A stretch of DNA of 64,000 bases. Origin: a virus. The stretch is from the IMG/VR virus record IMGVR_UViG_3300023502_000002. The stretch is one strand, 5' to 3'. Positions 1 to 64,000 of this stretch are shown here, piece by piece. Each line of letters opens with the position of its first letter. Position 1 is the first letter of the stretch. A model generated the notes under the pieces. It was given only the letters and a program-made list of their open reading frames with translations. It was not told the DNA's origin and ran no database searches. Made by a program: the position numbers and the translations under genes.

Positions 1-1
1 T

Positions 2-505
2 TCAATGACGGATAACGGCATTAAGGAATATATGGAAAGGACATACGGTGGAGAAACAACAAAGCAGAGAATAAACACAAACACAAACAGATTTCGCGCT
101 GTTGTTGAAGTATATCTTGCCAATACATTACTGTCAATAAAAACGAACAATATAGAAAAAATAACAGATGAGGTTCAAAAGAAGATATGGAATAACATAT
201 CATCACCATATAACGTATCATTTATTCCGCCAAGCAAACAGAAACACTACGGTAGAGGATATGCTACAAACGGTATAAGCCAGTTGTATGTTATAGAACA
301 ACAGATGATTCTAGGTATTTTCAATGAAGCAAATTACAACTCATGGAAAAACATTCCAAATTTCAAGGGATGGAGGACAGCAGTAACGTCTAAAAATCCA
401 TGCCAGTTCTGCATTGACGAGCAATATAGAATACACACAGACAGACCTAAGCTGCCGTTCCATGCCCATTGCTTGTGTATATTATATCCAGTATTCAATA
501 CATAA
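2..505 (+). CDS. head morphogenesis/minor capsid protein (SPP1 gp7 / Mu F-like), C-terminal part; 5' end probably outside window
   Basis: Frame open to window edge. C-terminal NPCQFC...PFHAHCLC resembles the Cys/His signature of Phage_Mu_F-type proteins. Confidence 0.5.
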   Translation, partial: SMTDNGIKEYMERTYGGETTKQRINTNTNRFRAVVEVYLANTLLSIKTNNIEKITDEVQKKIWNNISSPYNVSFIPPSKQKHYGRGYATNGISQLYVIEQQMILGIFNEANYNSWKNIPNFKGWRTAVTSKNPCQFCIDEQYRIHTDRPKLPFHAHCLCILYPVFNT

Positions 506-1505
506 TAACTTGATAATCAACATACCATTGAGTAACATTACCATAAGACGGTGGATTACCAGCATCAACCACATCATTACGAGTAAATGATTTAGGAATA
601 TTTGTGCACGAAGGCATCAATATATTACCTGACCATTGACCTGTATAAGATCCATTTTTCGCTCTCCATCTATATCTAGCGTATGGTCTGCCGAATGAAG
701 CAACGTAATCACTAGAAGTGTTATTTGTAATGTTTAATCTGCATTTAGAAGAAGTAGACCCATTTGTCAACTGTCCGTAAACAGAGAATCCAGAAGCGTT
801 GGCTGTTGTATCTCCAAGTGTAATAGAAAGACTTTGAGTAACCACTATCGGCTTACGAATAAATCCGTCAGATGTAGTAGGAATTAAGCATAATACATTT
901 CCACTGTAATCACAAAAATAACCCTTAATATAAATATATGTATTCCCCATAGATATGAGATTATTGCGATTAAGGGTAATTGAAATTTTTCCTGTACTAT
1001 CAATACTACTTACAACGAAAACTCCAGAATCCACCAACTTCTTTAATTGATTATATACTTCCACCTTTATCTTCATATTAGACCAAGTAAATCCCCCAAG
1101 TATTTTACCCCAATTATACCTAGAATCAGCCCAATATGGTGAAATTGTAAGTACAAACGTTGTCTTTGTAGCATCTACAGGATTAGTTAGAATATCTTTA
1201 TCTATTGTAAGAGGTTTAGCCCCATGATCGTATCCATCAAAATCAGTAAGCCTATACCATGTTTTAGGTCTATCATATACTAATTTCTTATTTACAGAAT
1301 CATAAATTATACCAGGTAAACTAGCGTTGTCAAATGAAGGGCTAGACGCTTCTTTGGGTTTTATATAACTCCACATATTAATTTTTTCGCTAAGACAAGC
1401 ATACCCTAAATCATAACCGTTACTAGTAGGACCAATACCTAAGGTAGGATATACATCACTATCCAATCCGACAGGTGCAGTGATTTTACCGTTAGAGTGA
1501 CCCAT
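495..1505 (-). CDS. putative receptor-binding/tail-fibre protein, cassette A (paralog of 58601-59704)
   Basis: ATG at 1505 (track start 1511 is GTG) gives MGHSNGKITAPV... First ~50 aa are conserved with MGHSNGKITAPI... of 58601-59704; the C-terminal parts are unrelated. Confidence 0.6.
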   Translation of the reverse strand: MGHSNGKITAPVGLDSDVYPTLGIGPTSNGYDLGYACLSEKINMWSYIKPKEASSPSFDNASLPGIIYDSVNKKLVYDRPKTWYRLTDFDGYDHGAKPLTIDKDILTNPVDATKTTFVLTISPYWADSRYNWGKILGGFTWSNMKIKVEVYNQLKKLVDSGVFVVSSIDSTGKISITLNRNNLISMGNTYIYIKGYFCDYSGNVLCLIPTTSDGFIRKPIVVTQSLSITLGDTTANASGFSVYGQLTNGSTSSKCRLNITNNTSSDYVASFGRPYARYRWRAKNGSYTGQWSGNILMPSCTNIPKSFTRNDVVDAGNPPSYGNVTQWYVDYQVIMY

Positions 1506-1770
1506 AATCACCCCCTTCCTCTATAACGGTAAAAGAACCTTTACAAACAACAATGCCATTACAACTGATACTACGACAATGAATATCGCCATCAATTATA
1601 ACAGCATCAGAAATGTCATAATCACTAGGAAGTTCCCCACCACATAGTGTTATAACTTCGACTGCCCCTGTGCAGCTAGACTGCCCCTGTGCAGCTAGAC
1701 TGCCCCTGTGATCCCTCGCTTCGCTTCGGTCGCACACCAAATTTCCGTTTACAAACAAATTAATTTTCAT
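1492..1770 (-). CDS. small Cys-rich protein, cassette A (paralog of 59706-59927) with repeat-encoded insertion
   Basis: IDGDIHCRSISCNG..KGSFTV aligns with IKGDICCDILNCHG..SGYVTV. It is 19 aa longer owing to a GC-rich tandem-repeat insert. Overlaps the downstream gene by 14 nt. Confidence 0.6.
   Translation of the reverse strand: MKINLFVNGNLVCDRSEARDHRGSLAAQGQSSCTGAVEVITLCGGELPSDYDISDAVIIDGDIHCRSISCNGIVVCKGSFTVIEEGGDYGSL
1662..1710. repeat. 19-bp tandem repeat ctgcccctgtgcagctaga x2 plus 11-nt partial third copy
   Basis: Exact copies at 1662-1680 and 1681-1699, partial copy at 1700-1710. GC-rich island inside an AT-rich ORF. Confidence 0.95.
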
Positions 1771-2044
1771 CTAACTCACGTATTAAATCATTAACATATT
1801 TTACACAAGAATCCAACTCATCATACCCGTCCAAAATCATAGCACCAACAGTGATGTGAAGTTTGTCTATCACTTCTTTTCTAAACAGCACAGCATTTAC
1901 CTTGCTTGTATCAGACTTTTCTATCACCGTTATTGCGGAATCAATAATCCTAGTTAATTCAGATGGTTGTATCATGGGAGTATCAGCACCTTTCCGCCAA
2001 GATTGATACTCTCTCAACTTTTTAAGAAGTTCTTTTTTTCTCAT
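1760..2044 (-). CDS. hypothetical protein (94 aa)
   Basis: ORF, ATG checked, overlaps next co-oriented gene; no motif recognised. Confidence 0.55.
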   Translation of the reverse strand: MRKKELLKKLREYQSWRKGADTPMIQPSELTRIIDSAITVIEKSDTSKVNAVLFRKEVIDKLHITVGAMILDGYDELDSCVKYVNDLIRELDEN

Positions 2045-2058
2045 ACGTTTAGTAAATA

Positions 2059-2112
2059 AGGGGTGGTTATAGTATAAATGAAAAGGACTATACCACCCCT
2101 ACTCGTTTTTTT
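2059..2112 (+). terminator. strong hairpin (14 bp, 1 bulge) followed by T7 on the plus strand; possibly bidirectional
   Basis: aggggtggttatagt (2059-2073) pairs with actataccacccct (2087-2100), followed by actcg and ttttttt (2106-2112). Confidence 0.5.
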
Positions 2113-2307
2113 ATGAAAATAATTAAGATCCAGACAACAGTCCATAAGATAAATATTGTTTTAAGGATCTTCAACGGTGACAAAATCACCACAAAGATAA
2201 TAATTACTGCCTAAATTTATATATATTATGAGTTATTTTTTTTGCGAATTAAGCATTAAGATAAAAGTTCCTCTTTTATCTGTGGTGTCCGCTTGTATAT
2301 CAGTGCC

Positions 2308-3000
2308 TTAATTGATATCTTGTTCCAAATAAAGTATTTCAAATACATTCCTTTCTATCTTTATCACAACGCTCTCATCAAATTTATCCTCGTCAATGCT
2401 TTTTATGTAGTCAACCAAAGAATGAATCTTCCTGTTAACATGAATAATAGTAGAACGAACATCATCAATCATCACGCTGTTTGAAGCCTTATCCATCTCC
2501 TTGTCTGCAAAAGTTCTTTCATGTATAGTTCCATCTTCCTCAATTTTGTATGAAGGAATTTTGAAGAACTCACATACATCAAAACGGCTCATAAGACTAA
2601 CTACATTCATCATGCTTGTAATATCATCATCAGAGCAATCCAATACGATATCCCTATAATCTTCACATACCAAACAACTCTTAAAAGAAAAATATGGGAT
2701 ATCATCTTCCGAATCAAAAGGCCATGTTTCTTTATACTCGTTTGTTTTCATTTCAACAAACTTAGAATGATCATAGCCAACAGACTTATATTCATTGATA
2801 ACATCAATCCACCCTGTAAGTTTAGACATTGTATCATTAAAGTATTTTTCATATAACACAACATCATAATACAATGCAGGTAAAGCATTATCACGGGAAG
2901 AGAAAGTTACAGGCTTAGAAATAGATTCCAAAACGGATAACTTGCCCAATACAAAATTGAATATGTCAGCTAAAGGAAATTTACTCTTTATTCGTTTCAT
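2308..3000 (-). CDS. hypothetical protein (230 aa)
   Basis: ORF, ATG checked; no motif recognised. Confidence 0.6.
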   Translation of the reverse strand: MKRIKSKFPLADIFNFVLGKLSVLESISKPVTFSSRDNALPALYYDVVLYEKYFNDTMSKLTGWIDVINEYKSVGYDHSKFVEMKTNEYKETWPFDSEDDIPYFSFKSCLVCEDYRDIVLDCSDDDITSMMNVVSLMSRFDVCEFFKIPSYKIEEDGTIHERTFADKEMDKASNSVMIDDVRSTIIHVNRKIHSLVDYIKSIDEDKFDESVVIKIERNVFEILYLEQDIN

Positions 3001-3010
3001 TATTAACTAC

Positions 3011-3066
3011 AAAAAAATCGGATGGAGGAAACCCGAAATATGGCAAAAAAGATAAACCTCCATCCG
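3011..3066 (-). terminator. rho-independent terminator after the SSB-like gene
   Basis: Perfect 10-bp stem: cggatggagg (3019-3028) with cctccatccg (3057-3066). A7 at 3011-3017 on the plus strand gives a U7 tail on the minus-strand transcript. Confidence 0.6.
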
Positions 3067-3130
3067 CAAGCAAAAACAAGAAATTAATCAATACAAGTAA
3101 AAATCACACATTTCAGAAAGCATTGCAATT

Positions 3131-3466
3131 TTAAAAGGGTAAATCATCCCGTCTTTCAGGCTGAACAGGTGCAGGTGCAGGCGCAGGTGCTGGTTGCGGC
3201 ATATCTATCTTAAAACACCCAACCTCATTGTAATATTTTCCCTGATATTCTCTTGCTCTGATTTCAAGATGGGCAGTAATAGTATCGCCCTCTTTCAATT
3301 GAAGATCACACAGGGTACCCATTACATAGAAATACACCTCTTTGGCATACATGGAACCAATTTCCTCAACGAGATAATTTCTCTTCTGCCAAGGATTACC
3401 TGCCTTACTTGTACCAGCCTGTAACTGACCTACTTTTTTTACTTTACAATTTAATACTAAATCCAT
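3131..3466 (-). CDS. DUF3127-type OB-fold protein with SSB-like acidic tail (putative ssDNA-binding protein)
   Basis: Core resembles DUF3127 (..HLEIRAREYQGKYYNEV..). It is followed by a PAPAPAPAP linker and the C-terminal tip DDLPF, like bacterial SSB tips. Confidence 0.65.
   Translation of the reverse strand: MDLVLNCKVKKVGQLQAGTSKAGNPWQKRNYLVEEIGSMYAKEVYFYVMGTLCDLQLKEGDTITAHLEIRAREYQGKYYNEVGCFKIDMPQPAPAPAPAPVQPERRDDLPF
3165..3194. repeat. hexanucleotide tandem repeat (acaggt/gcaggt/gcaggc/gcaggt/gctggt) encoding the Pro-Ala linker
   Basis: Five consecutive near-identical hexamers read directly. Confidence 0.85.
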
Positions 3467-3471
3467 TTTTT

Positions 3472-3672
3472 TTATTTTTTATACTTTTCCTCTTTGATTT
3501 TGTCCAATTCTCTCATTGCGGACAGCCTTCTTTTGTGAGCGTCCACTCTTATCCAGAAAACCTTCCAACTAACTTCCTTACCGTTAGTTGTGTTCTCTTT
3601 AAGTATCTTGCCACATTTAAAAATCTCGTTGACAAGATAATCATACCGTTCTTTATCATAGCAATATCTCAT
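3472..3672 (-). CDS. hypothetical protein (66 aa)
   Basis: ORF, ATG checked, 5 nt from next gene. Confidence 0.45.
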   Translation of the reverse strand: MRYCYDKERYDYLVNEIFKCGKILKENTTNGKEVSWKVFWIRVDAHKRRLSAMRELDKIKEEKYKK

Positions 3673-3731
3673 GCGACAAAAGTAATATTAAAAAATAAAC
3701 TAACACAGAAAACAATACTAAAAATAGTTAA

Positions 3732-4328
3732 CTAAATGGTTAATTCTTCCTCTTCCTCTTTCGACAATGCTTCCACATCACCATCTTCACCTTTAGGGAA
3801 ATACAGTTCGTCAAGATAATTGCTCGCTTCACTCTTTTCAGTGAAACTCTTTATAACACTCCCCCGTTTGCTAACGACACGGTAACTAATATTATCCTCT
3901 GCTACAACTTTGTAACAATTTAAATCATCCACATCTACAACATCGGGAGCATTATCATCAATACGCATCATGCTCAATATATGAGAATACTCGTTCACCT
4001 TCACCGTACAGGAAAAAACATTAGGAACTGGTTCTATTATCAATCCGGCATTTATCAATGAATCAAAAACAGAACGCCTGGGCTTGTATTTCAGTTGCCT
4101 CCTTATAAACTTCAACGTTATCATATTATCTCCCCTCTGTGCGGATAATACGCACAAACGTAATACCCGTAACGCATCAATACTACATAGAGGTGAAAGG
4201 TACTTGTACAACTGGACAGGAGTAAATTTATGGAAATAATCAAATACTCCCTCTTCCTCTATTTCCTTTACACGCCTTTCCCTTTCTTTATTCCTTACCG
4301 TCAAATTAGTAGTTTTCCTTACCGACAT
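3732..4328 (-). CDS. hypothetical protein (198 aa), acidic C-terminus
   Basis: ORF, ATG checked; no motif recognised. Confidence 0.6.
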   Translation of the reverse strand: MSVRKTTNLTVRNKERERRVKEIEEEGVFDYFHKFTPVQLYKYLSPLCSIDALRVLRLCVLSAQRGDNMITLKFIRRQLKYKPRRSVFDSLINAGLIIEPVPNVFSCTVKVNEYSHILSMMRIDDNAPDVVDVDDLNCYKVVAEDNISYRVVSKRGSVIKSFTEKSEASNYLDELYFPKGEDGDVEALSKEEEEELTI

Positions 4329-4331
4329 AGA

Positions 4332-5018
4332 CTACCCTTTCCATGTATCGTTTTCCTTTATCCATTTACGTTCATCATCACTAAGATCACCTGTTGATTC
4401 ACGATGATATACACACTTGTTGCATAACCCTGCCTTGGCACGGACACACTTGTCGCAATCGTATGGGAAAAACGCTATAGTTGTCTTGTCATAGAAATCC
4501 TCACTGGCATCATCATCAGAAAGCCATCCTTTGAACTTTGCAAGCATATCAAGCGCACCTTTCACATCCTTAAAATCAGCAGTGTCTATATCAGAACGCT
4601 TTAGGAAACTTTCTATAAGGCTTATCGCATCTTCAAATTCAAGGTTATCCTTGTTTATCAAAGTCTTTGTCTTTTCCTTATTCTCACCTTCCAATACACG
4701 CCTCATGGATGGTGTCACATAATCGGAAGCAAGCATGGAAGATTTGGCATAATTGACAATCTGGGTTATCCTTGGAGAATTAACCCATTGCTTGGCTTTC
4801 ATAAGCAAAGAACGCTCTGACATACCCTCGTCAATAACGTGTGTTGCCTTGTAAAACAAGACAGGATTGGTATCTATGACATAAGCGGACGCAGCCCATA
4901 ACTCCATCTCATTCGCATCATCAATATGCTTTGCTATATCAATCTTCTTCTGTTTTTCATCGTCAATAAGAAGATTGTTACTAAGGGGAAGTTTACCCCA
5001 TCCTTTATTCAAACCCAT
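4332..5018 (-). CDS. hypothetical protein (228 aa) with C-terminal Cys cluster
   Basis: ORF, ATG checked; CDKC...CNKC near the C-terminus suggests a zinc ribbon. Confidence 0.6.
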   Translation of the reverse strand: MGLNKGWGKLPLSNNLLIDDEKQKKIDIAKHIDDANEMELWAASAYVIDTNPVLFYKATHVIDEGMSERSLLMKAKQWVNSPRITQIVNYAKSSMLASDYVTPSMRRVLEGENKEKTKTLINKDNLEFEDAISLIESFLKRSDIDTADFKDVKGALDMLAKFKGWLSDDDASEDFYDKTTIAFFPYDCDKCVRAKAGLCNKCVYHRESTGDLSDDERKWIKENDTWKG

Positions 5019-5293
5019 TATCTTTCCTCCTTCATCCTAGATTTTATCTCCCTTACCTTCTCGTCAAGTTCAGAAGAATATTTTAAAAGATTGTATATGC
5101 TACTCCTGTCAATACATAGAAAATCAGAAATTTCAGACATACTTAAACCCATATCACGCATGACACAGCACACAAGAGCACGGTTCATCACAATATCATG
5201 CTTTCTGCTTTTCCTGTTAACATCAGTATCGGAAAGACCGCTTGCCGCTAAAACTCTCCGATACATCAAAGCATTGTCAGCATTTTTCCCCAT
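5018..5293 (-). CDS. small HTH protein resembling the DnaA C-terminal DNA-binding domain
   Basis: SRKHDIVMNRALVCCVMRDMGLSMSEISDFLCIDRSSIYN matches the layout of Bac_DnaA_C helix-turn-helix. Confidence 0.4.
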   Translation of the reverse strand: MGKNADNALMYRRVLAASGLSDTDVNRKSRKHDIVMNRALVCCVMRDMGLSMSEISDFLCIDRSSIYNLLKYSSELDEKVREIKSRMKEER

Positions 5294-5777
5294 TTCTCAC
5301 ATTTTCCTTATCTACAATCAATTGCATTATATCAGCGTAACCAGCCAAATCAACCATATTGTCACGCTTTTTATGAAATCCCTGTCTGCATAGCTTTACA
5401 GCTATCTGTACAGCAACACAGTCATAAGGAGATAATTCCTTTCCAGTAATCAAAGAAGCCACCTTGGAAATATTTTCAAAATTGACTACTGCATCACCAT
5501 AGTCAGACTGCCTGCTGTTGCTGCGGATATCCTTTGCCTCATCAAGAATACTTCTCTCTTTAACATGATCAATATAAGCAATACAATCCGAGAAAAGAAT
5601 ATACTCTTTACCCTGGTCATCCGCACAAAGAAACTTTTCACCATTCTCAAAACAGTATTTAACAGTGACAAATTTACCGAACACATTTGACTTGCTTACA
5701 GAATCTTCACCGTGAAGTGAAATGTATTTACCACGGCTTATAATTTTTACCTTGCTGTTCAACGTAACTCCAATCAT
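5277..5777 (-). CDS. hypothetical protein; C-terminal half resembles a conserved phage domain (DUF6378-like)
   Basis: SDYGDAVVNFENI...KRDNMVDLAGYADI pattern recalled from that family. Confidence 0.4.
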   Translation of the reverse strand: MIGVTLNSKVKIISRGKYISLHGEDSVSKSNVFGKFVTVKYCFENGEKFLCADDQGKEYILFSDCIAYIDHVKERSILDEAKDIRSNSRQSDYGDAVVNFENISKVASLITGKELSPYDCVAVQIAVKLCRQGFHKKRDNMVDLAGYADIMQLIVDKENVRNGEKC

Positions 5778-5941
5778 AACAAATCACCAACTTTTATGTT
5801 ATCCGCATCCTTCTTATCAGAAAAGAAAATACGGTCATACTTCGTTTCACCAAACTCAACAAACATAGCAAGAACAAAATACTTGTTCAATACACTATCG
5901 TAGCCTTTATCGTAAATTTTGCCTATTTTCTTTGTTTTCAT
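5774..5941 (-). CDS. hypothetical small protein (55 aa, below the ORF-track cutoff)
   Basis: ATG at 5941 overlaps the dUTPase stop (ATGA) and its stop overlaps the next start (ATGA). It fills an otherwise empty gap. Confidence 0.45.
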   Translation of the reverse strand: MKTKKIGKIYDKGYDSVLNKYFVLAMFVEFGETKYDRIFFSDKKDADNIKVGDLL

Positions 5942-6396
5942 TTACCTGCATTATTTGTATGACCAAAACCTCCATCACCCCTATCCGTTGAATCAAGGCT
6001 TTCAACCTCAACAAATTCAACCTCAATATAATTACTGAAAAGAAGCTGAGCAATCCTCTCCTTGGCAGCAATATAGAAAGGCTCTTTCTCAAAACTCTTC
6101 ACTATAACACCGATACAACCAGTATAATCACAATCAATAACACCATCCAACACATCAGCGTCATGGTACTTCCCGTCAACACCAATAATACCTTTCAGGG
6201 AAAATCCGCTTCTCGGCTTGATAATAGCCTTCATATTTGATGGCATCTGAATGGCTATACCAAGTTTAATCAGATTACGACCTTTTCTTATCAACGTGTT
6301 GTCAGGAACATACAAATCATACCCGGCAGCACCATCAGTTTTTTTTTCGGGAAGAACTGCATCCCGTCTTAATTTTACAAATTTTACTTGATTCAT
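5938..6396 (-). CDS. dut: dUTP diphosphatase (dUTPase)
   Basis: AAGYDLY, RSG, GVID.DY.G and C-terminal RGDGGFGHT motifs typical of trimeric dUTPases. Confidence 0.85.
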   Translation of the reverse strand: MNQVKFVKLRRDAVLPEKKTDGAAGYDLYVPDNTLIRKGRNLIKLGIAIQMPSNMKAIIKPRSGFSLKGIIGVDGKYHDADVLDGVIDCDYTGCIGVIVKSFEKEPFYIAAKERIAQLLFSNYIEVEFVEVESLDSTDRGDGGFGHTNNAGK

Positions 6397-6854
6397 TTTT
6401 TATTTCCTTTTCTCTTTAAATCATACATAGCGCATTCCCTGCTTCTGTAAATCTTGCTTGCAGGATAAATCACATCATTAACAATAACAAAGCCGACAAC
6501 AGGATCTGTAATGGGAACAACTTCACCATCAACAATAGTAAAATTATTCTCGGATAAAAGCCTTCTCATGGCAGCAATCTGTTCGAGAGTAGCCTTTGAG
6601 ATATCATAGTTGTTAGAAAAGTTAAACTCTAAATTACAGATAAGAACATTCTTGTCCTTATATAAGAAATTAGCTTTCAAACCACCAGTATTAATAAATA
6701 CATAATCTATTAAATCTCCTGTCCTGCTTTTAGCAAACAGGAAATCTCCTTTCTTGAAATCGTCAATCTTTACCAACTCGTAAGTACAATCGTCAATCTT
6801 ATTCAATCTATACCCATTAGGCAGTTTTATTACACTTGAATCCGTATTACCCAT
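6393..6854 (-). CDS. hypothetical protein (153 aa)
   Basis: ORF, ATG checked, 4-nt overlap with dut. Confidence 0.6.
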   Translation of the reverse strand: MGNTDSSVIKLPNGYRLNKIDDCTYELVKIDDFKKGDFLFAKSRTGDLIDYVFINTGGLKANFLYKDKNVLICNLEFNFSNNYDISKATLEQIAAMRRLLSENNFTIVDGEVVPITDPVVGFVIVNDVIYPASKIYRSRECAMYDLKRKGNKK

Positions 6855-7059
6855 TGTGTTCCTCCGTATTTAATCTGAATGCAGCTTCCCTAGCCTCATC
6901 CTTAGTCCTATACAACTCTATTTTTTCAAACATACGACCATCATCACAGTCATACGTACACAAGGTGACAGCCCACATATTACCACGCGGAGAATAGAAA
7001 TACCTACCGTAATCCTTTCCCATCACCTTACCGTCAATCCTTATCTCTCCTTTAGGCAT
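6847..7059 (-). CDS. hypothetical protein (70 aa)
   Basis: ORF, ATG checked, overlapping neighbours. Confidence 0.5.
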   Translation of the reverse strand: MPKGEIRIDGKVMGKDYGRYFYSPRGNMWAVTLCTYDCDDGRMFEKIELYRTKDEAREAAFRLNTEEHNG

Positions 7060-7753
7060 GCTTATTCTTATAAATTTTCCTCATTTCATCTATTAAATTA
7101 GAAAAAGATTTTATATACCCCATATCTATAGCAAACGATAAAGATTTTTGCAAATCATCCAATTCTTTTAATTGTTCCTGAGTAGCTGTATTTCTTATCA
7201 TTGTTTCATGGACACCAAAAACAATATAATTCAATCCTTTTGCTATGATACGGTAATCCACATCATCAAACTTAGATGCCGAACGACATAAATCATTATA
7301 TCTATCACCAGCTTCAATACGATTAATAATCAAATTATCTGTCAACCACATTATAACAGTAGCATATATTTCAGGGTTAAGTTCAAGAGCAATAAGAACC
7401 CAAATATAAGGATTACAGGAAACATGTCTATTGTTACGAGCACCAAGAGTCTTATAAACACCATACTTCTTTAAAACCTTAACCAAGGAACTTTTATTAA
7501 CCTCATCAATAAAAGCAGTAAATCCTGTTTTTATAATTCCCTGTTTATTAAGGATATAATATATACGCTCAGAAGACGAATTGTTAGATAATATATTTTC
7601 AACCCTCTTCTCATTCCATCCTTTTTCAATTCTAGCCCTAGTATATGCCTCCTGCAAATCAGTTATAGATAAAAATTGATTTTTGGTATCTTGTCTAATA
7701 GTTACCCCAAATAATTTTCTGTCATTAGACATCATTGTAACGTTTGTTTTCAT
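7052..7753 (-). CDS. KilA-N-like DNA-binding domain protein
   Basis: FGVTIRQ..FLSITDL... and ..NPYIWVLIALELNPEIYATVIMWL resemble the KilA-N fold signature. Confidence 0.5.
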   Translation of the reverse strand: MKTNVTMMSNDRKLFGVTIRQDTKNQFLSITDLQEAYTRARIEKGWNEKRVENILSNNSSSERIYYILNKQGIIKTGFTAFIDEVNKSSLVKVLKKYGVYKTLGARNNRHVSCNPYIWVLIALELNPEIYATVIMWLTDNLIINRIEAGDRYNDLCRSASKFDDVDYRIIAKGLNYIVFGVHETMIRNTATQEQLKELDDLQKSLSFAIDMGYIKSFSNLIDEMRKIYKNKHA

Positions 7754-7775
7754 ATTAATATAATTTAATTTAGTG

Positions 7776-7783
7776 CAAATATA
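7776..7783 (-). promoter_or_regulatory. Bacteroidota-type -7 box TAtaTTTG
   Basis: Reverse complement of caaatata; lies 22 nt upstream of the ATG at 7753. Confidence 0.5.
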
Positions 7784-7820
7784 CTAAATAAAATTATATC
7801 ATCAAATATTTTACTAGGAT

Positions 7821-8363
7821 TTATTTCCTCACCCCAAACTTTTTCCTAAACTCATCAATAGAGCACGCTATTCGCTGACCAAGATGGTCTACATACAAAA
7901 CAGCATCTTTAATCATTCGGTCATTCTCACTAAGCATGTGGATAATACTGTCAACGACACACTCTTTGCCGCTACCTAATTCAACATACTTATTACCCAT
8001 GACAATACAGTCTTTTTCCTTCAAAGGAACAATACGTTCAATCTTGCTTTCACGATATTTTTTCAGTTTTTCAAAGAACTCACGGTGCATGACACACTCG
8101 TTCTCATCCATCACATGATAAAATTCACAGCAAATATCGTGAAAATCCTTTACCGTATTAACCTCACTAAGGTTATCAATCACATTCTGCAATGCGTCAA
8201 AGAAATTCACATCATGATCATCCAACACTTCTTCCATCATTCTGTCAATGGAAGCAATAGCTGCGTTCTTGAAATCAATATCATCACAACTAAATCCCAA
8301 AGAGATATAATTACGCAATGAAAGAAGATTTTCCTTAAAATCAATTCCTATTCCAATATCCAT
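7821..8363 (-). CDS. hypothetical protein (180 aa)
   Basis: ORF, ATG checked. Confidence 0.6.
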   Translation of the reverse strand: MDIGIGIDFKENLLSLRNYISLGFSCDDIDFKNAAIASIDRMMEEVLDDHDVNFFDALQNVIDNLSEVNTVKDFHDICCEFYHVMDENECVMHREFFEKLKKYRESKIERIVPLKEKDCIVMGNKYVELGSGKECVVDSIIHMLSENDRMIKDAVLYVDHLGQRIACSIDEFRKKFGVRK

Positions 8364-9325
8364 TTCCTAAATTCTTTAATGTTAATACTATTCAAATTAT
8401 TAATAACAGCATCTCCGATATCATCGTTATGCTTCAATCCAAAAGACAGGATAGGGTGTTCCCACCATCTTGCCACACGTCCTTTGTCACCCCACAAAGA
8501 TATAGCTTTATTATCAAAGTCGGGGAACAAAATAACATTTTTTGGCAATTTATTTCCAAGCTGGTTCATTCCGCCACAAGCTATCCATACAAAACCGTTA
8601 CCAAAAGCCATAGAAGCTATTATGGCGGTTTTTTCCGATTCAACCATACAAGTTATCGCATCGCTGCAATAATCCCCTAAAAACGGCTTAAAATAACCAC
8701 GATAGGTAAACCCTTCTCCCGTAGTAAACTTCCTGAAAGCATGGGTTTCCTTCTTCCTGTGACCGTTCACCCCATATCTTATCCTGTTGTCATGGCACAC
8801 ATTACCATCCTTGTCGGAATACCAGAACACAGCGGATTCCCTTCCAAGACATCCTACCTTATACCTTGAAAACACATCATTCACGGAATCAACACCGAAA
8901 ACACCTGAAAGGTACTCGTACAGGTTATTACCCTTCCAATGCCCGGCATCGCTAATCCTGTCAACATACTTCACATCAACAAACCTTGATTCCTGTCTAC
9001 CCGAATCATACTCCCTCTCGTAAAAATCCTTCAAACTCATCCTGCAACCTTCCGGGCTTGACAGAATCCTAAAAGCATCAGAAGCACTACTGCAACCGGG
9101 AAGATAAGACACGAGAAAGTCAAACAGGTTGACAGAATCACCGCCCTGCTCGGTAACGGTGATACTGCCCGACTTGTTCATATAGAAAACCAGCTTATCC
9201 TTCCTGCTATGGCTCTCCAGATTTATCCGGGCAGGCAACGTCCACCGCTTACCCCTACGCCTTAAAGGAAGTCCAAGCACAGTATCAAGATTGGAAAAAA
9301 TATAATCATAATCAATACTAGCCAT
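8348..9325 (-). CDS. Toprim-domain protein (putative primase-like)
   Basis: ..MVESEKTAII.. (Toprim Glu) and ..ILFPDFDNKA.. (DxD) in the C-terminal half. Confidence 0.45.
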   Translation of the reverse strand: MASIDYDYIFSNLDTVLGLPLRRRGKRWTLPARINLESHSRKDKLVFYMNKSGSITVTEQGGDSVNLFDFLVSYLPGCSSASDAFRILSSPEGCRMSLKDFYEREYDSGRQESRFVDVKYVDRISDAGHWKGNNLYEYLSGVFGVDSVNDVFSRYKVGCLGRESAVFWYSDKDGNVCHDNRIRYGVNGHRKKETHAFRKFTTGEGFTYRGYFKPFLGDYCSDAITCMVESEKTAIIASMAFGNGFVWIACGGMNQLGNKLPKNVILFPDFDNKAISLWGDKGRVARWWEHPILSFGLKHNDDIGDAVINNLNSINIKEFRKWILE

Positions 9326-9329
9326 GTCA

Positions 9330-9563
9330 CTACTTAAAATTACGCCATCCCTGTTTTATATCCCTAAAGAAATCCTTCAACGTATAACGATAACCGTCAG
9401 GATATCCTAGAAAATCAGAAAGGCATGAAACATACCCACAAGGCTTACGTCCACCCGACCATCGGTACGCCATTTCAGCAGGAACCATAAACACAAGAAG
9501 AACAAATACAATGTCAACGTATATGAGAAACATGACAAAACGAATAAAACATTTCATAATCAT
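9330..9563 (-). CDS. small membrane protein (77 aa from ATG 9563)
   Basis: Hydrophobic N-terminus FIRFVMFLIYVDIVFVLLVFMV. The ATG overlaps the upstream stop (ATGA). The track start 9617 would overlap by 58 nt. Confidence 0.45.
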   Translation of the reverse strand: MIMKCFIRFVMFLIYVDIVFVLLVFMVPAEMAYRWSGGRKPCGYVSCLSDFLGYPDGYRYTLKDFFRDIKQGWRNFK

Positions 9564-10156
9564 TCCTCCACATCCCCTAATAGAAGTTTCTTCGCATAAC
9601 GCAACGCAAACTCCCAATTGTAATAAAACGTACCTAGCAAATCAAAGAACAGGCTATACACGGCATTCTTGTAACCATCGGGAACGAAATACATGATATC
9701 ATCCATCATACGGATATCATCACTGAACCTAGCATTCTTTGTCGTATAACGCCACAAACCGCCAACGGCAAGTATCTTGGCGTGTTCATAAACATGATAG
9801 TCAATGGAATATACATCACAAACGTAATCATTAAACCAATCTTCATTGTCTAGTACACCACTAACAGGGCTTGCCGACAAAATCATATTAACAAACACAC
9901 CAAAATGACAATACTGCTCTATCTTACCCGAATCATTATCAAACTCAACCTTGAAAGCATCCTTGCCACTCTCATTAATACTGGAAACCATGTCACTTAC
10001 GTAAAGCGTCTTTAACCACTGGCTGAAATTATATCTTTTCAAACCAGTCCTGTTACGAGCTTCATTTATCGCACACTGGGCATCAGACACACATACATAC
10101 CAATCAGAAGTAACACGAATACTTCTATCAAATAAAACAATCTCTTTATTATCCAT
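9560..10156 (-). CDS. hypothetical protein (198 aa)
   Basis: Track start 10162 is TTG; first ATG is at 10156, downstream of a -7 box. Confidence 0.6.
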   Translation of the reverse strand: MDNKEIVLFDRSIRVTSDWYVCVSDAQCAINEARNRTGLKRYNFSQWLKTLYVSDMVSSINESGKDAFKVEFDNDSGKIEQYCHFGVFVNMILSASPVSGVLDNEDWFNDYVCDVYSIDYHVYEHAKILAVGGLWRYTTKNARFSDDIRMMDDIMYFVPDGYKNAVYSLFFDLLGTFYYNWEFALRYAKKLLLGDVEE

Positions 10157-10175
10157 ATACAATAAAATTTTTCAG

Positions 10176-10183
10176 CAAAAATA
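10176..10183 (-). promoter_or_regulatory. -7 box TAttTTTG
   Basis: Reverse complement of caaaaata; lies 19 nt upstream of the ATG at 10156. Confidence 0.45.
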
Positions 10184-10256
10184 CACATTAAAGTAATATG
10201 GTAAAAACAATAACGATTAAATAATGTTTAGAGAAAATAAAATAAGCCTATAAAGA

Positions 10257-11504
10257 TTATTTTATCTTTTCCAATATAACTATATATTCGTTGCACATCG
10301 TGCTTACCTTATTCCCACTTTCATTTGTTGGGCTTGCTTTAGAAGGCATTCTTTTGTTTGGTATTTCTCTTACTAAAGTATTTATATGTTTGAATCCATT
10401 TTTTTCAAACATTTCAGCAGTAAAGAAATCAAGATGTATTTGTATGCCTTTTACAGTTCTATTCCCTACTACATAGCAAACAATTCCTCCTGGCATTATT
10501 ACTTTGGCAACATTTGATATAGATTTAGAATAATCATTTAAGAAAGAAATGACGTCATAATATCTATTGATATCATAAGATTTTATTTTATCTAAGGCAT
10601 CTCTTATACAAATTGTTGTGAATGATTCTTCTGTTTGCTTTTTCCCACCCATTAAAATGCAGTCAAGGTTTTTAGCGTTTTCAAAGCCAAACCATTCATT
10701 TGCCCATCTTGAAAATTGGCCGTATGCAACGGTTGTTTTACTATCTCCATAAGGTGGAGAAGTTACTACCATATCAACTGTTTCAGGCTTTATAATTTCC
10801 TCTGGAATACATATACTACTGTTGAAATCATAAATCCCTACTTTACTATCTTTGTTTGCGTTATTGAATTGAATAAGCCCTTTAATATTTCTTACTGTTT
10901 TTTCTTCAAATAGCCTAAACACGTCTGGCTTAAATGTTTTTATCTTTTCTTCTGGCATTCTGAAACGTTTGAACTCTCCGTTTCTTGTAAAAGATACTTC
11001 TCTCACAACCTCAGATAAAACAGTGTTGAAAAAGTCTTTAAGTTCTTTAGGTATATGATTATTTATAATCTGTGATAAATACGATAATCTCATAAGACTA
11101 TCTTCTGAATACCAATAGCTATAATTTGAAATATTATCAAAGCATTTTTTTTCTACAAGTTCTTCTTTATATTCAGATAAGTAAGATTGTATAACACTAA
11201 AGTTGTATTGTATATCTTTCTCTTTATAATGTGTGGTCTTTACTTTGCTTATTAGTCTTGCTAACGGGTTAATATCTGTTCCTATTACATCTATCCCTTT
11301 AATTGATGCTTCTACCAGTGAGGTTCCACTACCCATATATGGATCAAGAATTAGTTTAGCACCTTCTTGGGGAATGTATTCTTCAATTAAAGTTCTTGCT
11401 ATTTGTGGAATCATCATTGCCGGATATGTGTGATAACAATGAGTGTATTCCTTTGTATTTGAGCCTTTGAAACTCCATCTGTTATCAATAGTTCTTTTAT
11501 ACAT
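10257..11504 (-). CDS. DNA methyltransferase (N4-cytosine or N6-adenine; SPPY type)
   Basis: AdoMet motif DPYMGSGTSLVEA and catalytic TSPPYGD. Confidence 0.75.
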   Translation of the reverse strand: MYKRTIDNRWSFKGSNTKEYTHCYHTYPAMMIPQIARTLIEEYIPQEGAKLILDPYMGSGTSLVEASIKGIDVIGTDINPLARLISKVKTTHYKEKDIQYNFSVIQSYLSEYKEELVEKKCFDNISNYSYWYSEDSLMRLSYLSQIINNHIPKELKDFFNTVLSEVVREVSFTRNGEFKRFRMPEEKIKTFKPDVFRLFEEKTVRNIKGLIQFNNANKDSKVGIYDFNSSICIPEEIIKPETVDMVVTSPPYGDSKTTVAYGQFSRWANEWFGFENAKNLDCILMGGKKQTEESFTTICIRDALDKIKSYDINRYYDVISFLNDYSKSISNVAKVIMPGGIVCYVVGNRTVKGIQIHLDFFTAEMFEKNGFKHINTLVREIPNKRMPSKASPTNESGNKVSTMCNEYIVILEKIK

Positions 11505-11528
11505 AAAATTACTTTATAATTGTGGGTA

Positions 11529-11536
11529 CAAATATA
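11529..11536 (-). promoter_or_regulatory. -7 box TAtaTTTG
   Basis: Reverse complement of caaatata; lies 24 nt upstream of the ATG at 11504. Confidence 0.45.
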
Positions 11537-11548
11537 ATAAATGCCAAT

Positions 11549-13015
11549 TTAAAACGGCAAATCCTCCTTCATTATATCATCAGCCTGTTGGAGAAGATAT
11601 TCGTCAGGATTATACTTCCGTCTTAGGACAACCTGAAACAGCCTGTTCCTATTTTCATCCCACGCGGAAGTGACGGAATAGCCTTCCTGGCGTATCATGT
11701 CAACCATCTTTCTCTTGCTGTAAGGTCTTACGCCACAGTCATTGCAGTATGCTATGTATTTCACATACAGGTCACGGTCACGGATAGCCGATTCCTCAAT
11801 ATCTCCCGAAGAATCATACCCCGAATCGTAAAGATACGACAGGACACTGTTGGAATCACGTCTGGCATTCTCCGTAACGGATTCTATCGTATAACTTCTC
11901 GTAAACTCACCCTTGTTCTTAACAAACCGTCTTGCACCCTCTATTATCCAGTTGATAATGGCTGCCGATTCCTTTGACAGCTTCAACGGAAGAGATCTGT
12001 CCTGTTCCGATTCCTTAAACACACGATAGAACGGGATAACAAGAGAGCGTCTGAAATGACCGTAAGTCTGGTCCGAAACAGAAGGCATCTTGTTAAGATT
12101 GGCCATGAAAGGCGGCATCATGTCGGCAAGGAAAGGCTCACCGAACGGAAGGCGTGCCATAGTAGGCTCACCGGATATGAACTTCTTATACTTTCCACCG
12201 CTCACATCCTTCCCACCCATCTCGGAAGCATAGTTGAGCAGCTTGCCGTTTATCATAGCTATATTGTACTCGCACGTAGACTTGTCACCCGACAGGTCAG
12301 CCATCTCCATATAAGAAACATTATCCTTCCCTAGCGCGTTGACAACAGCGTCAAAGAACACGGACTTACCGTTACTACCACAACCGAGAAGGTAACACAT
12401 CTTCTCCATCTTGATCTTCTTCCTGTCAACAAAAGCACACCCTACAAACTCCTGCAAGGCATCCTGGGTATCCTTCACAGGGATCACATCGTCCAGGAAC
12501 TTCTCCCACAACGGGCTGCGCGCCAACGGGTCATAATTGATATTGATACGTATGCACGATTCTATCATAGGAGAGAAATCGAACGTTTCCATCGTTTCCG
12601 TGTCAAGGACACAATTGTCAAACGTGATGAAGTTACGCTTGGGATTGAATATCTCATGCGTCACGTTCTTTACGATGGTACGGTAGAAACGCTCGCTCGT
12701 ATCGGTCATGTACAGTTCGCTAAGACCGTTTATGCGGCACAAATCCATACACAGGCGCATCAGATCCTCCTTCATCATGGGAACGAATATCTTACCGTCA
12801 AAAGCCATGATGGAACCGCTCCTGTGGCGTCTGAAATTGCATTCCCTGCACGCATCGGCTATATCCATCTCGACCATAGCGGATATGGAACGCTTCCACT
12901 CGCCTTCATCCCTGGCTTTACGGAAACCTCGACCGCCACCCTTGTCCGCCAGCTTTCCCATTACGGAATCAAGGATGTATTCATAAGAAGCCTTTGCAGA
13001 TTCAGCGACAGTCAT
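11549..13015 (-). CDS. phage/plasmid primase-helicase (P4 / D5-like SF3 NTPase)
   Basis: Walker A LLGCGSNGKSVF. Overall layout resembles the P4-family primase C-terminal region. The C-terminus ends in EDLPF. Confidence 0.7.
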   Translation of the reverse strand: MTVAESAKASYEYILDSVMGKLADKGGGRGFRKARDEGEWKRSISAMVEMDIADACRECNFRRHRSGSIMAFDGKIFVPMMKEDLMRLCMDLCRINGLSELYMTDTSERFYRTIVKNVTHEIFNPKRNFITFDNCVLDTETMETFDFSPMIESCIRININYDPLARSPLWEKFLDDVIPVKDTQDALQEFVGCAFVDRKKIKMEKMCYLLGCGSNGKSVFFDAVVNALGKDNVSYMEMADLSGDKSTCEYNIAMINGKLLNYASEMGGKDVSGGKYKKFISGEPTMARLPFGEPFLADMMPPFMANLNKMPSVSDQTYGHFRRSLVIPFYRVFKESEQDRSLPLKLSKESAAIINWIIEGARRFVKNKGEFTRSYTIESVTENARRDSNSVLSYLYDSGYDSSGDIEESAIRDRDLYVKYIAYCNDCGVRPYSKRKMVDMIRQEGYSVTSAWDENRNRLFQVVLRRKYNPDEYLLQQADDIMKEDLPF

Positions 13016-14039
13016 TTTCCCCTCCTTTCTCTACCGATCCTACCGAGTCCAACGATTTCTCCCGGTCCACAACCTTCCCGAACATCACAACGGGATACAG
13101 GTCATAATCGTCCGTTGATATGTCAGGGCGTGCGTCCATATCATCAAGCGAAGAATACACGTCCGCGATGTGCTCCAGCTTCCGGCACACGATGGAATCA
13201 CGTCTTATCCCATAATACTCTATAAGGTCAGCCATGTACTGTATGGTAATGTCCTTGAACCATGTGAACGCATCGTCACGTGTCTTTGCACCGTCACAGC
13301 AGGTATTGAACGTGTACCCGAAACGCCTCATCTTCACGAAATAGCTGTTCCGCCACAACGACACCGACTTGTCCATCTCGTTCCCTGCGTTACGTATCGC
13401 GGTGACGATGCTTCCCGGCATGAGCGCGCACCGTGAAACGCGAGCTGCCGAAGGCTTCCCGTTCGCCCCGGTCCCATCCACCATATCCACATCGGGCACG
13501 AACCTAAGGTCATCCACGCTCCTTCCGCCCACAACGGACGTGTCATGCCGCATGAGATAGTCGGCATCCACGATATGACCGTACTGCCTTACCTGGTCCT
13601 CGCACCAAGAAGCGAATCTCCTTAACGACCGTTTCCACTCGGAAGGAAGCACATACCCGTACCTTGCACATATCTCCGCTATATGCTTCCTCTCCTTCTC
13701 CCATTTTCTCTTCATCTTCCTCTCGTACTCCAGCACTTCACCCTCCACGCTGACACCAGCCACCTGTGCAGCCATAGACCTTGCAGTTAAAGGTACGGGC
13801 ACGCGCCTGATGAATGACGCTTCCGACACAAGAACCGTCCTAGTACCGTCCTTCAACGACTCGTCAAGTTTGAGGAAACACTGTCTGTCCGCAACGTTAA
13901 CGAGCGTAACCCACCCGAACAGCCGTGTCTGAACCCTCATTCCCTTGTACCAACGTTCCCTGTCGGGCATTGCATCGGACAGGCATACGACACGCCTTGA
14001 TTCGGGCAACCTAAGTTTAATCTCTATTTCTTCTTCCAT
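13002..14039 (-). CDS. hypothetical protein (345 aa), first gene of the leftward operon, GC-richer than its surroundings
   Basis: Track start 14051 is GTG; ATG at 14039 (MEEEIEIK...); no motif recognised. Confidence 0.6.
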   Translation of the reverse strand: MEEEIEIKLRLPESRRVVCLSDAMPDRERWYKGMRVQTRLFGWVTLVNVADRQCFLKLDESLKDGTRTVLVSEASFIRRVPVPLTARSMAAQVAGVSVEGEVLEYERKMKRKWEKERKHIAEICARYGYVLPSEWKRSLRRFASWCEDQVRQYGHIVDADYLMRHDTSVVGGRSVDDLRFVPDVDMVDGTGANGKPSAARVSRCALMPGSIVTAIRNAGNEMDKSVSLWRNSYFVKMRRFGYTFNTCCDGAKTRDDAFTWFKDITIQYMADLIEYYGIRRDSIVCRKLEHIADVYSSLDDMDARPDISTDDYDLYPVVMFGKVVDREKSLDSVGSVEKGGENDCR

Positions 14040-14070
14040 ATTTACACACACATTTATATGTTTTTACCTG

Positions 14071-14078
14071 CAAATATA
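14071..14078 (-). promoter_or_regulatory. -7 box TAtaTTTG for the leftward operon
   Basis: Reverse complement of caaatata, upstream of the 14039/14051 start. Confidence 0.5.
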
Positions 14079-14385
14079 GCGCAAAAAACAATACGAAAAC
14101 AAATAGTTAAATTAATTAACTACAAATGTTTACGTGATTAACAAATTCGTGTCAAAGAAGATAGTTTATCTTTCTTTACACAAGATTTTTTACTTTCACG
14201 TCCACAGTATGCTTTAAACAGGAAAAGTAAAAAATGTTGATTGTTGTTATTTTTTATTTTTGTAATAATTTTTCTAATTTTAGTTAAAATGATTTAACTA
14301 TAATTTTTTATTTACTTGCTATTTTATACGTTAAGAAATGTAAAATTGACTTAATTTAACATAAAATAAAAAATCTCAACACCGA

Positions 14386-14403
14386 TAGTTGCATATGCAA
14401 CTA
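14386..14403. promoter_or_regulatory. perfect 18-bp palindrome tagttgcatatgcaacta (operator-like)
   Basis: Self-complementary on direct reading. Confidence 0.6.
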
Positions 14404-14417
14404 ATTGATTCGGGAAA

Positions 14418-14474
14418 ATTCGTAAAAAACCTACGAAATTCGTTGTTTTTTCGTAGACTTCGTAGACTCTTCGT
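14418..14474. repeat. iteron-like cluster I of TTCGTA/TACGAA motifs
   Basis: attcgtaaaaaacctacgaaattcgt, then tandem ttcgtagac x2 (14450-14458 and 14459-14467) plus ttcgt. Confidence 0.7.
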
Positions 14475-14613
14475 TTTTCAACACTTGTCAAAAAACTCGC
14501 GAAAATTAGTGGTTAAATAGCTGAAAACAAGCTGTTTAGTCTTGTCAAAAAAAATTGAATCGTAACCCTATACGAAAAAATCCCCTATTAATTTACGTAT
14601 TAAATGTTAAAAG

Positions 14614-14721
14614 TAATATATATTTACAACATATACATACACGTACACCTTACATACTCTATCACAATACATATACATACACAATACATACACAACACAT
14701 ACACATATAGACACCAAAACT
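14614..14721. repeat. G-depleted CA/TA-rich low-complexity tract (ACATAC/ATACA motifs)
   Basis: About 108 nt with only 2 G on the plus strand. Confidence 0.8.
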
Positions 14722-14825
14722 GCATACGTAATTTAGTATAGATACATATCAAAACGACGAAATCAACGAAGAATACTGTAAACCAATAACTTATACTGCA
14801 AAAAAAGACATAAAAAATGCAACCA

Positions 14826-14866
14826 CACCTACGAAACACACCAAAAAACCTACGATCTTCGTAACT
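14826..14866. repeat. iteron-like cluster II
   Basis: cctacgaaac plus aaaaaacctacgatcttcgtaac. The 13-mer aaaaaacctacga is repeated at 14424-14436 and 14843-14855. Confidence 0.65.
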
Positions 14867-15158
14867 TTTTATGTAAAGATTTATCCGATTTTGTTGAAAA
14901 CTACCGAAAATACACCTCCAAAACGCAAAATCAGCCATCCGAGCAAAATTTGAGGGAAAAAAAATTTTCAGAAAAAAATTTATCGGGAGCGACACACCCG
15001 CAGCGAAGCCTCTATAAAGGGGGGTATAGCACTGATTTACAGGTAATTACACGCGTTTATCTACTACGTTTCTCAACGTTTGTAAATAAAAATAAATTCT
15101 TTTCTACGACAATCGAATTTCGAAATCTTTACAGTAAAAAATCTTTACAAATGACTTC

Positions 15159-15173
15159 TACGAAGATTTCGTA
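15159..15173. promoter_or_regulatory. perfect palindrome tacgaa-gat-ttcgta
   Basis: Same half-site as the iterons, arranged as an inverted repeat. Confidence 0.6.
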
Positions 15174-15336
15174 ATTCCCTCACGTTCAGACACTTACAAA
15201 CAAATTTAACACAAATTAACATTGAAAAATCTTGAAATTAAACATAATATTAAGCTAAAATAGGTCTTATATAGCCTGATACGGGCTTAATTTATAATAG
15301 ATGTTAAAGAAATATACAAGGTAAATAAGTTTGTTG

Positions 15337-15344
15337 TATGTTTG
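15337..15344 (+). promoter_or_regulatory. -7 box TAtgTTTG, candidate rightward early promoter
   Basis: Exact TAnnTTTG at the transition from AT-rich spacer to a GC-richer untranslated stretch. Confidence 0.4.
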
Positions 15345-15636
15345 CAGTGTCGGAAGGACAAAGCGATATATGACATATTGAAACAGCTTGCCACGGTGAG
15401 AGCGTGGTACAGATCCGCAAACAGGAAATAAGCGGAATATTAAATAGCGGTGCAGCTAGCCACGATGCAGAAGTACGGGTATCCTTGATAATGGAGATAG
15501 GAACTTAGTGCAATATGCGAATAGCTTTCCTAATACAATATAATGTATGTGCGTGTGTATCCTATACGTAAGTCTTAATGTCACGGTTGGTATATATAAG
15601 CCGTAAAAACATACATACGCGCATGCGGTTAAAAAC

Positions 15637-15810
15637 ATGATTAACGGCAACACTGCATTGCTGCATATCGGTAACTTTGATACGGGGAAACGTACCAATT
15701 TAAAGCGCGCGGTTAGCGAATGTGTATATACTGGTCGGTTGTATTATAATAAGGAATTGCAATCGGATAACGAAAAGTATATAGTCAACCTTATAGGGTG
15801 TTTAAAGTAG
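15637..15810 (+). CDS. hypothetical small protein (57 aa, below track cutoff)
   Basis: ATG-to-TAG ORF read manually; first ORF of the rightward block. Confidence 0.35.
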   Translation: MINGNTALLHIGNFDTGKRTNLKRAVSECVYTGRLYYNKELQSDNEKYIVNLIGCLK

Positions 15811-15816
15811 AACTAT

Positions 15817-15978
15817 ATGAAACACATATTGCAGCGTTTAACGAATACACTGAGTACCACATTAATTTTGACGATACAAGCAAGTATTACACAATCTGAT
15901 TTTGTTTTTAAAGGCTTCTATAATAACGGTATAGGGAATTGGTGTAATTACTTGCCAATATACGAAATAAACGGTTAG
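15817..15978 (+). CDS. hypothetical small protein (53 aa, below track cutoff)
   Basis: ATG-to-TAG ORF read manually, 6 nt after the previous ORF. Confidence 0.35.
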   Translation: MKHILQRLTNTLSTTLILTIQASITQSDFVFKGFYNNGIGNWCNYLPIYEING

Positions 15979-15985
15979 GGACGAA

Positions 15986-16252
15986 GTGGAACAGGATCTT
16001 AATGATACACTGTTTACATATGATAGCGTAACAGGGAACGCGTCAGGGTCTTATACGTTTAACACGTGGACGGCTGAGGAATACCTGTGTCACAATTGGG
16101 AACTGTTAGGGGAAGCGTTAACAGAGTTCGGGTGCGATATGATCTATTTAGAGAAAGGTGCAGAAGCGTGCGACGTTACAATACGCTGTTATCTGTTAGG
16201 GCAAGCAATTTCTGAAGTATTGGACGAAATAGAAACAGAAGAAGAAGAATAA
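15986..16252 (+). CDS. very acidic early protein (88 aa, GTG start)
   Basis: 21 Asp/Glu versus 2 Lys/Arg by count; ends in EEEE. Confidence 0.5.
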   Translation: MEQDLNDTLFTYDSVTGNASGSYTFNTWTAEEYLCHNWELLGEALTEFGCDMIYLEKGAEACDVTIRCYLLGQAISEVLDEIETEEEE

Positions 16253-16349
16253 AACGCGCATACGCAAGAAAGTCACTGTATCGAAAGACCTCTTGTAAAT
16301 TAATGGTTTTAAAAACGAATAACGAACAATTAAAAAAATACTTACAATT

Positions 16350-17243
16350 ATGAAAGCAAAGAATTTATCTTACAATGTGACAAAATATTACGTAGAAAAC
16401 GGAATAATCTACAAAATGAACGTGCGTATAAGTTTGGGTGACTGTTGCAAAAATGGTGTATGTGATTGGAGTATCACGGCCGACATTTACGAAAAACGTA
16501 GGAACGGGCGTTTCGTTTTGTGTGCTAGTGATTGTTGTCACGAAGAAATATTAAAGTGTTTTCCACAGTTTAAAACGTTTATTGATCTACATTTGTGCAA
16601 CCATTACGGGCAACCAATGTATCCCGTTGAAAATGGAGTATATCACCTTGTAAACAGCGATAAAAAAAAGGCTATAAACTACCTACGTATCACTGAAACA
16701 GAATACGATATACTACGTGATAGTGTGGAAGATAAGGAGTACTTTAAATACCTACTATACACCCTAGGAATTGTAGACCGTTGGAAGCAAGAAAGTTTGA
16801 AAGCTATAAAGCAATTGGAAGCATTGACGGGTAACACATGGGAAAACCCGTATAAACCCGAAAATGAACATTTTGCATTAAAATTGACGGACGAAGAACG
16901 TACACTAACTGAAAACAGAATCAAAGACGGATATTATACTAGTGAAGCCATACAGGCACGGGAAGACCAGAAAAAACGTGAAGAATACGAGAAGAAACGC
17001 AATGAAATAATTGCAGACTATGAAAAAGAAATACAAAAAGCGGAAAACAGGAAGCTAGTTAGGTTAGCCGTTCTTGACACCGGGATTCCTCTTAAAAACG
17101 TGATATACTACAATCATACCAATGAACTTGTATTTAATTGGAATGATTACGAAGAAAAAGTAACACAAGAACAATTTGACAAATTTGTAAATACAGTTGA
17201 CAAAAATAAACTTCCTAAAAATATAACCTTTAAATTAAAATAA
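16350..17243 (+). CDS. hypothetical protein (297 aa), Cys-rich N-terminal half
   Basis: ORF, ATG checked. Confidence 0.65.
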   Translation: MKAKNLSYNVTKYYVENGIIYKMNVRISLGDCCKNGVCDWSITADIYEKRRNGRFVLCASDCCHEEILKCFPQFKTFIDLHLCNHYGQPMYPVENGVYHLVNSDKKKAINYLRITETEYDILRDSVEDKEYFKYLLYTLGIVDRWKQESLKAIKQLEALTGNTWENPYKPENEHFALKLTDEERTLTENRIKDGYYTSEAIQAREDQKKREEYEKKRNEIIADYEKEIQKAENRKLVRLAVLDTGIPLKNVIYYNHTNELVFNWNDYEEKVTQEQFDKFVNTVDKNKLPKNITFKLK

Positions 17244-17245
17244 TA

Positions 17246-17392
17246 ATGAGAACGTTTTTTGCACAAGTGGAAACAAGGTATCGGGCTATTAAAAATTGCC
17301 CGTTTACCCCGGCACGTGTTGTCAAGGTTTTTGGCGGTTATATGTGTTTTGAAAGTGATAATGATTATAGAGTTTGGAAAAATCAAAAGTAA
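17246..17392 (+). CDS. hypothetical small protein (48 aa)
   Basis: ORF read manually, 2 nt after the previous stop. Confidence 0.3.
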   Translation: MRTFFAQVETRYRAIKNCPFTPARVVKVFGGYMCFESDNDYRVWKNQK

Positions 17393-17503
17393 ATAACTAT
17401 GATCGAAACATTAATACTATTAGGTTGCCTATACTTGTCTATACGGGTAACTGATTATATCGAAAAACAGAAACAAAACAATAACAATTAAAAACGTAAC
17501 ATT

Positions 17504-17812
17504 ATGGAAAGAATAAACTACGTACCCAATTTGCTTGCAATGTATATACGCAATACGCGGGAAATATACGATATTACGGCATGGTTGCAAGATACCCTAA
17601 TCAAAAAAATAAACAAGGGCGTGCAGCCACAGGTAGAACACCTTGCAAATTGTAGCACAATGAAAACCATAATCAGGGAAGCCGCCAAACTGTTATACAA
17701 GTATGACGGAATAACACCCACAAAACAGGAAAAACAGGAAGCGGCCCGGGAACATGCTAAATATATCCTTGATAGTGTGCAATACTTCATTCAAAACGCC
17801 AATAGAGGGTAA
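17504..17812 (+). CDS. hypothetical protein (102 aa)
   Basis: ORF, ATG checked. Confidence 0.55.
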   Translation: MERINYVPNLLAMYIRNTREIYDITAWLQDTLIKKINKGVQPQVEHLANCSTMKTIIREAAKLLYKYDGITPTKQEKQEAAREHAKYILDSVQYFIQNANRG

Positions 17813-17877
17813 AATAAAGCCCTATATTAAAAGATCTAAAACAATACCGATATATCACCCATAAAAACAAAAACATT

Positions 17878-18222
17878 ATGATACAGGTAACAGTAAAAAA
17901 CAGCAAAACAGGTAGCCAATATATTTGTAAATCGGCAAGAAGAACGGTAAAGAATATAACATATAATCATATAACTTATCATTTGATATGCAGACATAAA
18001 GATCACCCGTTTTTTAAACAGTTTTACCACGGTCCAAAAGGTATATATATAGATTCACCACGATACAAGGAAATAGAAGCCCTAGAAAAACCTATCTGGA
18101 ATACACCGATACACGAACTACTAGAGCTAACCATCACGGAAACACCCCTAGACGGACGTACCAGATACGCAAAACAATTACCCGTATATAATGTAGACGT
18201 ATTAGCGGAACTCACCTATTAA
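17878..18222 (+). CDS. hypothetical protein (114 aa)
   Basis: ORF, ATG checked. Confidence 0.55.
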   Translation: MIQVTVKNSKTGSQYICKSARRTVKNITYNHITYHLICRHKDHPFFKQFYHGPKGIYIDSPRYKEIEALEKPIWNTPIHELLELTITETPLDGRTRYAKQLPVYNVDVLAELTY

Positions 18223-18243
18223 TCAATCAAAAACAATATAATT

Positions 18244-18543
18244 ATGATACAATTTACTATTAACAGTTTCAGCCATGGCCTAACAGGCCGCCCGTACAAT
18301 TCAATTAAAGACGCTATACAAGACGGTGGTAGTTACTCCGTTTGGTGTAACGAAAAGATTAAACTAGCGTTTAGTTTTGGGAACGGCACGGAAAAAGATT
18401 TTAAAAGATATTGCAAAGACAATAAGTGTAAAATTGTGAGTGAAAGCGAATTTTACAAAGAATTATATTCTTTGCCGTTGAATGAGCAAGAAACACATAT
18501 CCAATTTATTCGAGAACAATTAAACCGTTACAATTATCTATAA
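18244..18543 (+). CDS. hypothetical protein (99 aa)
   Basis: ORF, ATG checked. Confidence 0.55.
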   Translation: MIQFTINSFSHGLTGRPYNSIKDAIQDGGSYSVWCNEKIKLAFSFGNGTEKDFKRYCKDNKCKIVSESEFYKELYSLPLNEQETHIQFIREQLNRYNYL

Positions 18544-18557
18544 AACATAATGCAGCA

Positions 18558-18986
18558 ATGAAAAAACAAAATTTAGAAAAAGAATTGTCTCCTATTTTTG
18601 ACAATGAAAGTATTAAGATAGGAACGTTTAAAGCTAACAGAAGTATTGATACATTGGATCTTATCAAGGAAAATATCAAGTTTTGGAAAAGCTATGACGG
18701 GCACAAACTACCCGATAAACAGGTTAAACGAGCGTATTATAACGGCACTAAGACACAAAAAATAATCAAAATGTACAGAGATACGCCCGAATTGATTAAG
18801 TTTGTAAGAGAGCACGCAAACGACTACGATACGTTAAATCGAAAGGACGTACCTAGATGCATAAATATTGTTCGTAGGCGGAGTGAACGTTATTTTTCCG
18901 TATATATCAAAAAGTTTGGGAACGTGCGTTTTGATGAAGTGTTAAGAGTTTTCCCTTTGCTTCCCAAGTCATATTTGAACGAGTAA
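18558..18986 (+). CDS. hypothetical protein (142 aa)
   Basis: ORF, ATG checked. Confidence 0.6.
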   Translation: MKKQNLEKELSPIFDNESIKIGTFKANRSIDTLDLIKENIKFWKSYDGHKLPDKQVKRAYYNGTKTQKIIKMYRDTPELIKFVREHANDYDTLNRKDVPRCINIVRRRSERYFSVYIKKFGNVRFDEVLRVFPLLPKSYLNE

Positions 18987-19091
18987 TGAGAGTAATTAGA
19001 GTAATAAGAGTTTTAAGGAGAATACTAACTGATTCAGATATAATAGATCTGTACGGTCTGTATTGTGAGTTTTACAAAAATATACAATAAT

Positions 19092-19271
19092 ATGAAACGC
19101 AAAGAATTAGACAACATTTTGCGCAACTTGTTAGTTGCCGGGAACATTGTAACCGTACCGTTTGAACAAATGAGAGAGATACGCAAGGAATTAGACCGAT
19201 TTGTTAAGCCTATACAGATAGAGGTCATTAAGAGTGATTTTGAAACTGTTTCATTCAGAGAGTTAAGATAA
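19092..19271 (+). CDS. hypothetical protein (59 aa from ATG)
   Basis: Track start 19065 is GTG; first ATG is at 19092. Confidence 0.45.
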   Translation: MKRKELDNILRNLLVAGNIVTVPFEQMREIRKELDRFVKPIQIEVIKSDFETVSFRELR

Positions 19272-19295
19272 AGCGGAAATAATGTGAAATATTTT

Positions 19296-19337
19296 CCCGG
19301 TATGGAGAACAACAAACAGAGCGACACTGTTACCGGG
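19296..19337 (+). promoter_or_regulatory. intercistronic structured element, copy 1 (7-bp + 4-bp stems, 13-nt bulge TGGAGAACAACAA)
   Basis: cccggta-tggagaacaacaa-acag-agcgaca-ctgt-taccggg. Confidence 0.6.
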
Positions 19338-19376
19338 AGCAATTTTTGACTTAAAAACGAAAATAAACGAAAAAAT

Positions 19377-19598
19377 ATGAATATTATTACAGACAAAACA
19401 AAAGCCCCTGCAAAGCTACGTTACAGGGTGAGCAATAACAGCGGAACAATAAATAAGGAGTTCGGCAAAAATCAACAAGCGGCCTATGACTTTGCAAACG
19501 AGATGAAAGAAACGGCAACCATACGCGGATATTTTGTTTTTAAACATAGAGGGCAATGGCAAACGAATACGGTATTCATTGATCATGTATTTAAATAA
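19377..19598 (+). CDS. hypothetical protein (73 aa)
   Basis: ORF, ATG checked. Confidence 0.55.
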   Translation: MNIITDKTKAPAKLRYRVSNNSGTINKEFGKNQQAAYDFANEMKETATIRGYFVFKHRGQWQTNTVFIDHVFK

Positions 19599-19606
19599 CC
19601 AACTAT

Positions 19607-19648
19607 CCCGGCGTGGAGAACAACAAGCGGATCGCCACCGCCGCCGGG
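19607..19648 (+). promoter_or_regulatory. intercistronic structured element, copy 2 (same architecture with compensatory changes)
   Basis: cccggcg-tggagaacaacaa-gcgg-atcgcca-ccgc-cgccggg. Confidence 0.6.
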
Positions 19649-19676
19649 AACTATTAATAACTTAAAACGAAACAAT

Positions 19677-19946
19677 ATGGGAACGAACAAACAACTAAGT
19701 ATTAAGCAAATTATTTGCTTTAACATTATAGCAGCCGAAAAAGTTGTCGGGGATGTGTGTCAAGGTCTTGCCGTCAAGTTGGCGAAAGAATTTATATATC
19801 ATAACCGTGATATGGATGCAAACGAGATCTCGTACATTAGCCGACAATGCGAAATTGCGCTTCAAAATATATTCGAATTAGGTCTTACGGAAGCAAAGAA
19901 CAATGAAATGAATAATATAATAGCTAAATATAATGGGAACGAATAA
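19677..19946 (+). CDS. hypothetical protein (89 aa)
   Basis: ORF, ATG checked. Confidence 0.55.
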   Translation: MGTNKQLSIKQIICFNIIAAEKVVGDVCQGLAVKLAKEFIYHNRDMDANEISYISRQCEIALQNIFELGLTEAKNNEMNNIIAKYNGNE

Positions 19947-20181
19947 TAAACAATACATCCTGGAAGGACGGAAATGGGATGTGATAGAGAGTGTTGACGG
20001 ATATTTTTCCGGGGAAAAGAACGGAGTTATCATACAAGGAACGACAATGAGTGATCTGTATGAAAAATGTAAATCTTTTGATATAGCTTCGGTTATGGAG
20101 AAGATTAAGACGGGTGATAATCTGAACGACTGGGAAAAACGATTAATAAAAGTTAATAAAAAGTTGTTGGTAAACCAATAA
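19933..20181 (+). CDS. hypothetical protein (82 aa)
   Basis: ORF, ATG checked. Confidence 0.55.
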   Translation: MGTNNKQYILEGRKWDVIESVDGYFSGEKNGVIIQGTTMSDLYEKCKSFDIASVMEKIKTGDNLNDWEKRLIKVNKKLLVNQ

Positions 20182-20198
20182 ACTATATCTCATGCCGT

Positions 20199-20384
20199 AT
20201 GAGAAAGAAGTACGTGGCATATTATAAGAAATGTACAATAGAGGTCACAGGAGAAAAAGACTTCATGTACCGAATAATAAAAGGTGAACGGATGGTTCTC
20301 TTTGTAGATATGTTTTACAGGTCTACAACTGATGCGTTAAAGGGAGCAATGAGGTGGGTGGACAATAATATTAGAAAGGAGTGA
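20199..20384 (+). CDS. hypothetical protein (61 aa)
   Basis: ORF, ATG checked. Confidence 0.45.
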   Translation: MRKKYVAYYKKCTIEVTGEKDFMYRIIKGERMVLFVDMFYRSTTDALKGAMRWVDNNIRKE

Positions 20385-20742
20385 TTTTATGCTTTTTGGA
20401 ATTGTTTTTGCTATGATAATGAAAGCTATATGTGGAAATATGTTGGACGATTGATGATTGTCATTGTATGGCTTATTGTGTTACAGGTCTTGTCTGAATG
20501 TTAATTATGAAATATTTAAGAATACATTTGATTGTATGGTGTTTGCCTTGTATAATATATGGTATTAATGAACAAATGAAAACCATTGTAAAAATTTAAC
20601 ACATAATGTTTTCTAATATCGTTATATAGTATCACATTTGCACCATACAGGGATAGGAACGGAGTGGCTACCTTCCGACAAGCCGAAGTCAGTACGGCTT
20701 CCCTGTTCTCCTTTTTACTGGCGAAACATAATACTGGCTAAT

Positions 20743-21957
20743 ATGCAATTAGTTTATAAATTTGAGATCAACCATTCCGACAGGCTTTGCGCTATCTGCC
20801 GTGTTACGAATAACCTGTACAACCAGGCGTTGTATATTGTCCGTAACGAGTTGAAGGATAACGACAGGTGGCTGTTCTATCCCGACTTGGACAGGATAAT
20901 GAAGAACGTCACCAACCTTGAAGGTACGGTGAATTACAGACTTGTGAAATCACACGTAGCACAACAGACATTGCGCGTGCTTGACAAGGCAATGAAGGGA
21001 TATGTCAAGGCTGTAAAGGATTGGTCTAAGAATCCGGGGAAGTATAACGGTAAGCCCGAACTGCCATGCTATCACAAACGTGGTGGGATGAGCAATGCGA
21101 TATATACCAACCAGTCGTGCAAGATACATGACGGGTATATAATCCTTGACCGTGACTTGAAAATACCCGTTCCTCAATGGGAAAAGTACAAGGACAGAAT
21201 CGAACGGTTCAAACAGGTTAGGATAATCCCAAAACGTACATACATGACCGTAGAGGTTGTATATGATTGTGGCTGTTCGGATAATGTCGGTACGGGTATG
21301 GCTTCAATAGACTTGGGTGTGAACAACCTTGCCACGCTGGTTTGCGGATGCAATGCGCTGCTGTTTTCCGGCAAGGTTGTCAAGTCATACAACAGATGGT
21401 TTAACAAAACATTATCCATGCTGCAATCCATAAAGGACAGGCATGGGATAGACAAACTGACAAACAGGATGAGAAAGATGTATGATAAACGTGAACGGTT
21501 TATGAATGATGCGATGCACAAGACAAGCAGGCGTATCGTTGATTATCTTGTATCACACCATATAGGCACTCTTGCTGTAGGCTACAACAAAGGATGGAAG
21601 CAATCCGTCAATATGGGCGGAGTAACCAATCAGAAGTTTACATTCATCCCTTTTGCGAGGTTGAGAAGCTGCCTTAGATACAAGTGTGAACTTGCAGGTA
21701 TCAACTATATCGAACATGAGGAAAGTTACACTAGCAAATGTGATGCTCTGTCTATGGAGGATATATGCAAGCATGATAGTTATCTCGGTAAGCGCATCAA
21801 GCGAGGGCTGTTCAAGTCGGCAATTGGAAAGGTTATCAATGCTGATGTCAACGGTGCGCTTAATATCGGTAGAAAAGTATTCGGTGATTCATTTATGATA
21901 ACTGATAGCGGGCGTTGGTATCGCCCCGAACGGATTAACGTTCTAAAATGTGTATAA
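20743..21957 (+). CDS. tnpB: TnpB (OrfB) RNA-guided RuvC-like nuclease
   Basis: N-terminus MQLVYKFEI... with NLYNQALY. RuvC motifs: SIDLGVNNLAT, IEHEESYTSKCD and NADVNGALNIGRK. Track start 20638 is TTG; ATG is at 20743. Confidence 0.8.
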   Translation: MQLVYKFEINHSDRLCAICRVTNNLYNQALYIVRNELKDNDRWLFYPDLDRIMKNVTNLEGTVNYRLVKSHVAQQTLRVLDKAMKGYVKAVKDWSKNPGKYNGKPELPCYHKRGGMSNAIYTNQSCKIHDGYIILDRDLKIPVPQWEKYKDRIERFKQVRIIPKRTYMTVEVVYDCGCSDNVGTGMASIDLGVNNLATLVCGCNALLFSGKVVKSYNRWFNKTLSMLQSIKDRHGIDKLTNRMRKMYDKRERFMNDAMHKTSRRIVDYLVSHHIGTLAVGYNKGWKQSVNMGGVTNQKFTFIPFARLRSCLRYKCELAGINYIEHEESYTSKCDALSMEDICKHDSYLGKRIKRGLFKSAIGKVINADVNGALNIGRKVFGDSFMITDSGRWYRPERINVLKCV

Positions 21958-22125
21958 AAATGCATATTAATACCTACACTATTCGAGATTGCAGTATTTT
22001 TGGCGTTCAATATCATCTCGTTTATATGGGATTTTAAGTTTATTAAATGGAGTTCCATGTTTTATGCCAAATATACATGGAACGGTACTCCTTATGTAGA
22101 CCGAACCCCTTGGGATACCTTTAAA
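21850..22125 (+). ncRNA. candidate omega-RNA (reRNA) region of the tnpB element
   Basis: Position only (3' end of tnpB plus right end), with hairpin gttccatg(22052-22059)/catggaac(22076-22083) extended by gga/tcc. Boundaries not determined. Confidence 0.3.
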
Positions 22126-22204
22126 AGGCATTATTCAGTTATATTATAATTTAAATAAAAAATGATAATAGGGATGTTTCATTCATAAAAACAATATAAA
22201 AGCT

Positions 22205-22555
22205 ATGAACAAAGAAGAATTTCAGACAAAGAAAAATGATATCAATTCAAAAATAAGGGAATTGAAAAGTCAGAAAATTAAGTTGGAAAAGGAGTACATT
22301 AAATCCAATGCGAAGTATCCTATCGGAAGCAAGGTATGTATTACTACTCCTGCATCCACATATATAAGATTAGATAACCATGAAAGTGTTGTTATTCCTG
22401 AAAAAAAACAATACGCCTATATTAAGGGTTATAATATTGGTTTTTATGATACCATTGACCCATTGTTTAGCAAGGTCAAGAGAGATGGTACCATGTCGGA
22501 TGTGAACTTGTATGTTAATCTTACGAATACTACGATAGAACTGGTAAAGGAGTAA
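22205..22555 (+). CDS. hypothetical protein (116 aa), paralog of 44627-44947
   Basis: MNKEEF...LEKEYI.SN...PIGSKVCIT shared by the two ORFs. Confidence 0.6.
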   Translation: MNKEEFQTKKNDINSKIRELKSQKIKLEKEYIKSNAKYPIGSKVCITTPASTYIRLDNHESVVIPEKKQYAYIKGYNIGFYDTIDPLFSKVKRDGTMSDVNLYVNLTNTTIELVKE

Positions 22556-22659
22556 TTATTATGGCAAAGGTAATGAATTTAGGATCGCATGGCTTTACAG
22601 AAGAGAATAACGGCTAGGAAAACTCCTAAGTATTGTAAACATTACAAAAAGAATAAAAT

Positions 22660-23001
22660 ATGACTAAGAAGATTGCTGTTGTAGGTTCAATGATAAATTC
22701 ATCCGAATACCTTCTATTTAAAAATTTGGAAACAGGATATTCCCTTGAACGTTATGATTCTGTTGAGGGAGCTAGAAACAGTGATTGTGATGCTGTTATA
22801 GTAACGGATAAGGATAGTATTGGTTATGGTGATAAAACGCATATTTTGATGAATTTCGATAAGCCTATTATCGGAAGTAACTGCCTTTATATTCATGAAC
22901 CAAGAACAAAATGCCGCGTCAAGGACGATAGGTGTGTCGGAAAGCAGATTGCGAAACGTAGAAAAAGAAACAAGAATCCTAAAACACATAGGAAAAGATG
23001 A
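22660..23001 (+). CDS. hypothetical protein (113 aa), basic C-terminal tail
   Basis: ORF, ATG checked. Confidence 0.55.
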   Translation: MTKKIAVVGSMINSSEYLLFKNLETGYSLERYDSVEGARNSDCDAVIVTDKDSIGYGDKTHILMNFDKPIIGSNCLYIHEPRTKCRVKDDRCVGKQIAKRRKRNKNPKTHRKR

Positions 23002-23174
23002 ACACATTTTACGGAATCAGCTTTGCAATATACTTTATACTTATTACCCTTGTATTGACCACATTCATATATGGTTTGAAAAGGGATGAATATAATTTTT
23101 GGAAGTGGGTGATTATAACATTATCTTACTTCATATTTGTTATTATTTACACAATTTTTTGTTTACGGTCATGA
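22998..23174 (+). CDS. small membrane protein (58 aa, below track cutoff)
   Basis: ATGA overlaps at both ends; two hydrophobic segments. Confidence 0.4.
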   Translation: MNTFYGISFAIYFILITLVLTTFIYGLKRDEYNFWKWVIITLSYFIFVIIYTIFCLRS

Positions 23175-23362
23175 ATAAGGTAGAAGTAGGAACTCTTGAC
23201 GAGAACGAACTGTTTGAACACAGGGGAGTAATCTATGAGGTTTTATATAAGACGGATTATTGTGTCCGTTGCCAATACCCGAATGACAAATACCGTTACA
23301 GGGATAAATGGAAATATCTCTATACCGAGTTTAGTTTATGGACAAAAGTGAACAAGATATGA
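23171..23362 (+). CDS. hypothetical protein (63 aa from ATG 23171)
   Basis: The upstream part of track ORF 23099 overlaps the membrane ORF. Confidence 0.45.
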   Translation: MNKVEVGTLDENELFEHRGVIYEVLYKTDYCVRCQYPNDKYRYRDKWKYLYTEFSLWTKVNKI

Positions 23363-23550
23363 AAACACTGGTTTTTGATGTAATGCTTGACGGGCGGTTT
23401 ATACATACGTTCAGATACCAATACTGCCCGTTGTTCCCGATAGACGAAGAGGAACTAGAGAAGTTTGTCACTGACAGGCCTATTATCCGTTATAATACCT
23501 ACGAGGAAGCACTTGAAGCAGGATTACAGGAGGCATTAAAATTGATATAA
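23338..23550 (+). CDS. hypothetical protein (70 aa); C-terminus shared with 43515-43886
   Basis: ..YEEALEAGLQEALKLI versus ..YEETLEAGLQETLKLI. Confidence 0.55.
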   Translation: MDKSEQDMKTLVFDVMLDGRFIHTFRYQYCPLFPIDEEELEKFVTDRPIIRYNTYEEALEAGLQEALKLI

Positions 23551-23552
23551 AA

Positions 23553-24086
23553 ATGAAAAAGATATATTTCAATGATAAATTTGGATCAACACGAGCGGTG
23601 TTGGACGGTCGTAAGACAATAACTAGACGAATTGTTCCATTTACATATTGTAAAGATAAAATTCATTTGTCTAGATATAAGGTTGGTGAAGTTGTTGCCA
23701 TTGCGCAAAGCTATGAAACCGTTTACCATGAACAAGGATTGGAAACACTTGATATGTTAGTTAGTGGTTGGAAGTATAGCAAAGGTTGGCGTAATAAACT
23801 CTTTGTATGCGCTGACTTCATGTCCCATCATATCCGAATTACCGATATTAAGGTTGAACGTTTACAGGACATTTCCGATGAAGATTGCTTGAAAGAAGGG
23901 ATATATGAAGATTCGGGTGATGATAAATATCCACCATCTATATTTTATGAATTTGAGGGAAACGAAGACGATGGATTTGATACACCCCGTGAAGCCTTTG
24001 CAGCCCTCATAGATAAAGTATCAGGCAAGGGAACATGGGAATCCAATCCTTATGTTTTCGTTTATGAATTTAAACTGATTGATTAA
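23553..24086 (+). CDS. ASCH-like domain protein
   Basis: N-terminal ..AVLDGRKTITRRI.. and ..YKVGEVVAI.. resemble the ASCH beta-barrel signature. Confidence 0.4.
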   Translation: MKKIYFNDKFGSTRAVLDGRKTITRRIVPFTYCKDKIHLSRYKVGEVVAIAQSYETVYHEQGLETLDMLVSGWKYSKGWRNKLFVCADFMSHHIRITDIKVERLQDISDEDCLKEGIYEDSGDDKYPPSIFYEFEGNEDDGFDTPREAFAALIDKVSGKGTWESNPYVFVYEFKLID

Positions 24087-24104
24087 CATATAGAGAGTAA
24101 ATTT

Positions 24105-24686
24105 ATGAATAATATTAATTTGAACGAACTACGGGATATAGCTTATAAGACAGCTTGTGAGCATGGTTTCCACGATAAAGAATTGAGTGATGAACACTTC
24201 CTTTGTCTTATCGTTGGAGAGCTTATGGAAGCTGTGGAAGCGGATAGGAAAGGGAAATGTGCCGACAGGGAATCTTTTAAATCTTCTTATGAGAATGAAG
24301 AACCGCACGATGATGCTAATTTCAAATGTTGTTTTGAAAAATATATCAAAGATACACTTCCAGACGAACTAAGCGAAGCAGTTATACGCCTGCTTGATCT
24401 TGCAGGACTTCGGGGAATAAGCCTTGAATCTGCTAGTAATGATATTAACTCCGAATATATGGATGATATTGCCTGCATGTACAGCCAATTGAGTTTCGCG
24501 GAAGCGATATATTCCATATTTATCAAACCAATTGTAGATTACAAGTGTCTTTCTACGATTGTAAATGAGATGATATTTTTAATCTTTGCACTAGCCAAAC
24601 ATCTTGACATAGACCTTATATGGCATGTGGAGCAGAAGATGAGATACAATGAATTAAGACCTAAGTTGAACGAAAAAAAATATTGA
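24105..24686 (+). CDS. MazG-like nucleotide pyrophosphohydrolase
   Basis: ..LIVGELMEAVEADRKG.. and ..ELSEAVIRLLDLAG.. all-alpha NTP-PPase pattern. Confidence 0.5.
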   Translation: MNNINLNELRDIAYKTACEHGFHDKELSDEHFLCLIVGELMEAVEADRKGKCADRESFKSSYENEEPHDDANFKCCFEKYIKDTLPDELSEAVIRLLDLAGLRGISLESASNDINSEYMDDIACMYSQLSFAEAIYSIFIKPIVDYKCLSTIVNEMIFLIFALAKHLDIDLIWHVEQKMRYNELRPKLNEKKY

Positions 24687-24688
24687 TT

Positions 24689-24949
24689 ATGAAAACAATT
24701 ATATTTACAATAATATGTATTATCGCCCTATTATGGGTTGGAGATCTAACAATTACATTCAAACCGTTTTCCATATCGCTGCCCGGTTGGCATAAGGCTT
24801 TAGGTATCATCCTGTTTGTATTTGCAATGGCGGTGTATAACATTGGAGAATACGCTAAGGGGTACAAGCATGGTTTTGATGATGGGGCAAAGGAATGTAT
24901 TGAAGCGATTAAGGGAAATGGAAAGAATAGAGCAGATAGCAACAATTGA
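24689..24949 (+). CDS. small membrane protein
   Basis: Track start 24683 is TTG, ATG is at 24689; two hydrophobic helices. Confidence 0.5.
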   Translation: MKTIIFTIICIIALLWVGDLTITFKPFSISLPGWHKALGIILFVFAMAVYNIGEYAKGYKHGFDDGAKECIEAIKGNGKNRADSNN

Positions 24950-25172
24950 TTTTTGTTATTTCCGATTAAAAATTCTCTGCAAACAGCTTTCTAATACCAA
25001 GTCAAACATCGAAAGACTAGTCGATAAGGCTTGCGGTTATAATGAAACCGAAGAGATAAGAAAGGAGTGTATAATGCTTGTAGAGCAGATCATTGAAAGC
25101 AAGAAGCAAATCGGAGAAGATTTCACAAGAGATGAACGTGTTTTGAATAAATTGAAAAGAAATGAACAGTAG
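24918..25172 (+). CDS. hypothetical protein (84 aa, start uncertain)
   Basis: The ATG at 24918 minimises overlap with the upstream gene. Confidence 0.4.
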   Translation: MERIEQIATIDFCYFRLKILCKQLSNTKSNIERLVDKACGYNETEEIRKECIMLVEQIIESKKQIGEDFTRDERVLNKLKRNEQ

Positions 25173-25611
25173 CGACATTGATTTCCCGTTACTCCGTATA
25201 TTTAATGGAGTAACGGGGCGATATGAACTTCTTATTGACGATGTATCCATAGATGCTTATGGACGTGTAAGAGATAGCAGTGGTTGTGTTGTAGAATGGT
25301 TTACAGGCGTGTTTGACATGAACGGAATACCATTGTTTGAAAACGACATAATCATGCCTGTAAAGGACGGAATAAGCCAATACAGGCGTATCTGGAGAAC
25401 GGTAGGTGGATTTGTACTAAGCAGGAGCAATGATGTAAAAGGACTGTCCAAATTGGATATGCTTGGTGCTGACTATCTTGTGAACGAACGTGTGCAGCAA
25501 TACATATCTGATGGGTGCGTAAAGGTAGGGTCTGCAACAATTGATCTTAACCTGTTAAAAGGAAGAACGAAAGAAGATATTATTAGAAATTTAGCTAGAA
25601 TGGTCAGATGA
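25162..25611 (+). CDS. YopX-like protein
   Basis: ..WFTGVFDMNGIPLFENDII.. resembles the YopX core. Confidence 0.4.
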   Translation: MNSSDIDFPLLRIFNGVTGRYELLIDDVSIDAYGRVRDSSGCVVEWFTGVFDMNGIPLFENDIIMPVKDGISQYRRIWRTVGGFVLSRSNDVKGLSKLDMLGADYLVNERVQQYISDGCVKVGSATIDLNLLKGRTKEDIIRNLARMVR

Positions 25612-26126
25612 AAGATAAAATGATAGAGGAAAGTTTGAACAATTTCTACAGGACGTTTCTTATTTGGGTGATAAGATGTTATCCTATATTGTTCTGTCTT
25701 GCAATACTTGTCCGTCAGTGTGAGGTTATACACTCTGTTGGCACAGGGGATATTATTGAGTATTATGATGGTGACACGTTGGAGTATGTTCAGTATGCCA
25801 CTCCGTTTTCGGATAAGTATCTTACTGTATTCTTTAACGCCAAACTGTTTAATGCAATATTGTTCTATGTGTTGTCAAAGGTGTTTTTATTTTGTATATA
25901 CCATAGAGTATTTGTCATTGAGATGTTGATATATGCAATACTGGATATTGTATTTAATAATGTGGTGTTTGAGGATGCGCATTTGGTTAATGCAATATAC
26001 TATACATCCATTGGTTTTGTTACTGTTGGATTCTTTATTGCATTATACTTACATCAAAGGTATGGAGATAGGAAAGTGCACACACATCAAACCATTAGTG
26101 ATGGATATAGGTGCTGTAATAAGTAA
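25608..26126 (+). CDS. multi-pass membrane protein (172 aa)
   Basis: Several long hydrophobic segments. Confidence 0.55.
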   Translation: MKDKMIEESLNNFYRTFLIWVIRCYPILFCLAILVRQCEVIHSVGTGDIIEYYDGDTLEYVQYATPFSDKYLTVFFNAKLFNAILFYVLSKVFLFCIYHRVFVIEMLIYAILDIVFNNVVFEDAHLVNAIYYTSIGFVTVGFFIALYLHQRYGDRKVHTHQTISDGYRCCNK

Positions 26127-26301
26127 TCTATTTTTTACCCATAGCTTGTGTTCCTCCCGTATTCTTCATGTTTATTTTGACCTTTATGGGAGATGCCTTT
26201 TTATTTGATGTTACTTTAGGTGATTTAACATTCACCCTAATCACTTTCTTTACCATATATTGCTTATTTTAATTGTTTAACAAAGTTAATTATTTTTATT
26301 T

Positions 26302-26961
26302 ATGCAACAAAACAATAGTACCGATAAAACAGCTTCGGCACACAAAACGGACGAAATAATGGTTTACGAACATCCTTTTTTTGGCAAAATTCGTGTGTTT
26401 GTTCGATATGGTAAAATTTGGTTCTGTGGATTAGACGCTGCATCTTCTTTACAGTATTCAAATCCATTAAAAGCTCTTTTAGAGCACTGTAAACCATCCT
26501 CCGTAATGATGCGTGAAGTAGGGGATGATATAATGGAGTTTATTAATGAAAGGAGTATGTATAGACTGATTTATAAAAGCCCTTTTCCTCCTATGGCTGA
26601 TGAATTTGAACGTTGGATATTTGATTATATTGTTCCATCAGTTACCAATACAGGAAGTTATTATGCACAGGTTAGATTACCAAACTTCAACAATCCTGCC
26701 GAATCTGCCAGGGCGTGGGCTGATGAGTACGAAAGGAATCAAGCGTTAAAGCCACAACCAAACGAATCCAATGAATGGTATAGTATCAAAAGATGGGCAA
26801 AGGAAAACGGTGTCAACTGGAAAAAGATTAGCCGGATGAAGATGAAAGTAATATCTTGCAAGCTAGGTTATGAGATAAAAAAGATTTTTGACGATAACCA
26901 TTGCCAGGTAAACACATACAATGTAAATGTATTTAAGGAATACTTTAATAAATGTGAATAA
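26302..26961 (+). CDS. Bro-N domain protein (antirepressor-like)
   Basis: FGKIRVF...WFCGLDAASSL.YSNP..AL..H.....INERSMYRLI.KS..P.A..FERWIFDYIVPSV. Confidence 0.6.
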   Translation: MQQNNSTDKTASAHKTDEIMVYEHPFFGKIRVFVRYGKIWFCGLDAASSLQYSNPLKALLEHCKPSSVMMREVGDDIMEFINERSMYRLIYKSPFPPMADEFERWIFDYIVPSVTNTGSYYAQVRLPNFNNPAESARAWADEYERNQALKPQPNESNEWYSIKRWAKENGVNWKKISRMKMKVISCKLGYEIKKIFDDNHCQVNTYNVNVFKEYFNKCE

Positions 26962-27006
26962 ATAATATATATTTTAAAACATTTGATAGTATGTCATTTT
27001 ATTGAC

Positions 27007-27014
27007 TATATTTG
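27007..27014 (+). promoter_or_regulatory. -7 box TAtaTTTG
   Basis: Exact motif 94 nt upstream of the ATG at 27108. Confidence 0.45.
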
Positions 27015-27060
27015 CATCATGTTTGAGTGTAGAAGCAAGCATATCTATAATGAAAGTTTA

Positions 27061-27084
27061 GGGGGAAAGCGTTCCCCCGATTTT
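27061..27084 (+). terminator. hairpin gggggaa-agcg-ttccccc followed by gaTTTT
   Basis: 7-bp stem and 4-nt loop read directly. It lies between the -7 box and the next gene. Confidence 0.45.
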
Positions 27085-27107
27085 AGTAACCATTAAGCGA
27101 TAAGATA

Positions 27108-27329
27108 ATGAAAAAGTTTTTAGAAATAATGATGATTGTATTCTGTCCTTATATTGTAATATACAGGCAGAAACGACAAGTCAGATTATTGAAAAGCGAT
27201 ATGAATTACGCTAGCAAACTTTGGAGTATTGAAAGAGATCCAAAAAACGTAGATTACGACTGGATTGTAAGAAACGCATTTCATGTCAAACCTATTTTTT
27301 CTTTATGTGCTGAAAACAAAAGATCATGA
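27108..27329 (+). CDS. hypothetical protein (73 aa)
   Basis: ORF, ATG checked. Confidence 0.5.
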   Translation: MKKFLEIMMIVFCPYIVIYRQKRQVRLLKSDMNYASKLWSIERDPKNVDYDWIVRNAFHVKPIFSLCAENKRS

Positions 27330-27529
27330 TTCTACTAGAAATTTTTCAAAACTGCTTTATTGTAGGGTATGATGGAAAGAAAATACCCTTTGTAAAAGAT
27401 GATTTCTTGTTTAGTGATACCGGGGAAAGATATATTTTGACCAACAAGGAAAACAGTGAACAGGTTAGCCTACCGAAGCAATCGACAATAGTAATTAAAC
27501 ATAATATTTGCCATGAAGGTATTGATTAG
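27326..27529 (+). CDS. hypothetical protein (67 aa)
   Basis: ORF, ATG checked, ATGA overlap. Confidence 0.5.
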   Translation: MILLEIFQNCFIVGYDGKKIPFVKDDFLFSDTGERYILTNKENSEQVSLPKQSTIVIKHNICHEGID

Positions 27530-28004
27530 AAAGGATTCAAGCGACATAAGAAACAGACTTGAACGGTTAGGGTACACCGCTTCCGAAAAAGCGTTGGATG
27601 GATTTGGTGATGGCATCTTTGTAGACAAGTCAGATAATACTTTTCACGTAAAATCAGAGTGGAATGTTATTCGTATGTTTATTGAAACAGTAGATTGCGG
27701 AGATGACGAGAATATGTTTTTTGATTTTGTAGAAAACGACATAACGTCAATAATGCCAATGATGCTAGGTAAGTATAAATCTTTAATAAAAATTGGTGAC
27801 TTTCCCGTCATTAATACATCTAGCATTCAAGATGTGTTATACCGTGAAGATAGAGAACATAACATCATAGAAGTTATTGTTATTTCAGTATATGGGTTAA
27901 AGTTGAAAAGCGTAAAGGATGTTGACTTTTCAGACCCTAATGCGGATACAATAATAGCATACATGAAATCGTTGCATAAACAACTAAAAGAATATATCAA
28001 ATGA
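27513..28004 (+). CDS. hypothetical protein (163 aa)
   Basis: ORF, ATG checked. Confidence 0.6.
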   Translation: MKVLIRKDSSDIRNRLERLGYTASEKALDGFGDGIFVDKSDNTFHVKSEWNVIRMFIETVDCGDDENMFFDFVENDITSIMPMMLGKYKSLIKIGDFPVINTSSIQDVLYREDREHNIIEVIVISVYGLKLKSVKDVDFSDPNADTIIAYMKSLHKQLKEYIK

Positions 28005-28282
28005 AGTGTAATTTTACGCCAATGGACAAATTTTATGAGATATTAGATTATTATGGTTTGTCCTACACAGAGTTAAAAAGTAATCATATTCGTGTATTTT
28101 ACGGAAACAAGAAGCTGTTTGACTATTTCCCACTTCGCATGAAGCTGTTTGATTACCATGAATGGCATCAGCTTACTTATCCGTTCGTGAAGGGCAAGGA
28201 AGATGAATGGGAAGTAGAACTTACCATGTTCATTAGCGGAGTGTTGGGAGATGAGATGTTTAAAAAGTTTAAAAACGATTGA
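28001..28282 (+). CDS. hypothetical protein (93 aa)
   Basis: ORF, ATG checked. Confidence 0.55.
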   Translation: MKCNFTPMDKFYEILDYYGLSYTELKSNHIRVFYGNKKLFDYFPLRMKLFDYHEWHQLTYPFVKGKEDEWEVELTMFISGVLGDEMFKKFKND

Positions 28283-28284
28283 TT

Positions 28285-28527
28285 ATGGATAAGAAAGAGA
28301 AGGAATTTACTCCAAAAGCTATAAATTTGTGTGGCAAACGGAGAATGCTATCATCCATAAAAGGATGGGAGATTGTTCATTATAACAATTACTCTAAAGG
28401 TATAGCCAATGTCCAGCCTGTGGACAAGTTGAGAATAACACTTTCAGGGCGAGAAGTCATTGAGTACGTCCTGATGGATGGAGATAAAACGATTGATAAA
28501 CTAGACAGTTATTTCGGATTGCTATGA
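28285..28527 (+). CDS. hypothetical protein (80 aa)
   Basis: Track start 28279 is TTG; ATG is at 28285. Confidence 0.5.
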   Translation: MDKKEKEFTPKAINLCGKRRMLSSIKGWEIVHYNNYSKGIANVQPVDKLRITLSGREVIEYVLMDGDKTIDKLDSYFGLL

Positions 28528-28742
28528 TGATAAAAGTAGACATACCTGAACCGTTCATAGACGGTGACAATACGATGGTAAACATCACGTCTGATTCATT
28601 CTGCTATTCTAGCATTGATTCACGTTATGAAGGATTTCAGAGTTCCTACAAGGACGGGAATATGAATCAGAAGATACAGGGAAAACTAGAGATAATTGCG
28701 GACCAGTTTAAAGAACTTATAAAAATAATAGAAGATAATTGA
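28524..28742 (+). CDS. hypothetical protein (72 aa)
   Basis: ORF, ATG checked. Confidence 0.5.
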   Translation: MMIKVDIPEPFIDGDNTMVNITSDSFCYSSIDSRYEGFQSSYKDGNMNQKIQGKLEIIADQFKELIKIIEDN

Positions 28743-28744
28743 AG

Positions 28745-29242
28745 ATGGAAAGACATTTGTTAATACAGGAGTGTGAGAGAGAGGAAAAGATGAAGGAGTT
28801 GCGCAAGCAGCAGAACGATCTTATCAAGAAAGGCCGTATGGTTGAATGCTCTCGTGTAACAGCTAAGATAAAGGAGTTTCAGGAAGCATATATCAAGGCT
28901 TATCCTGACGGTAAATATGTAAGGGGCATGGATATTATCAAGAAGATGTCTGATGATGAGAAAATGGATTGGATGATGTATGTCAACGCCATTGCTTTCT
29001 GTGCTGATATTATCCATTCTTCTTCCATAGAGTTGAATGAAATGCTAAAGAAAACACTCCCCGGATCTAGCCTTCAAATGTTTGAAACGCTTGAAAAGGT
29101 AGGTACTATGGCAAAGAATCAAATCCTATGGATGGATAACAATGTTGACGAGAAATACCAGGATGACTTTGCAAGATATGCCGATGAAATATCCGTGATG
29201 CTTTTATCATTTGTTAAAAATAAATTTTTGCCAAGAAAATGA
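28745..29242 (+). CDS. hypothetical protein (165 aa)
   Basis: Track start 28739 is TTG; ATG is at 28745. Confidence 0.6.
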   Translation: MERHLLIQECEREEKMKELRKQQNDLIKKGRMVECSRVTAKIKEFQEAYIKAYPDGKYVRGMDIIKKMSDDEKMDWMMYVNAIAFCADIIHSSSIELNEMLKKTLPGSSLQMFETLEKVGTMAKNQILWMDNNVDEKYQDDFARYADEISVMLLSFVKNKFLPRK

Positions 29243-29439
29243 CAAGAGAAGAGATACACAAGAATGTGCTGGAAATAAGAAATTATTATTTCAGCATTCA
29301 GAATAAGATTGATAACGGATGCAATGTTTCAGAATTGGACATAGATTCTAAAACGCACAACAAGATGATTGACGATACCATAAAATCAGCCCTTGAAGAT
29401 CATAAAATTATTCTTGCTTTAGAAAAATACAAGTTATGA
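29239..29439 (+). CDS. hypothetical protein (66 aa)
   Basis: ORF, ATG checked. Confidence 0.5.
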   Translation: MTREEIHKNVLEIRNYYFSIQNKIDNGCNVSELDIDSKTHNKMIDDTIKSALEDHKIILALEKYKL

Positions 29440-29876
29440 AAAAGAAAGAAATAGACGAAGGATATATTGTAGGTGACTTTTATATTATTAAAAGCCCTAT
29501 CAAAGAGGGATGGCTTCACGTAGTGAATATAAAAACATCTTGGCAGATAAAGGTGATGATGGGAGCGAATACGGCAAAGTTTCTAAGCCTTTCCCAACAG
29601 GAAATATTTGACAGGATTAACGGAATATACATTCAATCCATGATGTCTTTATACGATTCAGATTATGCCTTGAAAATAGCTAAAGATGCTGTGTCTTATA
29701 TGTCTGAAAAGGCAGAAAAGATGGAAAAGGTGGAAAAGAATGAAAATGAAGATATTGAAAAGGTGAAGAAAGATGAGTTCATGATGAAAATAGCTACATC
29801 TTCCGATGAAGAAATCATGGACATGATCGTAAATGGAGAGATAAAGTACGAATATTTCAAACAAGAACAGGAGTAA
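29436..29876 (+). CDS. hypothetical protein (146 aa)
   Basis: ORF, ATG checked. Confidence 0.6.
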   Translation: MKKKEIDEGYIVGDFYIIKSPIKEGWLHVVNIKTSWQIKVMMGANTAKFLSLSQQEIFDRINGIYIQSMMSLYDSDYALKIAKDAVSYMSEKAEKMEKVEKNENEDIEKVKKDEFMMKIATSSDEEIMDMIVNGEIKYEYFKQEQE

Positions 29877-29880
29877 ATTT

Positions 29881-30297
29881 ATGAAAGCATTATTTAAAAT
29901 GGACTTCGATTGCGGAAGAATGGGCAATCTTGAAGGAGTATTTATTGCAGACACAGAAGATGTCGAATACTTAGTGAATAACAAAATCAGTGTTTACTTC
30001 GGTGAAGTACTTGGCAAGCACTCTGAAATATCCGGGTGTGTGGCTGAAAGTGAAATCAAACAAATAACCACTGATGAAAATGTAATCAAGATAGTTGAAG
30101 AATATGGGCTTAACAGTGGGTATAATCCATTTGAATACACTCTTTGTACATCAGAAACGGAAGATATACCAGATAACGGAGTTGATTGGGATGATTGTAC
30201 TGTACAAGAATACATAGACTTTATGAGGAAAGGTATAATACCCCAATATTACGAGAAAGATTATAAAGAATGGCTAAGTAGCCAAAAGGAGGATTAA
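29881..30297 (+). CDS. hypothetical protein (138 aa)
   Basis: ORF, ATG checked. Confidence 0.6.
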   Translation: MKALFKMDFDCGRMGNLEGVFIADTEDVEYLVNNKISVYFGEVLGKHSEISGCVAESEIKQITTDENVIKIVEEYGLNSGYNPFEYTLCTSETEDIPDNGVDWDDCTVQEYIDFMRKGIIPQYYEKDYKEWLSSQKED

Positions 30298-30299
30298 TC

Positions 30300-30398
30300 A
30301 TGCAAGACTATATTTCAGACTGGTTCATTCCGATGGATTTCGGTAATGATATGCCAGACGAAGAACCAAGTGGTGAGGATAATTTCAATTTTGATTAA
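30300..30398 (+). CDS. acidic micro-protein (32 aa)
   Basis: ATG preceded by aaggagg (30286-30292); read manually. Confidence 0.3.
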   Translation: MQDYISDWFIPMDFGNDMPDEEPSGEDNFNFD

Positions 30399-30422
30399 GT
30401 TAATTTGTTAATAATAATAGAC

Positions 30423-30971
30423 ATGAAAACATTTTTTGAGTGTAAAATTCGCTACGAAAAAGTAGCAGAAAATGGGATGATTAAGAAAGTAAGTGAGCAA
30501 TACCTGGTTGATGCGCTTAGCTTCACTGAGGCGGAAGCACGTATTATATCGGAAATGACACCGTTTATCAGTGGCGAGTTCACTGTTTCGGACATCAAAC
30601 GCTCCAACTACAGCGAACTGTTCCCATATGAAGAAGATGCAGCCGATCGCTGGTTTAAGTGTAAGCTGTATTACATTACGCTAGACGAAAAGAGCGGAGC
30701 GGAGAAAAAGACATCATGCTATATGCTTGTTCAGGCAGCCGATTTGAGAGATGCTGTAAATAAACTTGACGAAGGAATGAAAGGCACAATGGCAGACTAT
30801 GTGATTTCATCCATAGCCGAAACCGCCATTATGGATGTATATCCGTATGAAGCGGAAAATGATTCCTGCTTAACGGAATACCCAAGTGGACACAAGACGG
30901 GAGTTGTCATAGGCGGAAAGAGCGTCATTGTAGACAAAACGGGAAATTCAACTGTAGTTTTACCTAGTTAA
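30423..30971 (+). CDS. DUF4494-like protein
   Basis: MKTFFECKIRYEKV..NG..KKVSEQYLVDALSFTEAEARII.EM.PFISGEF.V..IKR recalled as the DUF4494 N-terminal signature of Bacteroidota. Confidence 0.5.
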   Translation: MKTFFECKIRYEKVAENGMIKKVSEQYLVDALSFTEAEARIISEMTPFISGEFTVSDIKRSNYSELFPYEEDAADRWFKCKLYYITLDEKSGAEKKTSCYMLVQAADLRDAVNKLDEGMKGTMADYVISSIAETAIMDVYPYEAENDSCLTEYPSGHKTGVVIGGKSVIVDKTGNSTVVLPS

Positions 30972-30982
30972 ATTGTATATAT

Positions 30983-31510
30983 ATGGCAAACGAACAACAA
31001 AATCAGGTTTTCCATCATTGGAGAACTGGAAGTCAATCTGATTATGTGGGAGTAGAAATACTCCCTAACGGTCAGTCTATTATTGCTACAATATCCCATA
31101 TCGTATGGGATGAGAATGCAAAGGTACAAGGTAGTAAGAAACCATCATGGATTGCTTACTTTAAAGAAGCAGACCTTGTTCCTAAACCTATGCTATTGAA
31201 CAGTACGAACCGCAAACGCCTTACAAAGCTGGCACAAACTGATTATCCTGAAACCATCCGTGATTTTCGTGTCATATTGTGCAAGGAACTGACACGTGAC
31301 CCAAGCGATGGAGGAAAGGTTTACGGATTACGTATAGGGCGTGATGTTCCACCACCACCACAGAAAGAGAAAATGACAGTCAACTCTGATAAATTCAAGG
31401 CTGCATTGGAAGCGTTAAAAAGTGGGAAATGCGAAATTGGATACATCACGGCAAGCTATGATGTGGACGCGGAAGCTATGAAATTGTTTAACGAAGCGAC
31501 TAAGAAATAA
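30983..31510 (+). CDS. hypothetical protein (175 aa) directly upstream of the exonuclease (possible recombination partner)
   Basis: ORF, ATG checked; function inferred from context only. Confidence 0.55.
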   Translation: MANEQQNQVFHHWRTGSQSDYVGVEILPNGQSIIATISHIVWDENAKVQGSKKPSWIAYFKEADLVPKPMLLNSTNRKRLTKLAQTDYPETIRDFRVILCKELTRDPSDGGKVYGLRIGRDVPPPPQKEKMTVNSDKFKAALEALKSGKCEIGYITASYDVDAEAMKLFNEATKK

Positions 31511-32310
31511 TGGAAGCAGAAGAAAAAGAAAAACTATGGCTTATGAAGAGGTGTGGTAAAATCACCTCTTCCGCCATTGGAAAACTTATGGTTTCCGGGA
31601 GAAGGGAAATGACACCTTCCGAACTAGAGGTTGCAAAAAAACAGGGTGTAAAGAGAAAGACAGTTGATGTTCCTTTCGGAGATACAGCTATCTCTTATCT
31701 TTATCAGGTTGCAAGGGAGAGAAGGTTAAACAAACCATGCCGACATATATCCACTTCTGATATGGAGTGGGGAAAGGATCATGAAAAAGACGCTATCGAG
31801 TGTTTTAACCATAACACGTTCTCTAGACTAATGTCCTGTGCGGATGATTTTGACGAAATTGTTTTTGTCGATAATATCTATGATGGATATGGAGATTCTC
31901 CCGATGGATATGGATTTGATGTCAATGGTAAATTATCTTATATAGCAGAAGTGAAATGCTTTACTTCTGAAAGTAAGATTGAATATTTGAGAGAAGCCAC
32001 AAAGGAACAGGCTATAGAGGAATACTATTGGCAGCTAATGTCGCATTTCCTTTCCCATCCCGATGTGGATAAAATGTATTATATCGTATATGACGGTAAA
32101 TCTGATGATGATCCGTTTGATTTACGCCCAGTTAACGATCCGTCAAGGCTTTTGTATTGGGAACTTGACAGAAGCGATTATAAAGATGATATAGACAGGA
32201 TGGAGGATAAGTTACAAATGGCTCTAGCTTATCTTTCATTCAACGAACGTGATGCGAAAAAATACCCAATAAGTAAAATTAATGACTTCGTTGGTGTTTC
32301 AAATACGTAA
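31510..32310 (+). CDS. YqaJ-type (lambda-exonuclease-like, PD-(D/E)XK) recombination exonuclease
   Basis: ..RCGKITSSAIGKLM.. and ..DSPDGYG...SYIAEVKC.. motifs. Confidence 0.65.
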   Translation: MEAEEKEKLWLMKRCGKITSSAIGKLMVSGRREMTPSELEVAKKQGVKRKTVDVPFGDTAISYLYQVARERRLNKPCRHISTSDMEWGKDHEKDAIECFNHNTFSRLMSCADDFDEIVFVDNIYDGYGDSPDGYGFDVNGKLSYIAEVKCFTSESKIEYLREATKEQAIEEYYWQLMSHFLSHPDVDKMYYIVYDGKSDDDPFDLRPVNDPSRLLYWELDRSDYKDDIDRMEDKLQMALAYLSFNERDAKKYPISKINDFVGVSNT

Positions 32311-32346
32311 CGGGTAATTGCGGAGTTACCACAAAAAGTTAATAAT

Positions 32347-33132
32347 ATGTCAACAAATATAACATTATCTAAAGAAAGTAGTGAAAGAGAAATTAAGGCG
32401 TATTTCAATGAAATATTAAAGCTATCACAATCAGATAACGAATTTCCAGTAAATTTTGATGATGTATGGATGCTTGTTTATCAAGACAAGCATAAAGCAG
32501 TAAACGAACTTAAGGAAAAGTTTATTGAAAGTGTTGATTATCAGGCAATCACCCAAAAAGTAAAATGCCAAAATGGAATCGGTTATTCAAGAAGAATTGA
32601 TTATCATATTACTGTGCCTTGTCTTGAATTTTTTATTGCAAGAAAAGTAAGATCAGTATTTGAGGTTTACCGACAAGTATTCCATCATACCGTTAATAAG
32701 ATTATAGAGAATAAGTCAATTGATAATCAACCAACCATATCGGATAAAATGAATGCAGCTACATGGGCGGCAAAGTTTTTGAACTTAAATGATAATTCAA
32801 AGTTGATTATCGCAAAACAAATACTTGACCCATTAAATATATCTCTTCCAGATTATACATCATCGAAAGGTATATTAAAGTCTGCCTCTGAATTGTTGTC
32901 TGAAAAAGGAATTAAAATTTCCGCACAGGCATTTAACAAGGCTGCTATCGAAAAAGGATACCTATGCGAATTGAGCCGAAATTCTTCATACGGTAAGAAA
33001 AAACGATTCAAATCAATCACGGAAAAAGGTCTTTCTTATGGGGAAAACCAAGTAAGCCCGAATAATCCTAAAGAAACACAACCGTTGTGGTATGAGGATA
33101 AGTTTAAAGATTTATTGTCTAAATTGTTATGA
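32347..33132 (+). CDS. putative antirepressor-like DNA-binding protein (AntA-like N-terminus)
   Basis: ..FPVNFDDVWMLV...F.ESVDY.. pattern; weak. Confidence 0.3.
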   Translation: MSTNITLSKESSEREIKAYFNEILKLSQSDNEFPVNFDDVWMLVYQDKHKAVNELKEKFIESVDYQAITQKVKCQNGIGYSRRIDYHITVPCLEFFIARKVRSVFEVYRQVFHHTVNKIIENKSIDNQPTISDKMNAATWAAKFLNLNDNSKLIIAKQILDPLNISLPDYTSSKGILKSASELLSEKGIKISAQAFNKAAIEKGYLCELSRNSSYGKKKRFKSITEKGLSYGENQVSPNNPKETQPLWYEDKFKDLLSKLL

Positions 33133-33434
33133 CTACATTAATCAAGCACAACAAACCTAATCGTGGGGATGAAATAATCATCCCCTATCTTGCCATAGAA
33201 AACAATATCAACTTTATCATGCTCAATGGGGGTGTAGGTGACGTTGAACTTATGGACGGAACGAAATGTAAGTCAACAAGCTGCACTCCTATCAAATTTG
33301 ATGATGCAGGAGATGATATATATCGTATATATGGTATAGGAAAAGAAGCATGGAAAATGGCATGGCTGAAAAGAGTACATGCAATGAGTGATGAAATTGT
33401 AAAACTAAAGTTAGATTTCAATGCCAGCAATTAG
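33129..33434 (+). CDS. hypothetical protein (101 aa)
   Basis: ORF, ATG checked. Confidence 0.55.
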   Translation: MTTLIKHNKPNRGDEIIIPYLAIENNINFIMLNGGVGDVELMDGTKCKSTSCTPIKFDDAGDDIYRIYGIGKEAWKMAWLKRVHAMSDEIVKLKLDFNASN

Positions 33435-33804
33435 CGAATTATGGATAGATTATCCAATATCTTACCGTGACGAAAAAGGAAGGTTCGTCAAAGGTCATAA
33501 TTATGGATTCAAGAAAGGAAGGGAAGTGTCGGATGAGGAACGTGAAAAGAAAAGAGTTCTTATGAAGGAACTCATAAATAAACGAAAGGAAAACGGTTCT
33601 TATCTCGGTCATAGAAACAATACAAGGGCTGTCATTGCGATAGAGGAAGGTACGAACAGATTTCTATGCTTTGAAGCCTGTTGTGACTGTGAGAGGAAAT
33701 TAGGTATGCCACAACGCTCATGCAGTTCTTTTTGTAAGGGGAAAAACGGGCATAGATGGAGAAACTTTAAATTGTTTTACGAAGATGAATACGGATTACG
33801 TTGA
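33421..33804 (+). CDS. homing-endonuclease-like DNA-binding protein without a visible catalytic domain
   Basis: N-terminal ELWIDYP.SY..EKGRF and C-terminal RAVIAIEEGTN.FLCFE....ERKLG......C.GKNGHRWR resemble NUMOD-type modules. No HNH or GIY-YIG motif seen. Confidence 0.3.
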   Translation: MPAISELWIDYPISYRDEKGRFVKGHNYGFKKGREVSDEEREKKRVLMKELINKRKENGSYLGHRNNTRAVIAIEEGTNRFLCFEACCDCERKLGMPQRSCSSFCKGKNGHRWRNFKLFYEDEYGLR

Positions 33805-34135
33805 CGAATTTGAAAACTACGACAGGAAGCTAATCAAACTAAATAGTGACACTGCCATTTTGCTGCACATATTCAAGAAAAAACCAAACCACCAATTCGA
33901 GGATTGGATGGTTCTTCAAGACAATGAGGAATACTTCAAAAAAGAATGTGTTCCTGATTACGAAGATGCCGCCAGGCAGTTTGTCAAGCAGTTTGAAGGA
34001 GAAGAGTGCATGGCTTTTGTGGTTGCATTAAAAAAAGAACTTGAAAGAATCATACAAGAAGATGAGTACAAACGAAATCAAGCTAAGGGATTACCAGGAG
34101 GTGGGGATAACCCGTCTGAGAAATGCCCTGACTAA
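33785..34135 (+). CDS. hypothetical protein (116 aa)
   Basis: ORF, ATG checked; 3' end overlaps the helicase start by 74 nt. Confidence 0.5.
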   Translation: MNTDYVDEFENYDRKLIKLNSDTAILLHIFKKKPNHQFEDWMVLQDNEEYFKKECVPDYEDAARQFVKQFEGEECMAFVVALKKELERIIQEDEYKRNQAKGLPGGGDNPSEKCPD

Positions 34136-35543
34136 TCATAAGCACGTCATATTCTCTGCCTGTGTAAGTTACGGCAAAACGGTCATAATGAGTTTTATGG
34201 CTAAAGGTGCTGTAGAAAAGGGGAATAAGGTGCTTATCGTATCCCACAGATCTGAACTTATGACACAGACAGGGGGAACGTTGGAAAGAGTTGGCATACA
34301 GGCTGAATATATCTCTCCTAAGCACAGGAACATACCCAAAGGTCTAGTAGTATCCGCAATGGCTCAAACTCTCCGTAGAAGGCTAGAAAAGCCCGAATGG
34401 GTTGAATGGGTTAAGAGTGTATCTCTCTGCCTAATAGACGAAGGGCACACCTCTGATGCGGACTTTCTCTTTGAATCTGGTTTGCTTGATGATAAGTATG
34501 TAGTAGGTCTTACAGGAACCCCGATGAGAAGTGGAAACCAAAGGCAGCTTGGCATGAACTATGAAGAGATTGTAGAAACCGCCCAGATACAGGATATGAT
34601 GGACCGGGGAAACATAACCAAGTTAAGAACGTTTACGGTTGATGCGCCCGACTTGTCTAAGGTTAATACCGATTATCGCACAGGTGATTTCGATAGCAGG
34701 CAGATGGGTGCGGTGTTCAACAAGTCTGTACAGTACAAGGGGGTGATTGAAAACTATATGCGTATCTGCCCGATGAAAAAAGCAATCTGTTTTGATGCCA
34801 CACAGGCAAATGCGATAAGGATGTGCGCTGAATTTAATGAAGCTGGCATTCCCGCAAAATTCCTCATATCAGGTATAGATAAGAATAAGCCGGATGAGTT
34901 AGCATTATATGAAAGATACAAGCATCTTACAGGAAACAGGGAACAGCTTATCAAGGATTTCCATGACGATAAATTCACCGTTATATGCAACAGTGGTATC
35001 TTATCTACGGGATACGATGAAACAAGTATAGAGGTTTGCATATTAAACCGTGCTACACAATCCGTTCAGTTTTATATCCAGGCAACTGGCAGGGCTATAC
35101 GGCTTCACCCAAATAAGACAGAAGCATTTCTCCTAGACTTCGGTGGTAACATATCACGGCTAGGCAAGTTTGAGAAAGAACGTAAATGGGCTTTATGGCA
35201 TAACAAGGGGAAATGTGAAGGGATACAGGGAGTAAAGGAATGTAAACAGTGTGGTAAATATATTGCCATAACCGCTTCGGAATGCCCTTTCTGCGGATAT
35301 GTATATCCTACCGAAAAGGAAATAAGGATGGCGGAACTGCAAGAACTGGTAGGAGATTTAAAGTTCGATCAAATGACACCTACGCAATTTTTCCAATATG
35401 CGGAACTTAAAGGATATAATGTTTACTGGGCGATCCGGCAGTTGTATATCAGAAATACGGAATCTGATTTTCGTAAAGCCATGAAAGAATGCGGATATTC
35501 TAGCAAATTTATATGGGGGTATATTCAGAGAAACAAAAAATAA
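34062..35543 (+). CDS. SF2 DNA helicase (DEAD/DEAH-like) with C-terminal zinc ribbon
   Basis: LRDYQ, Walker A SYGKT, DEGH box, CKQCG...CPFCG. Track start 34041 is TTG; ATG is at 34062. Confidence 0.75.
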   Translation: MSTNEIKLRDYQEVGITRLRNALTNHKHVIFSACVSYGKTVIMSFMAKGAVEKGNKVLIVSHRSELMTQTGGTLERVGIQAEYISPKHRNIPKGLVVSAMAQTLRRRLEKPEWVEWVKSVSLCLIDEGHTSDADFLFESGLLDDKYVVGLTGTPMRSGNQRQLGMNYEEIVETAQIQDMMDRGNITKLRTFTVDAPDLSKVNTDYRTGDFDSRQMGAVFNKSVQYKGVIENYMRICPMKKAICFDATQANAIRMCAEFNEAGIPAKFLISGIDKNKPDELALYERYKHLTGNREQLIKDFHDDKFTVICNSGILSTGYDETSIEVCILNRATQSVQFYIQATGRAIRLHPNKTEAFLLDFGGNISRLGKFEKERKWALWHNKGKCEGIQGVKECKQCGKYIAITASECPFCGYVYPTEKEIRMAELQELVGDLKFDQMTPTQFFQYAELKGYNVYWAIRQLYIRNTESDFRKAMKECGYSSKFIWGYIQRNKK

Positions 35544-35550
35544 CATTATT

Positions 35551-35558
35551 TACATTTG
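35551..35558 (+). promoter_or_regulatory. -7 box TAcaTTTG
   Basis: Exact motif 41 nt upstream of the ATG at 35599. Confidence 0.45.
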
Positions 35559-35598
35559 CAAAATATTTTTGTGAAATAAATATATCTACTTTTGCGTT

Positions 35599-36327
35599 AT
35601 GAAAAATAACATTAATCCTTGGGAAGTGTTTGATGAGATTGAATGTTCCCATAATCCTGAATATATTATTTGTGTGTCACATCTTAGACATTACACGAAT
35701 ATTTTTGGCATAGATAAAAGGCTTGTAGACTTTCTTGGAATGGAAAAGAATACAATATTAGATATCGAAACATTTTGTTTTGGCGAAATGGATGTTTTCG
35801 GAATAAAAGAAGATTGTGTATCTGTAATAGAAGATTGTAAAAGACAAAGGGAAGCAAAGAAACAAGCCTTGGAGAAAAACAGGAAATTGACAGACATGCT
35901 AAAATTGAAACGTGAAAATATGTGTGGCATAGGTACAAGAAAGGTGAAATTAATGCTTAATAAAAAGATAAAACAAGGAAATTTTACAGCTAAAATTTAT
36001 CGTGTTGCATTGGAATTACAAGATTATAATATAAAGGCTAAAGGTGCTCCGTTTCCTTACTCGGAAAAGATGTATGCAAAGAAAGAAGATTTGATTGATA
36101 AACTTATCGAATTATACAAAAATATACAACTACCTTTTGGTCGTTCAGAGGATAAAAATAAAAGAGTTTCTTTTATCGTATATTTTGATCTTCCTTTAGG
36201 TAATCAAATTAGTTTTCATTCTACAATAAAAAGAGATATACCTCTATACGGGAAAGAGTGGGATGGATTGGTAAACAGTACATTGGACAAGTTAGAAAAA
36301 GAAATAAAACAATATTTAAACATTTAA
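35599..36327 (+). CDS. hypothetical protein (242 aa)
   Basis: ORF, ATG checked. Confidence 0.6.
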   Translation: MKNNINPWEVFDEIECSHNPEYIICVSHLRHYTNIFGIDKRLVDFLGMEKNTILDIETFCFGEMDVFGIKEDCVSVIEDCKRQREAKKQALEKNRKLTDMLKLKRENMCGIGTRKVKLMLNKKIKQGNFTAKIYRVALELQDYNIKAKGAPFPYSEKMYAKKEDLIDKLIELYKNIQLPFGRSEDKNKRVSFIVYFDLPLGNQISFHSTIKRDIPLYGKEWDGLVNSTLDKLEKEIKQYLNI

Positions 36328-36329
36328 TC

Positions 36330-37253
36330 ATGGGAAAAAATTTACTTAATAACGATGGTAAAATTGCCTTGTTTCACGAAACGATAAGGCTTGACTTTAA
36401 TCTGCCTAAATACTCCATTATAGAGCAGAAAGATCCTAATCCAAGTGTAATGTCTTATGATTTTCTTAAACAGTACATGGAAAGCAATGATAAGGAAGGA
36501 GTGGCGGAATTTAATCTTACCGTTTCACCGACAATGCTTGATTCTGTAAAAACAAACCAGGAACACAAGCAAGTAAGACCCTTCCTTCTTGATAGAAAAC
36601 ATAAGGAAAACTCATGGTTTAAAAAGATTAAGGATTATATAGACGAATACAGAAGATCCAAGTTTGACGTAATACATTTCTTTTCTGAGGTGAAGATACA
36701 GGCAGAAAACGAAATGAAGCAATACAGGGATAGGATAAAAGATTATATACTGATGCTAGGTTATGCTGAAAGATCAGGTCAATATGCCTTGAAAGAAAAA
36801 CTGTTCCGAAACATGGTGATATGCAAATACGAAAGCATATTGTTCAGCAAAGGATTATACAAGGCTATATCAGAGGAAAATCTTATGAAGTTTGCAAAAG
36901 GATGTCCGAAAAATCTATGCCTTGATTATATTTCTGACTATACTAGAATCATACCATTTGACATAATTAGGAAAAAGACGGATATAGACAAATATGAAAT
37001 ATTCGACAACTATGTTATTCTTCACTATGACTTTGATAATAACGGAACAGATTTACCGTCTGACAAGAAAAAAGAGGAGGTGGAAAAAAGAAAAGACCCT
37101 ATTCTGTTTGGTGTTATTGCAGGAAGCAACAAACTATACTTCATCGGTGACTGGATTGACGAGTATTGCGATTTGCGGTTCGATGATGTGGTAAAACAAT
37201 GCACGGACGATTTCTTGTCAGAAAACATTTCTTTGGATGATCTTGCAAAATAG
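36330..37253 (+). CDS. hypothetical protein (307 aa from ATG 36330)
   Basis: ATG lies 2 nt after the upstream stop; track start 36258 would overlap by 70 nt. Confidence 0.6.
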   Translation: MGKNLLNNDGKIALFHETIRLDFNLPKYSIIEQKDPNPSVMSYDFLKQYMESNDKEGVAEFNLTVSPTMLDSVKTNQEHKQVRPFLLDRKHKENSWFKKIKDYIDEYRRSKFDVIHFFSEVKIQAENEMKQYRDRIKDYILMLGYAERSGQYALKEKLFRNMVICKYESILFSKGLYKAISEENLMKFAKGCPKNLCLDYISDYTRIIPFDIIRKKTDIDKYEIFDNYVILHYDFDNNGTDLPSDKKKEEVEKRKDPILFGVIAGSNKLYFIGDWIDEYCDLRFDDVVKQCTDDFLSENISLDDLAK

Positions 37254-37446
37254 CAACACAAAGCCTTGCAGAAACGGAGAGTATTGCTGCTGTCGCTGCA
37301 AGCATAGATACACGGTTATTGTAGATGGTTTGTTTGTTGGATACGTATGTTATATTCCTTGGTTTGAAAAACACGTTGCCATGAAGATAAGAAACAGCGG
37401 ACATGACATGTGTGAAGGATTTGAGATGGTTGATAACAAACTTTAA
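37237..37446 (+). CDS. small Cys-rich protein (69 aa)
   Basis: ORF, ATG checked; CRNGEYCCCRC.. Confidence 0.4.
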   Translation: MILQNSNTKPCRNGEYCCCRCKHRYTVIVDGLFVGYVCYIPWFEKHVAMKIRNSGHDMCEGFEMVDNKL

Positions 37447-37479
37447 CCTTTTATTTTTCTCATATATCCCATTTCGTGA

Positions 37480-37487
37480 TACCTTTG
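37480..37487 (+). promoter_or_regulatory. -7 box TAccTTTG
   Basis: Exact motif 21 nt upstream of the ATG at 37509. Confidence 0.45.
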
Positions 37488-37508
37488 CCAAATACAATTT
37501 TTTTTATT

Positions 37509-37979
37509 ATGGCTGAGGAAAAACGGTCTGCGGAAGAAAAGAAAATGCAGAAAGATATAGTAGTTAGTTATAGGAACGAGAAGGAAGGTAAAGGATGCAG
37601 GGGATTGCTTGTAGCGTTCTTTTCCGAACTTCTCCATCCTGCTGTAAGTGGTAACAAGTCGGCTGAATTTCGTGCTCTAGGAGCAAAGAAAAGTATGCCG
37701 GACCTTGCTTATATACATGACGGTAAGATATATGGCATAGAACTTAAAATGCCTGACAGTAACCATGACCGTAATCATATAATAGAACAGGCTGATGTGA
37801 TGGCTACATATTTCTTTAGAGGATATTTCGTATGGTCTAAGGAAATGTTGTGGAATATACTTGACGCTATTGAGCGTGGTCAGCCTATAATGTCGAATAC
37901 ATTGCAGGTTAAGGATTACTGTTTACGTAACAGCACTACAAAAGTAAGTTTTGAAAAAATAATAAAAATATTGGCATGA
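37509..37979 (+). CDS. VRR-NUC-like PD-(D/E)XK nuclease
   Basis: ..MPDLAYIHDGKIYGIELKMPD...IEQ.. matches the D..(E/D)xK..Q layout. Confidence 0.45.
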   Translation: MAEEKRSAEEKKMQKDIVVSYRNEKEGKGCRGLLVAFFSELLHPAVSGNKSAEFRALGAKKSMPDLAYIHDGKIYGIELKMPDSNHDRNHIIEQADVMATYFFRGYFVWSKEMLWNILDAIERGQPIMSNTLQVKDYCLRNSTTKVSFEKIIKILA

Positions 37980-39142
37980 ATAAGATAATTTTTGATAGAA
38001 AAGTTTTATATTCAACGTTAAACTCAGCCAAAGCCTGCCTTTCCGATACAGGCTTGACGATACTTAAATGTTTCCGTTTTAAATATGTAGCATCAGAAAA
38101 TTCAATAGAGGTTACTTCATACAATAACCTTAATGAGATGCGTTTGATCATTCCAGTTGTTGATTCAGACTGTAATGACGGACAGGAGTTTGCAGTAGAC
38201 GGAATAAGACTTGTAAAGCTGCTCAAAACAGTAAAGGATTCCATTGTTACGGTAAAGATATATGATAAGGATATAATATTCTCTTACAATGGCAGTGAAG
38301 CGTCTTTCTTTGCGGAAGATGTAGAATCTTATCCTGATATTAAAATGGGTAAGCGTGGTACCGGGATAAGGGTCAACTTGAACAGGAATGATCTGTATAG
38401 AGCATTAAAAAGGAACATAGGATTTAATGATATCAGTGACGTTGTGACCAGCCTTAGTGGAGTGGGGATAAATTTTATTTGTTCCAATAATTGCATTGAT
38501 ATATGTTCGTCCGATAAGATTGTATTTGTAAGAGATGTTATAGAATGTCAGCCGGATATATCCAAGGACTTGTGCATAAATGTAATGCCTACTTCGGTAA
38601 AGGAAGCGTTATCTTTTCTTGAGATGTTGTCAGAAGAAAATGTAACTGTTTCTGTATCTGATGATGAAAGGGTGATGTCTATATATTATGGGGATTTCGG
38701 TTCTGTCTTTAATTGTACGCTGATGGAGGTTAAGTTTGTAAACTACACACCATTGGTAAACAATATAAAATCAAACTTTAATTACTTTATTAAAGCAAGA
38801 AATAGCGACTTGATAGATTCCCTTTCAAGAATAAAGGTAATGTCAGATGTGTATAACATATCACATTTTGTTTGCAGGGAGGGGGATAATAAAATGGATA
38901 TAACATACACAAATGATGCAGGGTATAAAATATCGGAAAATGTCGGAATTGAAGGATATTGTCAAGGGCGTTTGGATTGCAATCTGAATATTGAAAAGAT
39001 GATTAACGCATTGAAAGTGTTCCCTGGGGATTATGTCACATTGGCATATACCAATCCTGAGAATAATGCTCCTATATGTATCATTAATGAAGAGGGTAAT
39101 TATAAATTAATGGGCGTAGTAAACATTTTTAAGAGTTGCTAA
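37976..39142 (+). CDS. DNA polymerase III beta sliding-clamp-like protein
   Basis: 388 aa with DnaN-like length and layout: N-terminal F.R..L...L, ..ESYPD.., ..VKFVNYTPL.. (compare E. coli GRFPDYRRVL), C-terminal Y.LMGVV. Confidence 0.55.
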   Translation: MNKIIFDRKVLYSTLNSAKACLSDTGLTILKCFRFKYVASENSIEVTSYNNLNEMRLIIPVVDSDCNDGQEFAVDGIRLVKLLKTVKDSIVTVKIYDKDIIFSYNGSEASFFAEDVESYPDIKMGKRGTGIRVNLNRNDLYRALKRNIGFNDISDVVTSLSGVGINFICSNNCIDICSSDKIVFVRDVIECQPDISKDLCINVMPTSVKEALSFLEMLSEENVTVSVSDDERVMSIYYGDFGSVFNCTLMEVKFVNYTPLVNNIKSNFNYFIKARNSDLIDSLSRIKVMSDVYNISHFVCREGDNKMDITYTNDAGYKISENVGIEGYCQGRLDCNLNIEKMINALKVFPGDYVTLAYTNPENNAPICIINEEGNYKLMGVVNIFKSC

Positions 39143-39175
39143 CTATTGTTTAACCTATCGAATATACCGTTTTAT

Positions 39176-39183
39176 TATTTTTG
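39176..39183 (+). promoter_or_regulatory. -7 box TAttTTTG
   Basis: Exact motif 19 nt upstream of the ATG at 39203. Confidence 0.45.
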
Positions 39184-39202
39184 CAACAAAAATATATAAC
39201 TC

Positions 39203-40276
39203 ATGGAAAACGAAGAAAGAACAATTCAGATTCTCGCTGAAACAATAGATAGGTTAAACAAGACGATAGAATCACAGAACAGGTTGATTGAGGATTTAAA
39301 AAACAGACTTGAAACAATTCAGAACGAATATAGCCCTTCAATTATGACTGTAGGAGTATTGATAGAAAAGTTGAATAATACAAAGACAAGAAGCGGAAAG
39401 GTAAGATTTGAAGCATTATCCAAACATATAATGCCATATCTTACCAATCAGCTTTATGACGAGTATGATTTTAATGATGCCATTCCTACGTTCAAGGAAG
39501 TCCCGTCCGTTGAAAAGCCTGTCAATCGTGACATGATAGATGATATGATCAATGTTATAAAATCAAAGAGAAAGATAAGCGAATCATCCCAAAAGGCATA
39601 TCTTTTAATGCTTAAAAGAATATTGTCCGAATCAAAAGAGATGAGTAAATATATCAATGATTATATTATCTCTCTAGACGTAAAATCTCCTTCAAATATA
39701 TCTCTTACGGAGGAAGAAATAGAACTATTCTGGAATGTTGAGCCATTTGACGTTACGGAAAAAATTGTAAAGAAATTGTTTCTGATACAATGCTATACTG
39801 CCATGAGATATTCCGATATTTTCAGATTGAAAGATTCTATGATGGAGGGAAATGTTATTTCGTATATATCAAAAAAGACAGGTAAGAACGTTGAGGTTCC
39901 TGTACCTTCCAAGATTATAGAAATGATAAAAGAGGTTAGATCGTTCGATAAATACAATATAGAATCTTCCTTAAAGACTACTATGAATGAAGTTCTACCA
40001 ACTCTTGGATGTAGAGCAGGTATAAACAAGCAGGTATTTGTAAGACGGGCAAATGTACTTATGAAAGGGCCGAAGTACCAGTTCATCAAAACACATACAG
40101 GACGTAGAACAGCTATTACCAGATGGGCTAATATGGGAATACCAGAAGGAGAACTGAAATCTATGGCTGGTCATTCTGATATAAGAACCACGAACAGATA
40201 TATTACTGCAAGCGTATCAAATAAAACCAAAAATATTTTAACGGATGGAAATATTGGAGAATGTGCTGTCGATTGA
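39203..40276 (+). CDS. tyrosine recombinase / phage integrase family protein
   Basis: ..AMRYSD.., HTGRRTAITRWA, GHSDIRTTNRYI (R..HxxR..H..Y catalytic set). Confidence 0.8.
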   Translation: MENEERTIQILAETIDRLNKTIESQNRLIEDLKNRLETIQNEYSPSIMTVGVLIEKLNNTKTRSGKVRFEALSKHIMPYLTNQLYDEYDFNDAIPTFKEVPSVEKPVNRDMIDDMINVIKSKRKISESSQKAYLLMLKRILSESKEMSKYINDYIISLDVKSPSNISLTEEEIELFWNVEPFDVTEKIVKKLFLIQCYTAMRYSDIFRLKDSMMEGNVISYISKKTGKNVEVPVPSKIIEMIKEVRSFDKYNIESSLKTTMNEVLPTLGCRAGINKQVFVRRANVLMKGPKYQFIKTHTGRRTAITRWANMGIPEGELKSMAGHSDIRTTNRYITASVSNKTKNILTDGNIGECAVD

Positions 40277-40541
40277 AAAAATAAAATACCTGAAAGAACT
40301 TGGAGTGAATACAGGTAATGCATCAATGACTTGGATGTTATATCCTTATGAGGAAGGCAAACAACCACAATTATCTTTACGAGAGTGGAGAACTTTCAAG
40401 GAACCGTTCAGAAAAGAACATTGTATTCCTGCATTTACTTTGCTTGACATTTTGAAACTGTTACCAAAAGAGATAGAAACAGGAACGGATACTTATTGGA
40501 TTACAATGTATTTTAGTGACAATTGTTGGCATATATGTTAG
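40245..40541 (+). CDS. hypothetical protein (98 aa)
   Basis: ORF, ATG checked. Confidence 0.5.
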   Translation: MEILENVLSIEKIKYLKELGVNTGNASMTWMLYPYEEGKQPQLSLREWRTFKEPFRKEHCIPAFTLLDILKLLPKEIETGTDTYWITMYFSDNCWHIC

Positions 40542-40693
40542 GCATTAAGGAACAAACGATAATTAACCTCCATCATTCTAATTATAATCCACAAAAGGGA
40601 TATGTGGATGAATGGTTATACAATGTATGGGATGGTGCGAAATCTTTAGGATGGGCACCTGAGTGCGACTTGGTAATTAATAAACCTTCATAA
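40535..40693 (+). CDS. hypothetical small protein (52 aa)
   Basis: Read manually; overlaps the upstream stop. Confidence 0.3.
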   Translation: MLGIKEQTIINLHHSNYNPQKGYVDEWLYNVWDGAKSLGWAPECDLVINKPS

Positions 40694-40703
40694 CGAAACA
40701 GAT

Positions 40704-40874
40704 ATGAACGAATTGGAACAAGATAAAAGATATGTTTTTGGAGATATGATTATAGTAGCCACTACTGACTTTGACTTTAATCCTATCCTAAAAATTAGCA
40801 CAGATGCCAGAAATGTGGTTGTAATGCCATCATCCGATAATAAGATTATTGTAAAATCAACCGTGGATAAATAA
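40704..40874 (+). CDS. hypothetical small protein (56 aa)
   Basis: Read manually. Confidence 0.3.
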   Translation: MNELEQDKRYVFGDMIIVATTDFDFNPILKISTDARNVVVMPSSDNKIIVKSTVDK

Positions 40875-40894
40875 AAAATTAGAAGGAGGTAATT

Positions 40895-41176
40895 ATGGGA
40901 TCATTTATAGCCCAACAGCCAAACGGCTTATATTGTCGGTTTAGTACAATTGTTGATACAGTCACGCACTACAATATGACAAAAGATGATTACATAGAAG
41001 TATGCAAAGACCGATTAGGAAAGAAACGTGGAGAAGAAGAGGCTAATGATATTTTAAAAAACTATCTGCACCCTTTTAACGATATTCTTGAACAATTCAT
41101 TCCTAATAATGATTCGGTTGAAGAGTTTAATATCCGCTTGAAAGAGATGGGATATATGGATGAGTTTAATGGATAA
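40895..41176 (+). CDS. hypothetical protein (93 aa)
   Basis: ATG preceded by aggagg (40884-40889). Confidence 0.6.
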   Translation: MGSFIAQQPNGLYCRFSTIVDTVTHYNMTKDDYIEVCKDRLGKKRGEEEANDILKNYLHPFNDILEQFIPNNDSVEEFNIRLKEMGYMDEFNG

Positions 41177-41184
41177 TCCTAAAA

Positions 41185-41589
41185 ATGAAGAAATTATTGA
41201 ACAAGATAGATATGAAACAGACAGTAGAAGAAGTGGCACGTGAAGCGGCAGAAGATTGTTATGAATGCCATTACGATGATAGCTTAGAAATGAGATTAGT
41301 TAAAGAGGCATTCAGACAAGGTGCCGAATGGCAGTCCAAGCAATCGCCTTGGATAAGCGTTAAGGAAAAGGCTGGTTGTGACACATCAGATGATTGTATT
41401 GTAATGGTTGCGAATGGTGATATATTCAAAGCGTATTTTTCATCTAAAAACAAATGGATGAAAAGTAATGGAGGCTATTATGATGAGGTTATAGATGATG
41501 TTGTTGCATGGATGCCCATCCCGTCTTTCGATGATATACTCGAAGCTAACAGGGATGTACTTGAACGAATTAAAGAGAAAGGGGACTAA
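41185..41589 (+). CDS. hypothetical protein (134 aa)
   Basis: ORF, ATG checked. Confidence 0.6.
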   Translation: MKKLLNKIDMKQTVEEVAREAAEDCYECHYDDSLEMRLVKEAFRQGAEWQSKQSPWISVKEKAGCDTSDDCIVMVANGDIFKAYFSSKNKWMKSNGGYYDEVIDDVVAWMPIPSFDDILEANRDVLERIKEKGD

Positions 41590-41590
41590 T

Positions 41591-41758
41591 ATGGAAAGGT
41601 ACAGAATCATACGAGGAGAAGGGTGCAACGGTTGTATTCCCATAATAATATATTGGGTACAAGTCAGAAAAGACAAACGTATTTCATACGAATGGGTGAA
41701 TGTAAAGGGCTTTGACACCTATAAGAGAGCTAAAGAGTTGTTGAATGTTTTAAAATGA
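41591..41758 (+). CDS. hypothetical small protein (55 aa from ATG 41591)
   Basis: ATG lies 1 nt after the upstream stop. Confidence 0.4.
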   Translation: MERYRIIRGEGCNGCIPIIIYWVQVRKDKRISYEWVNVKGFDTYKRAKELLNVLK

Positions 41759-41768
41759 GGAATTGATT

Positions 41769-42065
41769 ATGAGCAAATATAGATACAGAGAAGTAAAGAA
41801 CTATATCCATAACGAACTAAAGTTGACTAAAGAGGATATAAAGGATATAATAGTTTCAATCGTAAAAGAGGAAGTTAAACGTATCTTCCATAACACCTAT
41901 GGGGACGATGTTAATATAGAGAGGTGGATTCGTTGTATGGTTTCTGACGAGATAAAGAAAAACGGTGATTTCTTAATGATAAGAAATTTGTGTAGGGAGA
42001 TAATTAAGGAGGAAATTGTCGATAGGTTGTCAATTGATATAAGCCTTAAAAAGAAGGAGGAATAA
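41769..42065 (+). CDS. hypothetical protein (98 aa)
   Basis: Track start is TTG; ATG is at 41769. Confidence 0.55.
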   Translation: MSKYRYREVKNYIHNELKLTKEDIKDIIVSIVKEEVKRIFHNTYGDDVNIERWIRCMVSDEIKKNGDFLMIRNLCREIIKEEIVDRLSIDISLKKKEE

Positions 42066-42067
42066 TT

Positions 42068-42244
42068 ATGAGTATGTTTACGTTAGAGGAAGTGAATCAA
42101 GCGATCAATATGGCAGTTGACGAAACATCTAGAAAGGCAGTTGAAGTTCTTTCGTCTGTATTGGACAATTGGGTACATGGCGGTGATGCAGATTGTATCA
42201 TTGCGGAGTTTGAGGAAAAGTTAAATGAAGCAATTAATGGATAA
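42068..42244 (+). CDS. hypothetical small protein (58 aa); intact homolog of the remnant at 58436-58556
   Basis: aggagg SD at 42055-42060; read manually. Confidence 0.5.
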   Translation: MSMFTLEEVNQAINMAVDETSRKAVEVLSSVLDNWVHGGDADCIIAEFEEKLNEAING

Positions 42245-42262
42245 AAGATGATGGGTGTATAG

Positions 42263-42532
42263 ATGAAAACCATGAAAGGAAATATATTTGACAAAATAAG
42301 AAAAGCATATAATAAATACATAGAGTATATGATTGCTTGTGATGATATAGCCAAAGAAGCACAAAAACATATAGATTGGGATGATAATGTTTCATGTGAA
42401 TATTATCCGTCTGATGGGATATGTATAATGATAGACGAGCATGTTTGTTATGCTAATACATTCTTTGACTTGGTAGAAGAATCAGAAAACGGTATGATTG
42501 ATAGGAAAACATATATGAGAAATTGTATTTGA
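42263..42532 (+). CDS. hypothetical protein (89 aa)
   Basis: ORF, ATG checked. Confidence 0.55.
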   Translation: MKTMKGNIFDKIRKAYNKYIEYMIACDDIAKEAQKHIDWDDNVSCEYYPSDGICIMIDEHVCYANTFFDLVEESENGMIDRKTYMRNCI

Positions 42533-42534
42533 TT

Positions 42535-42735
42535 ATGGAAATAAATAACGGAATAATAATAGACGGAGTGTTGCATGAATTGTGCGTTGGAATATGTGAT
42601 GAGTGCTCATTACAAAATGAGTGTGATGATAGTTCAGAAATCATTTGCGATATAGCTTATGAAAACCCAAACATGGACCAATGCTTTGTCAGTCGTGGGA
42701 AAGTAACGGATATTAAGATAGATAAGGAGGAATAA
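42535..42735 (+). CDS. hypothetical protein (66 aa)
   Basis: ATG at 42535 just after the upstream stop. Confidence 0.5.
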   Translation: MEINNGIIIDGVLHELCVGICDECSLQNECDDSSEIICDIAYENPNMDQCFVSRGKVTDIKIDKEE

Positions 42736-42737
42736 TT

Positions 42738-43217
42738 ATGGGATTTACAACACCGTGTTTTATACGCAAAAATACACAGGAACTTCGGAGAGGGCTGGAA
42801 GAATTGGGGTATTCACATGGTAAGCCTAAATATTATGCAGATGATGATAATAAGTATGATTTTATTATGTGTCATAATGGAATATTCTTTTTACTATCCC
42901 AAAAGAATCATGTGATAAGAAATGGGCATCCTTTGAAAAAATATGGAAGTGTTGATTGCGGAACGAATGAAGAACTATTCCTGGCTATCGCTGCATTGAG
43001 GGATGATAGTAACTACATGCAGTGGTTTATAGCAGATTCCATTCTTAGCGTTTCTTATGGCGATTCTATTGGTAATGATCATTATTTCACAGAACTCAAA
43101 GGCATTATGTTCTTTTGGGATGAAAATTGGGATAATGCAACCATTATTTCAGGACGTTATCACAAGGCCACCGTAAACGAACTGATTGAACATTTTAAAA
43201 CAAAGGAGGAACAATGA
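42738..43217 (+). CDS. hypothetical protein (159 aa)
   Basis: aaggagg SD at 42724-42730. Confidence 0.6.
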   Translation: MGFTTPCFIRKNTQELRRGLEELGYSHGKPKYYADDDNKYDFIMCHNGIFFLLSQKNHVIRNGHPLKKYGSVDCGTNEELFLAIAALRDDSNYMQWFIADSILSVSYGDSIGNDHYFTELKGIMFFWDENWDNATIISGRYHKATVNELIEHFKTKEEQ

Positions 43218-43510
43218 AAGCAAGAGTAAAATCAACAGGAGTTTTGGTAGATGTAACTCCCCAATTAAACATCAACTCTCAACATAGCAAAGATTATTTA
43301 TATGTATGTGATAACATGGTTTACAGAGAATGCGAACTTGATTTTTCAGCTATTGACTGGGAACAGAGGCGATATGAACTAGCGAAAGCTGCCATGCAAG
43401 GATTTTGCAGCAATTCACATGAACAGGTAATGAATGCTAGTTTAAATATGACAGTAGAATGGAGCCTTGGTTTCGCTGATGCGCTAATAAAGAAATTGAA
43501 AGGAGAATAA
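43214..43510 (+). CDS. hypothetical protein (98 aa)
   Basis: aggagg SD upstream. Confidence 0.55.
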   Translation: MKARVKSTGVLVDVTPQLNINSQHSKDYLYVCDNMVYRECELDFSAIDWEQRRYELAKAAMQGFCSNSHEQVMNASLNMTVEWSLGFADALIKKLKGE

Positions 43511-43514
43511 AATT

Positions 43515-43886
43515 ATGACCGAAGAACTTGTAACATTAGAAACAGCAAAGATGCTGAAAGAGAAAGGATTTAATGAGTATTGCAAAGATATTATTAATCA
43601 TAAGGGTATAATGATGGAAACCATATTTAGAACTAGTAAGGATTTACCTAAATTATTTTATTCTTGCCCTACTCAATCCGTTGCCCAGAAGTGGTTACGT
43701 GAAACCAAAAATATTCATATATGTGTATATAACTGTGCTTGTGGCTATGGATACGAAATATCTAAAGCTGACAATGGAACTCATATAACTAGTTCTGTTT
43801 ATGAAGGAACAAATGACGGAGGAAAATGGGATACCTACGAAGAAACACTTGAAGCAGGTTTACAGGAAACATTAAAATTGATATAA
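43515..43886 (+). CDS. hypothetical protein (123 aa); C-terminus shared with 23338-23550
   Basis: See the repeat at 43831-43896. Confidence 0.6.
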   Translation: MTEELVTLETAKMLKEKGFNEYCKDIINHKGIMMETIFRTSKDLPKLFYSCPTQSVAQKWLRETKNIHICVYNCACGYGYEISKADNGTHITSSVYEGTNDGGKWDTYEETLEAGLQETLKLI

Positions 43887-43888
43887 AA

Positions 43889-44098
43889 ATGAAAAGAATA
43901 ATTACTGTCCAAGACATGATTGACGAACTAATGTTAGTTGTCAATAAGGATGCTGAAATAAATATCGTAATGAATACAGGAGATTATCAAACTGAATACA
44001 TTCCTGATCTATATGATTTTTCTGTCATTGATTTTACTGATGTACATCCTGATGATGGAAACTCGGAAAATAAAGTGGTAATAGAAATGTTTCGTTAA
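43889..44098 (+). CDS. hypothetical protein (69 aa)
   Basis: ORF, ATG checked. Confidence 0.5.
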   Translation: MKRIITVQDMIDELMLVVNKDAEINIVMNTGDYQTEYIPDLYDFSVIDFTDVHPDDGNSENKVVIEMFR

Positions 44099-44132
44099 AA
44101 GAGAAATAAATAACACTCAAAACATAAAAGAA

Positions 44133-44615
44133 ATGAATACAACTTTTGAAAGATCGTCTAATAGTACCGATGAATGGTACACACCGAAAGAAATTATAGA
44201 CGCATTAGGTGAATTTGATTTAGACCCATGTGCCCCCATGCACCCTCTTTGGCCTACTGCAAAAATCATGTACAACAAGCAGGACAATGGTCTTATACAA
44301 AATTGGGGAGGGCGAATTTGGCTTAACCCTCCGTACTCCAAACCGCTTATGTGGCAGTTTGTAGAGAAATTGGCAGAACACGGCAACGGTATAGCACTAC
44401 TTTTTAACCGGTGTGACAGCAATAAGTTTCAAGACATCATCTTCACGAAAGCAACCGGTATGATGTTTTTGAGGAATCGAATAAAATTCTTCCGTCCAGA
44501 CGGAACTCGTGGGGACAGCCCCGGTTGTGGAAGTGTTCTTATTGCATTTGGCCGGGAAAATGCCGAAATATTGAGAACCTGCGATATTGCAGGAAAGTAC
44601 GTTAGAATCAATTAG
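44133..44615 (+). CDS. phage-type DNA N6-adenine methyltransferase (Dam-like)
   Basis: ..DEWYTPKEI.., ..FDLDPCA.., ..WLNPPYS.. Confidence 0.75.
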   Translation: MNTTFERSSNSTDEWYTPKEIIDALGEFDLDPCAPMHPLWPTAKIMYNKQDNGLIQNWGGRIWLNPPYSKPLMWQFVEKLAEHGNGIALLFNRCDSNKFQDIIFTKATGMMFLRNRIKFFRPDGTRGDSPGCGSVLIAFGRENAEILRTCDIAGKYVRIN

Positions 44616-44626
44616 AATGACAAAAA

Positions 44627-44947
44627 ATGAATAAGGAAGAATTTTTAAGCAAAAGATACGCCATTGATTTAAAGCTAAAAGAATTGAATGGAGAAAAGGA
44701 ACAGTTGGAAAAGGAATACATTGAATCCAACCAAGTATTCCCTATTGGAAGCAAAGTCTGTATAACGGTCATGGCTCATGAAAGGATATTAGTTCCCGAA
44801 GCGAAGAAGTTAGCCTATATTGCAGATTATGATATTGATGATAACGGAGAGGTTGTACCCTCTTTAAGACAGTTGGATTGCAATGGGGGCATGTCAGCAA
44901 TACCTTTATTTGTTAATTTAAAGAAGGCTATAATTGAATTAGCGTAA
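44627..44947 (+). CDS. hypothetical protein (106 aa), paralog of 22205-22555
   Basis: Shared MNKEEF...LEKEYIESN..FPIGSKVCIT. Confidence 0.6.
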   Translation: MNKEEFLSKRYAIDLKLKELNGEKEQLEKEYIESNQVFPIGSKVCITVMAHERILVPEAKKLAYIADYDIDDNGEVVPSLRQLDCNGGMSAIPLFVNLKKAIIELA

Positions 44948-44959
44948 ATCAGATTAGGA

Positions 44960-45295
44960 ATGAATATGAGTGGAAAAGATGTATTAAGGCTATTACTTAT
45001 CAGTTACGGTTTTTGCCGTAATATTGAGATAAGTACTTATATTGGAGATGGTGGATGGATTGGTTACGAAGTATCGGCTAGTAATGACGATGGCATTGAA
45101 TACTATGCAGTAGATTGTGAAGGTTTACTTTTTCATATATACGAGATACAGAAATTTATGAGAGATGGAAATATTGAACCTCGTTTAATGCTTGGAAACT
45201 CTAGCAACAAACATCTTCTTTCAGATGAGTCTTTAAATAAGCTACTGAATATGTCAGAGAATAAAAATTACTGTAAAACAAACCCTTATGAATAG
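44960..45295 (+). CDS. hypothetical protein (111 aa)
   Basis: ORF, ATG checked. Confidence 0.55.
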   Translation: MNMSGKDVLRLLLISYGFCRNIEISTYIGDGGWIGYEVSASNDDGIEYYAVDCEGLLFHIYEIQKFMRDGNIEPRLMLGNSSNKHLLSDESLNKLLNMSENKNYCKTNPYE

Positions 45296-45557
45296 GCGTA
45301 AAACTGATATAGATATGAACAATTTAAAATTATATATCGCCCGTGACGAAGGCAAATGGGATGAAGATGTACAAAAGGCAGGAGAACTGAACCTGTTCTA
45401 TGACACCCCGCAACTTCTGTTTAACGTAAAAGACTGGACATCATACTGGGGAAATGCCCGTAAGATAGCACATATTCCATCATACATGTATCCTCAAATC
45501 AAGGATAAGGAGTGTTATGTTTTCAACAATCTTGAATTATACCAAAGTTTCAACTAA
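45288..45557 (+). CDS. hypothetical protein (89 aa), last gene of the rightward block
   Basis: ORF, ATG checked. Confidence 0.55.
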   Translation: MNRRKTDIDMNNLKLYIARDEGKWDEDVQKAGELNLFYDTPQLLFNVKDWTSYWGNARKIAHIPSYMYPQIKDKECYVFNNLELYQSFN

Positions 45558-45560
45558 TAA

Positions 45561-45595
45561 GAGAGAGGATAGGCAGTTAGCCTATCTTCTCTTTT
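45561..45595 (+). terminator. rho-independent terminator at the convergence point
   Basis: gagagaggataggc / gcctatcttctc stem (~13 bp including G-U pairs), 5-nt loop, then TTTT. Confidence 0.65.
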
Positions 45596-45746
45596 CGTAT
45601 TTTCTTTTCATCTTTCTTCTTTCCACCCGTGTCATTCCCATGCTTTGAGCAATACCGAACAGGATTTCCTTTTCCGAATCATTAAGCATATCATATACTT
45701 CTTCTTTGCTTTTTCCGCTAATCATAGCCATAAAAATCTTTTTCAT
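45582..45746 (-). CDS. hypothetical small basic protein (54 aa)
   Basis: Read manually; ATG lies 6 nt after the upstream stop. Confidence 0.35.
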   Translation of the reverse strand: MKKIFMAMISGKSKEEVYDMLNDSEKEILFGIAQSMGMTRVERRKMKRKYEKRR

Positions 45747-45752
45747 AATGAT

Positions 45753-46163
45753 TTATTTTAGTTTTTTCTTACAACAATCGCAAATCTCGTCTTTTATAGG
45801 TTTTGTAAATAAAGCACCTACATATCCTGCAAGGTATCCAGCTTCTTCTGATGAAGGCTTTATGCCATAATGATCAATTATATGACCAATCATGTGTTGT
45901 TTTTCATGCTCCAGTGTATTCATAAATTCTTCATCAGACGTACTGTGACTGATAATAATTACAGTGCACTTATTGTTTGAATACGTTACACCGTAATTGT
46001 ATTTTTCAGTCTTTATCTTATCCGTTATCCTGTTCAGCAAATGAAAAGGACAGCCAATATATTCCAGTCTGTATATCGCTCTTAAATAAGAGTATTTATC
46101 CACAGAATAGAATACATCAACCGTCCAGTCATATTCCTCAATGTATAGTCTTTGTCGTACCAT
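45753..46163 (-). CDS. putative zinc metallopeptidase (HExxH)
   Basis: LEHEKQHMIGH motif. The ATG at 46163 avoids overlap with the upstream gene. Confidence 0.35.
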   Translation of the reverse strand: MVRQRLYIEEYDWTVDVFYSVDKYSYLRAIYRLEYIGCPFHLLNRITDKIKTEKYNYGVTYSNNKCTVIIISHSTSDEEFMNTLEHEKQHMIGHIIDHYGIKPSSEEAGYLAGYVGALFTKPIKDEICDCCKKKLK

Positions 46164-46168
46164 AGCAA

Positions 46169-46576
46169 TCAGATATAATCCTCCCAAGAGAAAGGTGTTC
46201 CACAGGCTATACACTTTGCGTAATACTCGTCAAGAGCACGGGTAGGGCTTCCGTCAACATCGTCAAGATAGTCTTTTACAAACATACAGGCATATTGCTC
46301 ATTGACTATGGATGAACCCATATAGTCGGCACGTACCATATTCAATACATAAACCTTGTTGTATTCCACATCATTCTTCAACTCAACATTGAATTGCTTC
46401 ATTAATGTTTCCACTTGATCCTTGTCATACGGGTGTATTTTGTTTCCGTTCCTGTCTTTCATTTTGGAAACGGCATATTCACATAATTTCTTAGAGAAGT
46501 TCCATCCGTGTTCCGCAAGATATTTTTCCATTCCCGAAGGAAGTTTCTCATATACATCTAATCTCGTTCTTTCCAT
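46169..46576 (-). CDS. hypothetical protein (135 aa from ATG 46576)
   Basis: ORF; start uncertain (46609 or 46576). Confidence 0.55.
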   Translation of the reverse strand: MERTRLDVYEKLPSGMEKYLAEHGWNFSKKLCEYAVSKMKDRNGNKIHPYDKDQVETLMKQFNVELKNDVEYNKVYVLNMVRADYMGSSIVNEQYACMFVKDYLDDVDGSPTRALDEYYAKCIACGTPFSWEDYI

Positions 46577-46635
46577 AGCTTTTGTTTTTAAAAAGATAGC
46601 CCGTAGCAAACCACTACGGGCTTAAACCAATTTAA

Positions 46636-46884
46636 TTAGCGTCTACGTCTGGCGTAAGGACCAGTACCTTTGACTCCGCGTCTTTCTCCGTACTCATCAT
46701 CATCATCCCACATTCTTTCGCCATAACCGCCTCCACTTCGTCCGCCACGTCCGCCACGTTCACCATAGCGATCTTCCATTTCTTCCATAGCGTCACGATA
46801 ACCTTCTTTATACGCTTTTTCTAATTCCCGGTCCATATCTTCACCTTCAAAGCTACGGCCCATTCCATATACTTTCCAACCCAT
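46636..46884 (-). CDS. small Arg/Gly- and Asp/Glu-rich low-complexity protein
   Basis: ..ERGGRGGRSGGGYGERMWDDDDEYGERRG...ARRRR. Confidence 0.55.
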   Translation of the reverse strand: MGWKVYGMGRSFEGEDMDRELEKAYKEGYRDAMEEMEDRYGERGGRGGRSGGGYGERMWDDDDEYGERRGVKGTGPYARRRR

Positions 46885-46889
46885 AGTAT

Positions 46890-47441
46890 TTATTTTTTAT
46901 TGTTGTTGTTATTATTATTGTTTACATGTTGCACGTCAGGCAATTTGATACCAGAAGCAGCAAGTTGTGCAAGTATATCCTTTATCTGTGACAATTCACC
47001 TTTAAGTTCCTTCATCTCCTTGTCCTGCTGTGCCTTTTCGGCAAATGCAGGATTCAATGCTGTAAGCATCTCATCGCAGCTTTTGATTACTTTCTGATGG
47101 TATTGCACAGATTCCACAACCCTTACACTACTTATTTTCATTGCTTCTATCTCAGCATTGATGGCATCCTTGCTTTCCGATACAACCACATTTCCGCCTA
47201 TTTGGGAAAAGTCTGCTATACTAAGATTGGCTGGCAACTTTTGAAAATCAAGAGTATCATCTCCAACCTTAACTTTCACATCCACAACCATTTCATTTTG
47301 CGGAAGAGGATATGCTGTATATCCGTTCTGATATTTAGGAACAGGATTTGAAACACTTACCACAGTGCCCACATCACATCTTGGGTTTTCCCCTTTATGC
47401 AATATGAAAAACTGCTGTCCTTGTCGTATTGATTGAAACAT
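46890..47441 (-). CDS. hypothetical protein (183 aa) with coiled-coil C-terminal half and N8KK tail
   Basis: ORF, ATG checked; poly-Asn encoded at 46899-46922. Confidence 0.6.
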   Translation of the reverse strand: MFQSIRQGQQFFILHKGENPRCDVGTVVSVSNPVPKYQNGYTAYPLPQNEMVVDVKVKVGDDTLDFQKLPANLSIADFSQIGGNVVVSESKDAINAEIEAMKISSVRVVESVQYHQKVIKSCDEMLTALNPAFAEKAQQDKEMKELKGELSQIKDILAQLAASGIKLPDVQHVNNNNNNNNKK

Positions 47442-47462
47442 ACTTATTCTAACTTTTTAATA

Positions 47463-47912
47463 TCATTTTACAGTGCTTCTAGCCTGTGCGGCAGTAGCAG
47501 GTGCAACGATATGATTAACTACTTGAAATATCCCATTACATTTGTCGTAATAGACAAAGTATTTATTGCCTTGTGAAATTTCACTAGACGGAATCTGATC
47601 TCCCGAACCGTTTACCAAAGGAACCTTGCTTGTGGATGTTGATGTGGTATTTGTCAGTGTGGTAGCCACAGAAACAAGATACCCGTCAGATCCGGCAGCA
47701 GGAACATGATTTACACTCAAGAGCAAAATACCTTGATTTGGCAATCGTCTGAACAGGCACGGGCTAATACCATAGATAACCTCTGAATTTGTCGTGTCTG
47801 TTGTTACAGAAGATGTCCGAACAAACGGTATTCCTCCAAAGTCAAGTCTATGTACCCCTCTGAAACGGTTAGCATTATATCCCATCATATAAGGATTAAA
47901 AAAATAACTCAT
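47463..47912 (-). CDS. hypothetical protein (149 aa), Ser/Thr-rich, beta-rich
   Basis: ORF, ATG checked. Confidence 0.6.
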   Translation of the reverse strand: MSYFFNPYMMGYNANRFRGVHRLDFGGIPFVRTSSVTTDTTNSEVIYGISPCLFRRLPNQGILLLSVNHVPAAGSDGYLVSVATTLTNTTSTSTSKVPLVNGSGDQIPSSEISQGNKYFVYYDKCNGIFQVVNHIVAPATAAQARSTVK

Positions 47913-48007
47913 AACTTTTCCCTTTCTTTAGAATTTTATTATTTTGCATCGGGATAAGAGTTTCTGACCTGTAATTTATATACAAATCAAAAACTCTTAA
48001 CTAAACT

Positions 48008-48901
48008 TTAGCAATTGCAACCACAGTTGTCACCAGCAGCATAACCTGCACCAAAACCAGCCATGAACGGATAACCTCCATAGCAACAATTTGGGTTAGG
48101 CACAAAATATGCTGGAACCGGGCACGGAGCCTTAAGTTGTCCAACTATATTTGCAGTCTGAGCCTGTTGAGAAGCAGCCAGAGCCAAATTGCTGTTTTCC
48201 TGTCTAAGTGCATCTATCTTGTTTTGCATTTCACGCATTTCAAGCTGACAGAATTTATCATTGATGATAGCTGTTTGAGCGTCTATCTTTGCGCCAAGAA
48301 TGTTAAACTGAGTGTTTGCATTGCTTGTCAAAGTATTGGTCTGCTCTACAGTAGCCAAACGGCTATCACATCCTTGACGTTCAATAGCTGTACGGATATC
48401 GCAGCAGCAAGAAGCAAGCTGAGAACCGATAGCTGCACTATTGGACTGAATTGAGTTGATGATCTGTTGAGAGGAAAGACCTACTTGGTTACCAACTTGC
48501 TGAATCTGTCCTTGAATTTGGCAGATAGCATTCTGCAACTGTTGAGTAGAGCAGTTCAAAGAACTAGCCAACTGATTGATAGCTGTTCCGTTTCCTTGAA
48601 TAGCGTTCATCAACAATTCACGTCCTGCTTCATTGTTCAATTGAGCAGGGATTCCGTTTGCTCCATTGCCAAACCCGTTACCGAATCCGTTACCACCCCA
48701 CAGGAAGAAGAGCAGGATAATCCAGATCCACCAACAACCAGCACCACCCCAAGCGTCTTGATTGTTTTTATTGCTCATAAGAGCGGCAACCATATTGGGG
48801 TCTAATCCTTTATTCTGCAACAGTGCAGGAATCATTGACATAATACCTGCGCTTTCTCCAGCGGCAGGATTGTCGAACATAAAAATTTTGTCTGAACCCA
48901 T
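48008..48901 (-). CDS. Gly/Gln/Asn/Cys-rich membrane-anchored coiled-coil protein (297 aa)
   Basis: TM segment WWIWIILLFFLWGG, GFGNGFGNG, long Q/N-rich heptad-like region, C-terminus CCYGGYPFMAGFGAGYAAGDNCGCNC. The ATG at 48901 lies downstream of the leader hairpin. Confidence 0.6.
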   Translation of the reverse strand: MGSDKIFMFDNPAAGESAGIMSMIPALLQNKGLDPNMVAALMSNKNNQDAWGGAGCWWIWIILLFFLWGGNGFGNGFGNGANGIPAQLNNEAGRELLMNAIQGNGTAINQLASSLNCSTQQLQNAICQIQGQIQQVGNQVGLSSQQIINSIQSNSAAIGSQLASCCCDIRTAIERQGCDSRLATVEQTNTLTSNANTQFNILGAKIDAQTAIINDKFCQLEMREMQNKIDALRQENSNLALAASQQAQTANIVGQLKAPCPVPAYFVPNPNCCYGGYPFMAGFGAGYAAGDNCGCNC

Positions 48902-48931
48902 AATATTGTAATTTAATGTGTGTGTATTATA

Positions 48932-48966
48932 ACTCCCGTAAAGACTGTGCACTCATCTTTACGAGT
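48932..48966 (-). promoter_or_regulatory. 5' leader hairpin (11 bp, 2-nt bulge)
   Basis: actcccgtaaaga (48932-48944) pairs with tctttacgagt (48956-48966). Confidence 0.45.
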
Positions 48967-48993
48967 GTAAATTCACAACATGGATTGCCTAAA

Positions 48994-49001
48994 CAAAAAT
49001 A
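48994..49001 (-). promoter_or_regulatory. -7 box TAttTTTG
   Basis: Reverse complement of caaaaata. Confidence 0.45.
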
Positions 49002-49126
49002 AAAATTTCGCAGTATAACCTATTGTGTTTCAGATAGTTTAAACTTGTTAAAATAAGTTATTTGCTTGTGTGTTGTTTTTCCTATTCGTATATTAGCGCA
49101 ATAATTTTAAAATAGAGGAATTGAAG

Positions 49127-49345
49127 ATGAAAGAATTAAAAAAATGGAATAATAATCCAATAAAGATTACGTATTTAATACCTAGTGGAAACAAGTACGC
49201 TTATATAAAATTAGGTGACACTGTTGATCTGACGAACGGAACATATAAAATAACCGCTTTGGATAATGAAGAAAACATTTTCCAAGCGGTTAATATGGAG
49301 AATAAAGATGATTGTGTTACAATGTATGCGTATGAGGTTGTATAA
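49127..49345 (+). CDS. hypothetical protein (72 aa), lone plus-strand gene
   Basis: Track start is TTG; ATG is at 49127. Confidence 0.45.
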   Translation: MKELKKWNNNPIKITYLIPSGNKYAYIKLGDTVDLTNGTYKITALDNEENIFQAVNMENKDDCVTMYAYEVV

Positions 49346-49350
49346 TTTCC

Positions 49351-49719
49351 CTAGCTTTTAGTCTTGTATTTGCCCCTTGACTTCTTTGGACGTATAAGCC
49401 CGTTGTTTTTAAGAGCATCCAATGTTTCTTTCAAATAAACGGGTTTTGTCATTCCTTGTACTCTCACGGGAGATAATAACGGTTGTACGGGATGAAACTT
49501 AGTGCCTTTGTATGTAAGCCTTGCAAATTCTGTATCGCTTACATCGAGATATTTTATGGCATTTTCTCTATCAAAATAAGACGGTATGATAGTTGATCTG
49601 TTTATTGCGTCAGTAAGGAAGTTGAACTGTTCCGCATCAACATTCGAGTTTCCGCTTTTCAATGCTAGAGATATCCCGTCAAGTAAGGAAGCTAATATAG
49701 TGTTATAATTCATGCCCAT
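49351..49719 (-). CDS. hypothetical protein (122 aa), basic C-terminal tail
   Basis: ORF, ATG checked. Confidence 0.55.
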   Translation of the reverse strand: MGMNYNTILASLLDGISLALKSGNSNVDAEQFNFLTDAINRSTIIPSYFDRENAIKYLDVSDTEFARLTYKGTKFHPVQPLLSPVRVQGMTKPVYLKETLDALKNNGLIRPKKSRGKYKTKS

Positions 49720-49722
49720 GTC

Positions 49723-50049
49723 CTACTCAATAGATGAAATATTCGCTGTTCCTGTAATATTTACTTTGCTTCCCGGTGTAACTGAAAAATATTCCACTGT
49801 TCCTGCTGGAAGAAGCATTCCTGTTGGTGCTATCCTGCTTGACCTGCTTTTTGTTTCCTGTACCAATGAGATACGGCATCCTTCTGATGTGGCTACCCTT
49901 ATCAAGTTTGACAATACTGTGTACTCCTTATCGGTAACATCTTCGGATGCTGATATTCTTGCAGCTACTATACCTTTTAACGCTTCATCTTTTGAAGCGT
50001 TTTTGGTGGAGAAATATCCACCTATCTGTTGTTTGTCATTGCTCTCCAT
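49723..50049 (-). CDS. hypothetical protein (108 aa)
   Basis: ORF, ATG checked. Confidence 0.55.
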   Translation of the reverse strand: MESNDKQQIGGYFSTKNASKDEALKGIVAARISASEDVTDKEYTVLSNLIRVATSEGCRISLVQETKSRSSRIAPTGMLLPAGTVEYFSVTPGSKVNITGTANISSIE

Positions 50050-50392
50050 ATCCTTTTAAGTAAGATTGTTTAACACTTTCGGCAAACTCGTTCAGCTTTA
50101 CATAATCTGCATCAAGTTTGTTTAAAATACCTTTTCTGAGAGCCGCTTCTTCCTCACCGTTGGGAAATTCATCCTTTATGGCGGCATCTACCGTTTTGTC
50201 GTATGATACAGGGTTCTTTACACGCTGTACATCGGCTTTCCACTTTTTGACGAACTTTTCCTGTACAATATTTCCCATATCGTCCGTTTCGGGTTCGTCA
50301 ACTTGTTCAATGTTTAAATGAACATTGCTATATCCAGTGCCTAAATCAAAGATAAAGGCAGGCTTCTCGTCAAAAATCAAACCTCTTTCCAT
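50036..50392 (-). CDS. hypothetical acidic protein (118 aa) immediately downstream of the RT
   Basis: ORF, ATG checked. Confidence 0.55.
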   Translation of the reverse strand: MERGLIFDEKPAFIFDLGTGYSNVHLNIEQVDEPETDDMGNIVQEKFVKKWKADVQRVKNPVSYDKTVDAAIKDEFPNGEEEAALRKGILNKLDADYVKLNEFAESVKQSYLKGYGEQ

Positions 50393-50395
50393 ATT

Positions 50396-51685
50396 TTAAA
50401 TATCTAATGTTCCGTCAAAATAATAGCCCCTATTGAATTTTATGACAACATCCTCCAATGGTAAAAGGCTTTTGTCTACTTGGGAAAGAAATGTTCCTAA
50501 CGCTTCGTATCCGCCTTTCATAAAGCATTTTTCTCCTTTGAACATTATCTGCATCCTTACCCATGTGCTATTGTCCTTCTTTGTGGATGGTCTTACATCG
50601 AAATCAAGAATGTCTATATGTTCATCGACAAGTTTGTCTATCTTCACATCTTTTCCGTCAAACTTTCTTGACACCCTTATATTCAAGTCACTAATCTTTG
50701 TCATGTGGCTATTATTATTAACTAAAACTTTATTAATTAAGTTTTTAGAATCACAGTGCATCAACATACCCATATAACTCGTAATTGATTTTGGGTTATT
50801 ACGTTTTGACGCAAAGTTTTTCTTTATTCTCTTTCTTATTTTGGTATGACCGGGAGTAAAGACAAATCCACCGAAATCTATCCCTTCTGAAACGGGGAAT
50901 ATTCTGTAATTTTTCTTCATCTCCAGCTTTTTTTCATACCACAGGTAATTTCTTATCCTCCACAGCCATTCATGCAACTGTTTCTTGTCGTGGGATAATA
51001 TCACCATATCATCGGCAAATCTGAAATAATGCTTTACTTTGAACTGCTCCTTTATAACATGATCCAAAGACCTTAATACCAAATGGCTTCCTATCTGAGC
51101 GTCAGGATTGCCAATAGCCAGACCTTTGTTGCTGTAATTAAGCGTATTCATAAGCCATAACGCATCCCTGTCTTTCAAGTCTTTGCTATATGCCTTCTTG
51201 TAAACGCTGTGTCTTACGGACGGATAAAACTTCTTAATATCCATTTTCAAAACGTATATTTTTCCGTTTTTGTCCATTTCAAGCAATGTCCGTTTCATCT
51301 TTCTCACAAGGGAGTGCTTTTTAACCTTACTTGTAATACCCCTTTTGGGCAGACAGTTATATGAATCAAGTGTAAGGCTTTTTGTCCATCTGTCCATCAT
51401 GGGTATCAAAAGGCTGTGCTGGATAATCCTGTCCGGGTAAAACGGGAGTTTGTGTATCTCCCTTACCTTTCCTGCATCAGTCACTTTCTCTATCACCTCA
51501 TACTTGCTTACATGGTACGATTTGTCTTTGAGCATCTGATAAACATTCTGATGATATTCATCCTTATGTTTCTCATAATCCCTCACACCCCTGTGATTCC
51601 TCTTTCCTTTCTTTGCCTTTTCAGCAGCAGAGATAATATTATCCATACTGCCTATCGTTTCAAAAATATTATTCAATCTTTTCAT
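50396..51685 (-). CDS. DGR-type reverse transcriptase (429 aa)
   Basis: RT motifs: YVLKMDIKKFYPSV, GLAIGNPDAQIGSHLVL (DGR-like IGNxxxQ), YFRFADDMVIL (YxDD-type), GIDFGGFVF. Lies adjacent to the TR. Confidence 0.85.
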   Translation of the reverse strand: MKRLNNIFETIGSMDNIISAAEKAKKGKRNHRGVRDYEKHKDEYHQNVYQMLKDKSYHVSKYEVIEKVTDAGKVREIHKLPFYPDRIIQHSLLIPMMDRWTKSLTLDSYNCLPKRGITSKVKKHSLVRKMKRTLLEMDKNGKIYVLKMDIKKFYPSVRHSVYKKAYSKDLKDRDALWLMNTLNYSNKGLAIGNPDAQIGSHLVLRSLDHVIKEQFKVKHYFRFADDMVILSHDKKQLHEWLWRIRNYLWYEKKLEMKKNYRIFPVSEGIDFGGFVFTPGHTKIRKRIKKNFASKRNNPKSITSYMGMLMHCDSKNLINKVLVNNNSHMTKISDLNIRVSRKFDGKDVKIDKLVDEHIDILDFDVRPSTKKDNSTWVRMQIMFKGEKCFMKGGYEALGTFLSQVDKSLLPLEDVVIKFNRGYYFDGTLDI

Positions 51686-51840
51686 CTTACGTGCTTTTCT
51701 TTGTCCGTTGAGCCAAAGATAACTAACTTTCCATATACCTACAACTGTAAATGTACTAATAAGTTCCCATTCTCAAACAATGGGTTGTCTTGACATTTTC
51801 CATCTTCCTGACGAGGCTTCTGTATAGCAGTAATTTTTTT

Positions 51841-51954
51841 TAGCACGTTAGCTGCCACCGATGTTCGTGTTCGCATTCGAAGGGGCATTGTTCGCATTAC
51901 CATTCCGCAGAGAACAATTGTCGTTGTCCGACTTACCACCAAAGTAAACACCAC
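51841..51954 (-). repeat. DGR template repeat (TR)
   Basis: 114 nt aligning with 52124-52237 at offset 283. Rich in AAY codons in the target frame and contains an in-frame TAA. Confidence 0.85.
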
Positions 51955-52041
51955 CATTCTACAGACCGCCTTTTTTCAACTAACCGCCTTTGACAGACTT
52001 ATTTAACTTTGCTGACGCATTTGGTTAGATTTTTAATTATG

Positions 52042-52049
52042 CAAACTTA
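52042..52049 (-). promoter_or_regulatory. -7 box TAagTTTG, candidate promoter of the TR-RT transcript
   Basis: Reverse complement of caaactta; lies between VR and TR. Confidence 0.4.
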
Positions 52050-52087
52050 AACATTATTAATATATTTTGCAAGTTTTGGGAGGGGGA

Positions 52088-52106
52088 TTTTTCACTTCGT
52101 GAAAAA
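52088..52106 (-). promoter_or_regulatory. perfect 8-bp hairpin with 3-nt loop straddling the target stop codon (DGR target-site hairpin candidate)
   Basis: tttttcac-ttc-gtgaaaaa. Confidence 0.5.
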
Positions 52107-54137
52107 ATAGGGTTGGGTTATTGTACAACGAAAGCCGCCACCGACGTTCGAGTACGCATACGAAGGGGCAAAGAACGCAGAACCAGACCGCAGAGAACAA
52201 TTGCCGTTGTCCGACCCACCACCAAAGAAAACACCACGCCTTCCAATCTTACCCGAACCTGCATTTCCCGTAAACCAGTTGTAATGGCATTCCCCCGTGT
52301 GAAGATTGCTTCCCTTGACCTCTCCAATAAGAGAGTTCTTAAAGTTCTTCGTTATGCATCCTTCACCTCTAGCCATAGAACCGACAAATTCATATGTGTT
52401 CTCAAATCCATAAGATTCCCCGGGATTCTTATCTGCGGCTACATTGTCTGTAGTCAGATTGTTTACGTCATAGGTCTGATAAATATCTATGGATGTAGAA
52501 TCGTGCATGACACAATCTATCCCACTGTACCACATCCATATATCTCCCCACCCGGCAATACGTCCCCGAATGATAGGTTGCGTGAAGCATATTTCTATTT
52601 CACGATTTGTCACTGCCGCATTATCTGGAATACTCCACCCACTGGTTACAGTTGCATTGACAAATTTGGCTACGATACCTGACATTTCCCCGTCAGCCAA
52701 TCCGTTATGACCTTGGAAGTTGTAGTATTTGTATTTTGTGCTTTCATATTTAAACTCGGTGTCGGGAGCGACATTGTGTTCCTTTGCGTATGACATGGCA
52801 AGCTGCGCTTCAAACATCTTCATGCAAGGATGGTAGTTGTTTATAAGCTGTGAAAAATTGTAAGCAGTTCCTGTTTCTGATGCTTTAAATCCTTGCCCGT
52901 TCATCTTGTAATACACATAGGTCTGACCGTCCGCCTTCTTGAATCTGACGCCTGTCATTTTCCCCCAGCTTGACGCATCGGGGGCTGAATCGTTGGATGA
53001 TATTCCTTTTCCGCAAACAGACTGTGCGTGTAGGTCTTTTGTTCTGAATTTGATAAAGAGAAGCGTACACCACACTTCAAGGTCAAGAACGAAAGCATTT
53101 GCATAAGGATAGTTCTTCGTAATGTTCGGGTTCTTTGCCCTGGCGTATTTCTCGTAATCAAAACGTGACACGTTTGTCGTAGGCCATCCATTTCCTTCCA
53201 TTATGTTCACGCCTAGATTTCCTACTGATGTTCTTCCTTTTACCGTGTTGTCAAAAATAGATCTCTGCTTCCCATCCTTTATCGTGGAGTAACCGATACT
53301 CATTCCGAACGGTTTTATCTCTATGGCCGTATCGCCACCGTATGTAAACGGAGCGTCACTGACGAGCCTTCTTTCGTATGTATCATCCGTTCCTCCGTTG
53401 ATTATCCAGAAAGGCTTGGTGTTTACAAGCATGATGTCGCTTCCATCATCTGTTACATCAGTTCCGTCAATAACAATATTTGACGGGCTACCGTCAGCCA
53501 TTTTGAAGAAATTGGTCTGGTCAAGAAATCCGACTACCTTACCGTCCTTTACCTTTGCCACATGGAACGAGTTTAGGATGGGATGGGATTGTTTGAACTC
53601 TTCCTTTCCTATCCATGTCTGAAAGACCGGGTCTGACTGTCCTCTTCTCATCTCCACTCCATATATGTTCCCCTGCTGCATCTTTATCTGTTCGAGAAGC
53701 GTTTTGTAGTCATTGGTGAAGTCGTTTGTGGATAACGCCTTGCCGTCCACCTTGTCCACCTTCTTGTCTAGGGCTGCTTTCTGTGCGGTGGATACGGGCT
53801 TTTCGGCATCGGACGTATTGTCCACCTTTGACAGACCTATATTGTCTTTCGTTATATTGACATTCCCTGTCCTGTAAGACTGTTCGGCATTACCTTTCAC
53901 GCCTATGACGGTATTCTTCTGTGCACCTTCCTGTATCCCGTCAAGTTTGGTTTTTAACTGGGTAGTAAAGTTGTTGTCGGTATGCACATAGCTTTCGTCC
54001 TTTACCATGCCCTGTCTTATCTTGGACACCGTGACGGATTTGTTCTGTTTAGGGTCCCCTGTCACACACGGTATCATCTCTTCTCCCGTAGCGGTTTCAA
54101 CGGGAGGCATCTGTGAAATTTTAAGATTATCTTCCAT
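52092..54137 (-). CDS. DGR target: tail-fibre-like protein with C-terminal variable (C-type-lectin-like) tip
   Basis: N-terminal fibre motifs (..GKALSTNDFT..). The C-terminus ...GGGSDNGNCSLRSGSAFFAPSYAYSNVGGGFRC is typical of CLec-fold DGR variable proteins and contains the VR. Confidence 0.85.
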   Translation of the reverse strand: MEDNLKISQMPPVETATGEEMIPCVTGDPKQNKSVTVSKIRQGMVKDESYVHTDNNFTTQLKTKLDGIQEGAQKNTVIGVKGNAEQSYRTGNVNITKDNIGLSKVDNTSDAEKPVSTAQKAALDKKVDKVDGKALSTNDFTNDYKTLLEQIKMQQGNIYGVEMRRGQSDPVFQTWIGKEEFKQSHPILNSFHVAKVKDGKVVGFLDQTNFFKMADGSPSNIVIDGTDVTDDGSDIMLVNTKPFWIINGGTDDTYERRLVSDAPFTYGGDTAIEIKPFGMSIGYSTIKDGKQRSIFDNTVKGRTSVGNLGVNIMEGNGWPTTNVSRFDYEKYARAKNPNITKNYPYANAFVLDLEVWCTLLFIKFRTKDLHAQSVCGKGISSNDSAPDASSWGKMTGVRFKKADGQTYVYYKMNGQGFKASETGTAYNFSQLINNYHPCMKMFEAQLAMSYAKEHNVAPDTEFKYESTKYKYYNFQGHNGLADGEMSGIVAKFVNATVTSGWSIPDNAAVTNREIEICFTQPIIRGRIAGWGDIWMWYSGIDCVMHDSTSIDIYQTYDVNNLTTDNVAADKNPGESYGFENTYEFVGSMARGEGCITKNFKNSLIGEVKGSNLHTGECHYNWFTGNAGSGKIGRRGVFFGGGSDNGNCSLRSGSAFFAPSYAYSNVGGGFRCTITQPYFFTK
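52124..52237 (-). repeat. DGR variable repeat (VR)
   Basis: Differs from the TR at 19 TR-adenine positions (coding strand), plus 2 non-A positions at the 3' IMH-like end. Confidence 0.85.
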
Positions 54138-54142
54138 TTTTT

Positions 54143-55861
54143 TTATTCTGTTAGTATTAAACCATCGTTTTCAAGCAATATGCTGTATCCATTTTCAGTG
54201 ATTACGGTATTCCGAAGAACCTCTAGCGTTATCCTTGAATCGGCAAACTTCCATGAATTGTCAGAAAACGGCATATACCCGTCTTTCTTTACAGACAGCG
54301 ACATCGTGCTATTTGCCATACCCCGTACTTTCACTGTACCGTCAGACAATGTTTTGTACTGTATTCCACCAACAGTGACCACAGCACCCTGTATAGGAGA
54401 ACCCGATACATCTACGACCGTTATCGTTACGATAGCCTTCGGTATATAGTAGTCAATCAAATCCTGCTCGGTGAATCCGTCATTCTGTTTGGTGGGAACT
54501 GAATCGAAACCGATGGAGTTGTAGAAAGCTGAACTAATCCATCCGCTATTATGGTCAGTATTGCTAAAGAATATAGGAGTTTTAGTTTTATCACCTGTCA
54601 CATCATTGTTTACTATGGTGATTATTTGCTTTTTGTTTAACAAAGCGGAAACTATTGTAGATTCATTCAGTGTTCCATCAATATAGGTCTTGCCGTTTGA
54701 GTTCCTACTATTATAAGCAATACTACCTTTGTCATTGAATACGGCAAACAGCCAAGGTTCAGTAGTATTCAGTCTTTGGTCATAGATAAACTTTCCATCA
54801 ACAAACGGATTAATAGTAGTAAACAACACCTTAACGCCATGCTGCAAGTTCTCCACAACACCGTAATCATCCACTCCATCAGTTACTAGGGCATTAGGGT
54901 AGACTTCCTTTAATTCAATAATTACATCTGTATTAGGGTTGCTATAATCATCCGCATATAATTTAAATCCATATGGCACAGCCACATCACCCGAACCAAA
55001 TTCATATTCTCCATCTTCATATATAGACTTGTCCGATGGAGCCACATCACCCGAACCAAATTCAAGTCTGTAACCACTTTTCATCCCCGTAACAGTAGCT
55101 TTGAATTTAACCTTAACTGAACCTGTAGCAGTGTACAATCCACTACTAGAACCTTTAAGCATGGGGTTATATGTGTGGTTATTTATAAGATTTCCGCGCT
55201 GAGGTGATGAAATCCATATAGAATTATCGGAGAAATTAGTTTCATACCCACCCACACCGCTCATTGCAGCGAACAGGAAATTGTTAAGTTTCAGCGGCCT
55301 GTTGTTTCCACTGAAATCCTGCAAGTAGGGATTGGTTTTCAGTATCTCGTTTGTGGGTACGGATTGTCCTGACGGGAGTTGGGTGATGGTGATGTTACAA
55401 GCACCGACAATATTACCGTTTCTGAATGACAGATTACCGTTTACAGTTTTCAATGGCGGAATATCATAGGTTCCGTCTGATGTGATATTGACTAATTTTA
55501 CATTAGCACTATATCCCCAGTATAATTCCTGCCCGTCAACTATACCTTTCACTTCCACTTTCATTCCTGGGAAATTTTTTGTTTGGTCAGGAATGTAGCA
55601 CTTTACTGTATCGTTCAGTGTAGCAAATCTAGTTATAACAAATGAGGTGCTTGTTATAATTATATCAGCATTTACAGAGGGATGCGGTCTCCAGTCATTA
55701 AAGTTTTGGCTGTATGTATCCACAGGCTTTGACATATCATACCAAAACACCATGTGTTCTTTCACCCATTTTTCTATCACCTTGCTTATGTCGGTTTTCG
55801 CCTTTCCTGCCGACTTGACAAGACCAAGCCTTCCTATGTTAAAAAGTCCTATTTTTCTCAT
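54143..55861 (-). CDS. tail fibre/receptor-binding-like protein (572 aa)
   Basis: C-terminal ..TITVVDVSGSPIQGAVVTVGG..YKTLSDGTV.. resembles a carboxypeptidase-regulatory-like beta-sandwich. Internal 25-bp direct repeat at 54980-55004 and 55040-55064 (EFGSGDVA x2). Confidence 0.5.
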   Translation of the reverse strand: MRKIGLFNIGRLGLVKSAGKAKTDISKVIEKWVKEHMVFWYDMSKPVDTYSQNFNDWRPHPSVNADIIITSTSFVITRFATLNDTVKCYIPDQTKNFPGMKVEVKGIVDGQELYWGYSANVKLVNITSDGTYDIPPLKTVNGNLSFRNGNIVGACNITITQLPSGQSVPTNEILKTNPYLQDFSGNNRPLKLNNFLFAAMSGVGGYETNFSDNSIWISSPQRGNLINNHTYNPMLKGSSSGLYTATGSVKVKFKATVTGMKSGYRLEFGSGDVAPSDKSIYEDGEYEFGSGDVAVPYGFKLYADDYSNPNTDVIIELKEVYPNALVTDGVDDYGVVENLQHGVKVLFTTINPFVDGKFIYDQRLNTTEPWLFAVFNDKGSIAYNSRNSNGKTYIDGTLNESTIVSALLNKKQIITIVNNDVTGDKTKTPIFFSNTDHNSGWISSAFYNSIGFDSVPTKQNDGFTEQDLIDYYIPKAIVTITVVDVSGSPIQGAVVTVGGIQYKTLSDGTVKVRGMANSTMSLSVKKDGYMPFSDNSWKFADSRITLEVLRNTVITENGYSILLENDGLILTE

Positions 55862-56109
55862 TTTTCGTCCATTTTAACCCACTCATCAGATAAAAGCAGC
55901 TTCTCAAACTCTCTTGTGCCAGTGTCGTATGTTTCGTAAGGGAAATGGTATTCCGTTCCGTCCTCAGGTAACGTCATAGGCATCACTTCCATAACCTTTT
56001 CGGTATGGAGCATATAATACAGTCCGTCTGTCGATTGTCTGAAAACGGACAGGTCATCTTCCGAAAACATAATCTCGGCATCTATTTTTGGTACTATGGA
56101 AAACTGCAT
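55858..56109 (-). CDS. hypothetical protein (83 aa from ATG 56109)
   Basis: Track start 56283 would run into the divergent methyltransferase gene. The ATG at 56109 follows a -7 box. Confidence 0.5.
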   Translation of the reverse strand: MQFSIVPKIDAEIMFSEDDLSVFRQSTDGLYYMLHTEKVMEVMPMTLPEDGTEYHFPYETYDTGTREFEKLLLSDEWVKMDEK

Positions 56110-56132
56110 ATTATGAATTTTATCTATTATCG

Positions 56133-56140
56133 CAAAGATA
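56133..56140 (-). promoter_or_regulatory. -7 box TAtcTTTG
   Basis: Reverse complement of caaagata; lies 23 nt upstream of the ATG at 56109. Confidence 0.45.
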
Positions 56141-56185
56141 ATTAAAAAAAAGTTAAACGTATTGGTTGCATACGGTTTTATGTCG

Positions 56186-56193
56186 TATATTTG
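56186..56193 (+). promoter_or_regulatory. -7 box TAtaTTTG for the methyltransferase pair
   Basis: Exact motif 25 nt upstream of the ATG at 56219. Confidence 0.5.
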
Positions 56194-56218
56194 CTGAAAA
56201 TTTAAAAAAAATATAACG

Positions 56219-57514
56219 ATGAATGTATTAAGCCTTTTCGATGGAATGTCGTGCGGACGGATAACACTTTCCGAACTTGGCATTCCTGTAGAAAAATATT
56301 ATGCGTCCGAAGTGGACAAGTTTGCCATAAAGGCAACCATGCAGAACTTTCCTGACATCATACAGGTTGGTGATGTAAGAGAACTTGAAGTAAGCAGACT
56401 GGATAAGATAGATTTGATAATCGGAGGATCGCCATGTACTAATCTGTCCATGTCTGGCAAGAGAAAAGGGCTTTCAACGAAAGAAGGCATGGAGGTTCTA
56501 GACTTGCAAACGTATCTTGAATTGAAGGAGAACGGTTTTGAATTTGAAGGGCAATCCTATCTGTTTTGGGAATACATACGTATATACCACGAACTTATTA
56601 AGCGTGGTGACAATCCCAAATTCTTCCTTGAAAATGTGGAAATGGGAAAGAAATGGGAATCTGTGTTCAATGAAACAATGGGTAGGAAAGGAATACATAT
56701 CAACTCCGCACTTGTATCGGCACAAAACAGAAGGCGCATATACTGGACGGATATCCATGACGATATTCCACAGCCGGAAGATAGGGGAATACTTTTAAAG
56801 GATATCCTTGAAGAAGAGGTTGATGAAAAATATTTCTTGTCTGACAAGATGATTGAATGCTTGAAGGGCAGGGTAAAGGTGGAAAATGATCCGATATGTG
56901 TTGCGATGCGAGGGCGTGAATCAGCCTGCCTTACTCCAAAAAGAACCGAATATGGAAAAAAGATAAGAAAGGAATATGAAGCCGGGATTGTAAAGGAACA
57001 GAGAAAGAACATCCAACAGCTTGAACCTAGGGAAGATGGAAAAACCAATTGCCTTACAACAGTACAAAAGGATAATCTGATAGTTGTTTCGGGAACGATA
57101 TGTGGATTTGGAGGGAGGCATTTCCGTGAAATAAAATCTGGTAAATCATGTACACTGCTGGCAAGGGCTAGAAATGATGGAAGCACACAACCATGCGTTA
57201 TAATTGGCACTCCTAATATTGCCGATATTACAATTCCAAACAAATATATAAAGAAAAATATACGCAGTATAGACGATAAGGCTCATACATTACTTGCTAC
57301 ATCACACAAGGGAGCAATGGCAAACGGTATGACGCTAGTTGATAACGGTAATTTTCGCATTCGTAGGCTTACCCCAACCGAGTGTGCACGGCTTCAAACT
57401 ATTTCCGAATGGTATATATGGGATGGAATATCCGATACTCAGCGTTACAAGATGCTTGGGAACGGATGGAATATAGAAACAATCAAACATATATTTAAAT
57501 ATTTAAGACGATGA
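56219..57514 (+). CDS. DNA (cytosine-5)-methyltransferase 1 (431 aa)
   Basis: LSLFDGMSCG, GGSPCTNLS, ENV, QNRRRIYW, LGNGW. Confidence 0.85.
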   Translation: MNVLSLFDGMSCGRITLSELGIPVEKYYASEVDKFAIKATMQNFPDIIQVGDVRELEVSRLDKIDLIIGGSPCTNLSMSGKRKGLSTKEGMEVLDLQTYLELKENGFEFEGQSYLFWEYIRIYHELIKRGDNPKFFLENVEMGKKWESVFNETMGRKGIHINSALVSAQNRRRIYWTDIHDDIPQPEDRGILLKDILEEEVDEKYFLSDKMIECLKGRVKVENDPICVAMRGRESACLTPKRTEYGKKIRKEYEAGIVKEQRKNIQQLEPREDGKTNCLTTVQKDNLIVVSGTICGFGGRHFREIKSGKSCTLLARARNDGSTQPCVIIGTPNIADITIPNKYIKKNIRSIDDKAHTLLATSHKGAMANGMTLVDNGNFRIRRLTPTECARLQTISEWYIWDGISDTQRYKMLGNGWNIETIKHIFKYLRR

Positions 57515-58344
57515 ATGTACTAAGTTTATGTGACGGGATAGCTTGTGGACGTACTGCACTAGAGAGAGCAGACATAAAGGTAGACAAGTATTACGCAAGC
57601 GAAATAAACGAACCGTCTATCAAGGTTGCACTGGATAATTATCCCGATATAATTGAATTAGGGGATATTAGAAACTGGGACAAATGGGATATACAGTGGA
57701 AAGATATTGATTTATTGATTGGCGGAACACCATGCCAGGATTTCTCACAGTTAGGGAAAGAGAAACTGAACTTCGATGGAGAGCGTTCGGGATTGTTCTT
57801 TGAATACGTCAATATACTCAACCACATCAGACAGTTCAATCCTAACATAAAGTTCATGCTCGAAAACGTGAAGATGAAATCCGATTGGGCTGATTTGATT
57901 TCGTCACATCTTGGAGTAGACTATGTGTATATCAACAGTTCCGATTTCTCCGCGCAAATGAGAGCAAGATACTACTGGTGCAACTGGGAAATACCTGCAT
58001 GGAAGGACAAGGGAATATTGTTCAAGGACATAATCACGGACGGGTATGTGGAGAAAGACAAGTCATGGTGTATGCTTGAATCATGGAACAGGTTTGCCAA
58101 GAACCCCGAATCACTGTTGAGAAGATATAAAAAATCACTTACACCGCTTATATTCAACTCACCCGACTGTAATCCCGAAAAAGGTTTCAGAACGCCAAAT
58201 ATTACGGAAGCGGAAAGATTACAGACCGTACCCGAAGGATACACCAAGTCGGTACAACCACATATAGGCATGGGGATGTTAGGTAACGGATGGACAGTAG
58301 ATGTAATTAGTCATATTTTGAAAGGAATGAAAGGAATAAAATGA
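57511..58344 (+). CDS. DNA (cytosine-5)-methyltransferase 2 (277 aa)
   Basis: LSLCDGIACG, GGTPCQDFS, ENV, QMRARYYW, LGNGW; ATGA overlap with the upstream gene. Confidence 0.8.
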   Translation: MNVLSLCDGIACGRTALERADIKVDKYYASEINEPSIKVALDNYPDIIELGDIRNWDKWDIQWKDIDLLIGGTPCQDFSQLGKEKLNFDGERSGLFFEYVNILNHIRQFNPNIKFMLENVKMKSDWADLISSHLGVDYVYINSSDFSAQMRARYYWCNWEIPAWKDKGILFKDIITDGYVEKDKSWCMLESWNRFAKNPESLLRRYKKSLTPLIFNSPDCNPEKGFRTPNITEAERLQTVPEGYTKSVQPHIGMGMLGNGWTVDVISHILKGMKGIK

Positions 58345-58435
58345 ACCCGATAGTTAGTCATATATTTGCATTCCTTTGCGGATGCTCATTTGTCATACTT
58401 GGTGCTATTTATTTTGGAACGAAAGGAGATTGAAC

Positions 58436-58556
58436 GATGGAACGTGTAACGGATAATGTTCGGTTGAAAAAGCAACAGAAGTCCTCTCTTCCGTATTAGA
58501 GAATTGGGTGCAGACTGTATCTTGCGGAGTTTGAGGAAAAGCTAATGAAAACGAAA
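58436..58556 (+). pseudogene. degraded copy of the small early gene 42068-42244
   Basis: Alignable with 42130-42244 (..attgggt..tgtatc.ttgcggagtttgaggaaaag.taa.tgaa). Carries a ~14-nt deletion, a frame shift and a premature TAG. Confidence 0.5.
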
Positions 58557-58562
58557 TAACCA

Positions 58563-58592
58563 CTCCCCTTGCTGGTAAACGGCAAGGGGGAG
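58563..58592. terminator. bidirectional terminator hairpin between convergent genes
   Basis: ctccccttgc (58563-58572) pairs with gcaagggggag (58582-58592): 10 bp with a 1-nt bulge. Confidence 0.55.
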
Positions 58593-58600
58593 GATTGTGT

Positions 58601-59704
58601 TTATAACCCCGGACCCATAGAAAGAAGCAATGTACTTCCCTTATATGCAGCACTGTTAAGGCTTACCCATACCCTTGCAGTTCCTGCATTAATCAGTTCC
58701 GATGATATGAATATTTTCACCTTCTTGTCAATGCTGGAATTGGCGGATACTTGGAAATCTTCTATTGTTTTTCTTGATTCACCTATAACCATAGGATCTT
58801 CAAATTTCTTACTTGCAAACCTAGACATACAACTATTATTACGGAAAGAAATAAGGCTACTCGAACCGTTTCTTACTCTTACGGTAACTTCAATATATCC
58901 ACTAACGGATGGCATCACTCCACCAATTATTGTTATGCTTACGTAAGAACCAACTATCTCTATATCTCTTTTACTTACCATTGGAACAGTGTATGCTATA
59001 TGAGCAATATCGGAGTCATCCTGCTTCAATATAGCTGTACTAAGGAAAGGATAAACTTCCCAATCACCAGCAGTCATACCCCACGAGTTTACAGTAACCG
59101 TAGCGTATCCTGTTCCTATCTTCTTGTCGGCAGTAACACGCCTAGACATCTGACTGGTCTTGTGCTTAACATAGACACCGAAATAGCAATCAGCTATCTC
59201 GGCAAAGTCACCCATGTTAAGAAAATCAGTATCATGCCCCTCCGATGGCATCATTATAGCCGCAGAACAGACAAAATTACTACTTGTAAACTGATTGGTA
59301 GCAGTATCCGGGCAGGAGAATCTACTTATCGGTGGACTGGCAAGATGGTTGTATCCGTTAAAGTCGGTAAGACGACATGGGAACCTACCACCTGTCGGTG
59401 CTGTATATTTCCATCCGTTCATGCTTCCATCTGCGTGTTTTGGCGCATCCCAGTATCCTGCCATTTGAAAAGGTTTGACACCACAGTTCCCATCCCATCC
59501 TTGCCACCATTTTTCATTTGGTCCAGGTGCAAGGCTTTCGTAACGTACAGGTTTGTACCGTGCCCACGGGTTTATTTTCCCGTGGGTGTTTGCACAAGCA
59601 TACCCTAACTCATAACCATCACTAGTAGGACCGATACCAAGGGTGGCGTAAACGTCACCAGCAAGGTTTATCGGGGCTGTAATCTTTCCATTAGAGTGAC
59701 CCAT
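58601..59704 (-). CDS. putative receptor-binding/tail-fibre protein, cassette B (paralog of 495-1505)
   Basis: MGHSNGKITAPINLAGDVYATLGIGPTSDGYELGYAC..KINPW..YKP conserved with cassette A. Confidence 0.6.
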   Translation of the reverse strand: MGHSNGKITAPINLAGDVYATLGIGPTSDGYELGYACANTHGKINPWARYKPVRYESLAPGPNEKWWQGWDGNCGVKPFQMAGYWDAPKHADGSMNGWKYTAPTGGRFPCRLTDFNGYNHLASPPISRFSCPDTATNQFTSSNFVCSAAIMMPSEGHDTDFLNMGDFAEIADCYFGVYVKHKTSQMSRRVTADKKIGTGYATVTVNSWGMTAGDWEVYPFLSTAILKQDDSDIAHIAYTVPMVSKRDIEIVGSYVSITIIGGVMPSVSGYIEVTVRVRNGSSSLISFRNNSCMSRFASKKFEDPMVIGESRKTIEDFQVSANSSIDKKVKIFISSELINAGTARVWVSLNSAAYKGSTLLLSMGPGL

Positions 59705-59705
59705 G

Positions 59706-59927
59706 TTACTTTTCCTCCTGTTCTTTTACGGTAACATATCCCGAAACAAGCACAGTCTTTCCATGACAGTTAAGGATATCACAACAAATGTCACCTTTGA
59801 TAACAATAGCATTACTAAAATCCCATCCATCTTTTTCGCTCATGGTATATATTATTCCACTTGCCCATTTATTACATTTCACATTACCTTCAATGTAAAT
59901 GTCCACTTTTTTATTATTTTCTTCCAT
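59706..59927 (-). CDS. small Cys-rich protein, cassette B (paralog of 1492-1770)
   Basis: 73 aa; ATG checked; lacks the repeat insert. Confidence 0.55.
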   Translation of the reverse strand: MEENNKKVDIYIEGNVKCNKWASGIIYTMSEKDGWDFSNAIVIKGDICCDILNCHGKTVLVSGYVTVKEQEEK

Positions 59928-59939
59928 ATCGCAAATATA

Positions 59940-62900
59940 CTAATTAATTCCTAATCTCTTTTCCAATTCTCTTACTCTTTTCTTTAATCTTGTAACCTCA
60001 TCATCAACTTCTTGCAAGCCTTTCCACACAACAGGGATAAGTCTTTCATAGTCTATGGTATAATAGTCATTGAAAGCGTCTTTCACCCACTGACTATAAC
60101 CGCCGGAAAGCAAATCCTGTGCGATAAGACCGTAATTCCAGTTATCATGGTTAAACACTTCGGAATTTTCCTTGGCAACAGCGTTCCAGTGATACTTCAC
60201 ACTACGGAATTTTCGGATAATACCCATAGCGTCATAACCCTGTATATCGGTTTTCAGTCTTATATCCGAAGAGGACGCTTTGGCTGTAATTGCTCCAGTG
60301 GCTATGATATTTCCTGCTACGTGCAATTTTTGTGACGGTGAACTAGTTCCTATTCCAACTCCCGTAGTATTCATTACTGCACAAAGAGAACCTCCTGCGT
60401 AAAATGCAACTCCTGAGGAACCTTTTAAATCTAGCCAAATACCACCTTTGGAAGTTATTACTGCCGCATTGTCTATATTCCCGTCAATGTTCGCTGAACC
60501 ATTGAACGGTCTGCCCCACAAAGTTCTCGAAGTAGTAAGCACATCCGCACTAGAAGCCCTACTGTCAGCCAACGTGGAAGCACCTCCTGCCGATACAGCC
60601 ACAGACGTATTGGATGTGGATTGCAGTTCTCTCCATGCGGAAACGTTAGCACCGTTAGCCCAATATTGGTATTGTATGTGCCCATTGTGGTATGAACCAA
60701 TCTGACGCACCTGCAATTCAAAATTGTTTGTCCCTACACGTACAAGACGGATATTATCCATTTCTTTTGCAAATGTAGGAAGATAAAGGCGTGCCGAGTT
60801 TGAAACATTTCCTACATTGCTGTCAGAAGAAGAAGGGGCACTTCTCATTTGGAAGATGGCGCAGAAGTGATAACTTCTGACTTCATTCTGTGCATGACTT
60901 CCATAGGCGTACCATATCCTTCCCCAAACCGTTACTGACCTATATGGTCCGGCTCCCGATTCAGAACAAGCGAATATCTTTTTCCAACCATTATCAGTAC
61001 CACCAAGAGCGAACTGTAATGAATAAGTAGCGGTGGAATTATAATTTCTAGGTATATCCATTATATGCCAATTATCCAACATGTCCGCATTTAAATTGGT
61101 ATTCAATGTAGTAGAAGAACATTGGTAAGGTTGCGTGCCTGTGCCTACGGTGGATATGTGTCTTACTGACGTAACAGAACCCGGGAAAGAAGTGTTTCCA
61201 CTAGCATCCAATAATGTTGCTGTCCTCTTTATTGTTGTAAATATGCCCGTGTATTGTCTTGCATATATAGGTTCATTTCCATCATCAGAAGAAGCTATCT
61301 CCATCCATCCTGCACTTTCAGCAGTAGCACCGAAAGCGATTCTGCCGTAGTCGTTACTTCCGCCCTGCAAGTGTATTTGCTGTGTAGATGTGGGGGAAGT
61401 CTGCAACATATAAAGTACATGGCCACCTGATATATTCAAATCCCCTGTCATGGTGTCACCTGCTTTCTTCACGTAGCGTCCGTCAGAATAACTAGCGTAG
61501 TTTACACTGTCTAGCAACATTCTCCAAGGTCTTTTATCATCATTAAATCCGCTTCTGTATTGAATACCATTAGTGGGTGAATCTGACGCTGAGGACCTGT
61601 GATTATACCATATATCTAATCTCGTATTTTTTCCTGGAAGAGATATAACAGCACCATAATCATATATAGGATTAGCCATTCCGTCTGGCTTTGCATTGTT
61701 ATACTGTCTTATTCCTATCTGTGCCCACAAAGTATTATATCCGTCAATACCATAAGTATCTCGGTGTCTTAAAAACGAATATTCATGCAACCCGTCAAGA
61801 AGGTCTGCATTAAGATTACCCACAACAGTATTACTTACCACAATAAATGGAGCAACGCCACTTGCTACGGTAGAAGTAAGCTGACCGCTCATGTTAATGC
61901 TACCTACGCCCGTCATATCTCCGCTTACGTTAGCCGTACCGTTGAAAGGTTGACCCCAAAGGGTACGGGAAGTAGCAAGAGAGCCGGTAGTATCAGACCT
62001 ATTATAATATGATGGAAGTTCTGAGCCACTATCTGACGGTATAGTAGTGTACCAAGTTTTATTGGATATATTTGTAGTAAGACCACGGCTGTTTAGGATT
62101 GACACCTTACAATCACTGTAATCATAAAAACGCCAAAACAGTCTTACTTTCTTGGTTGTAGTGTTATAGAATAATCTCCACATTGTATAACCAAGAGCAA
62201 GAATGCTTCCGTAATAATTCAAAGACCCAACATAACTTGTACTCTCTTGATTCGTTGTATGAAATACAATACTTATCATACCTGTACCTGCGTGCCTACT
62301 ATTTACTAGAAGTGTCATACTGTTAACAGACCATCCACCCGTCACAGTACCCTCAAATACCAATCTGTACCCTTCATTATTTCCGTCACCGCCGGAAAGT
62401 GTTACATATTGGTTAACACCATCTGCCCGTAAAAATGAAGATTGATGATAACCGTCTAGTAAATCTGCATTTAAATTCTCAACAAGCGTATTGCTTGAAA
62501 CTATCAAAGGTGATACCCCTGTGGCAACCTTAGAAATATACTGCCCAGCCGTTACCTTTTTCCAATAACCAACATCATTACCTAATACCAACTGGTTGTT
62601 TTTTGCTTCTACTGGACCTACATAGTCATTTAAAATACAGAAGATATTCTCATTTCCTGCACCGAATACAAGATTACCTGCCGTATTCCTTATCCCTGTT
62701 ATATTGTTGCTGAATAATATATTTTGCGTAAACGTCTTTTGCCCTGTAATAGTTTGGTTGGTGGATAAAGTCACCCATCTACCGTCTAATACGGAAGTAG
62801 GGATATGACTTGCATCTATGATTTTACTTGAATCAGCCTTTTTCAGTTCAGCCCACATAGCATCAGCGTCAAGTCCTCCCTGTCCAGCCATGTCGTACAG

Positions 62901-64000
62901 TTTCTTTATCGTGTACGCATTAAACGTATTGTCAAGGTCTGAATCGGAGAAGGTTGTGCCGACAGTAAGGTTTGCGAAGCTGTAAACGGTATTTACAACA
63001 CCGCTGCCACCACCGCTACCACCTGTTTTCACGCCAAGAGCAGATACCCAACCGTCCGAGTAGAATCCTACCGTGTTTCCGTCTGTTCTATGCTTCACTC
63101 TCAGAGCCTTGTTTGCCGAATCGTAAACAAGTTGGGCATCTCCTATCTGTATATATTCGTTTGCTGTAAGTCGTGCTGCGGAAACGCCACCTGTAAATCC
63201 TGCTGAAACGCCATTGAGGTGTCCTTGTTTGTTTATTTGTATTACTCCTACATCTGACGTATCTCCATTAGGACGGAAATAAATCATACCCTCATTTCCA
63301 TAGCTTGATATGACGGTATTGCCTGTCGTGTTACGGAAAACAGTATTTCCGCCATAAGACAGACCGATACCACTATTCATCAGAATATTCTTGGTAAATG
63401 TCTTTTGTCCCGAAATAGTCTGAGCAGTAGTCAAGGTAACGGCATCAGTAATCCCGTACCCTGCCAAAGTGGTAGGATTATCACCAACTGTAACACGCCC
63501 GTAGGTGTCTACTGTAACTTTCGTATATGTACCAGCATTCACCCCCGTGGTAGCCAGTGACAATGTGCGGTTTGCGGACAGGTTTCCACCTCCCGTAAGA
63601 CCAGTTCCTGCACTTATCGTTATGGTCTTGTCCGCTTTCAATGCGAGAAGTTCGGCTAGATTGTCGCTTTCTGTAAGACCGTCAAGGAATGCTTCAAGTT
63701 CCTTCCATTTGTTGATAATGTTATCGGCATCGCTTCCTTCTAAAAAGTTGTTCAACTTGTTGCTTAACTGTGTTACGGTATTGTTAAGCGTGCCCAAATC
63801 CTGTTGTCTAGCGAATGTTTCTCCGAATACGGCAGTGATGGTTTTCCCGTCAGAACTAAGTGCCATGTTTGTTACGGCATTTCCACTTCCCGACTGGGTG
63901 ATATTCTTTATACCACCACCTTCCTTCGCCATTTTCCAAATCTCGTTTATCGTGTACGCATTAAACGTATTGTCAAGGTCTGAATCGGAGAAGGTTGTGC
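59940..64000 (-). CDS. large tail fibre with C-terminal S74 intramolecular-chaperone domain (probably 5'-truncated by the window edge)
   Basis: C-terminus SSSDIRLKTDI...YGLIAQDL...IDYERLIPVVWKGLQE + coiled coil = Peptidase_S74-like. Repeated NLNADLLDG.H modules. The frame stays open upstream of ATG 63932 to position 64000. Confidence 0.7.
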   Translation of the reverse strand, partial: TTFSDSDLDNTFNAYTINEIWKMAKEGGGIKNITQSGSGNAVTNMALSSDGKTITAVFGETFARQQDLGTLNNTVTQLSNKLNNFLEGSDADNIINKWKELEAFLDGLTESDNLAELLALKADKTITISAGTGLTGGGNLSANRTLSLATTGVNAGTYTKVTVDTYGRVTVGDNPTTLAGYGITDAVTLTTAQTISGQKTFTKNILMNSGIGLSYGGNTVFRNTTGNTVISSYGNEGMIYFRPNGDTSDVGVIQINKQGHLNGVSAGFTGGVSAARLTANEYIQIGDAQLVYDSANKALRVKHRTDGNTVGFYSDGWVSALGVKTGGSGGGSGVVNTVYSFANLTVGTTFSDSDLDNTFNAYTIKKLYDMAGQGGLDADAMWAELKKADSSKIIDASHIPTSVLDGRWVTLSTNQTITGQKTFTQNILFSNNITGIRNTAGNLVFGAGNENIFCILNDYVGPVEAKNNQLVLGNDVGYWKKVTAGQYISKVATGVSPLIVSSNTLVENLNADLLDGYHQSSFLRADGVNQYVTLSGGDGNNEGYRLVFEGTVTGGWSVNSMTLLVNSRHAGTGMISIVFHTTNQESTSYVGSLNYYGSILALGYTMWRLFYNTTTKKVRLFWRFYDYSDCKVSILNSRGLTTNISNKTWYTTIPSDSGSELPSYYNRSDTTGSLATSRTLWGQPFNGTANVSGDMTGVGSINMSGQLTSTVASGVAPFIVVSNTVVGNLNADLLDGLHEYSFLRHRDTYGIDGYNTLWAQIGIRQYNNAKPDGMANPIYDYGAVISLPGKNTRLDIWYNHRSSASDSPTNGIQYRSGFNDDKRPWRMLLDSVNYASYSDGRYVKKAGDTMTGDLNISGGHVLYMLQTSPTSTQQIHLQGGSNDYGRIAFGATAESAGWMEIASSDDGNEPIYARQYTGIFTTIKRTATLLDASGNTSFPGSVTSVRHISTVGTGTQPYQCSSTTLNTNLNADMLDNWHIMDIPRNYNSTATYSLQFALGGTDNGWKKIFACSESGAGPYRSVTVWGRIWYAYGSHAQNEVRSYHFCAIFQMRSAPSSSDSNVGNVSNSARLYLPTFAKEMDNIRLVRVGTNNFELQVRQIGSYHNGHIQYQYWANGANVSAWRELQSTSNTSVAVSAGGASTLADSRASSADVLTTSRTLWGRPFNGSANIDGNIDNAAVITSKGGIWLDLKGSSGVAFYAGGSLCAVMNTTGVGIGTSSPSQKLHVAGNIIATGAITAKASSSDIRLKTDIQGYDAMGIIRKFRSVKYHWNAVAKENSEVFNHDNWNYGLIAQDLLSGGYSQWVKDAFNDYYTIDYERLIPVVWKGLQEVDDEVTRLKKRVRELEKRLGIN

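Follow-up and report, generated by a model that had tools for sequence, protein, structure and literature searches.

How does a near-copy of the last codons of a tail-fibre-like gene come to lie beside a reverse transcriptase (RT) gene in a phage, the two copies differing almost exclusively at a single base? We considered that a diversity-generating retroelement (DGR) might be responsible, and we now regard it as very probable that the locus is an active, avd-less DGR carried by a gut phage of about 95 kb that probably infects Bacteroidota. The repeats on which the argument begins lie as follows in the window, by which we mean the whole 64-kb stretch of DNA analysed.

51841..51954, minus strand: TR (template repeat), 114 nt, aligned to VR at offset 283
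51841-51861, minus strand: the 3′ 21 nt of TR, IMH*-like, TCGGTGGCAGCTAACGTGCTA
52145..52237, minus strand: mutagenised part of VR, codons ~635-665, matching TR positions 1-93
52124..52144, minus strand: IMH-like 3′ end of VR, TCGGTGGCGGCTTTCGTTGTA

VR as a whole spans 52124-52237, covers target codons ~635-671 and is the only VR-like copy within the window. Our recount of the alignment returned the very figures of an earlier, sequence-only reading: at offset 283 the repeats differ at 21 of 114 nt, and at 19 of these 21 mismatches the coding (minus) strand of TR has an adenine. In other words, 19 of the 29 TR adenines (T on the plus strand) are mismatched (hypergeometric P = 1.7e-12). The two remaining mismatches, which that reading had placed near the end of the repeats, are at 51843 and 51844, at the coding-strand 3′ end; its in-frame translations of TR and VR also agreed exactly with our recomputation, and the TR that it had called rich in AAY codons holds nine of them. 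All 25 adenines in the mutagenised part of TR occupy codon positions 1 or 2. The IMH-like and IMH*-like ends have a GC-rich start and five differences between them; among 68 relatives, the VR/TR differences at positions 102, 106, 107, 111 and 112 are near-fixed, and the IMH/IMH* contrast recurs in diverged cassettes.

The neighbouring gene is the following.

50396..51685, minus strand: DGR RT, 429 aa (RVT_1; phrog_1423, 1.9e-77; bRT match)

Judged by homology searches and motifs, this ORF is a DGR RT. The IGNxxxQ and FADD boxes claimed for it are present as IGNPDAQ (residues 191-197) and FADD (223-226); in the former, motif 4, an A replaces the S of the usual [I/V/L]GxxxSQ, and close relatives have IGNPDSQ. 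The best PDB match is the Bordetella bRT (8ub7, 3e-21), the closest RTs in the phage collection are those of crAss-like phages (36-40% identity) and hankyphage, and the nearest cellular RTs are in Bacteroidota.

Does the element operate in nature? Our population set comprised 68 distinct related phage sequences, with all variation compared between assemblies, and these sequences carried 68 different versions of VR and 14 alleles of TR. Pooled over the 68 relatives, 1152 TR-adenine cells (59%) were altered in VR, as against 31 non-adenine cells (~0.5%) when two fixed 3′-end positions were set aside. Where the TR alleles are polymorphic, 693 of 699 non-adenine cells of VR carried the base of the TR in the same phage. 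In diverged cassettes, which sit in other phage or prophage backgrounds, all mismatches were at adenines (21/0 and 11/0). The DGR is active in nature, with a hypervariable VR and with information flowing from TR to VR; the TR/VR pattern and the population data together support the earlier proposal that the adjacent RT directs adenine-specific hypermutation of a tail-fibre-like C-terminal tip.

From a single window, past and present activity look alike, and in a relic DGR the TR/VR differences would be fossils of past activity, with no diversification now. Two contigs (L003 and L004) that lack VR and TR though their RT is intact, and one relative (L072) whose VR is identical to its own TR, would suit such an account. 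However, every one of the 68 distinct relatives has its own VR, pairs of phages that match across all 657 flanking columns have 12-18 differences among 93 VR positions, VR follows its own TR allele, and of the 78 viral-contig loci listed 76 have an intact RT with 93-100% identity; we consider the relic account largely refuted and give it very little credence. Still less credible is the proposal that the RT belongs to another retroelement (a group II intron, a retron or a defence RT) and that the repeat is an ordinary duplication. The RT does have weak NCBIfam matches to group II, retron and Drt3a models, but all of these score far below the family cut-offs and the best solved relative, bRT, is itself a DGR RT; moreover, ordinary duplication would neither limit the differences to one base and one strand nor give 68 distinct versions. 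The adenine-specific pattern rules out the combination of such an RT with plain duplication.

What, then, does the active DGR diversify? The target gene and the inverted repeat at its end are placed as follows.

52092..54137, minus strand: target gene, tail-fibre-like, putatively receptor-binding (ORF; PHROG, model and Foldseek matches)
52088..52106, minus strand: inverted repeat directly after VR, TTTTTCAC-GAA-GTGAAAAA (DNA fold -5.8 kcal/mol, z = -2.8)

The 681-aa length given in the sequence-only reading applies to the window copy, in which the usual stop TAA is TAT; in 67 of the 68 relatives the ORF is 676 aa, with the stop at codon 677. The inverted repeat overlaps this usual stop codon. 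The hairpin read after VR is indeed there and conserved in relatives, with a stem of 8 bp here and of 9 bp, kept, in 67 of 68 relatives, and with a 3-nt loop that is GAA in 57, AAA in 7 and TTC in 4; it is AT-rich (G-C pairs, 2 of 8-9). Target residues ~88-135 match tail-fibre PHROGs, and the gene is set in a minus-strand run of tail-like genes that includes a 572-aa ORF and a 1330-aa ORF matching a tail-fibre PHROG. AF2 modelled residues 155-675 with confidence. Searched with Foldseek against the PDB, the model had the DGR variable protein TaqVP as its sole significant match (5vf4; E 2.7e-4, probability 1.0), at a global TM (0.23/0.39) that is low because the whole 681-aa model was the query, and Mtd, another DGR variable protein, came next at a non-significant E of 0.15. 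This one whole-protein Foldseek match suggests a C-type-lectin-like (CLec-like) tip, and the C-terminal motif ends ...GGFRC, presumably as in CLec VRs. The model also matches tail fibres of crAss-like phages (Foldseek E ~1e-20), its BFVD matches in several phage groups bear the predicted names tail fibre or tail collar fibre, and the protein has a homologue in csAssE-Sib, where it is annotated as the target of a DGR (28% identity across 407 aa, E 4e-34). Pfam searches of the target, including its 520-aa conserved body, returned no family, and PDB sequence searches returned no match.

The sequences on either side of TR appear to form a structured RNA, composed as listed here.

52042..52049, minus strand: possible Bacteroidota-type -7 promoter box, TAAGTTTG, by motif match
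51980..52028, minus strand: 5′ stem-loop of the template RNA, helices H1 and H2 (covariation, 6 diverged cassettes)
51960..51970, minus strand: 5′ arm of long-range helix H3, pairing with 51815-51824
51717..51826, minus strand: structured spacer RNA between TR and RT, with the 3′ arm of H3 and hairpins H4-H7 (covariation)

Seven covarying helices flank TR, and one of them, H3, brackets it over a long range, with compensatory changes in 6 of 9 pairs. The whole structure has 44 pairs, with 96.9% of cells paired and compensatory changes in 27 pairs, whereas none of 500 shuffles was as good and slid controls reached 33-43%. R1, a covariance model of the spacer RNA, scores 118 bits in the window and also picked out a site on which it had not been trained (E 1.9e-4), in a Bacteroidetes MAG and immediately upstream of an RT with 43% identity; an R1 search of the csAssE-Sib, hankyphage and crAss-like DGRs gave no match. 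As for the promoter that had been proposed between the hairpin and TR, none of sigma-70 type was found in that interval; the candidate is a match to the Bacteroidota-style motif TAnnTTTG at 52049-52042, upstream of the TR RNA and invariant across relatives. That the RNA around TR is structured and conserved accords with an RNA intermediate and with cDNA synthesis that is mutagenic at adenines.

Our account of the RNA intermediate, of priming from the spacer, of the promoter and of both the host and the receptor-binding role is by analogy with Bordetella phage BPP-1. An RNA would be transcribed from the minus strand, from about 52030 to 51715, and would comprise the 5′ stem-loop, the 114-nt TR looped by the long-range helix and the spacer with four hairpins. 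The 429-aa RT would copy TR into cDNA, misincorporating opposite adenines, and this cDNA would take the place of the 3′-terminal VR in the tail-fibre-like gene. The direction would be governed by the hairpin and by the adjacent IMH-like 3′ end of VR. Some 15-17 codons on the putatively C-type-lectin-like tip would be recoded in this way, which would presumably alter receptor specificity; counting from the 15 adenine-containing codons of TR, ~5e14 protein variants are possible.

The element had been called complete and canonical in order. Both terms go too far: no Avd or other accessory gene was identified. There is no ORF between VR and TR, and an Avd-family Pfam search of the neighbouring small ORFs gave no match even at E <= 10, a search of limited sensitivity in view of the poor conservation of avd genes. 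Avd is a basic four-helix-bundle protein and, to our knowledge, is essential in the only DGR that has been dissected mechanistically; given that no Avd was found here, the biochemistry may differ. Judged by sequence, the element belongs to the known avd-less class and not to the Bordetella layout. Its RT ends in a domain of ~90 aa (residues ~340-429, pI ~5.5), modelled with a pLDDT of 86 and the topology beta1-beta2-beta3-alpha-beta4-beta5, and a structure search of this model against the PDB gave no significant match. We speculate, as a possibility to which we give rather less than even weight, that mutagenic retrohoming here is independent of Avd, a lineage-specific C-terminal beta-barrel (OB-like) domain of the RT and an RNA scaffold, in which the long-range helix and the four spacer hairpins clamp TR, having taken over Avd's role of keeping the template RNA on the RT. 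If this is true, RT and RNA alone would form a minimal two-component diversifier.

A further ORF directly follows the RT gene.

50036..50392, minus strand: small acidic ORF, 118 aa, pI 4.7 (4.67)

Might this protein serve the DGR specifically, as an accessory factor in place of Avd, like CH1 or the hankyphage "Avd" ORF? Its family lies directly behind the RT in diverged cassettes, and its pI of 4.67 is in keeping with those of the post-RT ORFs of hankyphage (4.99) and cr50_1 (4.73). It is small and acidic, as is CH1 of Architecture E, described as a small acidic protein of 160-169 aa and pI ~4.7 found beside avd-less DGRs (PMC5758913); compared by description, both are acidic and the 118-aa ORF is shorter. 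In two DGR-less relatives (L109 and L110), however, the family directly follows the fibre gene with neither RT nor TR, the long proteins of the family have a match to a tail-protein PHROG and a weak one to DUF4376, and the ORF has neither detectable similarity to the hankyphage ORF nor an Avd Pfam match. An accessory role is unlikely, and the ORF is probably a partner of the fibre gene rather than a DGR component. This partner family's tail-protein match also bears on the nature of the target, which might be not a receptor-binding tail fibre but some other virion-surface or secreted lectin-like protein, such as a binder of mucus or host glycans, diversified by an equally active DGR. Such a protein would accord with a tail-fibre signal that is limited, at the sequence level, to a short N-terminal motif, with a 520-aa conserved body outside any Pfam family and with BFVD names that are predictions. 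The run of tail-like genes (572-aa and 1330-aa ORFs) around the target and the structural matches, in several phage groups, to proteins labelled tail fibre or tail collar fibre speak against it, as does the partner family, and we judge it improbable, marginally more so than the accessory role.

The preferred reading, an avd-less DGR aimed at a tail fibre, can be set beside known systems. The element resembles the BPP-1 DGR in its bRT-related RT (E 3e-21), its adenine-specific transfer from TR to VR, the location of VR at the C-terminus of a tail-fibre-like protein whose tip is, here putatively, CLec-like, the IMH/IMH* contrast at the 3′ ends and the inverted repeat after VR. BPP-1 needs 20 nt upstream of TR and a spacer of ~140 nt (PMC6182149), and the RNA on both sides of TR, required there, is structured and conserved here. 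In contrast to the order mtd-VR-avd-TR-brt of BPP-1, with avd between VR and TR, there is no avd here; the RT is ~100 aa longer and has an additional beta-rich domain at its C-terminus, motif 4 reads IGNPDAQ unlike that of BPP-1, the hairpin is AT-rich with a 3-nt loop whereas the Bordetella hairpin is GC-rich, and the target is ~300 aa longer than Mtd, without sequence similarity to it. By its GenBank annotation, the gut phage csAssE-Sib (OR575929) has a homologous cassette in the order tail fibre-VR-IMH-TR-IMH*-RT with, as here, no gene between VR and TR, its RT aligns over 97% of the length, C-terminal extension included, and the two targets are homologous. It differs in being another phage, of 151 kb, with 28% RT identity, a post-RT ORF unrelated to the 118-aa ORF and no match to R1. 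Hankyphage (Bacteroides phage p00), in which DGR activity has been demonstrated experimentally (PMC12135933), and the crAss-like cr50_1, cr55_1 and cr7_1 are gut Bacteroidales phages in which a DGR targets a tail fibre, and the target model has matches in the cr55_1 and cr7_1 tail fibres. The hankyphage RT shares the long C-terminal extension, whereas the crAss-like RTs lack the C-terminal domain; hankyphage has a 64-aa ORF between VR and TR, where there is none here. No nucleotide similarity to the hankyphage or crAss-like DGRs was found.

The earlier attribution to a large Bacteroidota phage is plausible and circumstantial, drawing on related contigs of up to 99 kb, on helicase best matches to phages of Parabacteroides, Nonlabens and Cellulophaga, and on the Bacteroidota RTs; the host is probably a member of the Bacteroidota.

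The element is a clean example of a well-known system and not a new kind. Wu et al. (2018) described an Architecture A, a TR-RT core with no recognisable accessory gene, in 29% of their set; at the C-terminus, about 20% of DGR RTs are extended by as much as ~150 aa, a part to which no function is ascribed, and Lineage 3 lacks avd, with Lineage 3A restricted to Bacteroides and relatives (PMC5758913). By gene content, with no recognisable accessory gene and a C-terminal RT extension, the present DGR resembles Architecture A and Lineage 3. Neither an RNA scaffold nor a fold of the extension is described in that survey (PMC5758913), and the detail added to the avd-less class here is the combination of no accessory gene found, a foldable RT C-terminal domain and a covariation-supported RNA. 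The diversification of tail proteins by DGRs is well documented for gut Bacteroidota phages (PMC8144416, PMC8008677, PMC12135933), and with tail-fibre DGRs of such phages so well catalogued, one more changes little. Its value is that of a well-documented natural example, with many near-identical genomes carrying different VRs and several TR alleles copied faithfully, and the lineage is a reasonable candidate for studying Avd-less retrohoming and, possibly, for a smaller engineered diversifier.

The population also contains altered forms of the cassette: contigs L003 and L004, with VR and TR lost and RT intact, represent a deletion variant, one strain carries a naive VR, and another carries an eroded TR.

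Is the retroelement in this phage still diversifying its target, or is it a relic? The sequence-only reading had proposed a complete, canonical diversity-generating retroelement (DGR) aimed at the tip of a tail-fibre-like protein, and its interpretation of the locus as a DGR was right. A recount of the alignment between the template repeat (TR, 51841-51954) and the variable repeat (VR, 52124-52237) returned the 21 mismatches over 114 nt that it had claimed, together with the claimed adenine bias: 19 of the 21 lie at a plus-strand T of the TR, that is, at an A of the coding minus strand. These represent 19 of the 29 TR adenines (hypergeometric P = 1.7e-12), and the remaining two, at 51843 and 51844, are located at the 3′ end in the coding orientation. 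The in-frame translations offered for the two repeats were both exact, and the motifs IGNPDAQ and FADD are indeed present in the 429-aa ORF that encodes the reverse transcriptase (RT). In the mutagenised part (TR positions 10-93), all 25 adenines occupy codon position 1 or 2; there are nine AAY codons. A search of both strands of the 64-kb window for further TR copies matching the non-adenine positions found none besides the VR.

Other public contigs encode the identical RT protein. Among viral contigs, a scan yielded 147 relatives, of which 80, representing 76 distinct loci, were kept; the same phage lineage accounts for 76 of the 78 loci listed (RT identity 93-100%, contigs up to 99 kb). For 74 sequences (68 distinct), we aligned a 771-nt region running from the 3′ end of the target through to the start of the RT; the 68 distinct sequences carry 68 different VRs as against 14 TRs. 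Mismatches affect 59% of the TR-adenine cells (1152 mismatches), with adenine replaced by G, T and C in 466, 431 and 255 cases, respectively. All other cells together contain 167 mismatches, 136 of which fall at the two fixed 3′-end positions, leaving 31 in about 5600 cells. Phage pairs with no differences over 657 flanking columns differ at 12-18 of 93 VR positions, and mean divergence is 0.226 in the mutagenised VR versus 0.036 outside it. Where TR alleles differ at non-adenine positions, the VR agrees with its own TR in 693 of 699 cells. Taken together, these comparisons between assemblies demonstrate that the TR is copied into the VR with errors specific to adenines, far faster than background divergence. 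The idea that the locus is a relic, no longer diversifying, is all but excluded by this population-level copying and by VR change that outpaces the background, and we consider it extremely improbable.

Several individual relatives deserve mention. In L058 (IMGVR_UViG_7000000171_000055), nine TR adenines have been lost to other bases that the VR shares; mutagenised sequence seems to have replaced the template and gone on serving in its place, which would amount to template erosion. In L072, the VR equals the TR over the entire mutagenised part and the differences at the repeat's 3′ end alone remain, which suggests a naive VR produced either by non-mutagenic homing or by DNA-level conversion from the TR. 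Two ENA contigs with neighbouring accessions (L003 2799-2802 and L004 257-260) share a 1069-bp deletion, equivalent to window 51705-52773, that removes the C-terminal third of the target, the VR, the hairpin and the TR and leaves an RT that is still 100% identical; its junction has a 4-nt microhomology, ACAA. Either this is a natural variant, DGR-dead and with its fibre truncated, or the two contigs share an assembly artefact. L004 (257-5156) also contains an apparent tandem duplication of ~1.26 kb (window about 49445-50704) comprising the RT 3′ end, orf118 (the 118-aa acidic ORF directly after the RT gene) and orf108, which could be an assembly artefact. Three further viral contigs (L012, L035 and L055) end inside or beside the VR or TR, as expected for assembly breaks at hypervariable or repeated sequence.

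The 3′ ends of the two repeats are distinguished by near-fixed differences at TR positions 102, 106, 107, 111 and 112 (TCGGTGGCAGCTAACGTGCT against TCGGTGGCGGCTTTCGTTGT), and the same contrast is present in cassettes with RTs just 57-58% identical. Judged from the sequence, this is the putative IMH/IMH* arrangement (IMH in the VR, IMH* in the TR) reported for nearly all DGRs (PMC5758913). A conserved inverted repeat with a 3-nt loop lies 18 nt 3′ of the VR; its stem has 9 bp in 67 of 68 relatives and 8 bp in the window, it is AT-rich in contrast to the GC-rich Bordetella element, and the codon at which the target usually stops overlaps its 5′ arm. This stop, a TAA at codon 677 in 67 of 68 relatives, has become TAT in the window (52092-52107), so that the target gains five residues and the stem loses one pair. 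The hairpin loop (window 52096-52098) is GAA in 57 relatives, AAA in 7 and TTC in 4 (L001 and three others). TTC is the reverse complement of GAA, and the stem is unchanged while the loop is flipped, as expected from inversion across the inverted repeat. A promoter scan detected no sigma-70 promoter between the VR and TR, and a motif match placed a candidate Bacteroidota-style -7 box upstream of the template RNA.

How is the template presented? Our comparison took in six cassettes, with RT identities from 93% (L067) to 57-58% (L102, L105), and with L107 and L108 also among them. Covariation across them revealed that the TR flanks form seven helices (H1-H7):

52028-51980, minus strand: H1 and H2, a 5′ stem-loop
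51970-51960 paired with 51824-51815, minus strand: H3, a long-range helix that closes the TR into a loop
51814-51721, minus strand: H4-H7, four hairpins in the spacer

Over the 44 pairs, 96.9% of cells are paired and compensatory changes occur at 27 pairs; none of 500 shuffles reached these values, and slides of one to three columns gave 33-43% pairing with 3-7 compensatory pairs. The spacer structure is apparent through covariation alone, its single-sequence fold being no better than that of shuffles (z = -0.47). A covariance model of the spacer gave a match outside its training set (E 1.9e-4), immediately upstream of an RT of 43% identity encoded by a Bacteroidetes MAG, and none in hankyphage, csAssE-Sib or cr50_1. 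Scanning the window for Rfam families and tRNAs gave nothing, and no Rfam family matches the template RNA. The structured flanks parallel the situation in Bordetella, in which the DGR needs 20 nt upstream of the TR and almost the whole 140-nt spacer, the cDNA-priming site (PMC6182149, PMC5703328).

The RT exceeds the threshold of Pfam RVT_1 and matches phrog_1423 at 1.9e-77. Among solved structures, the closest to it is the Bordetella DGR RT bRT (8ub7, E 3e-21), followed by group II intron and retron RTs at 1e-5, and it scores far below the cut-offs of the NCBIfam group II, retron and Drt3a models. In motif 4 it has Ala in place of the Ser usual in DGR RTs, and close relatives read IGNPDSQ. 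The closest RTs in the phage collection are those of crAss-like phages (36-40% identity), followed by csAssE-Sib and hankyphage (28-29%), the latter two aligning on through the C-terminal extension. A megablast of the locus against this collection gave no match, nor did a viral-contig scan for a diverged variant of the upstream motif. The extension, of about 90 residues, is confined to 35 clusters at 50% identity, in which it ends RTs of 420-490 aa and some short proteins that may be fragments. Its confident model (pLDDT 86) has the order beta1-beta2-beta3-alpha-beta4-beta5, and Foldseek returned nothing significant for it (best E 0.13, with scattered weak OB-like matches). A fused Avd or a basic nucleic-acid binder was considered and rejected on account of this beta-rich model, the Foldseek result and a pI of about 5.5. 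In L108 (2187-3278), a diverged cassette, the RT ORF is just 363 aa and is followed by a 220-nt gap; its C-terminal domain appears to have been lost or frameshifted, and its TR and VR still differ in the adenine-type manner.

The target and 31 homologues match no Pfam family, and single-sequence and profile searches of the PDB gave nothing useful. Residues of about 88-135 match a motif common to many tail-fibre PHROGs. An AlphaFold model from a 32-sequence alignment is confident over residues 155-675. In a Foldseek search of the PDB, its sole significant match was TaqVP, a DGR variable protein (E 2.7e-4, probability 1.0), followed by Mtd at E 0.15; the search used the entire multi-domain model, which keeps the global TM-scores low. 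Viral models gave a 97%-identical fragment of an uncultured myovirus, named "receptor binding complex", and, at 1e-13 to 1e-20, proteins bearing the name tail fibre or tail collar fibre, which come from crAss-like phages (cr55_1 and cr7_1 among them) and from other uncultured phages; related RTs also occur in cr55_1 and cr7_1. In csAssE-Sib, the protein annotated as the DGR target is a homologue (E 4e-34). These matches make a CLec fold of the target's tip a supported but tentative assignment.

The words "complete" and "canonical" were too generous: the element is a DGR, but one with no match to an Avd family. There is no ORF between the VR and TR, and neither the three small downstream ORFs nor the RT C-terminus matches Avd in Pfam at E <= 10. 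We had considered orf118 as a DGR accessory gene, as it directly follows the RT in two other genomic backgrounds, and downgraded it when DGR-less relatives were found to have an orf118-family gene directly after the fibre gene. In L109 (1705-3842) and L110 (990-4064), fibre-gene homologues that keep the C-terminal scaffold motif (...G[GR]FRV) stand without a TR or RT, with an orf118-family gene directly next. Long family members match a tail-protein PHROG and, weakly, DUF4376. From this neighbourhood and the PHROG matches, we conclude that orf118 is probably a partner of the fibre gene, with the TR-RT unit sitting between the two; judged from L109 and L110, this unit behaves as an insertion or deletion between them. 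No similarity was detected between orf118 and the post-RT ORFs of hankyphage and csAssE-Sib. The post-RT ORF of hankyphage jmh42 (L083 4302-4787, PV107404), noted as Avd, matches Pfam DUF4376 (E 1e-6), has a pI of 5.0 and matches no Avd-type family, and for these reasons the label may be wrong. With no ORF between the repeats, no Avd match and orf118 assigned to the fibre, the window's element fits Architecture A of Wu et al., which has no accessory gene and makes up 29% of their set; C-terminal extensions occur on about 20% of DGR RTs, and Lineage 3 lacks avd (PMC5758913).

Surveys have recorded >30,000 DGRs, including three broadly active clades with tail-protein targets, mainly in phages of gut Firmicutes, Bacteroidetes and Proteobacteria (PMC8144416). 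The activity of the hankyphage DGR has been demonstrated experimentally (PMC12135933), and Quimbyvirus and crAss-like DGRs have been described (PMC8008677). In the csAssE-Sib record, a homologous cassette is annotated whose parts follow the window's order; a literature search found no paper on it. The locus is of this known kind, the tail-targeting DGRs of gut phages. To it, our analysis adds population-level proof of activity, evidence that orf118 goes with the fibre gene and not with the DGR, a fold-level description of the RT C-terminal extension and a covariation-supported RNA scaffold around the TR.

The window encodes a helicase, a primase, a sliding clamp, an integrase, a transposase-like gene and several methyltransferases, followed by a minus-strand tail-like block. 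The best helicase matches are in phages of Parabacteroides, Nonlabens and Cellulophaga, Bacteroidota genomes encode the nearest cellular RTs, and a related cassette in a bacterial genome adjoins TonB-dependent-receptor, FecR and ECF-sigma genes; from such sequence matches, a Bacteroidota host is likely. The search of GTDB genomes gave no close RT (best 43%) and thus no prophage that would point to a host, and it revealed no integrated close relative. One tyrosine-integrase-like gene (phrog_1) and two transposase-like genes (39203-40276, 20638-21957 and 36258-37253, all plus strand) indicate that the phage may be temperate or IS-carrying. On the tail side, a 314-aa protein (48008-48952, minus strand) has a GNGFGNGFGNG repeat, a Gln-rich coiled region and a Cys-rich C-terminus (...CGCNC), and matches phrog_16490, of unknown function. 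At least three DNA methyltransferase-like genes (56219-58344, plus strand; 10257-11504, minus strand), including two adjacent cytosine-methylase-like ORFs, suggest a heavy investment in anti-restriction.
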